The notes under the pieces were generated by a model. It did no database searches and was not told where the DNA came from. It saw only the letters and a list, made by a program, of their open reading frames with translations. Shown one piece after another: positions 1 through 64,000 of a stretch of 64,000 nt of DNA. The stretch comes from Oopsacas minuta. Taxonomy: Eukaryota; Animalia; Porifera. Position 1 is the stretch's first letter, and each line of letters opens with the position of its first letter. A program made the translations under genes and the position numbers. The DNA is taken from positions 496,001-560,000 of the forward strand of contig JAKMXF010000110.1 in assembly GCA_024704765.1 (NCBI GenBank), read 5' to 3'.

Positions 1-3000
1 GTTTTCCTAGAAGTATTTGAGATTAATTATCGCCGACCTGTTTAATGTTTATTACATAATCTAGAATTGTATTTTTCGAAGTCTCTTTTCCAAAAGTTAA
101 ACCATGGTGTCATAATTGTAACTGAACTGATTCACAAGATGTAACTAGATTAACCTCTAGCGTCTATAAGATTCTGTGCAAATAAATCAAGAATTTTCAA
201 AATCCCCATTAGCGAGTATTATCCATTATTATATTTATCTGTGAACTTACCAAATTATACTAACGAATGTTTGTTACTATTTGCATATATGTTATATGAG
301 ATTGCATACCATGGCTCGCGATGGGTTACTCTCCTGGACCTTGCTGATTGTTTACAGTAGACACACATCTGGAACTTGAGCCCCCCAGATTACAAAGCCA
401 TACGACGTCACTATAATTTGAATAACTTCACTAATTTAGCTGTGTAATTATGTGGGAAAATATTTTGAGAAAATCACTTTGACAGACTTACCTAACTACG
501 AAAAGTATAATAATAATCTAAGATTCCATAAAGTTATTTCAAAATTCGTTGAGAATTGAGAAACGGAATTTCTTCAAATTCACCAGAACTCTGATAAAAT
601 TGTCTCTAAACTCAGACAATCGTTAATTCATGAGTTTATATGGAAATATCATTTCTTGTAAATTCGTGGATTACATAGCAGTTAATATCAGAAAATCCCT
701 ACGAATATGACCCGATTTTATGTGGACTCTAAGCTAAATATTTATCAAATGAAATTGGCGGTTATGTCAGATTATGATCTTATCTTACTTCGTTATTCAC
801 TTTCGATTTGGAATTTTACGTCCCCAAAAAGTATTATTTCATTATCATCAATTCTATAAGTATTTACAAGCTGTTTTACAATATCTGCATAGGTAAACGC
901 TTTATCCAGAATTGCAATGCGTCTAAATATTCGTCTAAGCAAACAAATGACCCTACCACCTGAAACAGTAATGGGTTGTTTATTATTGTATAACTACTAA
1001 AACCTGATGCTTTCCAATTTGCATTTTCAGTAAATGAATTGTTTGTATTTTGTAATTCACCTAATTTATCACTCTTTGAATTTATCCAATTTTTTTTTTT
1101 TAGTAGTTAAAATGTCATATTTTGTTTGAACAGAACTTCTGTCATATGATATGAACCAGAGGTCTATCTAGGTGCGTGGCGGGCACTTTTTCAGAACCAT
1201 AAAGGACACAAAGTTCCTGCGGCGAGACTCCAATTTGTATAAGGGGAATTTGTTACTGTCCTCTGCCTCAATGCTGGTTACGTCCTTATGAAAATATGCA
1301 ACTCACTTCAATAATTGTCTAAACTTTTTCCACAAAGCACATGATGTATTCCCATAAATATTTGTGTGCTACATAATAGGAATAAATTCCATCTGAATTC
1401 TACTAAAAATGACAAGATCTGAGTAAGTTTGTACAACTCTCTTTACCTTTTTTGGGCAGATGAATTTGATACTGAAAGTTTTTAGAAAATTAATTTAGGA
1501 TTTTTCTACTATCTTTAGGATACTGAAAGGATAATTATTTCTATGAAAGCTCTCCAATTATAATCACTATAAATCTTGAGTTGTATTTTAATAAAGTAAT
1601 AATTCTGAATGATTTGGTTAAGCGAGTAATTATATTCTTGGCAGTTTCAATTTTATCTCCCGCAAGACAAATGTTTGTTATCGTAATATTCGCTGAAGAG
1701 TATTTTCATGCTAGTTACTACACAAATATGCATTAATTTCTATGCTAGATCAAGAATTATGAACTTCAGCAAAATTCATCCTTTAAACACTATGACTAAT
1801 AATTGGTACGTATTTACTCATTGCATTAATTCTAAAATTGACCACTTTCCTAGATAGAGATTATGTATATCCTGTTGTTCAATAATGTATACTGATAGGA
1901 TGCTATTATGTAACCCACCTTCAAGAAGATTGAAGATTACTCATTGTTCATGACTACCAGAGGCCTTGGTTCCCTGAAAGTGTTTGTCATCTCCAGTTTG
2001 AACCACTTTGTGCGGAGAAACAAACATTTTATGCAAATTATGATAATGTACTTTCCCAATAATGGAATGTATGTATTTATATGAGAAATATATCGCTTAA
2101 ATATCAAAATGTAGTATCTCCACCTGTTATTTAGTATGCCAAATATATGGAGAACAAATCTAATAACGTAATTCTCAGTTTTGGAAAGAACTGAAAGAAC
2201 ATCAATATACTGCACACGGTAAAATTGATTCAGGTACATGTGACCTCAAACTAAGCATGTGACGGGTGTTGCATTGCATCGTTATCTCATTATTCATTAA
2301 CTTTTAATCAATTAGATAATATTAGTTAATTCATGAGGAATATTATGATACTCGAATTACATTATTATATGGTAAATACCGATAATGAGATAATTCGGGG
2401 GTTACATTTGATGCTGGCGGCCAGGCTATCAGTGATCATATTTCTACCCTGAATAAGAGTCGTTTACGACATTAAATCTTTCAAGAACTTACGATTTTCT
2501 AAATATAGTTTCAATCCGTTTAATAGATTCCTTTATTTACATCCCACTGAGTATAATGTTCTAAAAATAGTAACCATTACCAAGTAGAAATTCTTCTAAA
2601 ATTGTAACCCAAATGAACTTCCGAGTTGTGTAAATTTTCTAAAAATAGTAGCAGCAAGTATAAGGTATGTGTTAATTTCCCAGATTAGCTGGTAGTTTAT
2701 TGATTAAACTTTAGTTCAGGTTTAAGATCTAAATGTTAATATTTTAATCATGAAGTTGTAGGCACGAGTTTTACTAATGAAACAGATAAACAGTTTATCC
2801 TCATTACATAGTACATGTGTAGTCACTTGCTGGATTTTTGTAAAGCGTATTGTATAAAATCGTAGCACTTTATTTGGATATTGAAATAGCTAATTGTTAT
2901 TCCATGGAATTTAATGAAAGTACTTCAATCAATTATTTATGAAGATAAGTAGTATCTTCGCATGATTGAAGTAGTTAGCTGTTTTGCTAAATTTGTTATA

Positions 3001-5189
3001 GAGATGGCTCAGCAAAACAGATTTAGTAAATATATTTCCTGTGGTGTTCGCCTATAGCAAGTTTTTTCAGGTAGTTACAGTCCATTTTGTTTTGGAAATA
3101 ATTCTTCTCAAGCAAGTTCTCGTAAAATCGAAAGGGACTAGAAAGTTGTATATTTGTGACCAGAGATCAAGGATAAGTCAATTATTCAAACCCGTGTGTA
3201 TGCCTACAGTTGTATTACGTACACATTGGTAACATAAAAGTATATGCTCTATTTTCACTCATATTTATAAATCTGTATGTAATTCTAACAAATATCAGGA
3301 GCATACATAATTAACTATTCGTAGATTGTTGCTCCGTCTATCATTAATACAATCATTTGCTTATTCAACATGTCGTAGTCTATTAAAATAGAAATGTTAA
3401 CATATGTTTTACGTATGCATTTACAAATTTCAGAGGTATTATCCTCGACTGAGAACCGTTTGCCAGAGGATGGTTCTTTATCTCATATGTTTTCATAAGC
3501 GATACACATTGTATAAGTATAGGACATACTTAGAAATTTTATTTCACCACCATAAAGATTATTTATTTGTCTAGAAAATAAAATTGCTCTGTAATGTGAT
3601 CGAAATAAGATTATTCCAATCCGTTGTTGTTACGTGGTTTCCTGTGACTGTTTATACGAGATACTTACTGTCCAAACACAACATGATTCTCATCTTGGTT
3701 TTGTAGTTCCGTCTCGTATGTGCATATGTGTTTATAATTGTGTAATCCTAAAATAGATAATAACAATGATTTAATCAACTAGTCTAACCAAACTCTAGCA
3801 CGTGTGAATAAACATCAAAAGTGTTCAGAGCATAGTTCAGTTCTATTTTGGTTGTTATGTTAATTGCTTGAAAATATTTCAGAATTTTATTGATTTCTAT
3901 TGACCTTGTTATGTCATGTATTTGCAGTTGAAAAGTTGTTTCTGTTCGGTCGACAATATTCGTTTGTGTTTCTAGATGTACTTTTATTGACTGTCTTGGA
4001 CTGCATAATTACATTACAGCAATTAATGTGGCTGTGTAGCAGTAGTACTAAAGTGTTATTGACATATTTCAGCCTTGCTGATCCTTATCAGATGACTATA
4101 CTTGGGGAAATTGAGAATCTATCTATGAATTCTCATTATATCTATTTCTATCCCATAAGGAAGATTTATAGGAACACAAAAATTATGGTGTCTGTATTTG
4201 ACATATCATTCAGGCAGCTGACCTGGACTCTATCTAGCCCAGCGGTTTCCAACGTTATTCATCAGTTGAATCCATTTACCAATTTTTACACATTCTGCGG
4301 ACCCCCCCCTGGTCATCCGTGGACCTTTACCAGTCATATAAAACTGAGCGTGTGTACCCTTATTTGATGTCCGCTCAAAATTCTTTGTATAGTTCGTATA
4401 ATATTTAATGTCTATAAATCTAAACTATGCTACGATTCCATAACCTGACAATAGAACTTCTATTATGTTATTTCCTTTGCAATCACCCTGATAAATTTCT
4501 TATAAAACACTTCCGGTCACAGCTAAGAATATTCACTTGAAACATTATCATGAAAAATGTCAGCAGTGTTCTATAATTACCTGAAATAGAGCTACTATCA
4601 ATGCTTACCAAATATTCTTATAATAATGGCATAATCCATAGGTTATTAATTGAAACAAATGTATTGCTTAAGAAAAACAGATTTGTATTTAAAATTAGAA
4701 TTAATGAACGATAATTAAAGTACTTTGAATTGATGAATTTAGTGCAAATCTTATCATATGTTGCTCGTCCGTTTCATTAGTTGAAGGGATTTCTATGGAA
4801 GGATTGTAATTTTCATTAATTAGCAGTTTCAAAGCAAAATAACTTCAATAACGAAGCATTTGACGTACTTTGTTGGGGAAATTTTTAGTCTATTCGGCTT
4901 TGTAATTCTATTGTATTCACCATTTCTATAGATACAGTAGAATAAGAATAAAGAGAACAAATTTGATTGTCTATTTGTGTTCGTATTCCTCTGTATTAAA
5001 TATTGGGATATATTCTGCATTTGTTTTCATTGTACGCTTAATAATACAATGATTGAATACATCTATTATGTGTAATGTGCAGGTTACAGAATTCAAGAAA
5101 TTATTTGAACATAACAACAATATTGTAGGGGAAGAAAGTAAATAAACACAACAACACAAATATTATAATATTAAAGGTATCAGTCTTGG

Positions 5190-8100
5190 TTAATAGCTAA
5201 AAGATTGGACCCTTGGTTCAGCGATAGAATCATTGTAGGACATATATCTGAACTTTTTCGAGAGTTTTGGAGCTTTCGTCAAATGTCCATTTCCATTTTG
5301 CTGAGTTAATTCCGCTGGCTTTTCGGCAGATTCTTTTTGTAGTGCAATTGCTTCAGAACAAATATTCTTTATTTGCACCATAGCCTCCACTATCTCATCA
5401 TAGAACTTGACAGCATCCTAGGGTAATTGGAATTTTAAAAGTTCTGCTACATGGAAATACATTCAGATAATTCCGACTAAAGTCTTATCAAATATTCGTC
5501 ATGCCTCTAATAGTATCTTTGAAATTAGTTCCATTTGATGAAGGTCAAATTGGACACTTTCTAAGTAACTAACCAATATTCTAATTTAGAAAGGTTAATA
5601 GTGTATTTACTTAAATCAGCGTAAATAAGCTTAAAAGTTAAAAGTCTATATTCAGTAATGTATTTCAAATTCATTAGATATCGGAAATTATCTTATAACA
5701 TATAATAATAATAATAATATGATTCAATTGACCATTTTACTGAGAGTTACCCCAAAAATGGTATATTTCATCAATGCGGTCACGTTTAAGCGTTCGCGTA
5801 GCATACGAAATACACATTCATTTACATACATAGGGACCTTTCAATTCAAGCTATTAAATAACTCTAAATGTGTTTGCGTGCTGAGATATTTCATGATGTA
5901 GATAGCATAACTGAAAGAGGTACACTATTGAAATAGATACGATAATATTTATGAATTGGCTAGTTAGAACTGATAAATTCTTTCAATTCCATTAACATCA
6001 AAACTATTGTAACATATATAAACACGTCAACAAGTTTAAATATAATTTGATCGGATAAATAGCCCACAAACTCTAAACTTGAACTGTTATTGTTACAATA
6101 TAGACAAACTTAATATGAACTAACACCGAGCCAAGCATTTCTAAATTTAGGAAATTAATATTTAATGTAAGATCAGACCATTATCAGAGATATAATTAGA
6201 ATGGTAGAAAATATCTCAGCAAACCTTAGCAACTATGTGAGTACATTGGTATGGTAGAAAATAGTATGTAATTTGGTTTGTGGTTTATAGTAGACAAAAT
6301 ATAGCTTACTGTATATGGAGAATCTTTGAAAGATGATACATGTAGACAGATAAGGCCAGATGTGAATATGTATGAAACTCCGTAACCGTGCCTAGTAACT
6401 GGGCCGAACCCTCCTCCCCCAGTGCTACATTCTGGGAAATTTGTTTGATCGACTCCACTCTGGTTTGTTGGAGTCTAAAGTGTGTAAAGTTAGCATTTAA
6501 CCATGGATAACAATTATAGATTATATACGAATAAATACAGTGTGTCTTGTGTTCGCCTAATTGTTTTTTTCAGCGATTTGTATTGGAAATAATTCCTCTA
6601 ATAGTAAGTTCTCGTATTAGCAAGGAAATTCGTACAAAATATGACTTGTTAAAAGGCGAACTCCATTGTAATTGTTGCAATACCTCCAACATTTTGAACC
6701 TTATTGTTTACTCTATTTCAAGGTGACATATGACATGTGAGCTCACAGTACGTAAATACCTAAGTCCATACTTTGTATGTAAGATGAACTTACTTGACTT
6801 GTTGATAGCTTCCACGGTTCTACAATTACTTTACTCAAGAAAGGAGAATCAATATTCTTCCCTTTTGATACTACAAAAAGAGCGAAGAGATGTCTGTCTA
6901 TTCCTTGTCCTGTTGTAGCTTCCTTAGCTTTCTGTACGTGTACTTTCATAGCACACTGTAGTGCTTCATGTGCCTCTACCACCTGATTAGGAACATTGAT
7001 TGTAAAATTGTATTCAATTTGTAAATATTGATGGTATCCAAGGTATAATTAGGGAATGGGGAATGCATGTATTTTTTCAAAAACAGACAAAAGGGTTTTG
7101 TACGAATATGGTCTCAAACAGTCAAAGTGACATATATTTCCTTAGTTATATTTAAGTAATTATCAGGCTTCCTTGACCTTCTATATAACTGGAGTTGACT
7201 GTACAGCAGAACCTCGTTAGTACGAATACGGTTAATACGAATTTCCAGATAAGACGAACAGAGAATTACAATAAATCAATTGATATTTGCTCCTGTTTTA
7301 ACAGTTCTTCGATAAGAAGTACAAATTTCGAAGGTCTGTATTTATAAACTTACATCAATTGGATCTTGTAACATAGTTTTAACAAATTTGCAGGACTCAG
7401 CAGTAACTGGTCTCACCGTCTCGGTCCTACCATCTCTGAATAGTCTCGTCATAGCAGATTCATAGGTCAGTGAGAATTTACCAGTACTCTTGTAACAGGC
7501 TAGTTGCATTGACATCTGTAGGAAAGCGTCTGGACTGCAGTTACATTGTTTGATAGTTTCTCTGCCAAAATGAGGGAAATATCCTGCTTTCATTGTAACT
7601 GAATCAGCAGCTTGGACTGCTATTTCGTTCTGGATTTCTATCTTCCTAGCAGCCTATAGAAACCATTGGAATGCTAACTACAGTGGGCTTTAACAAGCAT
7701 ATTGCAAACTTAAGTGTAAACTAACTTGTAATAATTCAATGAAAATAATATGCAATATATCAATTGAAATAATTTTTACCTCTTCATTGAATTTCCATTC
7801 CATTCTCTCATACTTTCCACTCGTCACGTTACCGTTTCCTGATAGATAACCGTCTGGTGTGTATCTACAGAAACACAAATAGTAAATATTTATTGTAGAT
7901 AATGAAGTTTCTTTATATGTTTACATTCTAAGAAACAACAAAGTCTGTATACAGTGGAATTCGCCTACTCGTAACTAGTATTTTGCATGAATTTCCCTTG
8001 CTAATACTACTCGAATTTGCTATTAGAGCAATTATTTCCAGTACAAATGGACTCTAAGTCCTACAAAAAAAGCATATTGCTAATAGGCGAATATCGCTGT

Positions 8101-11100
8101 AGTGTAGTTGCAGGATGTCATTACATATACTGTACTTATGTACCTTTTATAACTCGTTAACAAGTCTCTGAATTTACAAACTATAATGTTATACTACCAA
8201 ACAATATACCTTTTCCCATCCGACTTGAGCATGAAATTCTTATAAACTACACGTTTCTTCGATTTGGCAGATACAAGATAATCAGTCTCGACAATACTCA
8301 CAACCTCGTAGAGATGTCCTAAAACTGGAGCATCTGCAAATGAGTGTTCTAAGTTCATTCCAGTACTTCCGTTCGCGAACACAATTAAAGTTATAGATTT
8401 ATCAAACCATCTGTTTGATCCATTTCCGGTTAGGAGAGATTTACAATACTCGCTGAAATAAGGCCGATCATTATCGTAGGTTTGTTTGTATTGCAGTGTT
8501 TCCTCTCCGTAATATTCATCTGGCAACTATATAGGATAAATGGCATGTATTTATCTGAAATATTTACAATAAATTCCTTTTAACAACATGCTTAACAACT
8601 CCCTATAATAATTCCAGGATTTTCGGAAAATCGGATTACCAAGATTACATAAATAAATCGGAATTTCTTGATAGTTTAGCAAACTAGCACATACAAATGT
8701 TATTGACATATTTCCCTGAATTTCTTGTAAATCCTGGGATAATTCAGGGATCCTGAGAGGGTTAACAAGTAACAGAATTTGGCAATTTTTCGGGCTCTAA
8801 ATGCAATATACTACATATTTCAGCTCGACTACGTATGATACCAAATCTATCTGGCAGAAATTATTATACTCACATTTCCATAATGTTTAGTCTCAGTATC
8901 TAGCACCAAGAAGAAAGCTGCAGTATCAATCATATCCATATACCGTTTATTGGCACCTGTAGTAGCGTATTTCTCTCTAAAGTCGGCCCACTCGTCTCTA
9001 TCCAGAGCTGTGAATGATGCGAGATGTTTCTCTGCATCGCTAGCTGGAGTCGTATCACTTAATATCTCTTCCATTGTCCTAAGATATCAAAATACAATTT
9101 TGTAGTTAGACAGATCATAATTTACAAATTTTGCTGTATTACCAACTGATTTTGCTCATAAAGCGCTATAACTCCTGTTTTTGCTTATTTAGCGAACATA
9201 ACATGGTGTATTGCTGGGAGATTTGTTGCTATGGGTTACTGTGTTATCAAAAAGCGTCCGCACCAAGTGAAGCGTTCTTGTTATGTATAAATAAATAAAA
9301 CTAACTTTTCAAGTTGCTTAGCAGATACCATTTTGCCTCTGTAGTATCCATCCACTTTATAGAACTTCCCTTCTCTATACACAATTATATGTCCTGACTT
9401 TCTACCTGTTGTTTGCATCAAGTAATCTAAACAAACGCAAATATCAAATTTTATGCATATTTCAAGACAATTTTAGTGAAGTCTTATTGACATGGAAGAT
9501 GTACGACATCCATCCTTCCGTTCACTGTGTCCTGAGAAATCTACTAGCCCGATTGATATGAAAATTGGTTTTTGGCAAGTTTTGACACGACATTGGTTAT
9601 ATTGGCCCTCAACACAAAATGCGGGACGTCCAGCCAAAAACGAGACAGTTGGCAAGTTGCTATTGGTTTGTTGAGGTGTGTCAGATACAGTTTTAAATAT
9701 TTATCATATTTTCACAAATGGATGTTAGAGATTTCGTTGAACGATCATTGAATTTGTAGATATATGCTAAATTAATTATTTAATATCTTGAATAAATGTT
9801 CTGGCACAAAACTCTCAAATATTATTTAGTCTAAAAGGTCAAATTCCTCTCAGCCAATTCAGGTGAATTCATATCAAAGGTGAATATCTGTCTACAAGGT
9901 ATATGCAAACAAAGACAAATATGGTTATTAAGGTCAAATTCAAACTGACCTTTAACCAAAAATGATGTCAGATAAATGCCTCGCATAATTACTGGTAAAT
10001 AATCTGAATTTTTCGGATATGATTACTTTGAATAATTAATCTTAATAGAGTTACTGACCTTGTCCTTTCTTTGGTATGCGAGTTGTACCAAATATCCTCT
10101 TGTATTGAGTCATACAGAGTGGTACAAGTTTGTTTGGAGTCTTAATCTAACAAATGAACAGACATAAATAATAAATACGTCATTTATTTATGAAGAAAGA
10201 GGATAGATACATTCACCATATTATAAGTAATTATAGCAATTGGGAGTGTTAATTTCCCATAAAATGTAGTTTTACAAACAATAAAAAATATTATCAGCTA
10301 CTTACTGGGCCAACGTTCTCATTTTCTAATTTATTTTTCCATTCAAGAAAGAGATGAGATAGAGAAGCGGCTTTACTAGCTTGTCTCCTCGGGCCTTTAT
10401 CGAACACTAACCCCTGAATACAGAATAGTTAAGAAATATAGGAAAAATAATAATATACAAAATTCAAAAATATTTTTGGATAATGTTTGTTAAATACTTT
10501 GGAGTTCGCCTATTAGCAAGTAGCATTTTACAAGAATTTCCCTTGCTAATACGCGAATTTGCTATTAGAGGAATTATTTCCGATACAAAATGGACTCTAA
10601 GTCCCTGAAAAAACTAATTATTAGGCGAATATTGGTAATAAGTGAACATGACTGTAGGGTGGTATTCATTATTGTATAGATTTCTACTAGCAAGTTCTTG
10701 TAATAACAACTTGTGAATATTTACATATTTTCGTTTCTTATTTCTTTGTGTCTTGCTATATGTACTAACTTACGAGAATATAATAATTGCTGTTAATCAT
10801 AATCCCAGGATAGGGACTTGTATTCTCATTAGGATTAGTAGGTTTTCTACCCGAAGCTAAATACACATAATCTTCCCACCATTCTGTTATGTAGTTCTGT
10901 GTTATCCAGCTACGGAGAGTTAAGAATCTTTGTAACCGATGACCCTCGTTTTTCAAGAAATCTTTTGAGAGATCTTCTATCTCTAAATTATACAATTAAC
11001 CCGAATTCCCGAATAAGACGAACACAAAATCAGATCTCTAAATGATTATTCAATTGGTATTACTCAGTGTTCGTATTTGTGTATTTAATGATAGCTATAA

Positions 11101-12259
11101 CTAACCTTTGTACTCTTCATCAGATAACAAAGGTCGTACAGAATCCAAATACTTGCTTATAGTACTATTGAGGTTAGGTACAGGTAGTTTTGGGAGAGCT
11201 CGTTGATATGAGTACAGAAGTTCTGTAGAATAGCCGCAGAGAATCTTTAGACATATCGCCCTGTATAGAGAATATATGTATTCTACGTAATTGTATCAAA
11301 TATTTTTATTTAACGCTTTTAGAGGCAAAATGCACGAATTAATATTTTCAATGACACTCAGCAGAATTGGTTTTTGCTATGCATATTATAGTGGCTCATG
11401 TTTTCGCTCTGCTGTTCACACCTTTGGAGATAAAGACACCAAATTTGACATGTGTACTCGTAGTGACATCTAGTTATGCACCTGTCAAATAAATAAATAA
11501 ATTTTTACCAAATTTTAGTTTTGAGAGTTGGTCTTTTGGGATCCTCAAACACCCAGCTGATATGAGTGAGTAATACTCTCAGACAGTAGTGCAGCAGGAG
11601 AGCATACAGGAACCAGAAGGTTATCGCTAATGGCAGAGTTATGTAGAATGTCTGTAGCAACCAGTTCAAATTAGCATACCTATATTTGTGGAAAGTTTTC
11701 TCAAAACCTCTTAGTATAATTGGGAAACCTTGCTATTCGCATATTCGGGCAATTTCTATACTGTTTGAGGGGTTGCCAAAAGCATTGTGTAAATTCAAAT
11801 ACATACAGTACGGGAATAACGTTAGAATCAAATGAAAGAGGCCAATTGTCAATAGCTGCAAAAGTTGAATCCACAACGCTAATCTATTCAATTACAACAA
11901 AAAATTATTATTACTTGAAACTAAACCATTTAATTAAAATGAATTTATTGCAACGCAACATACCATGGAAGGAATCTGTAAGCAATATCAATGTAGCTCA
12001 TGACAGTGTCTATAGGCCATATCAATCCAGGATGGAATATATAGTATATCATGAGGAGGGTCTCAAATAAGACAAAATGGAGAGGAGAAGAAGGGAATGT
12101 CCCGCTACGTATTTTGTTTTTGATTCTTGCAAATCTTTTACCAGTGCCCTTAAAGAACATGCGAGCTATAATGTATAGCACTTTAGGACTGCATTCGTAA
12201 TGTATTCCATCGTCTGCTACGTAGAATTGGAATGCTACTGCTGATGATGCTTCTGCCAT
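5190..12259 (-). CDS. CPT1: Carnitine O-palmitoyltransferase 1, multi-exon
   Basis: N-terminus [18 protein letters not shown] matches CPT1 MAEAHQAVAFQF. Family motifs read across spliced exons: [38 protein letters not shown], catalytic [77 protein letters not shown] exons approx. 12259-11964, possible small exon ~11890-11810, 11651-11509, 11260-11106, 10982-10774, 10413-10306, 10146-10059, 9426-9306, 9078-8874, 8526-8210, 7864-7780, 7653-7354, 6982-6794, 6474-6310, 5417-5190. Confidence 0.94.
7952..8099. mobile_element. MITE family A (Tc1/mariner-pogo type, TA target)
   Basis: TA-CAGTGGAATTCGCCTA...TAGGCGAATATCGCTG-TA. Related copies at ~3040-3140, 6538-6668, 10495-10655, 14981-15075, 15775-15890, 23146-23222, 49243-49340 and 53700-53990. 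Confidence 0.85.
9485..9570 (+). mobile_element. Helentron/HINE-like repeat fragment in a CPT1 intron
   Basis: gaagatgtacgac..tccttccgt..tgtcctgagaaatctactagcccgattgatatgaaaattgg aligns with ~57685-57765; the motif layout resembles DINE-1/HINE cores. Confidence 0.6.
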
Positions 12260-12302
12260 CCGTCAAACTAAATTGTATTTTGTAAATTTGTTGGAAATTA
12301 TA

Positions 12303-12455
12303 CAGACAACTCCCGTCATATCGAAGCTCAGGGACGGCGATAATTACTTCAATATAAGCGGAGTTTGATATAACTAATGAAGTATAAGTTACTTTGAAGG
12401 TTTGGGACCATACGTATTTGTACAATTCAGGCTTCGATATAACCGGAGTTAACTG
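12303..12455. mobile_element. MITE family B (Tigger/pogo-like, TIR CAGTYAACTCCCG)
   Basis: cagacaactcccgtcatatcgaagctc...cttcgatataaccggagttaactg. Related copies at ~7160-7201, 18901-19054, 26540-26640, 27260-27377, 30700-30775, 31035-31130, 51277-51510 and 59634-59785. Confidence 0.85.
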
Positions 12456-14047
12456 TTTTGTAGAAAAGGATATTAGTGTGAATAAAATTTTGTTTGAAAA
12501 ATGAGGAAATTCTTAATATAAATTAATAATTATTGCCTATAATATAGAATAATAGAAAATAATTATTAGATAAGTTAGAATTTACCTTTGATAAATGAGA
12601 TAATTTATGTCAAGTAATTCTAATGAAAATCAGGAATTGTGTGTGTACGGACAATTTACTTGACTACTACGATTATATACCAATAAACTGACCTTTACAC
12701 CCTGACGTAGACGGCAACAATGGATTTCAAAGGTCAATTCTCTGAATCCTTGCATACTATATTCTCTGAATTCACCTTTTAGAAAGGTCAGTTTAATGCG
12801 GGAAACCATCAAGCTATGCCTAAAGTAGTAGTATTGATTAGCGTAGTTACAATTAGCAATTGATAATTATGCAATATTTAGTCTATTTGAAGTAACACAC
12901 AGAGATGTGTTGCAAGAATATTTAATTATTACATCTAGTTATTAAACTAGATCTTAGCAAATATCCCCAATGACAAGATTAGTGGCGCTGGCAATACGTT
13001 GCGGAAAATATTAATTTATTCAATTAGAGCAGATTATAGAATCAGTATCCACTAGACTTCGCTCAGTCGTTAATTGCGAAAACGACTTAAGAACCGTTCA
13101 AACGTTACGAAACACTACCAGGAGAGGGGTTGATAAGTGTGATAGGCCCTTTATTTATGTATTACAAAACGGTGAAAGAATGTGACACATGGTAGGGAGG
13201 GGAGAGGGTCAAAATCTTGGGTTCCAGCCCATAGACATAACGGGAACTCACCTTAATCGAGACACTTTTGCAAGTGTTCTAATTAGGCGGAGTCTACTGT
13301 ATTTCCAACTTTAATTGGGATAAACTGCGTAGTGCCAACGTGTGTAAATTAATTTGGAAATTGTATACAATAGAGTATAGACATTTATTTGTAACTTAAA
13401 ACTTTAGGAAATATTGTTAGTAACAGTATATGTTGTTTTACATTAATTAAGTTAAGCATGGTATCATCCTACATGGATTAAGTAGCAACTTTAGTAATGT
13501 AATGCCCAGATAATATTTCTATTTGCTTCAAGAGTTTGGAAGAAATTTGAATAAAACTATTCCTCAAACTTGTCAGAGACAAATACTATCGTAATACACA
13601 AAAATCTAAGATTTTATGCGTGTGTATTTAGTAATAACTTTGATCAATTGCAGCTGCTCTGTTTCAAGGTGCTATTATCCCAGTTCTTTGACTGGGAAAT
13701 ATTGACTACAACCTTGGATAATTTAGTTATTCTAAAGCAACTACAGTAGTTTGAATCTTGAATATAAACCATGGCTTGAAGGGGATACATTTTAATTACA
13801 CTATTAAACAATTTTGGATGAATCATGGGTCCCAATCAATCTTAGTTAATTAAAATCTAGATTTAATGTGTCATCTTAACTCATTTCCAACATTACTTCA
13901 GACTACAAACCAAATTTTAATGATAATTGTGAATTGTAACAAACAAGTTTATTAATAGTAAAAGCAGTAAACATTTCATACAGTTCATTACATAAGAATA
14001 ACAACTCGTATCTACAGGAATAAAATTCTGGGATATTTGACTCTCAG

Positions 14048-14339
14048 CTATATACTGGCTTGTAATTCAGAATTATTCGGGGTTGTAATCAGTTCTGTCA
14101 GCCCAAGTCTTGCTAAAGTCATGTTAGCACGGAGTTTCTGAATAATAAATGATGCTCCATCCACTATAAAGATCAAATGCTGTAGTGAAATACAGGAACT
14201 CGGATAAGACGTACTACTTCTTGCAACCGAGAAAACTTTGGAATTTTAGGAAAAAAGAGTGGGAAATTTAAGTGTTGCTAAAATTTGATGTTCAGATTCA
14301 TTTCCGATCCTAACATGTATTCAGTAAAATTTCTAATCA

Positions 14340-14397
<58 letters not shown>

Positions 14398-17300
14398 GAC
14401 AGTTTGTTTAAAACAGCAATTACTGGAAGAATATATTCTTCAGCAAAATATTTAGTCTAGTTGGTTTGTAGACAATGTTATGTTGCAATATTTCCATATA
14501 ATTAACTATAATATGTCTATACGAATCAGTCGTAAGTGAGTGTAAATAAACAACAATAAAAGTTCATATTATAGCTTACCGTCTGGTTTAATTAGTCCAT
14601 CCTTTATATACCGAAGATACTGGAAGAACTCACATACGATTGCAATCTAAAAACAGATAACAATCACGTATTTAAATCAAAATATTGATGTGTTACTTAA
14701 TGCCAAAATAGAATATTTATCAGAATTAATTAACTCATCTTATATGGATAATCGCCTTGCAATTCACTACGTGTATATTGTATATGTTTAAACTTTGAAC
14801 TTACTCGTTGTCTTGCTGTTTGATTTATGTAATACCAGTCAGTGTGTTCTGCCATTTTGATTTTGTACTGACAAGGTTGATCTGTGCCGTAGGTTAAGTC
14901 ACATTGGCTATAACACAATAAAAATATTGTTAATATGTTGTGTGTATTTGTTTACATTTTGTATTGTCGTATTAATATTAACAGTGAAGTTCGCTGTCGT
15001 ATTTTGCACGGATTTCCCTTATTAATACACTTGCTATTAGAGCAATTATTTCCAATACAAAATGCACTCTAAGTCTTCGGTGAGTATTTCGAGTCATTTT
15101 CCAACTTAAACAGTTAACTAGAGTTTACTGTACTATTAATAGCCTATTAATATTATTAATATAAATATCGTAAATAACCTTCACCTGTTTTCAAGCGATT
15201 CTGTAGGTAGCTTGCTAATAACTTTCTCCATCATAAATGTATTAGCGTGTATAGCTTCTTGAATTTCATCAGAGAGCTATAACAGGTATGAAAATGTAAC
15301 AATATATTTGTAGTACGTATACAACTTGCTATAACGTAATTTTGCGTAATAAGATCCTAAGTGTCATAATCGAAAAGAGTTGCATTTCCAAATAACGAAT
15401 AATTAATTCTTAAAACACTTTAGTATATATATTGTGTTTGGGATGTATCATATGTTATTCAGGCGTGTTGAAAATTAAAATACGTCAATTCTAATTTGCT
15501 TTTCAATCTTGTGTATTACTTAAATATTTTACAATAATATTTTAGAATAAATAGACAAAGTTATGTCAGCACTTTCGATTCTACGCAATTAGAAATATTG
15601 TGTATAAATAATTACCTCTTCATTTGGGAAGGAGAGACAAGGCTTAACGTCTTGTATGTTGGTCTCAAATATGAGATGAGATGATAATGCTAGAGTAGGC
15701 GACTCCATCCATTCTGCAACCAGCTTACAAAAATTGACAGATTTCTAGAATTAGTGAATGATGATAAATACTAGAGAATTTCGCCTATTAGCTTGTCGTA
15801 TTCCGCAACGAATTTCCTTTGCTAATAAGCAAACTTAGTATGAAAATACGTGCAAATTAAGAGAATATCGCTAATAGGCGAACACCACTGTATCTCAAAA
15901 AATCATTATACTAAATATGTCACCAATGGCATTCCTATTGTACTCTAAGGTTACAAATTACGTTTCTGAACCACAAAATTCCATTGAATAAAATTCCATT
16001 AACCATACCATGATGTCATGCTGTGTGGTGTAATATGCTATGCCATGTTGATCAGCTGATATAGAATCTAATGACTCAATAGCTTTCTCTTCTTTAAGAA
16101 AGGTTGATGAACTCTTAGTTAACCAATTTAGTCTTTTCTTTTTCGAAGGTGTTTGCTTGCCAGAATTAATTCCATTAGAAACTGCACAACTTTTCTCTAA
16201 TTCTATTATTCTCTTTTTCAATGTTTGGGCTTCTTCTTGGAAACATTCTATCTAGAAATTGTTATAAAATTTAATACTGCAATTCTCTCATAATTTACAA
16301 GAAATCTAGTGAAGAACTTAAGAATCCAAGGAAATTTTGAAAATGCCAAGGAACATTCAAGGAAATTATTATAAAGTGTTGTTTAGTATGATATATAAAT
16401 ATAGTAAGGGGGGGATACTGACTTTCATTCCAGAAATATTCAGGAATTATCTCGGGTTAGTACCAAGAAAATAGCAATTATCAGTTAATCCCATATAAGG
16501 TGATAAGCATTATCCAGAATTTGTATGATCAAATTATTTATCAGAGATTACTATGAACTAGTTCAACTATTACGCATAGTTTTACAAAAGTTACGTCTTA
16601 CCCTCAGGAGAGCTTCTTCCAATCTCTTCTCAGCATTCCTTTCTTTCCGTTTGGCTTCATTAACCATCTTGTTCGCTTCCTAATTAGAAATAAGACTATT
16701 TTATCAAATATTAACTGTAACGTGTTATTAATAGCATCTTTCCCTCCAGCCAGAAATAGGAACATCAAAAAAGTATAGAAAATACTAAACAAACCGTAAA
16801 TAAACTCTCTGTTAATTCATTAATCTCATTATCCATGTCTTTTCTGTCTAACATTAGTTTAGAATTCTCTTTGAACTTCGATTCAAGCTCCTACGAGTAA
16901 AGTAATACTGTTACCATACAATCTGTTTACGATCACAATTCTATGTCATACATCCTCTCTGTAATCCATATTACAATATGCTCTGTGGGAACTTATTGAT
17001 TCTTACATTATGTTAATTTCGGTCTGATCCATCCACACAACATTACTGATATTATTATTATTATTTATTAATATTTACTAATTATCCTTGTAATGTTATC
17101 ATAAGGTAACAATTTGTGGCATAAACAGTAAACACATTACATGGCAATATCTTAAAAAGTATTCGTCCATTAATACCATATTTGTGTTCGATAATTACCT
17201 CTCTCTTCCTCTTGCAATGCTGAAGAGATAATAATTGAGAGAGAGTTTATAGGGTAGACTTGTCCGTTCCGTTTCATAATATAGGGGGGGACTAACTACG

Positions 17301-17677
17301 TGTTCTCCGATTAAACCGAAATTTGAAATAGATGGCACTCTATTGAGAGCACAAACTCAATTTATACTGAAAGATCAGTATATACAAATGATAAATTCTT
17401 TCAAATCATTTCTAATAAAATGTCTTACCTTTCTGAGACGTTTAATTTCTCCTTCCAACTCTTCTTCTCTAAAACTAGTGTGACTCTGATTGCTTTCCGC
17501 CGGTGAGGGCAATCTCAATCCATTTGGCGGTAGAATAATCTGGTCAGAATCATCTGAACCTCCTCTAGAATGTGAATTCGAATGAGGACTGTCGTCATCT
17601 GAAGTGTTCACCTCGCAAGAGAGTATAGAAGGTAGACAAGGAGCGCTTGTTGAGAGAGGCGATTGTGCGATAGACAT
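14048..17677 (-). CDS. RAB3IP: Rab8/Rab3 GEF of the Sec2 family (Rabin8/GRAB-like), multi-exon
   Basis: Spliced exons 17677-17429, 17219-17199, 16890-16795, 16679-16602, 16251-16009, 15744-15616, 15276-15185, 14907-14805, 14646-14580, 14163-14048 join in frame. Sec2 coil DNEINELTESLFTEANKMVNEAK (cf. ELEELTASLFEEAHKMV). C-terminal DVKPCLSF, CQYKIKM..WYYINQTARQRIAIVCEFFQYLRYIKDGLIK and KLRANMTLARLG match the Rabin8 C-terminus. RAB3IP versus RAB3IL1 cannot be distinguished. Confidence 0.88.
14342..14397. repeat. (GACA)n microsatellite, ~13 units
   Basis: Directly visible in the last RAB3IP intron. The preceding aaatttgatgttcagattcatttccgatcc suggests a Helitron-type remnant. Confidence 0.95.
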
Positions 17678-18651
17678 TTTAGTTGAATCTTATAAGCAAC
17701 TTACTGTTTGATACATATTTTATACTAATGGACTGATCTATATGGTATGACTTGTAATATATTCATATAGCAAGGCTACTAGCATAATAGTTGTGGAATA
17801 TGCAAATGCACGTCTAAAGGTTATAACGGACAGTGATCATGTGCTATTTTATACGGCAAGGGCGTAATCATAAAGCTACTTGCTTAATTAGCCACCCGCT
17901 GGAATTATGAAAGTTATCGATATTGGATATTGTGAGTTCATATTTAGAGAGTTGGAGATATTTGTGAATCCTTTGGAATTGAGGTATTTCTATGAAATAG
18001 AATACTTCTTTTTATTTTGGTTTCCATTCAGTAATAATTATTGAACAATTTGAAATATCTCGAATTCATGTACCATTAGTTGCTAAAGTATTTGCAGTTG
18101 GAATTTATAGAATCTTTCAATAAGGTTTCTGATAGCCGTACACTCGCGCCAACACCATACTCAGTGATAAATTCTAGGCGCTAGCCCCGCTTTTATTGAT
18201 CAGATGAAACTTATGAATTCCAACTAATCCACAACTGGTTTTGAGTTATTTAGAGTGGTGGAACTTTTTGCCACAATTGCTTGTGGCTCAACCACTTTAC
18301 ATGTCTATATCTCCAAAGCTATGTCCGTTTTATATGTCAAGTACGTCAATGTGCCCTCTTCTCAAAAAGTGAGTCTTGGACAATTCTCCCATCATAACAT
18401 GGCCGGTTCGGTTGGCCAGGTTTCAATCAGTCCAAATTTTCGACTGCTACTAGAAATAGTATTAGTCATCCGTAGCATATTTGCATGCTTGGTTACTCCA
18501 TATATTTTGTATAGGTTGACTTGACCAACTGAATTCTGCTTGTCATGGCCTTACATAACTATGCTATACGTACTAGGCCACAAATTTGTGCATACCATAC
18601 ATTCCAATACTCCAATCTTATCATATTAGCACCTGGCAATCAGTTTGTAAA

Positions 18652-20116
18652 ATGGTAGTATTTGCATGTAATAATTGTGGAGATAGTCTAAAGAAAAATC
18701 AAGTAGAGAGACATGCATTACAGTCACGAGGCTGTAATAGTTTCTCCTGTATGGACTGCTGTAAAGACTTTAATCTACAGAGTTATAAGGCACACACTAG
18801 TTGTGTTTCTGAAGCTCAGAGGTATCAAGGAGCTCTATACGAGGGACCCGAGGATGGAGAGAGTAAGGGCGCAAAGAAACAGAAGATATGGTTTGAGGTA
18901 CAGTTAACTCCTGTTATATCGGAATACCCACTTCGAGATCAAAAATGTACAATATGGCCCCAAACCTTCAAATATCATCGATTTTTATCGAATTTCGCAT
19001 ATTTATAAGTAATTATCACGGCTCTTTGAGCTTCGACATTACGGGAGTTGACAGTTACAATATTGTATATTTTGTCTTATCAATCATTGTTATTATTTCC
19101 CTTTTTTAGCAAGTAAAGCAGTCGATAGAAAGTTCACAACATCTGAGCCCTAGAGTATCATCTCTACTCTCTGCTATTGCTGACTATCCTAACGTTCCTA
19201 GAAAGCAGAAAAAGTTTGAGGTAAGTTCAGTAAGAGTCTGTTTATATTATCCAGTTTGAATACATGTCCGTTTAGAATTTTGTTGGCAACAGTTTGAGAG
19301 AAAGGAATCCTAAAATTATCCAGCAAGTGTGGGAAGCTTTTTCTGGACAGTCAAAAGTAAGATTTATGTAGATTTATCCAATTCGTAAGTATTTATGTTA
19401 CTCCAGTTAGTGAGGTTGGCAATATTCTGGATGTTTAGACACCCAATGACTTCTAGTTATTGCCCTGGGGTCTGATAGTGCCCCTGAAGTTTCCCCGTCA
19501 GCTATAGTATCATCTCACTTTGTCGAATTTAGATACAGTGGATGCCGGCTACAAGAACCCGCTTGTGACTTGTGAGTATAATAAATGCTCTTATAACCGG
19601 CATAAATATACAGGAATATATGGGAACCCTTTTTCAGAGGATGGTGTTTATAACCGCCATGTTCTTATACCCGATATCTATAGCATTTCATTTTAGACTG
19701 ATACATTGGAGAAAGATTCGATAACGAAATTTCCTGAACAAAATGAGTCTATCATAGAAAGACAAGAATTATTACATAAGGAAGATGATACTATTATTTC
19801 AGCGGAGGAGGATGTTAAGATTAAAAAGAAGAAGAAGAAACGAAGAAGAGATGAAACTGAAACTGAAACTAAGCAACTTTATGAAGACAATTCAGAAAAT
19901 TTGATTCAAGAATCTACTTTACCAGATTCAACTACAATCGATGAAGAACCAAGGATTAAAAGTAAGAAATCAAAGCGAAGCCGAAATGAGATTGAAACTC
20001 CGAATGAAATAGAAATATTAGGAGAAAAGAGAATTAAATTTGAAGATTCTGAAGTGAAACTTAAAAAGAAGAAAAGAAAACATAAACACTTGAAGCAAGA
20101 CTTAGAAATTATTTAG
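18652..20116 (+). CDS. LYAR: Cell growth-regulating nucleolar protein (LYAR C2HC zinc fingers, Lys-rich tail)
   Basis: MVVFACNNCGDSLKKNQVERH..FSCMDCCKDF..YKAHTSCVSEAQRYQG matches the LYAR N-terminus; NVPRKQKKFENF motif; Lys-rich NLS-like tail. Exons 18652-18897, 19110-19220, 19276-19356, 19697-20116. Confidence 0.9.
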
Positions 20117-21471
20117 TAATATTTCTAGAAACTTCTTTGAAATTACAGTACAGCAAATTACCAACTATTCTGTCAAACTTGAAGATAAACGATTTATACT
20201 TGTTTTGATGCTACTTTATGCGATATTAAAATTTCAAATATTTCTACATTCTCTCAAATTATCCCACCTCCTGCTGTCGTCCGTCGACCACTAAGAGGTC
20301 CATGTAACCTAGGTTAGGAACCGCTACTCTAGTTAACTAAAAACACTTCTGATTTTAACTGTATACTCAGCTGTAGATCTTTTCGCAGGTAAATATTGCG
20401 ATTGTCTGCGTTACCAAAACATTTATAGATTTGAGAATTGCAGATTATTGTCTGTCACTGAAAGAGCATTTACTTAAGTAATTACAATTTATCAGATTTT
20501 GCTAATTATAACTACAATTTACATAATTGATTTGTCAATTGAATGATTTGTATCCTCCATAGCTATATAGCTAATCCCTCAAGGTTAGATTACATCATGC
20601 TGAACCTTTGTATTAATAATCAGAAGCTATTCAATTGTAATATGAAGTTTCACAACAATTGTATCATATAAAAGACTTTATTATAGTTCTTCTATGATTG
20701 TAATTGTATTGTGGTATAATTACAGGACATATGTAATATAGTAGAGAACTAGTTAATTCATCGGTTCCAAGCCCGAGTTCATGGCATGGCCTCTTTCGTG
20801 GTACACGGACGACAGCAGAGGGTCCACAGGATTTCAGAAATTGTATTGCAGTCTATAGGAGAGTGTCAGAGCGGGTCCACCGGTGAAAACGGTTGGGAAC
20901 GTTTGATATAATCTATTACAGTAATGTTATACACATAGTACTATAATATAGTTATTGTGTATCTGATTTGTCTCAGCCTGTTTGTATGAAATGCCTTATG
21001 ATTATGACAATAGTATTCTAGACCACACAGATATAACCACAGAGATACTGCCAGTATACAATTATACACATAATATATTAACAATACATTATCGTTATCA
21101 GTACACATACATAATGAGAGCCTAATTGGTGGACATAGTTACATTCATTGTTTCTGAGATGAATACATCTACGTATCTTATATGCGGCCTGTTTTGAGAA
21201 GTATGTATATACTTAGACTCCGCTTCGGATCACTTGTCCAGAAATAGAACCATACAAATAGTTACTTCGGTAAATTGTTGCGTTTTGGCGAGTCTTTGAA
21301 CCAAAAATAGTAGTATTTGCCTTTAGGTCACTCTCTAAGAAAACATTTATCCATCGTATCGCTGGATGTCTTCACTAGTATAATACAAAAACTTATTACC
21401 TTATATGGTCATTAAAATACGTTACAATATGTTTATTAGCAAAATTTCCTACAACCACATAGCTTTACAGT

Positions 21472-24400
21472 ATGGATGAGGCTAAGGACTTGATGGGGAG
21501 ATTAGAGAGAGGTGTAATGCTATGTAGAGGAGTATTTGAAGAGTGTGGTACACAACCATTGAATGATAGTAAGTCAGAAGTATTGGAAGTATGTGAATGT
21601 ATTGAAGATATACTCAAGTACAGAATTAAGTGAGTTCTTAAGTTGTAATTCAGCATATACACTATACAGCCAACTGCCGTAATATCAAACCCGGATATAT
21701 GGAAACCTGAAATTGTGCGAGTATAGCACAAACCGTCAAAAAGTAGCATATATTTAATTTTAGTAACTATTAACCAAGTGTCTGTCTTATCCGAGTTCTA
21801 TTTTATGTTTGTTTAGAGATAACTCATCAACTTGTGGAGAAGATAAGGACTATTGGAATTTCTTAAGTGAGAGTCTTGCTCATACAACTAATTCTCCAGG
21901 CTTTGCTAGAGTTAATAAGGCTGTAGTTACAGTATCTAGTCTCACTCACTTAGAAACTCCTCTTGGTAAGGGGAGAGCACTTATTAGATGGGCACTGATG
22001 TATAAGATGCTAGCTGGTGAGTATACCTACATTCCTTGAAAGGAATTATGTGTCGCAGCCTATGTGAGAGGGTGTTCAATTCCTTGTTCTATACTACCCT
22101 TATCTCCCTATAGAGGTTATACAGCATGCGTTAGATGACTCCAGCTATGTCAATAACTGGTACATAGAGGATTCTATTATGCTAGATAATGCATACACTA
22201 ATCAGCTGATTCAATTCTTAGTAGACCTACAAGAAATACAATTCCATCTGCCATCACATGGACACGATCTGGATTCTCATTGGCCAACACAAACCAATCC
22301 ATATGACGTCATATTAGTTAACGGTAGCTTGAGGATTTCTTCTAGTGATGTACCTGATAGACCCAGTACTCCTGTACCCAAGCAGGTACCCCCTCCTCAT
22401 TCTCACAGGTTCATTTAATTATTTAATTACGTAATTGATATTACAGTATACTCCGATTAATCAAATAAGGTCTATGCGTTACGAGCGTAATGAATTGGAA
22501 CACTAATTTTAACACTGCATTTTATCAAATGCTGACAAAAATTTGTCATTTTTTACACTTTTTGAATGTTCAGAAAATGAAAATTCGCCTGCCATATTCG
22601 GCTTAGGACCTGACCATTTTGACTCAAATATCCAAAATATAGCTACAGGTGTTGGCCGATTTACCAGAGTGATTTAACATTGAATACATGGTTTTGTTTC
22701 CGGCAAAGTGACCCGATAACCCAATGCCTCTAATTTATATTCCTTTCTACACAGTAATTAGGAAAATTTGTCTACCATTATTATTCCTATTCTATATTAA
22801 TGTTATGAATTCTTTAGTGTCCCCTGTTTGAGTCATGATACATCTCTGGACTCAATTGCTCTTGAAATGAGTATTCCTTCAGAGATCAGATTAGTCACTT
22901 CTACTCTAAAAGACCTTAAGTTACTAATAAATTCTATCTATGAGAAAGCATTAACTACTGAGATAGAACCTCCTGCACAGTATAACCACGTCAGAAGGTA
23001 ATACGTAGCTATTATTAATTATTGATTTTATTTCAGTGAAAGGTGTTAAAATGTTATTAATCACTATCAGGTGTGAAAATAAGTTTAGGCAAAGCCTAAT
23101 ACCGCTCTTGCCTATAGAACATCTCCCCTATAAGAGATGGTATTCAGTGTTGTTCGCCTAATAGCAAAATTATCAAAGGAAATTCGTGCTAAATTCTACT
23201 TGATAATAATCGAACACCATTGTAACTAGAAATCTGTATTTGTTTACATTTAGGAATACCCTCGCTCATGCATCTCTCGGGTCTAAGGCCCGTATCCACA
23301 CGAGGTCTGGAGTGACTGGAGTAGAGACAGCTTCAAAGCTAGACAGACTAGAGACGATATTGACTAGATTAGCAGAGAAAGAGGATACTAGAGATGAGAT
23401 ACATCTTCTTGAGAAGAGCAAGTTAGATCTTGAAGAAGACCTCAGGAGAAGTAAGAATAGAAATCTAGATTTACAGCTTCAGGTAACAATAATTATTATT
23501 CACTTTAAGTACAAAATGCATGTTAGAGACGCGGAACAATGCTACCGTTTGTGAAAGGTTCATTTCTGTGGGATAAGAAATTCGTTCCATACTTTTCACT
23601 CCGTTTCCACAGGCCTCGCTTGTTGAGGTTACACTGTAGTATTTTGTCAATTTATCTAAAGATTGTATTGTATATATTTGCCATTATTTAGTTGACAGAG
23701 ACACTGAATCAATCAGAAACTTCTGATGCAGAACTACTACAAGAATTAGGAGAGTTACAAGAAGCACTGAGACAAGCACAAGACGCAGAGCAACATACAC
23801 TTAGTGTATACAGACAACTAGAGCAACAGCTTAATGAGAGAGAAGTAGAGTTTGAGATTAATCAGGAACTACTTACACAAGCTGATATGGAGAGAAATGA
23901 TCTTAAAGAGAGGTATATTTATATGCAAGAAGAGCTAGAGGAGAAGTGCTTTCAACTTGATGAGGTACATATTATCTTTATATTGTAGAGAGTAATACTT
24001 TATTTGTCTCATTCAGTTAACAGACGAGCTCAACTCTATGCAAGGAGGCGAGCAGATCAGTGAAGACATAGAGGTAGAACATCCCGCTAATTCCAGTAGT
24101 AACGGTATTCTAATACAGGATTTACAAGATTCATTAAACGATAAGGAAGGAGAGCTAACTAGGTCTAGGAAGGAACAGCAGCAAATGAATACTGTTATAC
24201 AAGCTATGAGAGATGAGAGAGGGAGACTGCAGAAGGAATGTTTGGAATTGAGAGCTCAATTGCCTGCTTTAGAGAAGAAGAATAAGGAGAAAGATGGTGA
24301 GTAATGATTACCTAATGTATTACTTAGTATAGCGTAACCTAGTATAGAAACACCCCGTTTGAAGAAATTACACTATATATGGTATAGCGAATTTGGCAAT

Positions 24401-25867
24401 CCCTGATCTAGAGATCCCTGCTTTCCATAGAGATACACTTCCGGTTTTGACACTGTATTACAATTTCGTTGGGTTGTAGGGAAGTTGAATCAGTTAGAAG
24501 CAAAGTTAACAAACTTCGAATCTTACGAAGAACAGAAGCTAGAATTGAAACATTTACAGAATAAATATAAAGAACTGCAATCTACACATATTCAGTCTAA
24601 TTCAGCTTATAACGAACAAATCACTGCATTGGATTTCCAAATTTCGTCTCAAAAGATTGAATTGGAAGATATGAAAGCTAAATATTTTAATTCTCAATCT
24701 CAGATGTCTATTTTACAAAATGAACTTGATGAACTGAAAAATAAATTCTCTGAAACAGAAAGTGAATTGGTTTTAAAGAGAAACACTCTAAATTCCTGTC
24801 AAGTTGAAATTGAAAGTTGTAAGAATGAAATTTCTCAGTTGAAGGAGAGAAATACGTCAGCTTTTTCTAGCAGTGCTGTAGACTTCGAAAAGTTATCAAG
24901 AGAAAACTCAGAACTATCAAAACAGTTCTCTTTATTGCAGGATGAAAATGAAACACTCCGTGACACAGTACTACGATTCACTGAACAGAAATTAGCCCTA
25001 TTTAACCGAGCTGATGAACTTGAACAAGAATTAGAGAAGTTATTCTTAGCTAAATGGATAGAAGATTTGAATATCAGAAGTTGCGTACTGTGTCGTAGAA
25101 GTTTCTCGAATTCTCTTAGAAAGCATCATTGTAGACTATGTGGGAAAGTTCTCTGTAATGAGTGCAGTCGAGAAAAGGTCTTAACTCCAACTGGGAGAGA
25201 TACTGTACGTTGTTGTGTCGTATGCGCTGATTTCAGAACTCGGTTTCTAGCAAATGCACACAAATCGAAAGACATTGTCAATAACAATACTACGTCACAA
25301 TTAGGCTATAAAAAACAATCTAGTCGTGATTCATTCCTATCAATAACTAGCGTGGGAGAGATGCAAGAAGTTAATATCTCACAAAGTATGGAGTCTAACT
25401 ACACTAGGTCTAGCCTATCACGATCTAGTTTCGATCACAAATCAACAGGCTCTAACTATCTATCAATGTTAGATGACGTACGTGTTAACTCAATCAATAG
25501 CGACGCACCATATGAGTGTTTAGTCGGTGATTATTCTGAGATAATCGTACATCCAAAACGGGCACATTGTGAGGACATAATCGTATCTTCCGGAATGACA
25601 ATAGTCTGGGAGTTCGTAACAGAACGTCCAATACAGTTTAGATTGACTTTTAGGCCCAGTGCAATTATAGGAGTAGACTGCAAGGAGTATGACGTCATTC
25701 CCTTCACCAGCTATGGCTCCACTAACAAAGAACTTCCACACGTAGGACACTATGCTGTAGAGAAGGCCGGTGTATATCGATTAGTGTTCAGCAATGAAAC
25801 TAGCATTCTACAATCCAGGAAAATTTCTTATAAAGTTAAGCTGACAAACACACACAAGTATACGTAA
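21472..25867 (+). CDS. FYCO1: RUN - coiled-coil - FYVE - GOLD domain protein
   Basis: RUN-domain exons KDYWNFL, LETPLGKGRALIRWAL, LQEIQFHLPSHGHDLDSHWPT match the FYCO1 N-terminus. Several coiled-coil exons at 23250-24300. Last exon (~24481-25867) has a FYVE finger (WIED..C..C..RKHHCRLCG..C..CS..RCC..C) and a GOLD domain (IVWEF..YRLVFSNETSILQSRKISYKV). Start ATG 21472 is tentative; an upstream exon near 20977-21052 is possible. Confidence 0.88.
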
Positions 25868-26244
25868 GGCTAAAGCTGATTGTTGTAGCTATTTTGCTAA
25901 CTAACTTTATGTAAATATTTCTATTCTGTAATTTGTTTTTCAAGTTTGTTGTACTTTCGTATGAAGGTGTTGGTAGCTTTATTCATGCAATTCATTGGTC
26001 AGATTTGTCTCAAGAATTATTCAAGGCTTCAATCCATATATGAACTGGCATTTCTATTATACAAATACGTCGTGTGGTTGGATTGCCTATTTCTCTATAT
26101 AAATACAGCGGAAACTCGTTAATACGAATCCCAACGGACGGTTAGTTTGATCCTGAGGTTCTACTGTATATTTTACATTGCAGGTGTTCAGGTCGTTACT
26201 GTATTGCTTGTATTTATAGCTATTATGTAGAGTATAGTGATTAG

Positions 26245-29200
26245 ATGTCGGCTATAGTCTCATATCCTGTTAATGTAGAATCTGATTCTATTACAGATCA
26301 TGTACAGCAATTTCCTACAGTACCAGAAAGGGTGAGTGTTTACTACTTTTCATTTGTTTTGTTTGTATTTATCATTTGTTGTTGTAGGAAATAATTCTAT
26401 TTTCGAGCGAAAACGTGTTTGTACATATTCCAGCTCAATGCTCTGCTACTAATGAAGAGATAGCCGTTAGAGGAATACTTAAACTAATACACAAGGTGAT
26501 TAACTATAGTCAATTCCCCTCATATCGGAGTCTTAATTGTACTATATGGTCCCAAACCGTTAAAGTGATATATGTTTATCGGTTATATCTAAGTCATTAT
26601 CGTGGTCCATTGAGCTTTGATATAAGGAGAGTTTACTATATCTAATCTATCATCTGCAGGATCAGATTAGAGTTCAATGGTTTCCTACCAATATTAACAC
26701 AAATGATTTAACTTGTCTCTATTCACATGACCCTTCTGATGACTGGGAAGATATCCTTACTGATCTCAATGCTACTGACTTGCCTAACGGAGAGGCGAAT
26801 AGTGCATACACAGGTTAGTTCATAGTATGGTCCCACTATATGCTTATTAGTATTTTAACCATGGATTTGAGATTTAGTTAATTTTATGCCTCATGCAAAT
26901 CCCTAAATCCGCCATCCATGGTTACATAACTAATAAACTTATACTATGTATTACTTAGTTGGTAAAAGTGGAATTGACTCAAAAGCAAATGCACATCATT
27001 CCGCGGGAGAAATCACAATACCAGCAACCAACGGAGATCCGAATATGACACTACGAGTTAAGTCAGAGACTCTACTCTCGGGTAACAAAAGTCCTAAGAG
27101 TCATAACCTATCTCCAGGATTTGTTAATATAGTAACTACTCCTATGTATGACGACAGGAAGAGAGGGAGTTCTTCTGGAACTCCTGTTAAACAACCTCTG
27201 TAAGAATTACGCATATACCATAGATTGTAGTGACTTTTATGCCAGCGAGATTACTACGGACACCCCTCGTTATATCAAAGCTCAAAATTACTTTGATCTA
27301 ACCGATGAATTTTTGCTTTGACGATTTGGGACCATTCTTATACAATTTAAGACTTCGATCTAACGGGAGTTGACTGTATTTACGGTAGGCAACGCTTAAT
27401 ATGGTCACTTCGGGACTGAGTTTCTAGTTTGACCTGTTTCATTGTAACAAGGTCCCCCAATAATTTTTAGCATGGTTCTAGTTCTAGCCAAGTTTCCCTC
27501 TTAAACGGAGTCTACTGTACATCTATCCTTTAGGATTCATTTTGCTAATAATCACAATTCTCCCGTCACTACACCTAACAACAAATCAACTAACATATTT
27601 ACTATCAAACAGTCTCCTAAACACACAGAAAACCCTCTTGACAATGCTATAGCAAACCTGGGAGTGTATTCAGACTTAGACGCTGATGCAGTTTACCTAG
27701 AAAGAGATCAAGCTAAGATCCCAGAAATTAGATCTGTTGTTGTTGATTTCCCTTTGAGTATGTTATTTTCTGTGAAAGAAATTCCTGGAAAGAGCAATGG
27801 AGAATCAAAATCTCACCCAGCTATTAGATTCAATTTGAATGGAACTAAACCGACACAGATTTTGTATTTCCATTCTGGTAAAGCTACTATGATTAAGTTC
27901 TTAAGTGAGTTAGAGCGACACGTTCTTCTCCACAGGTTGGTTGTTAGGTAGAAGTGTTATGTTCAGTGTTGCGAGATGATGTGCTCATAAAGTCCATGCC
28001 ACAAACCCGAAAAAGTTCATTTCCATGTTCATGACACGGATCTAAGAAATTGATGCTATGTGTTCATTCCAACTTCATACAAAAAGTCAAAACTTCATTC
28101 CAAGTATTTACCATAAGTCGAAAGTTCTGGCACTTATGAAGTTTGTTCATTTTCTGGCAACACTTGTTCTGTCCCCGAAACGAGACAAAATCGGAATTGT
28201 CCACTTCTGGCAGGCCAGACTAACACCATACGCTTAGTCTCAGTAAAAATTTTTTGCGTTTATTAGTAATAAGGAGGATTGCGTAATCTGCTAAATAGAT
28301 CAATTTTTTTGATTAGCTAAAAGGCCGATGCAATGAAGTTAAGGAAGTAGCAGATCACATAGCCTCCATATTTATATGTAACTTACGTGTTTATATACCA
28401 CAATTAAACTAGTTTGTAAATGAAGTGGTTGTGTAATAATTCAATGAGAGACGCATGGTTTCTTAACCTTTGGTATGGACAAACTTGGCTACGCATTTGT
28501 CCTCAGGGATATTTTTGGTCAAGCGATCTTTGGCCAACATGCTTCCAAAATGAAATAATACAAAAGTATGATTGCGTAACCTGCTAGAATTATTGTTCCA
28601 AATGACCCGCTGCTATAGAGAGATGAAGTAGCAGATCACATAGCCTCCAATTCTTAGGTATACAGCCTTAAATAACAACTAGGTTAAACTGAAAATTATT
28701 TTGGAATTGTAGCAGTTAGAGCATACAGGAAAAGTGCCTATTAACAGTCCTGGGCGGATTGGTGACTTTAAAACGGTCTTGGCAAAATTCCGAAACCAAT
28801 TGTCCACCGCGGGCATTTACTCGGTGCCTTAGTGGGCGATTTCGCCCAAGTTAAAACCATTCTCACCGATCCTTGGATATTTCGGTTAACTTTCTGCCTA
28901 TTTAATCCAATTCTGATTAGACATGATGAAGACCCATCTCTCCTTATGACAGAGGGAGAAGATTTTGCTGGCAATTATCATAAGCAACGTACAACAGAAC
29001 ACAGAAGTTATATGCAAATGGGATTTTCTAAAGCTAACGATATTATAAGTGAAATATATAAAATACCGAAGCTAGGTGCTTTCATGAATTCTCCATTCCA
29101 GAAGAATCCAAATACTCAATTCTATGCAGAAAAACCTGAGATAAAAATTAGCGGTAAAAGTGAAGAAGACAACAATTTATTGGAAGTTACAAAATCTATT

Positions 29201-30453
29201 CCGTTTTTGGATAAGCCCAATTTCGATCCTTTGGTAAGAATGGTTGTTACAACATATTCGTATACAGCTACAGTCTTCTATTTGTGTTCCCTATTTAGCC
29301 GCTAGTACAGAGTATCGATGGTAAAAAGAGGGGACGACCTCTTAACAGAGAAGATTGGGAACATTTCTGCAATAGTGATGGTTCTGTCTCAGATCCTAAA
29401 GCTCTTAAAAGAATAATATTCATTGGAGTACGTTATTTATAATATTGAAAATCTTATTAAAACCCAAACTACAGAATGTGTTTCTTAGGGAGTGAGTGAA
29501 GATATTCGTCCGTTGGTTTGGCTGTATTTACTTGGATATTATGAGTTCACAAATACAAAAGATCAGAGAGAAAAGCTAATCAACCAGAAAGAGTAATCAC
29601 TGTAAACAATACGTTACCAATTAGGAGTCTGTATTTATATAATTGCATACTTGACTATATAGCCCGATCTTGGCGGTAATTCTGGACATGTTTTCCCGCC
29701 AAAATGATAATTCCCGCATTTTTATAGTCGATACCGGTAATATATTATTTCCCGCTAAATAGTATATTCCATATTTCTTCACTGAAGTTATCAAATATAT
29801 AATTGTAATTACTCAAATAGGAATGACTATCAAGTAATGAGAAGTCAATGGAAAACTATGTCATCTGATCAGATTAAGAGAAATAAATCTTTTCATAAAG
29901 CCAAGACAATAATTGGTAAGAAATAATTAATAATTTTAGTACAGCCGTTCCAAATCTGGCGTATAGACCCCTTGGTGGTCCACGGACGACAGCAGGAGGT
30001 CCACAGAATGTGTTAACATATGGCTATATGGGTGAAAAAGGTTGGGAACGAAATAGAATTGTGTAACTCAATAATTCTTGTAGGCAAAGACACAATTCGG
30101 ACGGATAGAGACCATCCTTACTTTGCTGGAGAAGAAAACAAGAATTTGGATACTCTACAGGATATCCTGCTTACTCATGTCATGTATGACTTTGATTTAG
30201 GTAACTTGCAAATCTTTGAAGTTGAGGACGCACTTTATGCGAGAATTTTTGGCACCGAGCGTTCACAATAGCCGAACAATAAATTGAGTTATCTATTTGC
30301 TATGTGTTTATAGGTTATGTTCAAGGCATGAGTGATATACTGTCTCCTATACTAATTGTGGTAGACAGAGAAGTTAATGCATTTTGGTGCTTCGCACACT
30401 ACATAGGAAAACTTGTGAGCACAATACTTTCACTTAAATACCCATACATGCAT

Positions 30454-30530
<77 letters not shown>

Positions 30531-31566
30531 GTTATTATTATTATTATTATTATTATTGTATGTTTAGCATGAGAATTTCGCTAACACGACATTAGTATTG
30601 AATAAAAAGATGGATAAGTTTAAAGATCTACTCAAGTTTGTTGATCCACCCTTCTGTGCTTATTTAAGTTAGTTACTACGAACATTTAATGCTTAGTTCG
30701 ACTACCGTCATATCCAACACGGATATATATGAAATACCCGCTTATATTGAAGTCTGATAACAGGAGTTGTATTTTACTGTATTCTATATATCTGTTAGGG
30801 GAAAATGAAGCTTACGGATTCAATATATTCTTTCGTTGGTTGCTAATAGACTTCAAAAGAGAATTCAGCTTAGAAGATGTATTAAAGCTGTGGGAAGTAT
30901 TATGGACTGATCATTTGACTACAGATTACTATTTATTCATTGCTCTATCAATGTTGTTACAGATGAGGCATCAAATTATGGAGCAAGATCTAGATCAACC
31001 AGATTTCTCACCCTTTGATAATATTTTTAAAGTACGGTTAACTCCCGTTACATCTAACACGGATATACCGAAATGCCTGCTTATTTTGAAGTATAAAATT
31101 GTACAAATATGGTCCCAAACAAACAAGTAACATATATGCCATCAGTTCTATTGAAGTAATTATCATATTCCTTTACCTTCTGCATAACCAGAGTTGTCTG
31201 TAATTGTCGTCCCTTAACCATCAAGTACAGAAGGGGGAAATATCTCGGGGAATGTTCAACTGTTAATCCCTTTACTATTCATAGAATTGACATGCAATTT
31301 GATTTACTTCCGTGTGTATTATTGTAATTTTAATATTTTAGATGATTAACGATGCTGCTGGTGCATTTGATGTCGACAAGACATTGATACTAGCAGAAGC
31401 TCTTTTCGCTAAACTGATAAACTGTCCTAATCTTCCAGAGGAGATTATTCCTTTATTCCCAACATATAAACGGCAGAAGTCTACGAAATATTGTCCAGCT
31501 AATGTAGAAGATGATACCTATTGTTCAGAGACAAATCTTGATGTACAAGAATTACATTTTGCTTAG
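26245..31566 (+). CDS. TBC1D15: TBC-domain Rab GAP, TBC1D15/17 family, multi-exon
   Basis: N-terminal IILFSSENVFVH..VRGILKLIHK and LYFHSG match the TBC1D15/17 N-terminal region. TBC domain: GVSEDIRPLVWLYLLGYY, KDTIRTDR, DILLTHVMYDFDLGYVQGMSDILSP, FFRWLLIDFKREFSLEDVLKLWEVLWT. About 14 GT-AG exons. TBC1D15 versus TBC1D17 is unresolved. Confidence 0.88.
28274..28649. repeat. Two nearby copies (28274-28366, ~28569-28649) of a short element with imperfect terminal inverted repeats
   Basis: Both read gattgcgtaaYctgcta...gaagtagcagatcacatagcctcca; located in a TBC1D15 intron. Confidence 0.7.
29942..30053. mobile_element. Short hAT-like MITE family (core gtccacggacgacagcaggaggtccaca)
   Basis: Ends resemble CAGCGGTTCCCAACC / GGTTGGGAAC. 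Homologous copies at ~4240-4330 (reverse), ~20268-20326 (reverse) and ~20797-20904. Confidence 0.7.
30455..30557. repeat. (TTA)n microsatellite, ~34 units
   Basis: Directly visible in a TBC1D15 intron, with one GTT interruption; explains the poly-Leu of ORF 30304-30567. Confidence 0.97.
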
Positions 31567-32035
31567 CAAAAATGAACTGATTTGTATATTATGGCTTTAG
31601 TATTCTTTTACATTAAATCAGGTCTTCAGTGAGCTATTGCATTTAATTAGTGAAGTGGGGATACCGCTCGAACCTATGCTAGAACTCAAGAATAATTGTG
31701 AATTTCCTGAATTTTAGGACAATCTAGGTGACAATTAACTTTCATAAACTGATGAAATGAATTATTCAATAATTAACCAATTTTTCCCAGTTTTTAACAA
31801 GTATTTTGAAAGATTGGTAGATATCGAAAAATGAACTTCGTACTTAGTGACTCTCATTTGGCTTAGTTTTGCAAATATTTAATGTTTATTAATATATTTC
31901 ACTCGTGTTATCACACTATATATCACACAACACTATACAAACTAATTACACATACGTGTATAACTAAATAGAGCTTAGTAACTAGTAGACTACAAACTAA
32001 TAGACAAACGAGCTATAGCATCAATACAGTATGTA

Positions 32036-32704
32036 TTATACTGTAGATAAGATGAACAGAGCTATAGCAGCTAGCATCATTAGTAAACTGCTAGCTAATC
32101 CTGCTGCTGAAGAGCTGTAGCATGCATCACATGTAAACTCGGAGCAAGATTCAGGTAGTGTGAACAGAGAAAATGGAGGTTGTCCGTTAAGGTAGTTAGA
32201 TATGGTTATTACGATTACTGAACCACCAGATCCTGTATCAGCAACCGCAATACTAAATACCGTAGGCCTTCCATTAACTATTACGACACTGAGCGTGATA
32301 GGTGGGATTGTAACGGTGAATGTTCCTGGAGGAGCCTCTGTAGCGCCTTGGAAAACATCCCAAAAATTTGATGTAAGGGGTATAGGCGATTGTCCAGTCA
32401 TAGAAGCTCCATCGGTCATCGTACAATTCTGACCCGTGAATGTACCATATGTTGCGTTATCGTTCACACTTGTAATGGCAAATATATTGAAAGTTGCTCC
32501 ACTTGAAATAAAGTCAATATTTTGATATGCGAGCTCTCTTGTAGCATCGATGGCTATATCAAAACGCGGGTAAGTAATAACCGTGCCATCCGTCGCGGTA
32601 GCTACAGCAGTACCTTGCATATAAAAGCTCGGAGAGAGGTCAGGGAATTGTGCGTTTGTAGCAGCAAACATCGCGCACAAGCAAACTAATATTAGACTGT
32701 TCAT
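32036..32704 (-). CDS. Secreted, probably GPI-anchored ependymin-related (EPDR/LolA-fold-like) protein, copy A, 222 aa
   Basis: Single-exon ORF from ATG 32704. Signal peptide MNSLILVCLCAMFAATNA; beta-rich mature region with TY..GQNC and C-terminal ISNYLNGQPPFSLFTLPESC, resembling the ependymin F..P..C motif; small-residue site followed by hydrophobic tail (SSSAAGLASSLLMMLAAIALFILSTV). The ORF is solid; the family assignment is pattern recognition only. Confidence 0.6.
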   Translation of the reverse strand: MNSLILVCLCAMFAATNAQFPDLSPSFYMQGTAVATATDGTVITYPRFDIAIDATRELAYQNIDFISSGATFNIFAITSVNDNATYGTFTGQNCTMTDGASMTGQSPIPLTSNFWDVFQGATEAPPGTFTVTIPPITLSVVIVNGRPTVFSIAVADTGSGGSVIVITISNYLNGQPPFSLFTLPESCSEFTCDACYSSSAAGLASSLLMMLAAIALFILSTV

Positions 32705-33111
32705 GATTCTATCTAGAAATAATACTAACATTATTTATATTATTGTGTACAATACAATATATTATTGTCTTAGAAATTATAGAAGTGTTAGGTTAATGAT
32801 AAATGAATTTGATTCATCTCATTTATACTTCATCGCTTTACCTATGTGAATGTACCAACTTTCATAATTTTGAGAATTCTGATTCTTGAGTATTATATAA
32901 CAAAAAGGCGTTCCTGATGATCAGAGTAACATAGTTAAGTAATATATCTGTTTAATTAACTCCCATTTATTCGCCACCTGCTAGTTATCTAATATCTTTA
33001 CTCAGTTGTAAGTTATGTAGTTTATTGATTTACACAAAGCTGAACAAATATATTTATGTTCTTTTCTTTCCCTACCGTGTACGTCTTAAGCTGAGTACGT
33101 AGTACCTGGTA

Positions 33112-33279
33112 CAGTGAAACCTCGTTAATACGAATTTCCGGTTAAGACGAACAGAGTTTTACACAATTTTAGTTCGTACAATGTGCATTCAATTGTTTTT
33201 ACTCCGATTAATACGTACTCCGGATAAGGAGTACAAATCTCGACGGTCCCTTGGTGTACGTATTAACGAGGTTCTACTG
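33112..33279. mobile_element. MITE family C (TIR CAGTRRAACCTCGTTAATACG, TA target)
   Basis: About 21-bp TIRs with two mismatches, flanked by TA. Related copies at 7204-7338, 26106-26166 (internally deleted), and partial copies at ~11000-11030 and ~54527-54610. Confidence 0.87.
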
Positions 33280-33351
33280 TATGTACTAATTGAGTTCTAC
33301 TGTATTTACTCTTAAGGTTCTCGTAAATCTTGCAAGCACTGTTTTCGGCCA

Positions 33352-33481
33352 GTAACCGTGTCAATCGGCCCGGTAGCTACAGCAGTAGCTTGCATATATA
33401 AGCTCGGAGAGAGGTCAGGGAATTGTGTGTTTGTTTCAGAAAACAGCAAACTAATACTAGACTGTTCATGATTCTATCTAG
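33352..33481 (-). pseudogene. Decayed 5' fragment of a third ependymin-like gene copy
   Basis: Near-identical to the first ~130 nt of the 32704 and 35467 genes (gctcggagagaggtcagggaattg..agactgttcatgattctatctag). It has an internal deletion in the signal-peptide region and lacks the rest of the CDS. Confidence 0.85.
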
Positions 33482-33956
33482 CAATACTACTAAGATTATT
33501 TATTATCAGCAAAAGTATATTTTAAGTTATTTTGGAAAGATTCGATTTGTCTTAATAATATTTCATATTTGAGTTTACTCTGAATGTATTCAACTTAATA
33601 ATGTATGAATACGTATTTCTTTGTCTTGAGCTATCTGTATCAGTTATCAGGAGGGAAAGCCCATTAAAAATTATATTAAATATTAATGTGATTCAAAAGA
33701 TCGAATTTTCCATTTTCCGCAATTACCTACTGACTGTATTTTGTGTTTATAGGCTAGCTTATACGATAGGGAATTTGTGTTATGTCAGTAGTTTTAGGAT
33801 AATCTAGGATAATTAACTATTCATGAATTGACGAAATGAATTAATCAATAATGAACCAATTTTCCCCGGATTTGAATAAATATCGAAAAATGAACTTCGT
33901 ACTTAGTAACTCTCTTTTGGCTTAGTTTTTGCAGAATAATTACGATTATTAATATA

Positions 33957-34660
33957 CTAGCCGCAACGCCGCCTTCTGGGCGGCTTTTCTGCTAGTTCCT
34001 CCGGAATGCTTTTTCGGGCCTTTGGCCCTCATGATTCTCTTTTGGCGTTTTCGAATGCTACGCGGTCACATGTATTATCAGCTCTTAGTGAACAATCAAA
34101 AAACCTATTACATTGCTATGCGGCATTCGTTTAAGTGTGTTGTAATGTGATGCTACAACATTACATTAAGCCAATTCTTCAAGTGCAGTTATTTATTTTA
34201 GGTGAGGTATTAGTACTATTTATACTAAAGTACTTTATTAGCCTTTTAAGATAGTTCCTGTGGAATGCTTTGTGAAGGGTCGTGGAGTAATGCGGACAAA
34301 GTTGGGTATCACTTTCTCCACATTACTCCACGGGATCAATAACCTGTGAATAGTAACTATTGTAATTGGTAGAATCTGATTGGACCAAATTCCCAGACAT
34401 GTTCATAATATAAGGAAGGAATCTGACTGGCCAACGTTGACCAATCAGATTCCTCTGAAAATGCATTGATTTATATGGGCGAGGTGTGAAAAATTCACAT
34501 ATCTTGTCCAAAAATGGTTCAATTCGAAAAATATTTCTTATTTGGAAAGATTGAGTACTACTTAGTCGACACACAAAATTTGGTTCGAATCGGTCCAGGC
34601 ATCTCTGAGATAACGCGTGGACACACATACATACACTTTGTTTTATATATATATATATAT
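33957..34660 (-). mobile_element. Non-autonomous Helitron/Helentron-like element, 704 bp
   Basis: Absent from the paralogous flank at ~31890 (empty site aatata|tttcactcg) and inserted between A and T with no TSD. On the - strand it ends CTAG, preceded by a GC hairpin (gccgcc-cagaa-ggcggc). The other end has (TA)n and tgtatgtatgtgtgtcc..ggaccgattcgaaccaaattt. Confidence 0.8.
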
Positions 34661-34798
34661 TTTCACTCGTGTTATCACACTATATATCACACAACACTAT
34701 ACAAACTAACTACTAATACGTGTATAACTAAAGAGAGCTAGTAACTAGTAGACTACAAACTAATAGACAAACGAGCTATAGCATCAATACAGTATGTA

Positions 34799-35467
34799 TT
34801 ATACTGTAGATAAGATGAACAGAGCTATAGCAGCTAGCATCATTAGTAAACTGCTAGCTAATCCTGCTGCTGAAGAGCTGTAGCATGCATCACAGGTAAA
34901 CTCGGAGCAGGATTCAGGTAGTGTGAACAGAGAAAATGGAGGTTGTCCGTTAAGGTAGTTAGATATGGTTATTACGGTTACTATACCACCAAATCCTGTA
35001 TCAGCAACCGCAATAGTAAATACCGTAGGCCTTCCATTAACTATTACGACACTGAGCGTGATAGGTGGGTTTGCAACGGTGAATGTTCCTGGAGGAGCCT
35101 CTGTAGCGTTTTCGAAAGTATCCCAAAAATTTGATGTAAGGGGTATAGGCGATTGTCCAGTCATAGAAGCTCCATCGGTCATCGTACAATTCTGACCCGT
35201 CAATGTAGAGTATGTTGCGTTATCGCTTTCACTTGTAATGGAAAATGCATTGAAAGTTGTTCCATTGAATATAAAGTCAGAATTTATATATGCGAGCTCT
35301 CTTGTAGCATCGATGGCTATATCAAACCGCGGGGAAGTAATAACCGTGCCATCCGTCGTGGTATCTACAGCAGTACCTTGCATATAAAAGCTCGGAGAGA
35401 GGTCAGGGAATTGTGCGTTTGTAGCAGCAAACATCGCGCACAAGCAAACTAATATTAGACTGTTCAT
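34799..35467 (-). CDS. Secreted, probably GPI-anchored ependymin-related protein, copy B, 222 aa
   Basis: Intact single-exon paralogue of 32036-32704, differing at 23 of 222 residues by my alignment; signal peptide and C-terminal tail identical. Confidence 0.6.
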   Translation of the reverse strand: MNSLILVCLCAMFAATNAQFPDLSPSFYMQGTAVDTTTDGTVITSPRFDIAIDATRELAYINSDFIFNGTTFNAFSITSESDNATYSTLTGQNCTMTDGASMTGQSPIPLTSNFWDTFENATEAPPGTFTVANPPITLSVVIVNGRPTVFTIAVADTGFGGIVTVITISNYLNGQPPFSLFTLPESCSEFTCDACYSSSAAGLASSLLMMLAAIALFILSTV

Positions 35468-35886
35468 GATTCTATCTAGAAATGCTGAGTTAAATAGTAT
35501 AATAATAGAAAAAGTAAATATTATATAGAAATAACAAACAAATTAGACAAACATTTTGATAATAACTGCTCCTACTTATAGCTAACCCAAGCCTACTAAC
35601 TGCTACTCCTAAAGACACCTTGTGACGTATACCGACTCGTAACGACTTTCATAATTTTGTGAAATATAATTCATTGTTGTTTTGAAGGATAAGAATCACC
35701 ACGACTTTTGGGCCCACCAAGCAGAATTCAAAATGATTATTAATCTTGAAAGGTTTTGGACTTAGATCATGTAATGCTTATTTTTGCTTAATCATTACAC
35801 AAGATTTCAAAAATCTGTGGTATGCAACACTTGTACATTACATCATTCACGTGTTTGGAGATTACGTAATACCTCTTTCTTCTTAG

Positions 35887-36055
35887 GTCCAATCTTGTCG
35901 TAATTGTCATTTGACTACCACCTCAGCCTCAAAAGAAACTGCAACCAATTCCTCCACCTGACCAGCCCTGGAAGCACATCGGTATTGATCTGGTCTGTGA
36001 CTCAATTTTAGATTATCTAATTAGTGTTAATTACTTCAAGTAGGTTAAACTGGTT
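35887..36055 (+). mobile_element. Degenerate Gypsy/Ginger(GIN)-type integrase fragment
   Basis: Translates, with one frameshift and a stop, as VQSCRNCH / QPQKKLQPIPPPDQPWKHIGIDLV / YLISVNYFK*VK. This matches the integrase CxxC zinc motif, the LxPIP..PW..IGIDL core start and the VDYFSKWV motif. Confidence 0.6.
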
Positions 36056-36927
36056 TAATACTATATATATTTTATTATCATCTCCCTGACACAGACTGTA
36101 TTTGGTTATTACATATTTCTTCCCTTAAGTCTTGTTAACTCGCCTAAATATTTTCATATCTCACCATTTAATAAATATCTTACATTATTACGAAGGCGTG
36201 TATCGTAGACATAACTTTTTACCGTTATATCGTCATGCATTCTCGGCTTACGAATTATCCAGATGTTGACAGAATCATCACGAGGGAGTATAGACAGTAT
36301 TAATTCATTTAATTAGTTCTAATTGTTACATATAACTTTCACCATCTGTTCTTTAAATATACTTATATTACCCAATATTTAATAATATCTCACTGAAGAA
36401 ATTATGGAAGTCTATTTTTCATAAATATTTGTCTCTCACAATTGAGATAATAAAGATGTTGATAATTCATTTATCATATAATGTAGATTACGGATAATCA
36501 CAAAAGTTAATCATGTGTTGATGAAAATAGGTGGGAGACGTTTGTGTACGTAAACATTTGCCTTGGGTGTTGTTCCAGCTGTGCCTTAATAGGCTTTTTG
36601 AGTTCCAGGAAGGAAACTTCATGATATTTGCACACAAACTGTCATACTCCCGATGCAAATACTAAAACCAGAAACTCAAAAGGCTATACTACGTGTATCT
36701 TGTAAATAACAAGGAATTGCAAACCTAAGCTACAACCTCTTTACAACGGACAGCCCTGCTCCCAATGTGTCTGTCTATTGTGAAATTCACTTGAAATAAA
36801 TATTAGTTTAATATCAAACTATTAATACAAGCTATAAGTTAGTAATCTCTACCTTACGCATGCATACCATTATATGCTTTACAATAAATTACTGAAAATA
36901 TTAACTAAGAAATTATTCAAAGTTGGG

Positions 36928-39159
36928 TTAATAAACTCGAATCATTGCGTCATTCTGAGTGACTAAAATTAAGTGCCCCATATTTGAAATCATCATGAAA
37001 TCTGGCTCAAAATCAATCTTCCCTCTCGTTCGGACGCTGTCTAGCGACATATCTAGAACATAGATATATCCATTTTGATACAGGTAGACATTGTCAAAGT
37101 GGTCGATGGAAATTAGTGTCTTCGAACTCTTGGGTTTTGTTGGGGCAGTATTTCCAACCGGAATCGTGAGGTTAATCGGCCTCGTCCCTGGATTATTTTT
37201 TCGTAGGGTCCCTGAACGTTCTAGAGGTTGTCTCGTGGGTAGAGGAACTTTCGAAGAACTGTGGACCCTTGCTGGCCCATCAGCTCTTGAGTCCAAGAAT
37301 TTGAACTCTTTGAGTTCTTCCCCTTGTTCAGTGAAACGCTTTATCACAGGTTTATTGTCAAAGACATAGTAAATATCTCCAAAGGAATTGCTTGCTATTT
37401 GGAGATTCGTGTAAGGATCATAAACTATTCTTTGGGGAGCTTCTGGAGTCGCACGCTTCGCTGGTTGTGATATGGTTATAAATCCGCTCATAAAATCAGA
37501 ACTCAGGTCTTGGGAGCTTCCAAAAGTGTCCTGCTTCGTTGTGACTGGCGTAGTCGGCATAGGGGTTGTTTTGATCACTGGATAAAGTTCAAAGGAATGT
37601 TCCAACTTACTATCAGAAGTGTATATCTCCACCTGATGAGGTTCTTTATTATATACAATGAATCTCTCTCCTTTCCCTGTAATTACATTGAAAGGGTCTG
37701 ACATAGGAGAGCCTGACTCTGAATTCCCTGACACAGCACTTTTAACTTTGCCATCATACATTGCTTGCAGCATTTTCTTGTTTCTGTCTACAATTAATAC
37801 AATGCCATCTGGGGTAGCGTAAAAGTGTGATATAGTTGTTTTGTCATCCAGGGCATTCATAGGCTCAAGCCATTTGTGTTTCTTTAATGGTTTAAAACAG
37901 CTGTTGAGTCGTAGGATCATATTAGCTTGACTGTTCTTATCTTCCTTATCATCATGGAGTAGTACCTGCATGCCTCCATTTGATGTCTTGACTATTCCCG
38001 CAAGTTTTATATTATTCGATAATTTCAATTTGGAAATCAGATCAATCGTGCATCTCGGGGTTTCAAAGCCAAGCGGGAAGCGAAAATTGAACTTTCCCAT
38101 GCGTAGAGGGTCATTTACAAACTGGCTGTCTTGCTTGAATTGGAATTCAATTTTGTTTTGGTATGTGGTAATTATGGACCGTGTCCGTTCAAACGTGTCC
38201 ATTTTGTTACAAAGCGCCACAGCTGGAGGGAAAAGATGAGTGCCTGGTAACTCGTTAAGGAAAAATGACGTCATTTCTAATAAACGCTTTGATTCTTTAA
38301 TGAACTTTTCGTGTGACTCCATTGCATCTTCTATTTCAATTTTTCTATTCGCGAAAACAGTCTTTATTGTATTGTTAAGCTTATTGTGCCGCGTTTTTAA
38401 CTGCTCAATATAGGTGTCAAAATGGCTATCTATACTTTTCAACAATTCATCTTCCTGTCTAGAAATCCCTTTCAGAATCTCACAAAGCCTTTTGCTCTCA
38501 GAAAGTAGTTCTTTAACTTTCAAAGCTTGTTCTTTTTGTTTATCACTGACTATTTGTCTTCTTCCATTAAAACTGTCTAATATTTCATTTACATAACATT
38601 TATTTCTTGCATGTCCCTCATTCGTGCATTCAATACACAGCACTTCATTACATCTATAGCAGTATAGTTGTATTTGTTTCTCAGAATGTTGTCTACACAT
38701 ATTGCGTGTGTTCTCAGGGATTAGCTTGAATATATTGTCATAATCGTCGAATGCTTCTAGTTTGAATAGTTTGTGTTCTTGTTTCGAGGATTTTGCGTGT
38801 GTATTAGCATCATGTTGACACATAATCATTTTGCATTCTCGACAGTAGATCGAAGCTTTTGCTTTCTTACACAAATCACACATAGAGCTTCCTATTTTAA
38901 TGTTCCCCATTAGCGTTTTAACATTGGCTAGATCTTCGAAACTTCTATTACCATAGTGTTGAGGCATTCCGTTTTCTTCTAGCTCAAAAGCTTCTTTACA
39001 AACGACACATTTTGGGTCACTACTCCCACTCATGTTTTTAATACATTCAAAGCAAAATGTATGTAGGCAGTTTAGGATATATGGATTGTGATAGGATTTG
39101 TGACAGCTCCCACATTCTCCTATGTCAAACAAATGATATTGGCCCAATTTATCGGACAT
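36928..39159 (-). CDS. TRIM E3 ligase: RING - B-box1 - B-box2 - coiled coil - divergent NHL-like propeller, single exon, 743 aa
   Basis: C3HC4 RING CGSC..LNCLHTFCFEC..CVVC; B-box1 CDLC..YCRECKMIMCQHD; B-box2 CRQH..YCYRCNEVLCIEC..H; helical coiled region; C-terminal IASNSFGDIYYV and ISIDHFDNVY NHL-like blades. Confidence 0.85.
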   Translation of the reverse strand: MSDKLGQYHLFDIGECGSCHKSYHNPYILNCLHTFCFECIKNMSGSSDPKCVVCKEAFELEENGMPQHYGNRSFEDLANVKTLMGNIKIGSSMCDLCKKAKASIYCRECKMIMCQHDANTHAKSSKQEHKLFKLEAFDDYDNIFKLIPENTRNMCRQHSEKQIQLYCYRCNEVLCIECTNEGHARNKCYVNEILDSFNGRRQIVSDKQKEQALKVKELLSESKRLCEILKGISRQEDELLKSIDSHFDTYIEQLKTRHNKLNNTIKTVFANRKIEIEDAMESHEKFIKESKRLLEMTSFFLNELPGTHLFPPAVALCNKMDTFERTRSIITTYQNKIEFQFKQDSQFVNDPLRMGKFNFRFPLGFETPRCTIDLISKLKLSNNIKLAGIVKTSNGGMQVLLHDDKEDKNSQANMILRLNSCFKPLKKHKWLEPMNALDDKTTISHFYATPDGIVLIVDRNKKMLQAMYDGKVKSAVSGNSESGSPMSDPFNVITGKGERFIVYNKEPHQVEIYTSDSKLEHSFELYPVIKTTPMPTTPVTTKQDTFGSSQDLSSDFMSGFITISQPAKRATPEAPQRIVYDPYTNLQIASNSFGDIYYVFDNKPVIKRFTEQGEELKEFKFLDSRADGPARVHSSSKVPLPTRQPLERSGTLRKNNPGTRPINLTIPVGNTAPTKPKSSKTLISIDHFDNVYLYQNGYIYVLDMSLDSVRTRGKIDFEPDFMMISNMGHLILVTQNDAMIRVY

Positions 39160-41106
39160 ATTAAATTTATTAAAATTTCAAAAATACAATTAATTACTAG
39201 CAATATGGCTATATATATATATATATGTATAGTAGTTTTTGTGCCACCACAAAGCTATTGCAACATACACTTAACCAGTTCATTGTTCAAATCAATTTCA
39301 AAAAGACTTTGTAATATGATCAGTCTACTAGTTGTAGTAAAGTTTGAGGCCTGGAATACGTTATGCAATTAATCAACATCCATAATATTGAACCGTCATA
39401 ATGTGTTGAGAAAGCGAATTTTCGAGATTGCGGATGTCCAATTCCTGTTTGCTATTGAGTGGGTTGATTCAAATATCTGCGTAGATATGAATTGTTAATT
39501 AGTATAATTACTCGCTGGAAAATCTATAAATGTCCACGCACTTCTAATTAGACAACACAGTGTAGCATATTTCCTAACTAGTTGTAAAAACAGCAGGTGC
39601 TACGTGCGTCTTTGTGTATTTTTATAGTCAGCTGTAAGCAGATGTATCACACTTAGTTAATATTAATTTTGTACATACAAGCACTTCGCAGTCCAATAGT
39701 GATGATCATAGCTATCAATTAAATACCTTTTAAAAGACAAAAATTGTTCAAAGGTCTATAATCGCCGCTCGTACGGACAGTAAAAATAAATGTATGTCAA
39801 ATTTGGTATCATCTTTGCTCTCAAAATATTTATATCGTTGATGTATGTACTTTAAAATATCTAATTCAATAATATTACTGACCAAATAATCAACTAGAGT
39901 GAATCATAAGGTATATTTATCACTGTATCATCCAACTCTTGTTATCACGTTGCTGACCTTCAGCTACCCTTGAGATTGTGTTAATATCATTTTCCTACTG
40001 AAGAATGCATTGCTATATGATCTGAGATAGGCTATGTGGGCGTGGGCATTTAGTCTCAATAATATCCTAATTAACTTTGTAATTAATTATACATTAAGGA
40101 GATATTTAATTGAAAGTATTTTTTCCCAAAGTCCATCTTTTCTGTGATCACATTAGAGCCTAGTATATCCTGTTATCCATGGTTAACATCACTTACATAT
40201 ATTATTATCATAATCATACTTGCCAAACGGAACTTTCGGCCCCAATATTTCATTCCACTAATCCATGGTAAATTCCTACTCTAACAACTAACAGCTAGAA
40301 GAGTGCCTCAAAAGTCAAATTACTTTGATTCAATCCACTGTGAAACGTCTAAAGTTCACATCTATTGTAATCAAACCAAAATACTCTTGATATACAGTAA
40401 TGTCCATCTATCAAGATATCGCCTAATACCAACTATTTTCATGGACATATAATGCATTTTTGCACTCTAAATAATTCGTCTAATAGTGAATTCGAGTATT
40501 AGGAAAATCCTAATACTTGAATCACTGCAAAATACGATTCGGCTAACTCCATATTACGGAATGCAAGTTCATCTACAGTATTAAAGTTGTTATAATAGTT
40601 TGGTTGCTTAACTTGTCATTAGGAATGCATGATGTATTACCTAACAACAGCTCTATGTCTATACGCGTAAAGTGTAATAATGCCGAAAGCAAAATATACC
40701 CAATAATTCATATTTGAAGTGCGTATGCTATTGTCAGTTTTCAAAGTATAATACTAGTAGTTGTCGAGTATTGTAATAAAATTCATTAATTTCGAAATTT
40801 ACTTAACAAGGATAAAGCATTTTACTAAATAATCATGTGTAACAATTACAAGTCTGATTCAAGAAATAATTATATTGCAAATTTCCTTAAAGCACATAGA
40901 TCGTTTTCAGAATAATTATGCAAAGATACTAATAGTGATCTGGATTGGAATAATCACTAATTCAATGTCTAGTCCCTATACTTTATTGCATACAACTAGG
41001 CAACATACATGATAAGCCATTGTTGTTTGAATATAGAGTACGTTCCTACTTCCATGCAAGTTTAATGCTATCTTCACAATACACAATGCAACTTTGTCGC
41101 ATACAA

Positions 41107-41472
41107 CAGAGGTCCCCAACCTACGGCCCGCGTTCCCAAAAGTTCTAGCCCGTCAAACCCTAGCTCCAATTTGCCTACTCTTATGTATTCGCTTACTACT
41201 AACAAATTAGTGCCACTTTGCCAACTCAATGAAGCGTATTAATTAACACATTTGAAACATTATCAAAACAAAGAAAACAGCATCAAGTTTCTCATAAACA
41301 TGTTAGTAAAGTGTAGTATTAGTTCAATGTTAGTTACTAAGAAATGTGTGAAGTAGTTCTAATTGCTTACTCTTAGGACTTAGGACATAGGGTATAAAAG
41401 AAAAGTTTGGCCCGCCTGACTCACATATTACTAGGAACTGGCACTTGGTTCTAAAAGGTTTGGGGACCGCTG
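41107..41472. mobile_element. hAT-superfamily MITE, 366 bp
   Basis: TIRs cagaggtccccaacct / aggtttggggaccgctg flanked by a perfect 8-bp TSD GCATACAA (41099-41106 and 41473-41480). Confidence 0.9.
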
Positions 41473-44460
41473 GCATACAACATATTTGCCTCAAAATTGC
41501 AACTTTGAAAGTTGCATGCAAAACTTATTACATAGAAATTCACCAACACTTTAGATTAAGGAAATTATATTATTCTATCTAGCAAACAAATTTTAGACAT
41601 TATCTGTCCATATTTTATTGAATTACATTAATGCATAGAAAAAACTCGTAATAATATCTTTCAGTTACTGGGAGCACGAGTTGAGCTATATACTGTTTGT
41701 TGAAGGCACGTCTTTATGGTTGTTTGTAATTTGTTAACGAACAAATTGGGTAATCATTTCTATGAAATTGGAGAAACAGTTTTATTGTAAACAAGCAGGC
41801 TCATAATATGACCTTGACACTAAACTTCTATGCTGTAATTACCCATCAAGGATTGGAGATATACTATTACCCATAGAAACGAGGATCCTTATTATTACGT
41901 AAGAGCTATAAATCAATCAAAATAACTAATTAACTTATCAGAATCTGTAAACTATTTATATTCATTCATTCGTTACAAAAATATTTGCCACTGACTAATT
42001 TTTGTGAATTACTTGTCAATAATTATCCATATTATTTTGTAATTAATAATAATAGCCCGTTCATTAACAAGATTAATGTCTGATACGAAATATTAACACA
42101 GAATCGTTAGCAGTAAAATCAGAGGAATAGTATTGGTGTCTGGATTTTATTGGAGAACGTACAGTCAAACTTGTCTATAGACGTTACCCAAAGGACTTTC
42201 CAAAAGTGTCCGCAGTATCTTCAAAGCCAAGAGAAAGATATATTCGATTGTGCGAGTATGATAATCTTTTAATAATGGGGAACTTGTCCAGTATATTGGT
42301 CCCGCATTTCCTATCACTGTTTCGCATACTCCCTCACCCATGATCTTTGAATATAGCACATATAAACTTGTTTCAATGTGAGCGCGCTTCACTTGCTGGC
42401 TAGCTCATAATGTACTGCACCTGCTTCTTGATTACAACTCTTTCGCATGTGATAGCTGCATGTTGCAAATGTATGTAGTATTGAGAGACATACAGTTGTA
42501 CTATATACAAATTTGATGGGGCATAAACTTAACGTCTATACTCTATATTCACAAGAACTTGCAAATCTAACAGGTTCAAAGAGTAGGCTAATGATCATAG
42601 TATATTCTTCAAAATGTATTACAATCTTCAAAGAAGGCAATTATGCAATTTCGAATTGGATATTTAGCTGTATTTAATAGGAAGCTAGAAAGTTGTTGTA
42701 TGATTTAAATAAGCTTATACTGGGCATAACGAAGTTGTAATTATTACTAACAGTAATAGTATTAATATCATCATTACAAAGTTCAAGTTGAGATATTATG
42801 ATTTAAGTACTATGAATGTAGTAAGAATAAGCATCAGTACAACTTCGTTCTATAGTGTTATGTTGATCAATATCTTGAGAAATATACTTGTAATAGAGCT
42901 GTATCGATTTATTAGTGCTACTATCGACCCTGAGTGACATACCAACGTTTCTATGCCAGGCGGAATCACCTTAAGATATAGGTAAAACTAGAGGGAGCTA
43001 GTAGGCCATTTGCCTTTTGGTAATATGTACTCATTTTCTGGAAGATAGAAAAATGTCCAGGGCCTCTCCGTATTTCCTAAAGATAGATATACGTAACTAC
43101 TTATCCTGATTGAATGTTTTTGAATTGAATTACGGCCATATCTGTTCTACAATAATTCTATAGTGTATATTGGAACTAACACTTGTATGTTAAAGTTATT
43201 ACTTCATTTACTATTAAGAAAAACAGCAATCCATTCAAAAGTGGCAATAAGTGATTAGAATATATTTGTGCAACAAAACGCTAATTTGATTCGAAATTTC
43301 ATAGTTTTTCATTGAATAAAATAAGTTACGACAGAAAATTGGAATCTATTTTTAGGTTTAAACCTAGTCTTAAATCATATTACGGTAGTTGTATTGTTGA
43401 ATTTGTTGCTTAAGCTTATTTAGTGCGTGGGTTGGTACTCACTTTACCGACTGCCCATAGTTTATAGATAACAATAGAGTTCTCTCTGCCAGACAACCAA
43501 TTTGTGTACTAATCACAATGATTGATTATGTATTTTGGTCCGTGCCTTAATTGAGTGGGCTGCAATATCTATTCAGTGAGTATTTTGTTATATTTCAGAC
43601 ATTTCTCAGTCCATAACAAATATATTTTCCACATAGAATAGGGAATTATTGAATGGTAAGGTTTATCGAGATTTGAACTGGTGAGCTCTTTATCTTTTCA
43701 TTTTTAGTTATTTAGCTCTGCAAAACTTGAGAAAACTTTGCTAGAAAATTTGTTTATTTATATTGTTGTCTGTTTGTTTGTTCTATTTGTAAATTAATTA
43801 AGGTGAGACATCCTGTTACCCTCGTCCATTACTCGCTATTAAAATGTATTTCAATTTTTGGTTCCCTTTAGACAACAGATTTAATAAATACAAACAAATA
43901 ATATTTATATAAACTCTACGATTTGAAATCAAGATTTCCAATTTCATTAATTTGGCGTCTCACTGTTCTAAAAATATTTGAATTTAATACATAGCACTAG
44001 GAGTTTGGACAATTCCGTTCCGGTCTTTGTCAAGTCTCGGCTGTAAATGAAACTCAATAAATATCTGAAAAGCGACACATCCTGGGAAATCATCGTATAG
44101 TTTGAAAGTACCCAGATGTTGTTGATAACTAGTTTCAGTGGTTATGATACTCTTGCTCTCGTTATATTGAATTATTACTTGAGTCTACTGTGTTTTAGCC
44201 AAATTGTTTTGAAGTACTTGGAAATCACAAATACATAACAGACGAATTAAAATGTTTATCTTTTCTAACACATCAATTATAGGACTTTATTTGATGTTTT
44301 ATTAATTAAGCTCAATTTATGGATATTATTTGGATCAAAATTATGTGGAAAATTCAATAGTTCAGTGTATGTATTCCCAAATATATCAATATTTTGTGTG
44401 TATTTTACTTGGAAATAGTCATTATTATTACAAGTTAAGGTGAACTTTCAAAAATCATGT

Positions 44461-44598
44461 CCCTGGAATAGAAGAGGGGATTTTGAGCCCTCTCCTATTC
44501 CAGCGTCACGCTTTTTGAAATATAAATAATTGGGGTTGTCACACTTTGATACTCCCTCCCCTTGGTAGCGTTACGTAACGTTCGAACGAGCCCTTATA
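44461..44598. mobile_element. Interspersed repeat with terminus taagggctcgttcgaacgttacgtaacgct (PIF/Harbinger-like MITE remnant)
   Basis: Its reverse complement aligns with ~13086-13225 (ttaagaaccgttcaaacgttacgaaacact..gagagggtcaaaatc). The superfamily call is inferred from the terminus only. Confidence 0.55.
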
Positions 44599-46791
44599 GA
44601 GAATAACTACAATTGTTAAGTAGGCAAATACGTACGTATATACTAGCCTAATCTAGAGCTACACAAATACATTCATTACCGTCAGCAGTGTATATTTAGT
44701 TTGTTATACGATTTTACCCGTAGCATAGCATATGGTTTAATTACTGTGTTGTGTAGTCTAGCATTAAAACCCCCCAATATCTCATACTCGCATTGACGCA
44801 ATTACCATGTGACAGAATATTTATCCACGTAGGTAGAATTCTCCAATGTATAAACTACAGTATTGATTTCCTGAGACAGATCAATTTGATTCCAAACACG
44901 ATGTAGTGTATTTCTGGAAATATAAAGCAAAAAGCAGAGCAACATTTTCTGCTAGCAAATAATACATCTTTGACTAATCTATATACAAATACCCTCACAA
45001 CAATTCCATTAATAATATTCACTGCAGCTGCACGAGTTGTGTAATATTATTATGCATATTAGAGCGTGTTGAGTTTATTGATTAAAGGGTGGGAGATGTA
45101 GTATAGCGATTTGAACTCTATATAATCTCCAAGGTTCATGAATGTATATATATATATTGAGACATAGTATGGTTAGTATTTACAAACACTTTTCTCAGGT
45201 AACATTGTACAACATGTTGCAATTATAGGGTATGATTTAATATACGAGGATATTGTTACAGAGATTACTGAACAGTGTAACACAATAAAATATGTGATAA
45301 TATATCTGTATAGGGGCGCCGAACTGTATAACAACTTAAACATCCATCAGACCTTACACATATATATATCGGTAGACTCAGTAGTAGGCGAAATGAATTG
45401 CTCATCAATTTGACCTATACTTTCTATACATAATTCTCCAAAGGTTCAGGCAGTTGAGACACACTCACTGTACGTACTACCTATTCTAAATTAGACCTGA
45501 TCGACTGGACCATCTCTTATGGACATTTTATGTGCCATTCGGCTCCAATCAGAAGTGTATGTTCATGAGTGTATGATAACACGGCCCTTGCAGCAAGCAG
45601 CATGTCCTTACCTCACTCACTAATAGATCAAATATCATGTTATTCTGTTCTAAAATAGTCTAATAATTAGAACAAATTATTAATTGAGTTTCATTCAGTG
45701 TTATTATGTTCCTTAATTCCAGTAGATATAGATATTGTCAAGAATATTCCTGAAGAACTTTCCAACCTTACACAACAGATAATAATTGCTAATCTCAATG
45801 TTGATCCCTGAGTAATCTCAAAAAATAACCTTTCTCCATTTTACTTGAGTTTATGGAAGAACCTGTAAGATCTACAAACTTATATTTGTCAGGTGTTTGA
45901 AAGTGGTGAATCTCAAAAACTAATCAAATTTTTTAACAAACTGCTAATTTCAATACTTTCCAAATCTTATCAATACTGTGTAGTCTACTACAGTAAGATG
46001 CTCTTTGCTACAGATTTCTAATTTTATCTAACTGCGTAAAACATTAATTACTACATTCGAGACGTAATATACTAAACTGAAAGTTGTAGTCAGGAATTTG
46101 TTCATAAAGTTGGTAATAACAATTTCGAAGTTTTCTGAAACTTTTTAGGTTTAATAACTCTGCATCTGTCATATTACATATACAATTGGTGCTTACAGTA
46201 CTTGTATAAAGTTGTACAGTGATTTACAAAAATACTATAGTTAGCAAGGCTGTAGCAAGAAAATTTCAATAGGTCAGGTTGAGTTATACAAAATAAATGG
46301 TAGATACAAAAGTTGGGGCGTTTGAAACTTAATAATCCGTACTGTCTCCTACTGCCATGGCTAGCGCTATAATTCGTAGCTATCCGGATAGATATTAGCG
46401 AGGCTAATAATGCTATAAACAATGCCCTTGTTTATCGCATTGATTAATCCATCAAAAAGGCTACAAGAGATCAAATTCATCAAATGAGTTACAACAAACT
46501 TAATTCAATTAGTTCTTATCGTATCATATCTAGACCAAATATATAATAATAATATTCAGCCTTACTGACTCGGCCTCTTATGGAGTAATTTTAGTTATTA
46601 AAAGATATGAAAACTAAGTAAAGTTGATAAATATTTATTCAATCATTGTTGTGCTAGAATTATACAAAAAGATATTTATAATAGAATGAGTGCGCTTTGT
46701 TTAAAGTGAATGGGTGAGAAATACCAGTGAGAAGGAGATAAACTGCAATATTGCAAGTTCAGTGATATACATTTTAATGGTGTTATTGAGA

Positions 46792-49005
46792 TTATTGAAC
46801 GCTAAAACGGTGTAGAGAACCTTTGCTAGAGAGAATGTAAGCTTCTCCGAAGGGGTTAACTGAGAAGGAAACTGGTTCGATCTTTTCCCCTAGTTTGTCT
46901 TTCTTTATGAATTCGTGGTTGGCATCAAAAGTTAGGATGTGTTTCTTCCTGCAAATGTAAATATTGTCGAGGTTGTCTGTTGTTATCAAAGTCCGCTCTT
47001 CAAGCCTTGATTTAGGAGTAATTCTACCTGAATTTGTTCGAGTAAGAGGGGATGAAACTCGCTTTATACTGTTTGACCGACTTAAACTAGGACTTAGATT
47101 ACCGGAATTGCTTCTAACCATGCCAGTGCCCATTGCATGATACGTAGAATTATCCAAATGCCTTTGGTAGTCAACGGTATCTACCCTTTTACCATCGATG
47201 CTAAATGCTGAGAAGGTTGGTTCGTTTTCGTGGGCGACCAAGATTTGGTTCTTGGAGTTTGTTGCTAGTGATTGAGTCTGTATGTCAGAGGCTTTCTTAG
47301 ATGATGAGAAGGGCGAACAGGTTCTTGGACGTATTGTTCCATCGGTAGGGAAGACATCAGGTGAATTCGTACCGCTTAAACGTGACCCGGGTCTAGAGTT
47401 CGGTCTGGAGCCACCACCTGAACAACTGCTACTTGTTGAATTATTCCTCTTCCTAGGTACTTGTTCATCACGGACTTGTATTACTCTTATACATTCAAAT
47501 TCTTTGTTTAGAATATGGACTTGGCCATGCTGTTTATCATACGTAACTACATTGTCACCATCATTGCACCTTTTCACCTCACAAATGCTTGATGGATCAG
47601 TAATGCAATTATCTTCTTCATTAGCGGGAGTTTTCGAATTATTATGGGGGATATTGGCATTCTTTCGTCGCAAATCATTGACTGATAGATTAGTAGGCCG
47701 CACTTTGGAAAGAGTTGATGAAATGTGATCGGATGTTGAATTTGTCTGAGGAATTAATGACAATTCGATTTTTGGCAGTTTGCTTTCTTGAGTTGTCGGC
47801 GATTGTATTAAATTTAAGTTTGCCTTCTTCACGCTTAGCATTAGATCGTCGTTCTTAGTAATTCCAATATCAGATGCAACGATAATTTCGGAAGATTTAG
47901 TAAAATCTGGGACCCCAACTCGGGAAATCTTTCCAATATTTTCGATTTTTGCTTCTAGTTCGTTCACTTCGTTCGACTCCATTTCAAACTTAATTTTCTG
48001 AGCTTTTAGCTCTCTCTTAGGAATGAGTTCTTTCAGAGAATTTACACGGGAATTTATCGTATTTGAGTTTGCAAAGAAGTAATTGGTTGGGAATAGCTTC
48101 GACGATGCGTTATAATAGGTCTCTACATCAGCTAGTTTCGTTTTGAACGTTTCTATGGTTTCCAAATACTTTTCAAAGGCAATTTCCTGTGCAGTGAAAT
48201 GCTTGTTTATTTGACTTTCAAAATATTTCCTTCTTCCTTCGATCATTTCCTGGATATTTTGGAACCCGCTATCTAATTCATTTAGAGCCCTTGTCCTCGA
48301 ATTTTTAAGTTGCTCTAACTCTTGATGAAGGTTAGATTTCATATTTTCAACTATTCCACTGTTTTCCTTTGCTTTCTCGAAAGTCTCTGTTAGATTTTCA
48401 AGCAAAGCACCTTCAGATTCGGCAAGTATTTTCGTGCCGTGGTTAATATGTTCAAAACGTGCGCACCATTCACAACATGCTATATCACATTTAGGACAAT
48501 ACACAGTTACTTCAGTGTTGTTATGCTTGCTGCAGTATATAACAGGGTTGGGTGGTAGAAGTGATTTCAATGGGCTGAATGTGACATCATCAAATGATTT
48601 GACTTCATGCGTAACGTGGAATCGAATGTGAGCTTTTTTGTCGAATTCGCAGATGAATTGCTGGCACTGTATACAGTATGCAATACCATTTCCAACTTCT
48701 CCATCGATTTCCTGGTAAGTGCAATTATGGCAGGCAATCGTTTCGGGATGAAATGCTATTTGCTCTAAAGCTTTTTGGACTGTCGTTATTGCCTGATAAG
48801 GAAGGTGGTTGGGCAATTCATTGATCGCTTCCCTCGTAAGCTGGTGAACTTCTTGGCAATTGTTGCATGTTATTGTATTTGTTTTTGAATGCAGATTGCT
48901 CTGCAGGCATTCACCACAAAATACGTGCAGGCAGGACAACGATTTTGGAGATTGGTATGCTTTTTTGCATATGGAACAAATATTTTCTTCAAAATTATAT
49001 GACAT
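46792..49005 (-). CDS. TRIM E3 ligase: RING - B-box1 - B-box2 - coiled coil - divergent NHL-like propeller, single exon, 737 aa
   Basis: RING CSIC..LSCLHVFCGEC..CNNC; B-box1 CHNC..YCIQCQQFICEFD; B-box2 CSKH..YCPKCDIACCEWC..H; coiled region; LATNSKNQILVA and ITTDNLDNIY blades. Confidence 0.85.
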   Translation of the reverse strand: MSYNFEENICSICKKAYQSPKSLSCLHVFCGECLQSNLHSKTNTITCNNCQEVHQLTREAINELPNHLPYQAITTVQKALEQIAFHPETIACHNCTYQEIDGEVGNGIAYCIQCQQFICEFDKKAHIRFHVTHEVKSFDDVTFSPLKSLLPPNPVIYCSKHNNTEVTVYCPKCDIACCEWCARFEHINHGTKILAESEGALLENLTETFEKAKENSGIVENMKSNLHQELEQLKNSRTRALNELDSGFQNIQEMIEGRRKYFESQINKHFTAQEIAFEKYLETIETFKTKLADVETYYNASSKLFPTNYFFANSNTINSRVNSLKELIPKRELKAQKIKFEMESNEVNELEAKIENIGKISRVGVPDFTKSSEIIVASDIGITKNDDLMLSVKKANLNLIQSPTTQESKLPKIELSLIPQTNSTSDHISSTLSKVRPTNLSVNDLRRKNANIPHNNSKTPANEEDNCITDPSSICEVKRCNDGDNVVTYDKQHGQVHILNKEFECIRVIQVRDEQVPRKRNNSTSSSCSGGGSRPNSRPGSRLSGTNSPDVFPTDGTIRPRTCSPFSSSKKASDIQTQSLATNSKNQILVAHENEPTFSAFSIDGKRVDTVDYQRHLDNSTYHAMGTGMVRSNSGNLSPSLSRSNSIKRVSSPLTRTNSGRITPKSRLEERTLITTDNLDNIYICRKKHILTFDANHEFIKKDKLGEKIEPVSFSVNPFGEAYILSSKGSLHRFSVQ

Positions 49006-51925
49006 TTTACTTATTAACTTAACTCCAACTGATATTTATAGTAAATGATGTCCACTTGTTGTTATACTACACAGTATAATGATTGGTCATAATTATTTGA
49101 ACTACGCTACGAATCCTCCACTTTCAATATGATCTTCTTGTTAGATTTTTAAGCCATTCCAGTTCTTTCCATTTACTTTAAGGTATTCCTATTCATATTC
49201 CATATGATATTTCCATTTTACACATTATGGTGTAGAATTTCTTCGCAATGATAGGATACATACAGTGGAGTTTTACTATTAGCAAGTTGTATTTTACGCT
49301 TGCATATGCTCAAACTTGCTATTAGAAGGATTGCTAATAGGTGAATACCACTAGATATATATGACTACCTTAACAATATGTGATCCAAAAAGATTTTTCC
49401 TCAACAAGGTTAGTCATTCCATGATTTCCATCTACATCATTCTGTAAACGTTGCATATACGTAGAATAGACTAAAAGTTTAACTCATGCTTTCTACACAT
49501 ATATCCTAAGAAACTGAATATCAAATTTACTTTCCGTAACTAATTGGAGCACCGTGAATAACCTCAGCATATGGTATTAGGTTATACACATGAGATTATA
49601 ATTGAATTCCTATATAAGTACTTTTAAGTTATTTCCATTTCATTGATTTATCAGCATTTGTATAATCAGATGCAGAGTACACTTTTGATATTTCAAAGTT
49701 AGAATTACACCTAATTATAGTACTAAACTTTGCTTTTTATGTTGCGTGATAGAGATTGAGTAGATATTATTGTTCTATCTGTATGCTAGTGCATTACATG
49801 TAATTAGACCCGGGTCATTGCTTGCAATGAGTTTACAAGTAATAATACCCAATATAACTGCTGCAACTTTTGTACAATAATTCAAGGCTAATTGTATTAT
49901 AATGGCTGTATACTGCAGGTGTTGTATATATCTATATGCAGCGCAATATAATTAATAGAATCGATGTACATTGCTTGGCTATCAGTTACTCAATGTAATG
50001 AAGGTAATTAGATAAGTGAAAATTCACTTTAAAAATTGAATGATAAGATCTAGAATATACAATAATGGACTCTTAGCCTTAGTCCGGTCCAGTCAGGTCA
50101 GGTCCTCAGTTTCAACCTCCTATCGACCTTGATTACCAAATCTATGCATTCATTACTCCCTAATAATACATCACAATTTAGCCCAGTTACATTAGCTTAG
50201 AACTTCAAAAGTTAATTTGTTATCATTTATATTTTGACTATAGTGTATGTGTATAAGAATGTCTTACTTCAATATTCAATTTCATGTTAGTGTTTGAGAC
50301 GGCAGTAAGCAAATATAAAATCTTACCAATGACACTTTCCCAAATTCAATTCTTACCAATTTGTGTATATTATTAGTGTAATTAGATATGTTTAGACATT
50401 CTCTTTATCATCTCTTTTTCCTAATATATTTATCACTGTTTGATTATTATGTGTCAATCTTATCCTTATTTTCAAGTTAGTATATTACAACAATGTGTTA
50501 TCTTGTGTAAGATATTGTACCAAATAATATATATAGAATTTACATATTGAAATGTCTACAAAAATTGGACAATTGGATTATTTTCTGGGTCCTTTCGGAT
50601 ATATTTCAATTATCTAAGAAGTGTATATGTAAGCATTAAATACTTGTAAATTAGATTTCTGCTCTAATCATTGAAGTCTGAAGTTAATCAATAAATATTT
50701 TTCAATAATATTTATCAACACTATACTGGAAAGTTCTATAATACGATTTCACGTAGAATAAGTGTTAAACAGGTTTATGGCAGAGTTACATGAATACAGC
50801 TCATAGACTTGCTATTTTCGTGCAAATTTGTAATATGACGTGAACATGATTGTTTCATTATTCGGCAATACCATGGCAACAGGCCTTTGTTACCATTTCA
50901 AAGTTAATCATATTTTACCTTTCTTCCAGACCTAGCAAGATATTATTTACGGGGCTAGCGTCCACTTTTAAATACACATAATCTTCCATTTGTATTACAC
51001 TATGTGTACTGGATAAGCTTCCACTTTCTAAAGGTTACCTCTAGGCTAGTAGTTGCTTTCACAATACATAAACCAACTAAGTGAGCACTTCGCGGCACAT
51101 GATGTTAACATCATATTAAAATATGTTTGTTACAGAATTGCGCATTATAGTGTAATTGCATGATTTCTATTCATAGCAGTAAAATTATCTACAACTTATC
51201 AGTAATAATATCATAGAGTGTTACTCGTTCTATTTTTAACTTCCTTTGTAATAGTAGTAGGGAAAATCTGTATATGCAGTCGACTCCTGTTATATAGAAG
51301 CTCAAGGGACAGTGATCATTACCACTATATACGCGGAGTTCGGTATAACCGATGAATTAAAGTTAACTCTCGTTTATCGAACACGGATATATCAAAATAC
51401 CCGCTTCTAGCATGAAATTGTACAAATATGGTCCCAAACCGTCAAAGTATCATAATTAAATCGGTCATATCTAACTCCGTTTATAGCGTAATTACCGCGA
51501 TCCCTTGAGCTTTTACTTTTAGTAAACTATCATGCTAACGCTAAATAGTAAATGTCGATATCTATGGCCAAAAATACATGATGTGCAATTGATAGCAGAT
51601 ATAATTAATAATAACTTTTAGTTCAATATACATTTACTAGATTTTAGATGACTTATTGATTCGTAAGTGTCTCCCCGGCATATATTATGTGTTATACTAG
51701 ACTTAGCATATTTATGTGAGATAGTTATTTTAAGAGTATTCATGAATAATATCTTATACTGCATTAGCCGTCTCGATTATACTTACTGGAGCTAACTTTT
51801 GCCTGTCATTAAATAATACTGTCTTGTTGTTTCCATGGATAATTTACTGGTTGCTGATAAACAAACTTGGACAAGTTTCCAAGTTACAGTTTGATAATAT
51901 TCATAGTGTAAGTGTTGACCCCAAA

Positions 51926-51952
51926 TTGTTGTTGTTGTTGTTGTTGTTGTTG
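51926..51952. repeat. (TTG)9 microsatellite
   Basis: Directly visible. Confidence 0.95.
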
Positions 51953-54837
51953 AGTTTGCTTTCAAGCTGGCAAGTCAGTTTCTTACACTCAATATTGATT
52001 GGTTGACAGATTCATCATGTATTTATAATTAGAAATTATTCCAACTAATAGTGGCACAATGCTTTGTTATAAATAATTCAGAAAGAATTCAGAAAGAATT
52101 CATCAAAATTATTCTTGGATTATTTAGTTCAATTTACATATGAAGAATTGAATGTACAAGTGTTATGATTTATTCATCTTTCCAATAAAAACGCAATTAT
52201 ACAATTCTTATGATGGCATTAATCTACAAAGTTCAGTAAGTTTGCTCATGAGTTAGAATATACTTGCATTGGACACCTACACTAATATATTGAGCAATAT
52301 TAGAAGTTATTGCAGCAACATTTAATTCTGTCCATGCACATACATTATTATGGGACAATTATTGGAAATAGCAAAGAAATCTTTCGGGCAGATGTGTAGC
52401 TAGGAACAGATGATAGTGTGGAAGAGAAGAGCTGCAGGTGCGGAAATGCAGCATCCGTAAGTTCTATGTGCATTTTGGTGGATACACGAATTTTTTTGTT
52501 GTGGAATGTATCGCATTTGCTTCACCCTAGCTAAGCCTCTGCATTCGAGAGGGATTGGTTAATTACAGTCACCTTCAATTTGACCATTCACAAATATGCG
52601 TTCGTGTTGCTACGAGCGTTAAAATTAGTAAATCCATCTGTATAGGAATGTTTATGGCAATTCCGATTTTATCAGTTGGGCGGGAATCAATGAAATGGGT
52701 TATAGTAAATATCCCATGGCTATCATTAAATATTTTCGAGTCTCCCTAGTTACACATGTACATATCGAACAGAATTGGAACTTGAACCATAATATTAATA
52801 TATTATTTAGTGAGAGATTCACAATGACTATAGTTTTGCTAAAATCATTACTCTGACATCCTAACTCAATTCAAGATAAAGTTATACGATCTAAACGTAT
52901 GTATTTTCAGTCAGACACAAACCTTCCCTCAATTAGTGAAGGTCAAGTAGCAATTACAAAAGATTGGAGTTCAGATAGCATATGATAGCATTTGTAAAGT
53001 CATGAAATATGAAAGTTTATCCTCCACAAACAGGGTGTCAGGGACATTGAAAAATCCTACCCCATTGTGTGGGTTCATTTGTATGGGACTGGGGATTCGC
53101 TCAAATATTTTCACTCTGTTTACAGTTCCTCGTTTCCAAAGGCCCCGTTTGTTGAGGTTTCATTGTATCTTTCTTCTGAGATATCTATTTCTCCAGTTTA
53201 GTTGTTATCACCCACTGTTTTCACAAATTACTTTACTTATCTACAAAGACACCCTTGTATTTATTCGGCAGTTTATTAGTGAGACCAGATGTATTATCTC
53301 TATTCACACGCAATTAGAGTATTATAATTATTTGCAGCGAAGATTACACGTGTAATATACATTTTGGTTTAACTAATTATATTATCATTTTGTTTAGAAG
53401 CTGTAGAGCGGCGAGGTCACGTCACCCATGGGGGCTTGGCACTAGGTTTATGCACTTGTAGTATATAGTCGAGACTGCGATCGGTTCATTATTGAATATT
53501 GTGTTAATTTTAATAGTAATTAAAATATTCAGACGATCCTCAACCTACACACATGAATATATTCTTGGTTAGATGACTAGAGATAAGATGAAATTCTAAG
53601 TTTCTATAGTAATTGTACTATTGATTAGGGGAAATATCGATATTCTTGTTAAATACTGAAGTACCATAGATAAGTAAGTAACTGTGTAGACTATAATAGT
53701 ACTGTAGTGTTCGCCTAATAGCAAAACCCGCCTATTAGCAATTTTTCATTGACATAGAGTGCATTCTTGTATGGTTGCATTGTAACCTCGATCATTCAGG
53801 ATATCAGATTAACACTTTTGACAAGTCGGATGATCGAGGTTGTAGTGTACCTCGATTGTCCGAACTCGTTGGAACTGGTCAAAACATTCAGATATTCGAA
53901 GTTGCAGTTTACTCATAAACAAATTCGCGTATTAGCAGGGACAATTCATTCAAAATACTATTTGCTAATAATAGACAAACTCCTTTATAAAGGACAAATA
54001 ACAAAAAATATTAATTGTTTTCCAAAATGTAATTAAATAAATATTAGCTTGATACACAACTACGTAAGATTATGCTATGAAGTAGTAAAGTCAGTAAGGT
54101 GGAGTCAAGATATACGTAGTTGTCAAATTTCTATTCATTATACTGTAATACACAATATCCCATTCCAACTACGTAAGGTATGAAAATATATTCCAGATTA
54201 TTATCACTCTGTATAATTACATTAGAAGCTAATTATATCGAATAATTATTTGATTGTCAAGGTTGTATATTGGTTGAGTTGGGGAAAAATTTTATTGAAT
54301 CAGAGAAGTAATTCCCTAAACATATATTAAGTAACTCTACTTTGCTAAAAATACATTAGTGTAATATTAGCAAATTTATAAAACGCCCAGAATCATTTGT
54401 CGCATCTGAAGTTTTCCTTTCAGTCTATAAGTTGTAACACTATCTTCTCCTTTGAAAATGTTACGCAGAATTTAGACTCTCCTTATTGCTCAATACAAGC
54501 AATACTGAAATGAATTGTTTCCAATACAGGGGAACCTCATTATTAGTAATAATAATTATTATTATAATAGGATAATACGAACAAATATTTACGCGAAACC
54601 AGGTCTCTACAATGGTCATTCAATTGGTATTACTCCGGATTAAGAGAACATATTTTGACCATCCGTTCGTGTTCGTATTAACAATGTTCTGTTGTAAAAA
54701 TGCTATCGTTAAAATAGTATTATTTGTTCAACAAGATAACTCCACAGATAATTCAAAAGAGAAAGCAAAATACTTACAATCAAACATGCTTGTGTGTTTT
54801 AGCACTTATACAACAGACAATCTAATTACGAATCACA

Positions 54838-57162
54838 TTAACTATACACATTCATTTCTCCCTTATCAGACATGATGTAAACATGACCTGATTTGTTTAC
54901 TACCAAAGACATTGGTTCGAAGCCGAGTTTAGAAGCTCCACTGAATTTATGCTGGGGGTCGAACATGAGAATCCAGTTTTTCTGTATCACATAGATATTA
55001 TCAAGGACGTCAATTGTTATCAACGTTTTAGAAGGGGAATGGAAAGTTGTAGGGATAATAGTTTCCGATATTTTTGAGGCCTTGGGGGTAAGGGATCTTT
55101 TTTGTGGGGTGCTTGTGGGTTGTCTACTGGCACCAATTGTTGTTGTTGTTGTTGGTTTTCTGGATAACACCTTTTCTTTCACTCCTGGCTCCACCTCAGA
55201 GATGATAGTTTTCTTTTCATGTGAATGATCTTCCACCAGTCTTACCCGATCTTGGAAATTTATTTCTCCAATTTCCTTCCCTTCCAAGGAATATACCGTT
55301 ATTAATGCTCTATCTTCACTAACTACGAATATATTATCACGCGAATTGATAGCAATAGTAATGGATCCCAGTACAAATGGCTCTGGAGTTTTAGGTTCCC
55401 TTTCGGCTGCCACGTTTGGCTTCTTTGCCCTTGCGCCAGCTTTCTGACCGCTCTCAGTTCGTGAGGAAACACTCTGCGGCGATTCTTTCCTCTTCAAGGA
55501 TAGAGGCTTGAGTGCAAAGCGTTTATCGACGAGGAAATCTTTGTCAAGAAGTACCAGTTCATTCATGGACTTATTATGTACAACCAGACGAGAGTTTGAA
55601 GTAAGAGCAATACTGGAAGGATCCTGAATACTGTTAATATCGTCAGCTGAAATACACCGTATAGTCCTCTTCAAGGTATCGTCACGGATAATTATATGTT
55701 TAAGCCCTCGCTCAAGAATGTAAATATAGTTATCAATTCCGATCAATATTTGGGTTGTATTCTGCATAACACATGGATATGTAATCATGTCAATGGAATT
55801 GAACTGCGAATCGAATATTTGACATGTATCTTTCCCATATTTATTATTAGCCTCATTTTCGGTATATTGCGACGAAAACATGTAAAGCCTATCATTGTCC
55901 GCCTGTGCTATTCCTTGTAGATCGATTACACTTGCTTCCGTTTCCTTTTTATCAGGGATATTAGTCGGGAGTAGTTCGCTTCTACTTATATGCTTAATCG
56001 GGCTCTCAAAGCTAGTTTTGTGTAGATACTTTATCCAACCTATATTATTAAGTTGTTCATCTACTTCGCTTTCATTTCCTTTATCGTATTCTATAGCTTT
56101 TATTTGGAAAGGGATTTTAGGCATGGACGACTTAAGGGAATTGAATCTTTTCGTTATAATTGAAGTTAATTCGATTTTGTAGTTATTAGGATATTCTCTA
56201 TAGTTAGCAACGAAATCGGCTAGCGAGCTAATTTTTTTAAGAAGACTACTTTGCTTCTGGCATGCGGTATATAGCTGCTTTCGGACGGAAATATACAAAG
56301 AGTTTACATGCTGAATGAGGGTCTCACGACGCTTCTCAAGGATTTCTGCTAGGCTCTCGAAATGCTTATTGATTCTTTCAATTGTTACCTGTTGTTTTGC
56401 CATCATTTGACGCACTTGGTTGTCATATTTATCGTTTTCCTGAAGCATTGCGATACCGGGTTTACCGAGCTCATCCATTTTCTGATCTACGCTTTCGCAG
56501 AAAAGATTAAGAGCAGCCTTCAGGAACGTTTTTTTATGCGTGTTGTGATCTCCGAACCCGCAATCGTCACAAATTTGATCATCACACTCTACGCAATAGT
56601 ATTTAATATCATGTGTGGGATGTGTCTTACATTTCACGGTTGCCAGATCTGAAAGCAGTTTTTCCATATGGGTTTCATTCAACAGCCGGTCTATGGTAAC
56701 TGATCGATGAGTCGGTTTGAACCTATCATGAGCTACACTATCATGTCGACACATAATCTCCTTACAGTCGCAGCAATAAAATACAGCTGGAGTGTTATCC
56801 TTACCAAATGAACAATTAACGCAAGCGACTTCCTTTGGACCGCTGCGTAACTCGTCACGTAATTTTTTCAACTGGATGAGGTCAACTAATGGGTAGTGAG
56901 TCATAAGCTCGCTAACTTTGAATGTTAACGGTGTTTCCTCATGACATGCATAGCATTCGATCACATTTTGTCTCATCATTGTACTCTCAATACAATTCTG
57001 GCAGAAATAATGCATACAGGGTAATATCTTCGGATTTGAATAAAGTTGGTTACATTTTGAACAGGTAAGATTTAGCGATGTGGACTGTGCGCCTTCGAGT
57101 GATACCCGTTTATGGAAGTCTTGCGCGTCGATGGACGAATCAAAGCTGATATTTGCAGTCAT
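54838..57162 (-). CDS. TRIM E3 ligase: RING - B-box1 - B-box2 - coiled coil - divergent NHL-like propeller, single exon, ~774 aa
   Basis: First ATG at 57162 (the supplied ORF starts at TTG). RING CSKC..LPCMHYFCQNC..CYAC; B-box1 CVNC..YCCDCKEIMCRHD; B-box2 CKTH..YCVECDDQICDDC..H; DPSSIALTS, IAINSRDNIFV and ITIDVLDNIY blades. Confidence 0.85.
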   Translation of the reverse strand: MTANISFDSSIDAQDFHKRVSLEGAQSTSLNLTCSKCNQLYSNPKILPCMHYFCQNCIESTMMRQNVIECYACHEETPLTFKVSELMTHYPLVDLIQLKKLRDELRSGPKEVACVNCSFGKDNTPAVFYCCDCKEIMCRHDSVAHDRFKPTHRSVTIDRLLNETHMEKLLSDLATVKCKTHPTHDIKYYCVECDDQICDDCGFGDHNTHKKTFLKAALNLFCESVDQKMDELGKPGIAMLQENDKYDNQVRQMMAKQQVTIERINKHFESLAEILEKRRETLIQHVNSLYISVRKQLYTACQKQSSLLKKISSLADFVANYREYPNNYKIELTSIITKRFNSLKSSMPKIPFQIKAIEYDKGNESEVDEQLNNIGWIKYLHKTSFESPIKHISRSELLPTNIPDKKETEASVIDLQGIAQADNDRLYMFSSQYTENEANNKYGKDTCQIFDSQFNSIDMITYPCVMQNTTQILIGIDNYIYILERGLKHIIIRDDTLKRTIRCISADDINSIQDPSSIALTSNSRLVVHNKSMNELVLLDKDFLVDKRFALKPLSLKRKESPQSVSSRTESGQKAGARAKKPNVAAEREPKTPEPFVLGSITIAINSRDNIFVVSEDRALITVYSLEGKEIGEINFQDRVRLVEDHSHEKKTIISEVEPGVKEKVLSRKPTTTTTIGASRQPTSTPQKRSLTPKASKISETIIPTTFHSPSKTLITIDVLDNIYVIQKNWILMFDPQHKFSGASKLGFEPMSLVVNKSGHVYIMSDKGEMNVYS

Positions 57163-57639
57163 TTTCCACAATTAGCAATAGTATATATATATTTTCCTTT
57201 AGTTCTAATTTGCTATTTATATGATAACCTGACCCTATTACAGACAAGTATTAAGATATCATTGCTAGGGTTTAGTGACTATATATTAATGTAATTAATA
57301 TATGAACTCGTGTTTGCAATGTGGCAATATTGGATGGCACCATTTTGTACTGCAAGAATCATCTAGAAATTATTATTGATGCTAATTGCTAATGAATAAT
57401 GTTTGATAATTGAATTAACGTATTTTAATTCGATTTATTTGCTATTGGAATGCATTCAAAATATCCGTTCGGGTATAGCTTAAGTATATATATAAAATAG
57501 ATTAATTTAATTAACCCTTATGAAAGGGGTCGCAACCTGGAAAGCTTCAAAATCGTGAGATTCGTCAAGAATCTCACGATTCTATCGTTTATGTAATTAA
57601 GTATTAGTTTCAGTGATAGGACCAGGAATTCTGCAATAT

Positions 57640-58686
57640 TTATAAACCCGAAATCGTGAGAGTTGAGAGCCCTGCTATTGGTATGAAAGATGTACGACGC
57701 TCTATCCGTCCGTGATGTCCTGAGAAATCTACCAGACCGATTGATTTAAGAATTGGCACATAGATGTGCACCAAAAAGAATTCGTCTAATTCTGTTAGTA
57801 CAAATATCTTCTCATTATGGGCATTGATATCGATTGGATATTTAAGTTTGTCTTCTCCAAAACGGTTGGTATAAACCAGATCGGAATTGAAGAGTTCAAT
57901 ACTGTTTCTCCCAGAATTGCAGACATACACTGATTGCAAGTAAACACAAATTCCACGAGGATAAAAATCAAATTCGATATTGGATGAATTGGTATCGTTT
58001 AGATATTCTCCCGATTTTACGAACTTAAAAATAGAGTCTTGGTCGGAAACGTAAACGAATCCTTCGCTTAGAGATATGCCATACGGGCTAACTAATCTTT
58101 GTTCACCGAAGCTTTTCAATAACTCTCCTTCTTGAGAGAAAATATGAACCAAACCTTTGTAATAATCAGTGACGTAGAGTAGATTAGTTTCTTTGTCAAC
58201 AGTTAGATCGAATCCTGTTATATTATCTCCTTCATTTGTAATTCTTTTCATAGCAACAGGTTCTTTCCTCTTACCAAACTTAGCAACGCATTCTCTCAAA
58301 TGGAATGTATTCATGCAGTACTCAAGCTCTATAAGGTTACTGACAAACTTCACTTCACAAATAGGATCTAATTTCTCTTGCTCTTTCTTCAACTGTCTTA
58401 TCTTGTCATCCCATAAACTCACCACATACTGCTTGTCCTCTGCTATAGCATTCTGAGTTATAACTTCATTCGTCGCTCTTTTAACCATCTCGATTTGTTC
58501 CATGGCTTTTAGAATATCAAAATGCTTCTGATCAAGTTCTTTCAATTTACTTACTTCCCCGAGAAGAAGGTGTTTCCTCGTGTCTAAAATCTTGTAGCAT
58601 TCTAGGAAAGTTCTTTCTATTTCTAGTAAGAGAGCATCGAATCTATCTTCCCCTCCCACATCCAAACCTGTATCTGGAATAGCCAT
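57640..58686 (-). pseudogene. Coiled-coil + NHL-repeat protein without RING/B-box, 3'-truncated by a repeat insertion (ORF still open)
   Basis: ATG 58686. N-terminal helical region, then only about 3-4 NHL repeats (LTVDKETNLLYVTD, PYGISLSEGFVYVSD, PRGICVYLQSVYVCN, YPIDINAH). The last ~40 codons come from a repeat also present in a CPT1 intron at ~9485-9570. It could be an expressed truncated gene rather than a pseudogene. Confidence 0.65.
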
Positions 58687-58909
58687 TATGGTCAGATATG
58701 CTTTCAACAATTATTACTACTATATTTACTACAAGTCTACAATCATAAAATATTATCAACACCGTGGATCACATCTATATGCCTTAGTGTATGGTAACCA
58801 CTGTCCAGTTTCTTCACCTAGGAAAACGCGTGATTCTATTTTCATCATTTTTTGGCGCTATTTTAGTTAGATTGCTTCACAATGTATGTTATTATTACAT
58901 AGCTTTCAG

Positions 58910-59507
58910 CAGGGGTGCTCAAACTTTTAAATCTGCGGGCCACTTTAAAAATCAGGCTCCGCCTAACGGGCCACAGATCATAGATCGTCTCTGGCTTTAG
59001 TTTAATCAATTTTCAAGCTATACTATTTGACCTCATATTGCATTAACAATGAATTCTACTTGTAAATTCAGGCTATTGACTTATATGATAATCTTTTATA
59101 TGGTTTCGAAACATTTGCTGTCTCCTTTTACTCAGCTTCTTTTCTAGCAAGTGGACAAGAGTACTAAATCTAGATTTGGGGTATGCTAGGACTGTTCATA
59201 CTAGAATAACATTACAGAAAAATCTCGCCATTCCAATTTAAGTTCTGCCTCCTACGTCATACTTGTGAAGCTCTAATAATTGATAATCCCTAAATGCAAA
59301 CTAGAATTACTGATTACTTTATTCATACTGGGAACATTAATGCATTTGTGGAGTATCTGTAATTATTTCTATATGGTGTTTAGAAAACAATTATTATCTG
59401 TTGATTGAAGCACGTTAATCTTCTGTATATATGTGAATAATGAAAACAAGCGAATTGTCTGCGGGCCACAGCGAATGGTCTCGCGGGCCACGGTTTGAGC
59501 ACCCTTG
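58910..59507. mobile_element. hAT-superfamily MITE, ~600 bp
   Basis: 15-bp TIRs caggggtgctcaaac / gtttgagcacccttg, subterminal gcgggccac repeats, 8-bp TSD gctttcag / gcttacag (one mismatch). Confidence 0.88.
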
Positions 59508-59898
59508 GCTTACAGAAATACCGATATAAACTTTTTCCAGTTTTTTCAAGGGAAATTTTTTTTCCGGAAATCTGAAAATGTCCAGGTTTGGGGAATAACT
59601 CTTCTGGTTACTCTACCCTAGTGTTATATCGCACAGTTAACTCCGTTTTATCGAATGCCCGCTTATATCGAAGCCTGAAATTATACGAATATGGTCCCAA
59701 ACCGTTAGAATCACACTTATTTTCATCTGTTATATCGAAATAATAATCGCGTTGCCTTGAGCTTCGATGTAACGGGAGTTGAATGTAGTTTGGCCTTATT
59801 TACAAGAGTTAGAATCAATTCATGCCCAATTATCTACAAACATACTACAATTACTACCAAACAATTACTAAGCAAGGCCTCAAGTATCACATATAGCT

Positions 59899-61923
59899 TC
59901 AGATAGATCCATACACCAATGCATTATTAGATTCTGTACAGAAATAAACGTTGTTCAGATTGTCACAAGCCATTGAAATAGGCTCTTCTATGTCAGCTGC
60001 TGGGTATATTGCTACTTCTTTATAATGACTGTTGTATACGGCGAATACGGAGTTGTAGTAAATGTACACATTGTCAGAACAGTCTACGTAAAGCAATGCT
60101 TTCTCCCTCAACAATGGGGTATCGTATCTTCTATATACTGTCCGTATTTTTGTTCTCGGTTTGTAGATCTCATCGATCATATCGTGGAGAATTTGGTACT
60201 CTTCAGTTGGTATATCCTTTCCTTCGAAATCACAAATCCTGAACCAAGGTTCAAGATGCAGTAACAGTAAAATATGGTTGTTAGAGTTGACTGCCATATT
60301 TACGATCGGATTAATTTTATTCGGCAATCTTGGGTATAACTCTATGTCCATTTGTTCCACAATGAATGCGGCATCCAATTGCAGCGCAGAGGTATGTGCA
60401 TTGAAGGCTAGTACCACAGAATTGTAGCCCGAAGCAACTAATAGTTGATCTTCACTCGAAAACGTAATAAAATTCGGTTCGACTAAGCCTGATTTCTTAT
60501 AGTTTCCTTTTATAGTCATGCTGTATAAGAAATCTATATTGAAAATGTATATATTCGATTCTTTGATGTCTGCGATGGCAATCTTCCCCTTTTTAGAAAC
60601 AGCCATAGAGCATTTCCCGGAGAAACGCACTGTTGCCGTGCCCGCATCTTTTTCTGTAAAACTTTTAAGCTCTGTATTCCCTAAATTATATGGAAATACT
60701 GAATCTAGGCAATATCGTGACGAAGAGCCTACTGGTGTGCGTAGGACGAACGCTTGGCCTCTGTCATTAACCGCCACGCTATTTGGTTTCATAGGATCGT
60801 CTTTGGAATTTCCAAACAGAAGCCGTGGAGGTCGAGTGAAAGAAAGTGAGGATCGACCCATTTTTGAGATAGAACCATACTTCTCTGGGTTGGTGGTGAT
60901 CTCACGCAATTTTCCGACTACAAATTGTATCTTTTTCGGCTCGGTAGCCTCATCAGGGTGTAGTTCCCTATCCAGCTGTTGGATCCGTTCTCGAATTGGT
61001 GACATCACTTCTAATATATAAGTAACGGGGTATTCGTAAAGATACGGACGTGTAAGTACCTTGAATTCATTGAGTTTATCGATTAGCCCTTCTTGTCTTG
61101 CCATTAGATCTTTCATATAGTTTTGATGATGTTTAGATAGTTCTCTCACTTGTTCCATAAGGTTATCACGATGTGTTTCTAGTGCAGATATCTTCGAATT
61201 GAATTCGTTTTCTATGTTAGTTACCAAATTCTTTTCATCTTCATACATTTCCAACAACTTCTGTTCATAATATTTCTTGATTTCTATCTCATTTTCCTTT
61301 CCTCTTGTCATTTTACCGATATCTCTGGCTAAGTCATCTTTCATGTCGCTGGCAGTATAATCCAAATCTCGAATCATGTGACCGCGATGTTCACCGTCTC
61401 TACATTCCCTACAAAGGTACTCTCCATCAATTTTGCAACAGACTTCAGTTTCGTTGCCATGTGCTGTACACTTGAATATGGGATCCATTGGCTTGATTAC
61501 AAGTTCGTCCAAATGGTCGCTGTCTTCTAGACGTACTTGTACATGCTTCTTACTTCGCATCATCGTTATTTGATTTTGATGAGATTCATAATCGGCCCGA
61601 CACATCAACGCTCTACAGTCGAGGCAGAAATAAATTGCATTTTTGGGTGGATCGTCAAAACAATCGTCGCAGAATAGTTCATCTATTCCTTTCTGTGCGA
61701 GTTCAAGGATTTTATTGTATGAATTAATAATGTTTGCGTGGATTGGACTCTCTGGGATAGAATTAATGTCATTCGGTATTTTTTCCGTGCATAACTTATC
61801 AGGGCATTTTGGACTGTGACGAACACAATTACGACAAAATGAATGCAAACATGGTAGGAGTACCGGATCTTGTAGAATATCCTTGCAACAAAGACAAATA
61901 TAGTCTTGTTTTTTTTGTGCCAT
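59899..61923 (-). CDS. TRIM E3 ligase: RING - B-box1 - B-box2 - coiled coil - NHL-like propeller, single exon, 674 aa
   Basis: RING CLCC..LPCLHSFCRNC..CPDKLC; B-box1 CDDC..FCLDCRALMCRAD; B-box2 CTAH..LCREC..EHRGH; NHL-like KPNSVAVNDRGQAFV, MAVSKKGKIAIAD, EPNFITFSSEDQLLVA, MAVNSNNHILL. Confidence 0.85.
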   Translation of the reverse strand: MAQKKQDYICLCCKDILQDPVLLPCLHSFCRNCVRHSPKCPDKLCTEKIPNDINSIPESPIHANIINSYNKILELAQKGIDELFCDDCFDDPPKNAIYFCLDCRALMCRADYESHQNQITMMRSKKHVQVRLEDSDHLDELVIKPMDPIFKCTAHGNETEVCCKIDGEYLCRECRDGEHRGHMIRDLDYTASDMKDDLARDIGKMTRGKENEIEIKKYYEQKLLEMYEDEKNLVTNIENEFNSKISALETHRDNLMEQVRELSKHHQNYMKDLMARQEGLIDKLNEFKVLTRPYLYEYPVTYILEVMSPIRERIQQLDRELHPDEATEPKKIQFVVGKLREITTNPEKYGSISKMGRSSLSFTRPPRLLFGNSKDDPMKPNSVAVNDRGQAFVLRTPVGSSSRYCLDSVFPYNLGNTELKSFTEKDAGTATVRFSGKCSMAVSKKGKIAIADIKESNIYIFNIDFLYSMTIKGNYKKSGLVEPNFITFSSEDQLLVASGYNSVVLAFNAHTSALQLDAAFIVEQMDIELYPRLPNKINPIVNMAVNSNNHILLLLHLEPWFRICDFEGKDIPTEEYQILHDMIDEIYKPRTKIRTVYRRYDTPLLREKALLYVDCSDNVYIYYNSVFAVYNSHYKEVAIYPAADIEEPISMACDNLNNVYFCTESNNALVYGSI

Positions 61924-62424
61924 TGACTTTGATATGATAATATCTTTGATAATTGTCTTATTTATATCACAAGTGTAACTACAATATTAATATTTATATC
62001 ACAGCTAATTTGTAATTTGATATAAGGTGTTGTAACTATTATTTTCTACTAATTTATAGGAATAGATTAAGGTACAATTTGCACAGACATAATATGGTAT
62101 AACTCACCAAGTTATTCGTGATTATTTTATTGATGTTTACTGATGTTTGTCTTTGTGTATCTTGTATTTTGTAACTGTAATTATGATCTATTTGTGAGAC
62201 ACAGACGAAAGGGTTCACTAGATAATTGTTACTCGACAACAACATTAGTGTGATTAGTGCATGGTTCATATGTAACTGTACTCTACACTGTTAGCATACG
62301 TCTGTAGCATATTGCATGCATCTTGAAGCAGTCACGATTTCGACCAGCATTCGCAGCAAAATTGTATTACGATACACACAAGATTAGAGATTAGTTTGTA
62401 GATAAGAAACGTATATTCTGATAG

Positions 62425-62988
62425 ATGAAATTCTCGCTGAAAGTGAATACATATAATAAAGGAAACATCTCATCAATATTTCAGGAATCAAACCAGATTA
62501 CAGAAGAAGTAATATCTCACAAACCGAAGAAACCGAAAAACAAGTCTGACAAGACTGCGCTCATTCAGAGACACAAAACGGAAGGAATTCAATTTGCAGA
62601 AAAAGGAGATCTAGAACTTTCCGTAAAGAGCTTTGAAGAGGCAATTAAGCTCTCAACACATGATAGTACCATATTTGAAATGAAGTCTCAAGTTCATTTA
62701 AGATTAAATCAAATATTTCCAGCTATTATAGACGCCCATAAGAGCATAGAACTTTCTCCTACTTGGGGGGCCGCCTACCAGACATTAGGCAGGGCACAAC
62801 TGGGTCACGGTGACTTGGATCTAGCCCTCAAGAATTTTCAAAAGTGTCTCCATTCAGAGCCTGACAATACTGAAGCCAGAGACGAAGACATTCCTTGGTG
62901 TATGGAGCTTGTTAAGCAGAAAAGAATTATGGAAAAGAGAATAAAGTTTCAGTCTGAAATGTCTTTAGAAATGGAAGTAGACTCATAA
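62425..62988 (+). CDS. TTC33: Tetratricopeptide repeat protein 33
   Basis: TPR helices with TTC33-typical motifs EGIQFAE, FEMKSQV, IFPAI, YQTLGRAQLGHG, EDIPW. Single ORF; the ATG directly follows an AG, so an upstream exon is possible. Confidence 0.82.
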   Translation: MKFSLKVNTYNKGNISSIFQESNQITEEVISHKPKKPKNKSDKTALIQRHKTEGIQFAEKGDLELSVKSFEEAIKLSTHDSTIFEMKSQVHLRLNQIFPAIIDAHKSIELSPTWGAAYQTLGRAQLGHGDLDLALKNFQKCLHSEPDNTEARDEDIPWCMELVKQKRIMEKRIKFQSEMSLEMEVDS

Positions 62989-63128
62989 AACTGTAGTATT
63001 TTAAACTTAATAATCGTGTATTTGAATTTGATATTATTTCATAGATTTTAGTGTGAAGCTCCTTAGGGAGACGCCCCTTGGCTATTGCCTGTACCTCCGC
63101 GGTCCCTGAGAAATACTACTCAAAGACA

Positions 63129-63905
63129 ATTCTTATAGAACCATACTTTCAATAACATACTTATGATGAGTATAAATACTCTTTGAATTGTACAATAAGT
63201 TAGGAGGCGAAGTGTTACGTTACTTCGTAAAACAATTTATCAACAGAACATTTGAAGAATTTCTCAACCTAATGACGAAACACGCAACCCTCCTTTTTGG
63301 AAATATTTATACGTGAAGGTCGCCATTAATTAAACTATACAACAAAATTGCATTTGTAACGGGGTTCATTGGTGCAAAAATAAAGCATTTGCACTTGATT
63401 TTCTTGTATTTCCTGTTGTGACTTCACCTCAATAGTTGTGGCTATTCTTATAAACCCATACTTCTCAATAGCTATCTATACAGGAGTATAAATACTCTTT
63501 GAATTGTAAAATAAGTTAGGAGGCTAAGTGTTACGTTACTTCGTAAAAACAATTTATCACCCGGAAAATGCCTGAATTCTTATACAAAATTACGTATTAC
63601 GCAACCCTCCTTTTTGGAAATATTTATAAGTGAAGGCCGCCATTAATTAAGCCATACAACAAATTGTATTTGTAACAGGGATGCTTGGTTTGATTTCCTT
63701 GTATTTTTCTATTGAGAAAATCACCTCAATAGTTGTGGCTATTCTTATAAACCCATACTTCTCAATAGCTATCTATACAGGAGTATAAATAATATTTGAG
63801 AACATGAGTAAGTGGAGGCTAAGTTTTACGTTACTTCGTTACACAAAATTTTTATCAAATGGTTGGTCAAAACATACAAATAACGTAACACGCGACCCTC
63901 CTTAT
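63129..63905. repeat. Tandem repeat, unit ~297-316 bp, ~2.6 diverged copies
   Basis: gagtataaata recurs at 63168, 63484 and 63781; attcttataRacccatact at 63129, 63444 and 63741; gttacgttacttcgt and cgcRaccctcctt are present in each unit. Confidence 0.9.
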
Positions 63906-63936
63906 TGCAACAGAATTGAATTGAAACTATGGATTA

Positions 63937-63992
63937 CAGTGTAACCTCCAGAAGCGGGAGGACTAATCTCCCCGCTTCGAGAGGTCTCACTG
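63937..63992. mobile_element. 56-bp near-palindromic mini-MITE (TA target)
   Basis: TA-cagtgtaacctccagaagcgggag...ctccccgcttcgagaggtctcactg-TA; almost entirely terminal inverted repeat. Confidence 0.85.
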
Positions 63993-64000
63993 TAATCAGG

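Follow-up and report, generated by a model that had tools for sequence, protein, structure and literature searches.

Two intact, intronless open reading frames (ORFs) in a 64,000-nucleotide stretch of the Oopsacas minuta genome (hereafter the window) encode a tandem pair of predicted surface proteins, here called copies A and B, whose differences are better explained by gene conversion together with multi-base mutations than by diversifying selection, for which proof is lacking. Our account as a whole, which we consider probable, is that both are functional glass-sponge surface glycoproteins, that they are an old duplicate later altered by gene conversion and multi-base changes, and that selection on their differences is not demonstrated. 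The initial annotation of this DNA had described a young pair with a strong excess of amino-acid-changing differences and had attributed that excess to diversifying selection.

Both ORFs were found on the minus strand where that annotation had placed them and with the coding lengths it reported (Table 1). The two proteins are 90% identical, and direct comparison of the coding sequences yields 37 nucleotide differences per 669 nt. The annotation's counts had been made by hand, and our recount is identical: 23 amino-acid-changing codons, comprising 32 of the nucleotide differences and including nine codons with double changes, and 5 codons with silent changes only. The recount likewise agrees that all replacements lie inside residues 35-164. 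Residues 1-34 and 165-222, which take in the signal peptide and the last ~58 residues described as unchanged, are identical at the protein level.

Copies A and B are a genuine tandem pair rather than uncollapsed haplotypes, a possibility the initial annotation had left standing and which the structure of the locus rejects, because a single contig carries both at a distance of 2763 nt, and unrelated sequence, a transposon and a relic third copy separate them. The O. minuta assembly is a scaffolded, gap-filled draft (PMC10280926), but we found no evidence favouring an artefact, whether of uncollapsed haplotypes or of a mis-joined repeat. Haplotigs would have long flanks in common, whereas the sequence shared by the two copies extends over only 843 nt and the upstream flanks are unrelated; we hold an assembly artefact to be very improbable.

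Table 1. Features of the gene pair and its surroundings (positions in the window)
Feature	Positions	Strand	Description	Basis
Copy A CDS	32036..32704	-	669 nt, 222 aa + stop, intronless	ORF and translation
Copy A protein layout			Predicted signal peptide 1-18; LolA/ependymin-fold domain ~19-197; hydrophobic GPI-type tail 203-222
Copy B CDS	34799..35467	-	669 nt, 222 aa + stop, intronless	ORF and translation
Copy A 3' untranslated block	31878..32035	-		Alignment and self-BLAST
Copy B 3' untranslated block	34641..34798	-	Counterpart of 31878-32035	Alignment and self-BLAST
Downstream flank of copy A	31712..31896	-	Counterpart of 33792-33956	Self-BLAST
Old downstream flank of copy B	33792..33956	-	77% identical to copy A flank	Self-BLAST
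Dispersed repeat, non-autonomous mobile element	33957..34640	-	684 bp, directly after copy B 3' block
Relic 5' fragment, third copy	33353..33503	-	Upstream motif, ATG, first ~40 codons
Divergent island, copy A	32438..32524	-	Codons 61-89, CDS nt 181-267, 87 nt
Divergent island, copy B	35201..35287	-	Codons 61-89

An ependymin/LolA-type fold, proposed in the initial annotation, is supported for both copies by structural modelling. With the AlphaFold2 model (pLDDT 83.4, pTM 0.73), the top Foldseek ranks were EPD-BCP1 (8i34), EPDR1, VioE, LolA, LolB, and LprG (E 1e-6 to 1e-4, probability 1.00), and VIA-align returned Z scores of 14.8 for EPD-BCP1 (rmsd 2.8 A over 153 residues), 13.5 for VioE, 13.2 for human EPDR1, and 12.9 for LolA. 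Scores against human, mouse, and frog EPDR1 spanned 12.3-13.2, so that the model agrees with the ependymin-related proteins (EPDRs) in structure. In total, 98 chains reached Z >= 8, with the LolA/LolB-like superfamily making up 49 of the 50 entries listed and the matches covering model residues 12-191. The model has the 11-stranded open beta-barrel or curved sheet of the LolA/LolB-like fold, a sheet common to LolA, LolB, LprG, RseB, VioE, and EPDR. When the family profile was compared to the PDB, the sole sequence-level match was a weak one to H. pylori LolA (E 0.002-0.004, strands 7-10), and the nearest ESM Atlas clusters include ependymin-like ones at 0.95.

The description of the pair as ependymin-like holds for the fold but not for strict family membership. 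No match to PF00811 was obtained for A or B even at E <= 10, for 13 and then 28 family members at E <= 1, or in a six-frame search of the genome, from which Gpi16 and Gaa1 were recovered with the same tool; ependymin membership by sequence was rejected on these scans. Known EPDRs have ultra-conserved cysteines at alignment positions 23, 94, and 186, plus 148 or 107 (PMC6280359). The invariant cysteines of the present family (precursor numbering) are C94, C187, C192, and C195. The start of the mature protein lacks a cysteine, and position 148 has no equivalent; only a link from a mid-sheet cysteine to the C-terminal tail looks analogous. As judged by heuristics, the 222-aa precursor does correspond to the EPDR description of a secreted glycoprotein of ~200 aa that begins with a signal peptide.

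The best structural match, EPD-BCP1 from Haliclona sp., is likewise a sponge protein of ~200 aa with a signal peptide, N-glycosylation (in our pair, sequons only), and an 11-stranded curved antiparallel sheet. The two differ in that their sequence identity is 16% and that EPD-BCP1 is recognised by PF00811 and contains all four canonical ependymin cysteines, whereas the pair has no such match and another cysteine set. EPD-BCP1 is also a soluble secreted heterodimer which holds carotenoids at the dimer interface (PMC10470211), while A and B carry a predicted C-terminal membrane-anchor signal. EPDR1/MERP (PF00811; PDB 6e7o, 6jld) resembles the pair in fold, size, signal peptide, and sequons. For EPDRs, a C94-C186 pairing has been proposed, and lineage-specific expansions are known in sponges (PMC6280359, PMC6363788); the mid-sheet C94 of the pair could tie down the C-terminal tail in a similar way. 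The EPDR cysteines at position 23 and C148 are missing from our family, which has a C-x4-C-x2-C cluster instead. EPDRs are soluble and either lysosomal or secreted, in contrast to the pair with its GPI-type signal, and no GPI-tethered EPDR was found in the literature searched.

Carriers of the LolA/LolB/LprG type hold acyl chains in a hydrophobic cavity, and these proteins, together with VioE, share the fold of the pair at Z 9-13.5. They are bacterial, periplasmic or lipoprotein-anchored, and without disulfides, whereas A and B are eukaryotic, predicted to be cysteine-stabilised, sequon-bearing, and equipped with a GPI-type signal. Pfam LolA did not match the family. By analogy with EPDR1, LolA, LprG, and EPD-BCP1, the domain most likely binds a hydrophobic ligand, which may be a lipid, an acyl chain, or a carotenoid held on the membrane's outer side.

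GPI-type anchoring, claimed in the initial annotation, is plausible from the residues at both ends of the proteins. The N-terminus is hydrophobic and ends in T-N-A before Q19 (a heuristic judgement), and at the C-terminus the small residues S-S-S-A-A-G precede an uncharged 20-residue tail with a mean Kyte-Doolittle value of 2.33. This tail reaches the C-terminus and is conserved in family members with an intact C-terminus. By inspection, then, a signal peptide, small omega-site residues, a spacer, and a terminal hydrophobic stretch are all present. The genome also contains genes for subunits of the GPI transamidase, namely Gpi16/PIG-T, in three exons with E values as low as 5e-36, and Gaa1/GPAA1 (E 2.5e-83). 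We would picture each ORF as a functional small surface glycoprotein with a cleaved signal peptide, one domain of ~175 residues forming a curved beta-sheet of LolA/ependymin fold with four invariant cysteines, and a C-terminal signal most likely exchanged for a GPI anchor. Copy A contains two N-x-S/T sequons and copy B four. The two extra sites, N68 and N120, one of which requires two substitutions, look adaptive.

The claim that the pair is young is only partly correct. A block of 843 nt, beginning 16 nt before the ATG and extending ~158 nt beyond the stop codon, is common to both copies at 94.6% identity, whereas the downstream flanks, a segment with only two copies in a DNA search of the genome, are 77% identical; this points not to a young pair but to an old tandem duplicate that gene conversion has homogenised. 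The copy B 3' block terminates exactly at a transposon insertion, and this mobile element, with at least 70 genome matches (three of them full length, 95-96% identical, and with the same ends), sits precisely on the border of gene block and flank. The relic third copy has a 10-nt deletion in the signal peptide and shares 84% identity with A and 79% with B.

Within the coding sequence, 19 of the 37 differences fall inside an 87-nt island (maximum chi-square window, permutation p 0.0005). The island has pS 0.19 and pN 0.23, compared to 0.021 and 0.034 outside it. Silent divergence is therefore ninefold higher in the island (Fisher p 0.004), though the silent counts are small (3.5 changes over 18.3 sites) and tandem events contain the majority of these changes. 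Third-position differences give a similar picture, with 5/29 in the island versus 3/193 outside (p 0.001). Silent sites in the island are about as diverged as replacement sites (19% and 23%), comparable to the downstream flank, and the ninefold silent rise in the densest patch indicates a mosaic history. No donor for the island was found in the assembly, either by genome DNA search or by comparing the states of the 37 differing sites with those in 10 paralogues, where agreement was near random (best 10/19), so we infer the island's origin. Our proposed sequence of events is that an old tandem duplicate came to lie in a decaying array, next to a relic copy and an inserted transposon, its flanks 23% diverged; that gene conversion would have brought the transcribed block back to about 3% divergence; and that the island may have kept or re-acquired ~22% divergence, affecting silent sites as much as replacement sites. 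Many tandem double-base changes would be among the other differences. Tandem surface-protein families such as MHC-like arrays evolve by gene conversion and birth-and-death, and the pair resembles them in its gene bodies being homogenised relative to the flanks, its divergent island, and its accompanying relics or pseudogenes. It is unlike them in showing no significant omega above 1, no identified donor, and no known recognition role.

The "strong excess" of amino-acid-changing differences was not borne out. The comparison of A and B covers 505 replacement sites and 161 silent sites, for which the neutral expectation is ~21:7 replacement to silent versus the 23:5 observed, and no test was significant for the whole gene. 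Whole-gene dN/dS was 1.52 by the Nei-Gojobori method (Fisher p 0.32), and maximum-likelihood omega (GY94) was 1.7-1.85 (likelihood-ratio p 0.15-0.21). A codon model with tandem double changes gave a whole-gene omega of 1.10 (p 0.85), and its tandem-change parameter was strongly supported (LRT 22, p 1e-6). The initial annotation was to give up diversifying selection at an omega of 1 or below under a proper model, and we take the latter estimate as that outcome; dN/dS above 1 for the pair, which it had proposed as support, was obtained as a point estimate but was never significant for the whole gene (p 0.15-0.85). Residues 35-164, a centre selected after the data were seen, gave an omega of 2.7-3.0 with a nominal p of 0.02-0.05 under the standard model, and 2.2 (p 0.22) with tandem changes. 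Other paralogue pairs have saturated silent sites (dS 0.8 to above 2), and their rough dN/dS of 0.3-0.8 is therefore uninformative.

We attribute the raised whole-gene omega of 1.5-1.85 to ten tandem double-base differences. Adjacent differing base pairs number 10 versus 2-3 expected (p < 0.001), one of them in the 3' UTR, and silent bases are altered inside tandem events (codon 80, GTG to GAA; codons 86-87, TAT GGT to TAC TCT). The double changes per codon that had been read as a sign of selection are better described as tandem multi-base events, given the two with one silent base and the one in the 3' UTR. Nevertheless, positive selection on the pair is possible, if not demonstrated: every omega point estimate is at or above 1 (1.1-1.85 for the gene and 2.2-3.0 for residues 35-164), which is unusual for intact genes and makes some positive selection compatible with the data, and a multi-nucleotide model can absorb real selective signal. 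More generally, hand-counted replacement and silent codons can mimic positive selection under multi-base mutation and mosaic conversion, a false signal which flank identity and silent-site heterogeneity reveal.

If diversifying selection had nonetheless shaped the pair, A and B would be a young tandem duplicate selected on a ligand-binding surface, with the island and the clusters at residues 117-120, 132-133, and 159-164 as specificity determinants, and with gene conversion excluded from the island since homogenised variants would be disfavoured. The omega point estimate above 1 in every model and the nominally significant centre under the standard model agree with this, as do the 15 replacement differences versus 1 silent difference outside the island and termini (ratio 5.2), the spread of changes evenly over A and B, and the sequons gained by copy B. 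Replacement pairs at i, i+2 on beta strands (35/37, 61/63, 74/76, 87/89, 162/164) would moreover lie on one face of the sheet. The whole-gene tests without significance (p 0.15-0.32) and the loss of significance in the post-hoc centre once tandem changes are modelled count against it, and so do the flanks that mark the pair as old. Selection on amino acids alone would leave silent divergence uniform, whereas it too is raised ninefold in the island, and it has no need of the silent bases changed in tandem events. All A/B differences, furthermore, are at positions varying freely across the family. We judge this explanation unlikely, while still the strongest of the alternatives. A bolder form of it, in which glass sponges carry a GPI-tethered, Pfam-invisible receptor family of ependymin/LolA fold that keeps hypervariable strands different between tandem copies against ongoing conversion for lipid or microbial-lipoprotein specificities, seems to us decidedly doubtful; if true, it would be a surface pattern-recognition or self/non-self system built on a lipid-carrier fold in a largely syncytial animal.

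An omega of about 1 would also be expected if one copy were redundant and, under relaxed constraint, drifting toward a pseudogene, its replacements without functional meaning. The array is decaying, as the relic copy and transposon attest, many family members elsewhere in the genome are fragmentary or stop-containing, and copy B has lost the conserved V-N of the family's S-V-N-D motif. Outgroup polarising of the 23 changes was informative at V80/N81 only, where copy B is derived, and the relic third copy carries the copy A state at codons 35 and 37. Both ORFs are intact, however, and the signal peptide, cysteine tail, and anchor signal (residues 1-34 and 165-222) show replacement changes at 0 of 211 sites and silent changes at 2 of 65, where the local silent rate predicts ~6.5 replacements (probability of none ~0.002). 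The terminal tree branches are also similar, at 0.069 and 0.085. Together, the unchanged termini and similar branch lengths indicate that both copies are functional, and we rate loss of function in one copy as improbable. Under our preferred account of an old, converted duplicate, the signal peptide, cysteine-rich tail, and anchor signal would be held by purifying selection, with the centre of the protein evolving close to the neutral rate or slightly above it.

The ependymin/LolA fold is familiar from soluble lipid or pigment carriers, and a membrane-tethered branch, seemingly confined to glass sponges and unseen by standard domain models, would be a new architecture for the superfamily and would provide candidate lipid-binding proteins for the hexactinellid cell surface. 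The initial annotation had also suggested a link to a neighbouring TRIM cluster; none of the other family members has a TRIM-like gene nearby, and we rejected a functional tie to that cluster as a feature of the family. Its suggestion of an undescribed family fared better, as the family is undescribed and lineage-restricted according to our genome domain count and cluster search. A word-based protein search returned only A and B themselves. In the 61-Mb genome the family, which appears to be restricted to glass sponges, is represented by 12-13 intact domains together with 10 or more fragments. Among 1.84 billion protein representatives, 47 matching clusters were found, ~10 from this genome and ~35 from other assemblies, and the clusters from the two sources interleave on the family tree.

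On its sequence and modelled structure, the family to which copies A and B belong appears to be a new glass-sponge variant of the ependymin/LolA superfamily, putatively tethered to the membrane. The two copies are neighbouring intronless ORFs with 90% protein identity, in a window of 31-38% G+C; the genome searched was the assembly of 61,460,524 bases in 365 contigs, and the published O. minuta genome has 365 scaffolds, ~61 Mb and 36% G+C (PMC10280926). The block common to both copies is only 843 nt long (94.6% identical), starting 16 nt before the ATG and ending ~158 nt beyond the stop. The public protein models of the pair, P0001 and P0002 (211 aa), start at Met12 and lose most of the signal peptide, while the 222-aa ORF from Met1 is conserved in A, B and a relic third copy. 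An in-frame upstream ATG at 32731 is found in copy A and is absent from copy B.

Coordinates of the gene pair, its surroundings and family copies elsewhere (window positions unless a contig, C, of the O. minuta assembly is named)
Feature	Position	Strand	Length
Copy A ORF	32036-32704	minus	669 nt
Copy B ORF	34799-35467	minus	669 nt
Relic 5' fragment of a third family copy, between A and B	33353-33503	minus
Stretch just downstream of the relic	~33100-33350
Dispersed repeat, directly after copy B's 3' block	33957-34640		684 bp
ORF inside the repeat	34323-34628		101 aa
Segment past the repeat	33792-33956
Copy A downstream flank	31712-31896
TRIM-like ORFs	36928-39159, 46792-49005, 54838-57171, 59899-61923	minus
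NHL-repeat ORF	57640-58710	minus
FYVE ORF	24485-25864	plus	460 aa
Two-domain paralogue (L010)	C66:188761-189888
Repeat-bearing paralogue (L007)	C335:15987-17255
Stop-carrying or fragment family copies	C335:17995-18645, C335:20517-21107, C122:780881-781291, C350:164158-164657, C322:56779-56976
Weak profile match	C110:646910-647263

A Pfam scan of A and B gave no match, and a word-based search of 5.8 billion proteins retrieved solely the window's own two gene models. Within the genome, a six-frame search recovered a dozen paralogues at 31-43% identity, including a cluster on C335, a two-domain protein on C66 and one copy with a Thr-rich repeat stalk, and a profile search recovered 12-13 intact domains plus at least 10 fragments or stop-carrying copies. 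The family alignment begins with a signal peptide and a mature N-terminus that follows the pattern Q-F-P-x-L-S-x-S-F, and conserves S-x-N-D, W115, G127, P147 and four invariant cysteines (C94, C187, C192 and C195). It ends in a small-residue stretch followed by a hydrophobic tail that runs to the very end; charged residues are nearly absent from the tail family-wide and wholly absent in A, B and three further members. A tail of this kind is the textbook form of a GPI-attachment signal, and the genome encodes the transamidase subunits PIG-T and GPAA1; the putative GPI anchor proposed in the initial annotation is a good prediction for both proteins. No GPI-tethered ependymin was found in the literature searched.

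An AlphaFold2 model built from a 13-sequence alignment is all-beta and confident (pLDDT 83.4, pTM 0.73). In Foldseek the best match was EPD-BCP1 (8i34), an ependymin-related carotenoprotein of a sponge, ahead of EPDR1, VioE, LolA, LolB and LprG, and VIA-align gave Z 14.8 for EPD-BCP1 (rmsd 2.8 A over 153 residues), 13.5 for VioE, 13.2 for human EPDR1 and 12.9 for LolA. The family profile retrieved one weak sequence match in the PDB, to H. pylori LolA (E 0.002-0.004), and the nearest neighbours in the ESM Atlas include ependymin-like clusters. The ependymin/LolA fold suggested at the outset is therefore borne out by the model and its structural matches, but a place within the ependymin family in the strict sense is not: PF00811 matched 0 of 28 members, and a search of the genome with PF00811 found none. 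The cysteine signature that defines EPDRs, which includes an N-terminal Cys paired with C148 (McDougall et al., PMC6280359), is absent from the A/B family, where only the link from mid-sheet to C-terminal tail looks analogous.

A HMMER profile search of 1.84 billion representatives returned only 47 clusters at E <= 0.001, ~10 of them this genome's own and ~35 from other ENA assemblies (30-54% identity). Own and foreign members interleave on the tree, so several subfamilies are older than the divergence of the species; A and B form a sister pair (support 100/99) on terminal branches of comparable length (0.069 and 0.085). Domain architecture varies: L010 carries two tandem ependymin-fold domains in a single ORF, homologues in other assemblies carry up to three or four (P0003, P0004), and in L007 a long Thr-rich mucin-like repeat and Q-rich repeats replace the anchor signal after the domain. 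In-frame stops and fragments among the family copies point to birth-and-death turnover. About 87 kb past the window the profile also picks up a weak and broken match with two TAA stops (E 7e-6), which may represent a more divergent subfamily.

The initial annotation had read a strong excess of amino-acid-changing differences between A and B as the pattern of diversifying selection. Its counts are exact: a recount found 37 differing bases, 23 amino-acid-changing codons holding 32 changed bases (nine double changes), and five silent-only codons (47, 66, 86, 186 and 191), with replacements confined to residues 35-164 as described. With 505 replacement and 161 silent sites, the neutral expectation is ~21:7 versus the observed 23:5. 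Whole-gene omega was 1.52 by Nei-Gojobori (Fisher p 0.32) and 1.7-1.85 by pairwise GY94 under three frequency models (p 0.15-0.21). Residues 35-164 yielded 2.7-3.0 by pairwise GY94 (p 0.02-0.05), a nominal significance that is inflated since the limits of this region were set by the replacements themselves. Among other paralogue pairs silent sites are saturated, and long-term dN/dS is roughly 0.3-0.8.

Two properties of the differences weaken the selective reading. The differences include 10 adjacent pairs (one in the 3' UTR) where 2-3 are expected (permutation, p < 0.001), and all nine within-codon double changes are tandem. At least two tandem events include a silent base (codon 80, GTG to GAA; codons 86-87, TAT GGT to TAC TCT), a change that amino-acid selection does not need, and single-base differences alone show 13 replacement versus 4 silent, the neutral ratio. 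Adding to GY94 a rate for tandem double changes, which is strongly supported (LRT 22.1, p ~1e-6), leaves omega at 1.10 for the whole gene (p 0.85), 2.2 for residues 35-164 (p 0.22) and 1.2 for the gene minus the divergent island described next (p 0.78). The second property is that divergence is mosaic. A maximum chi-square scan delimited an island at CDS nt 181-267 (codons 61-89) in which 19 of the 37 differences are concentrated (permutation p 0.0005); divergence there is 0.19 at silent and 0.23 at replacement sites versus 0.021 and 0.034 outside. The contrast holds for silent sites (Fisher p 0.004) and third positions (5/29 versus 3/193, p 0.001). Strong diversifying selection is thus not supported, with whole-gene p values of 0.15-0.85, and we regard diversifying selection on the pair as possible but rather unlikely, and beyond what these data can show.

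Selection acts on both copies: outside the centre, residues 1-34 and 165-222 carry 0 replacements at 211 sites versus 2 silent changes at 65 sites, where ~6.5 replacements would be expected at the silent rate. The centre has a neutral rate of evolution or a faster one, and the changed positions are those freely variable family-wide, except V80 and N81, which are derived in copy B. That copy has also acquired two N-glycosylation sequons.

The flanks account for the mosaic divergence and bear on the pair's history. The 684-bp repeat has at least 70 genome matches, and three full-length copies are 95-96% identical with identical ends, so it is probably a non-autonomous mobile element with recent activity; the ORF inside it is probably spurious. 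Past the repeat, the segment matching copy A's downstream flank, which has no further copy in the genome, is only 77% identical versus 94.6% for the block. This flank divergence of ~23% indicates an old duplication, and the pair can no longer be called young. Gene conversion that halted at the transposon probably re-homogenised the transcribed block afterwards, and the 87-nt island (22% divergence) looks like a stretch spared by conversion or derived from a lost donor, none surviving in the assembly. The relic third copy has a frame-breaking 10-nt deletion in its signal-peptide region and shares 84% identity with A and 79% with B; the stretch just downstream of it shows no relation to the gene and could stem from a further insertion.

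The nearby TRIM-like cluster had been offered as a functional clue. It consists of four long intronless RING/B-box ORFs (mutual identity only 22-26%) and one NHL-repeat ORF, and TRIM-like genes occur at ~seven other places in the genome. Genome-wide, none lies near any other family member, so nothing about function can be read from the neighbourhood. The window also contains a plus-strand ORF that encodes a FYVE zinc finger (E 6e-14).
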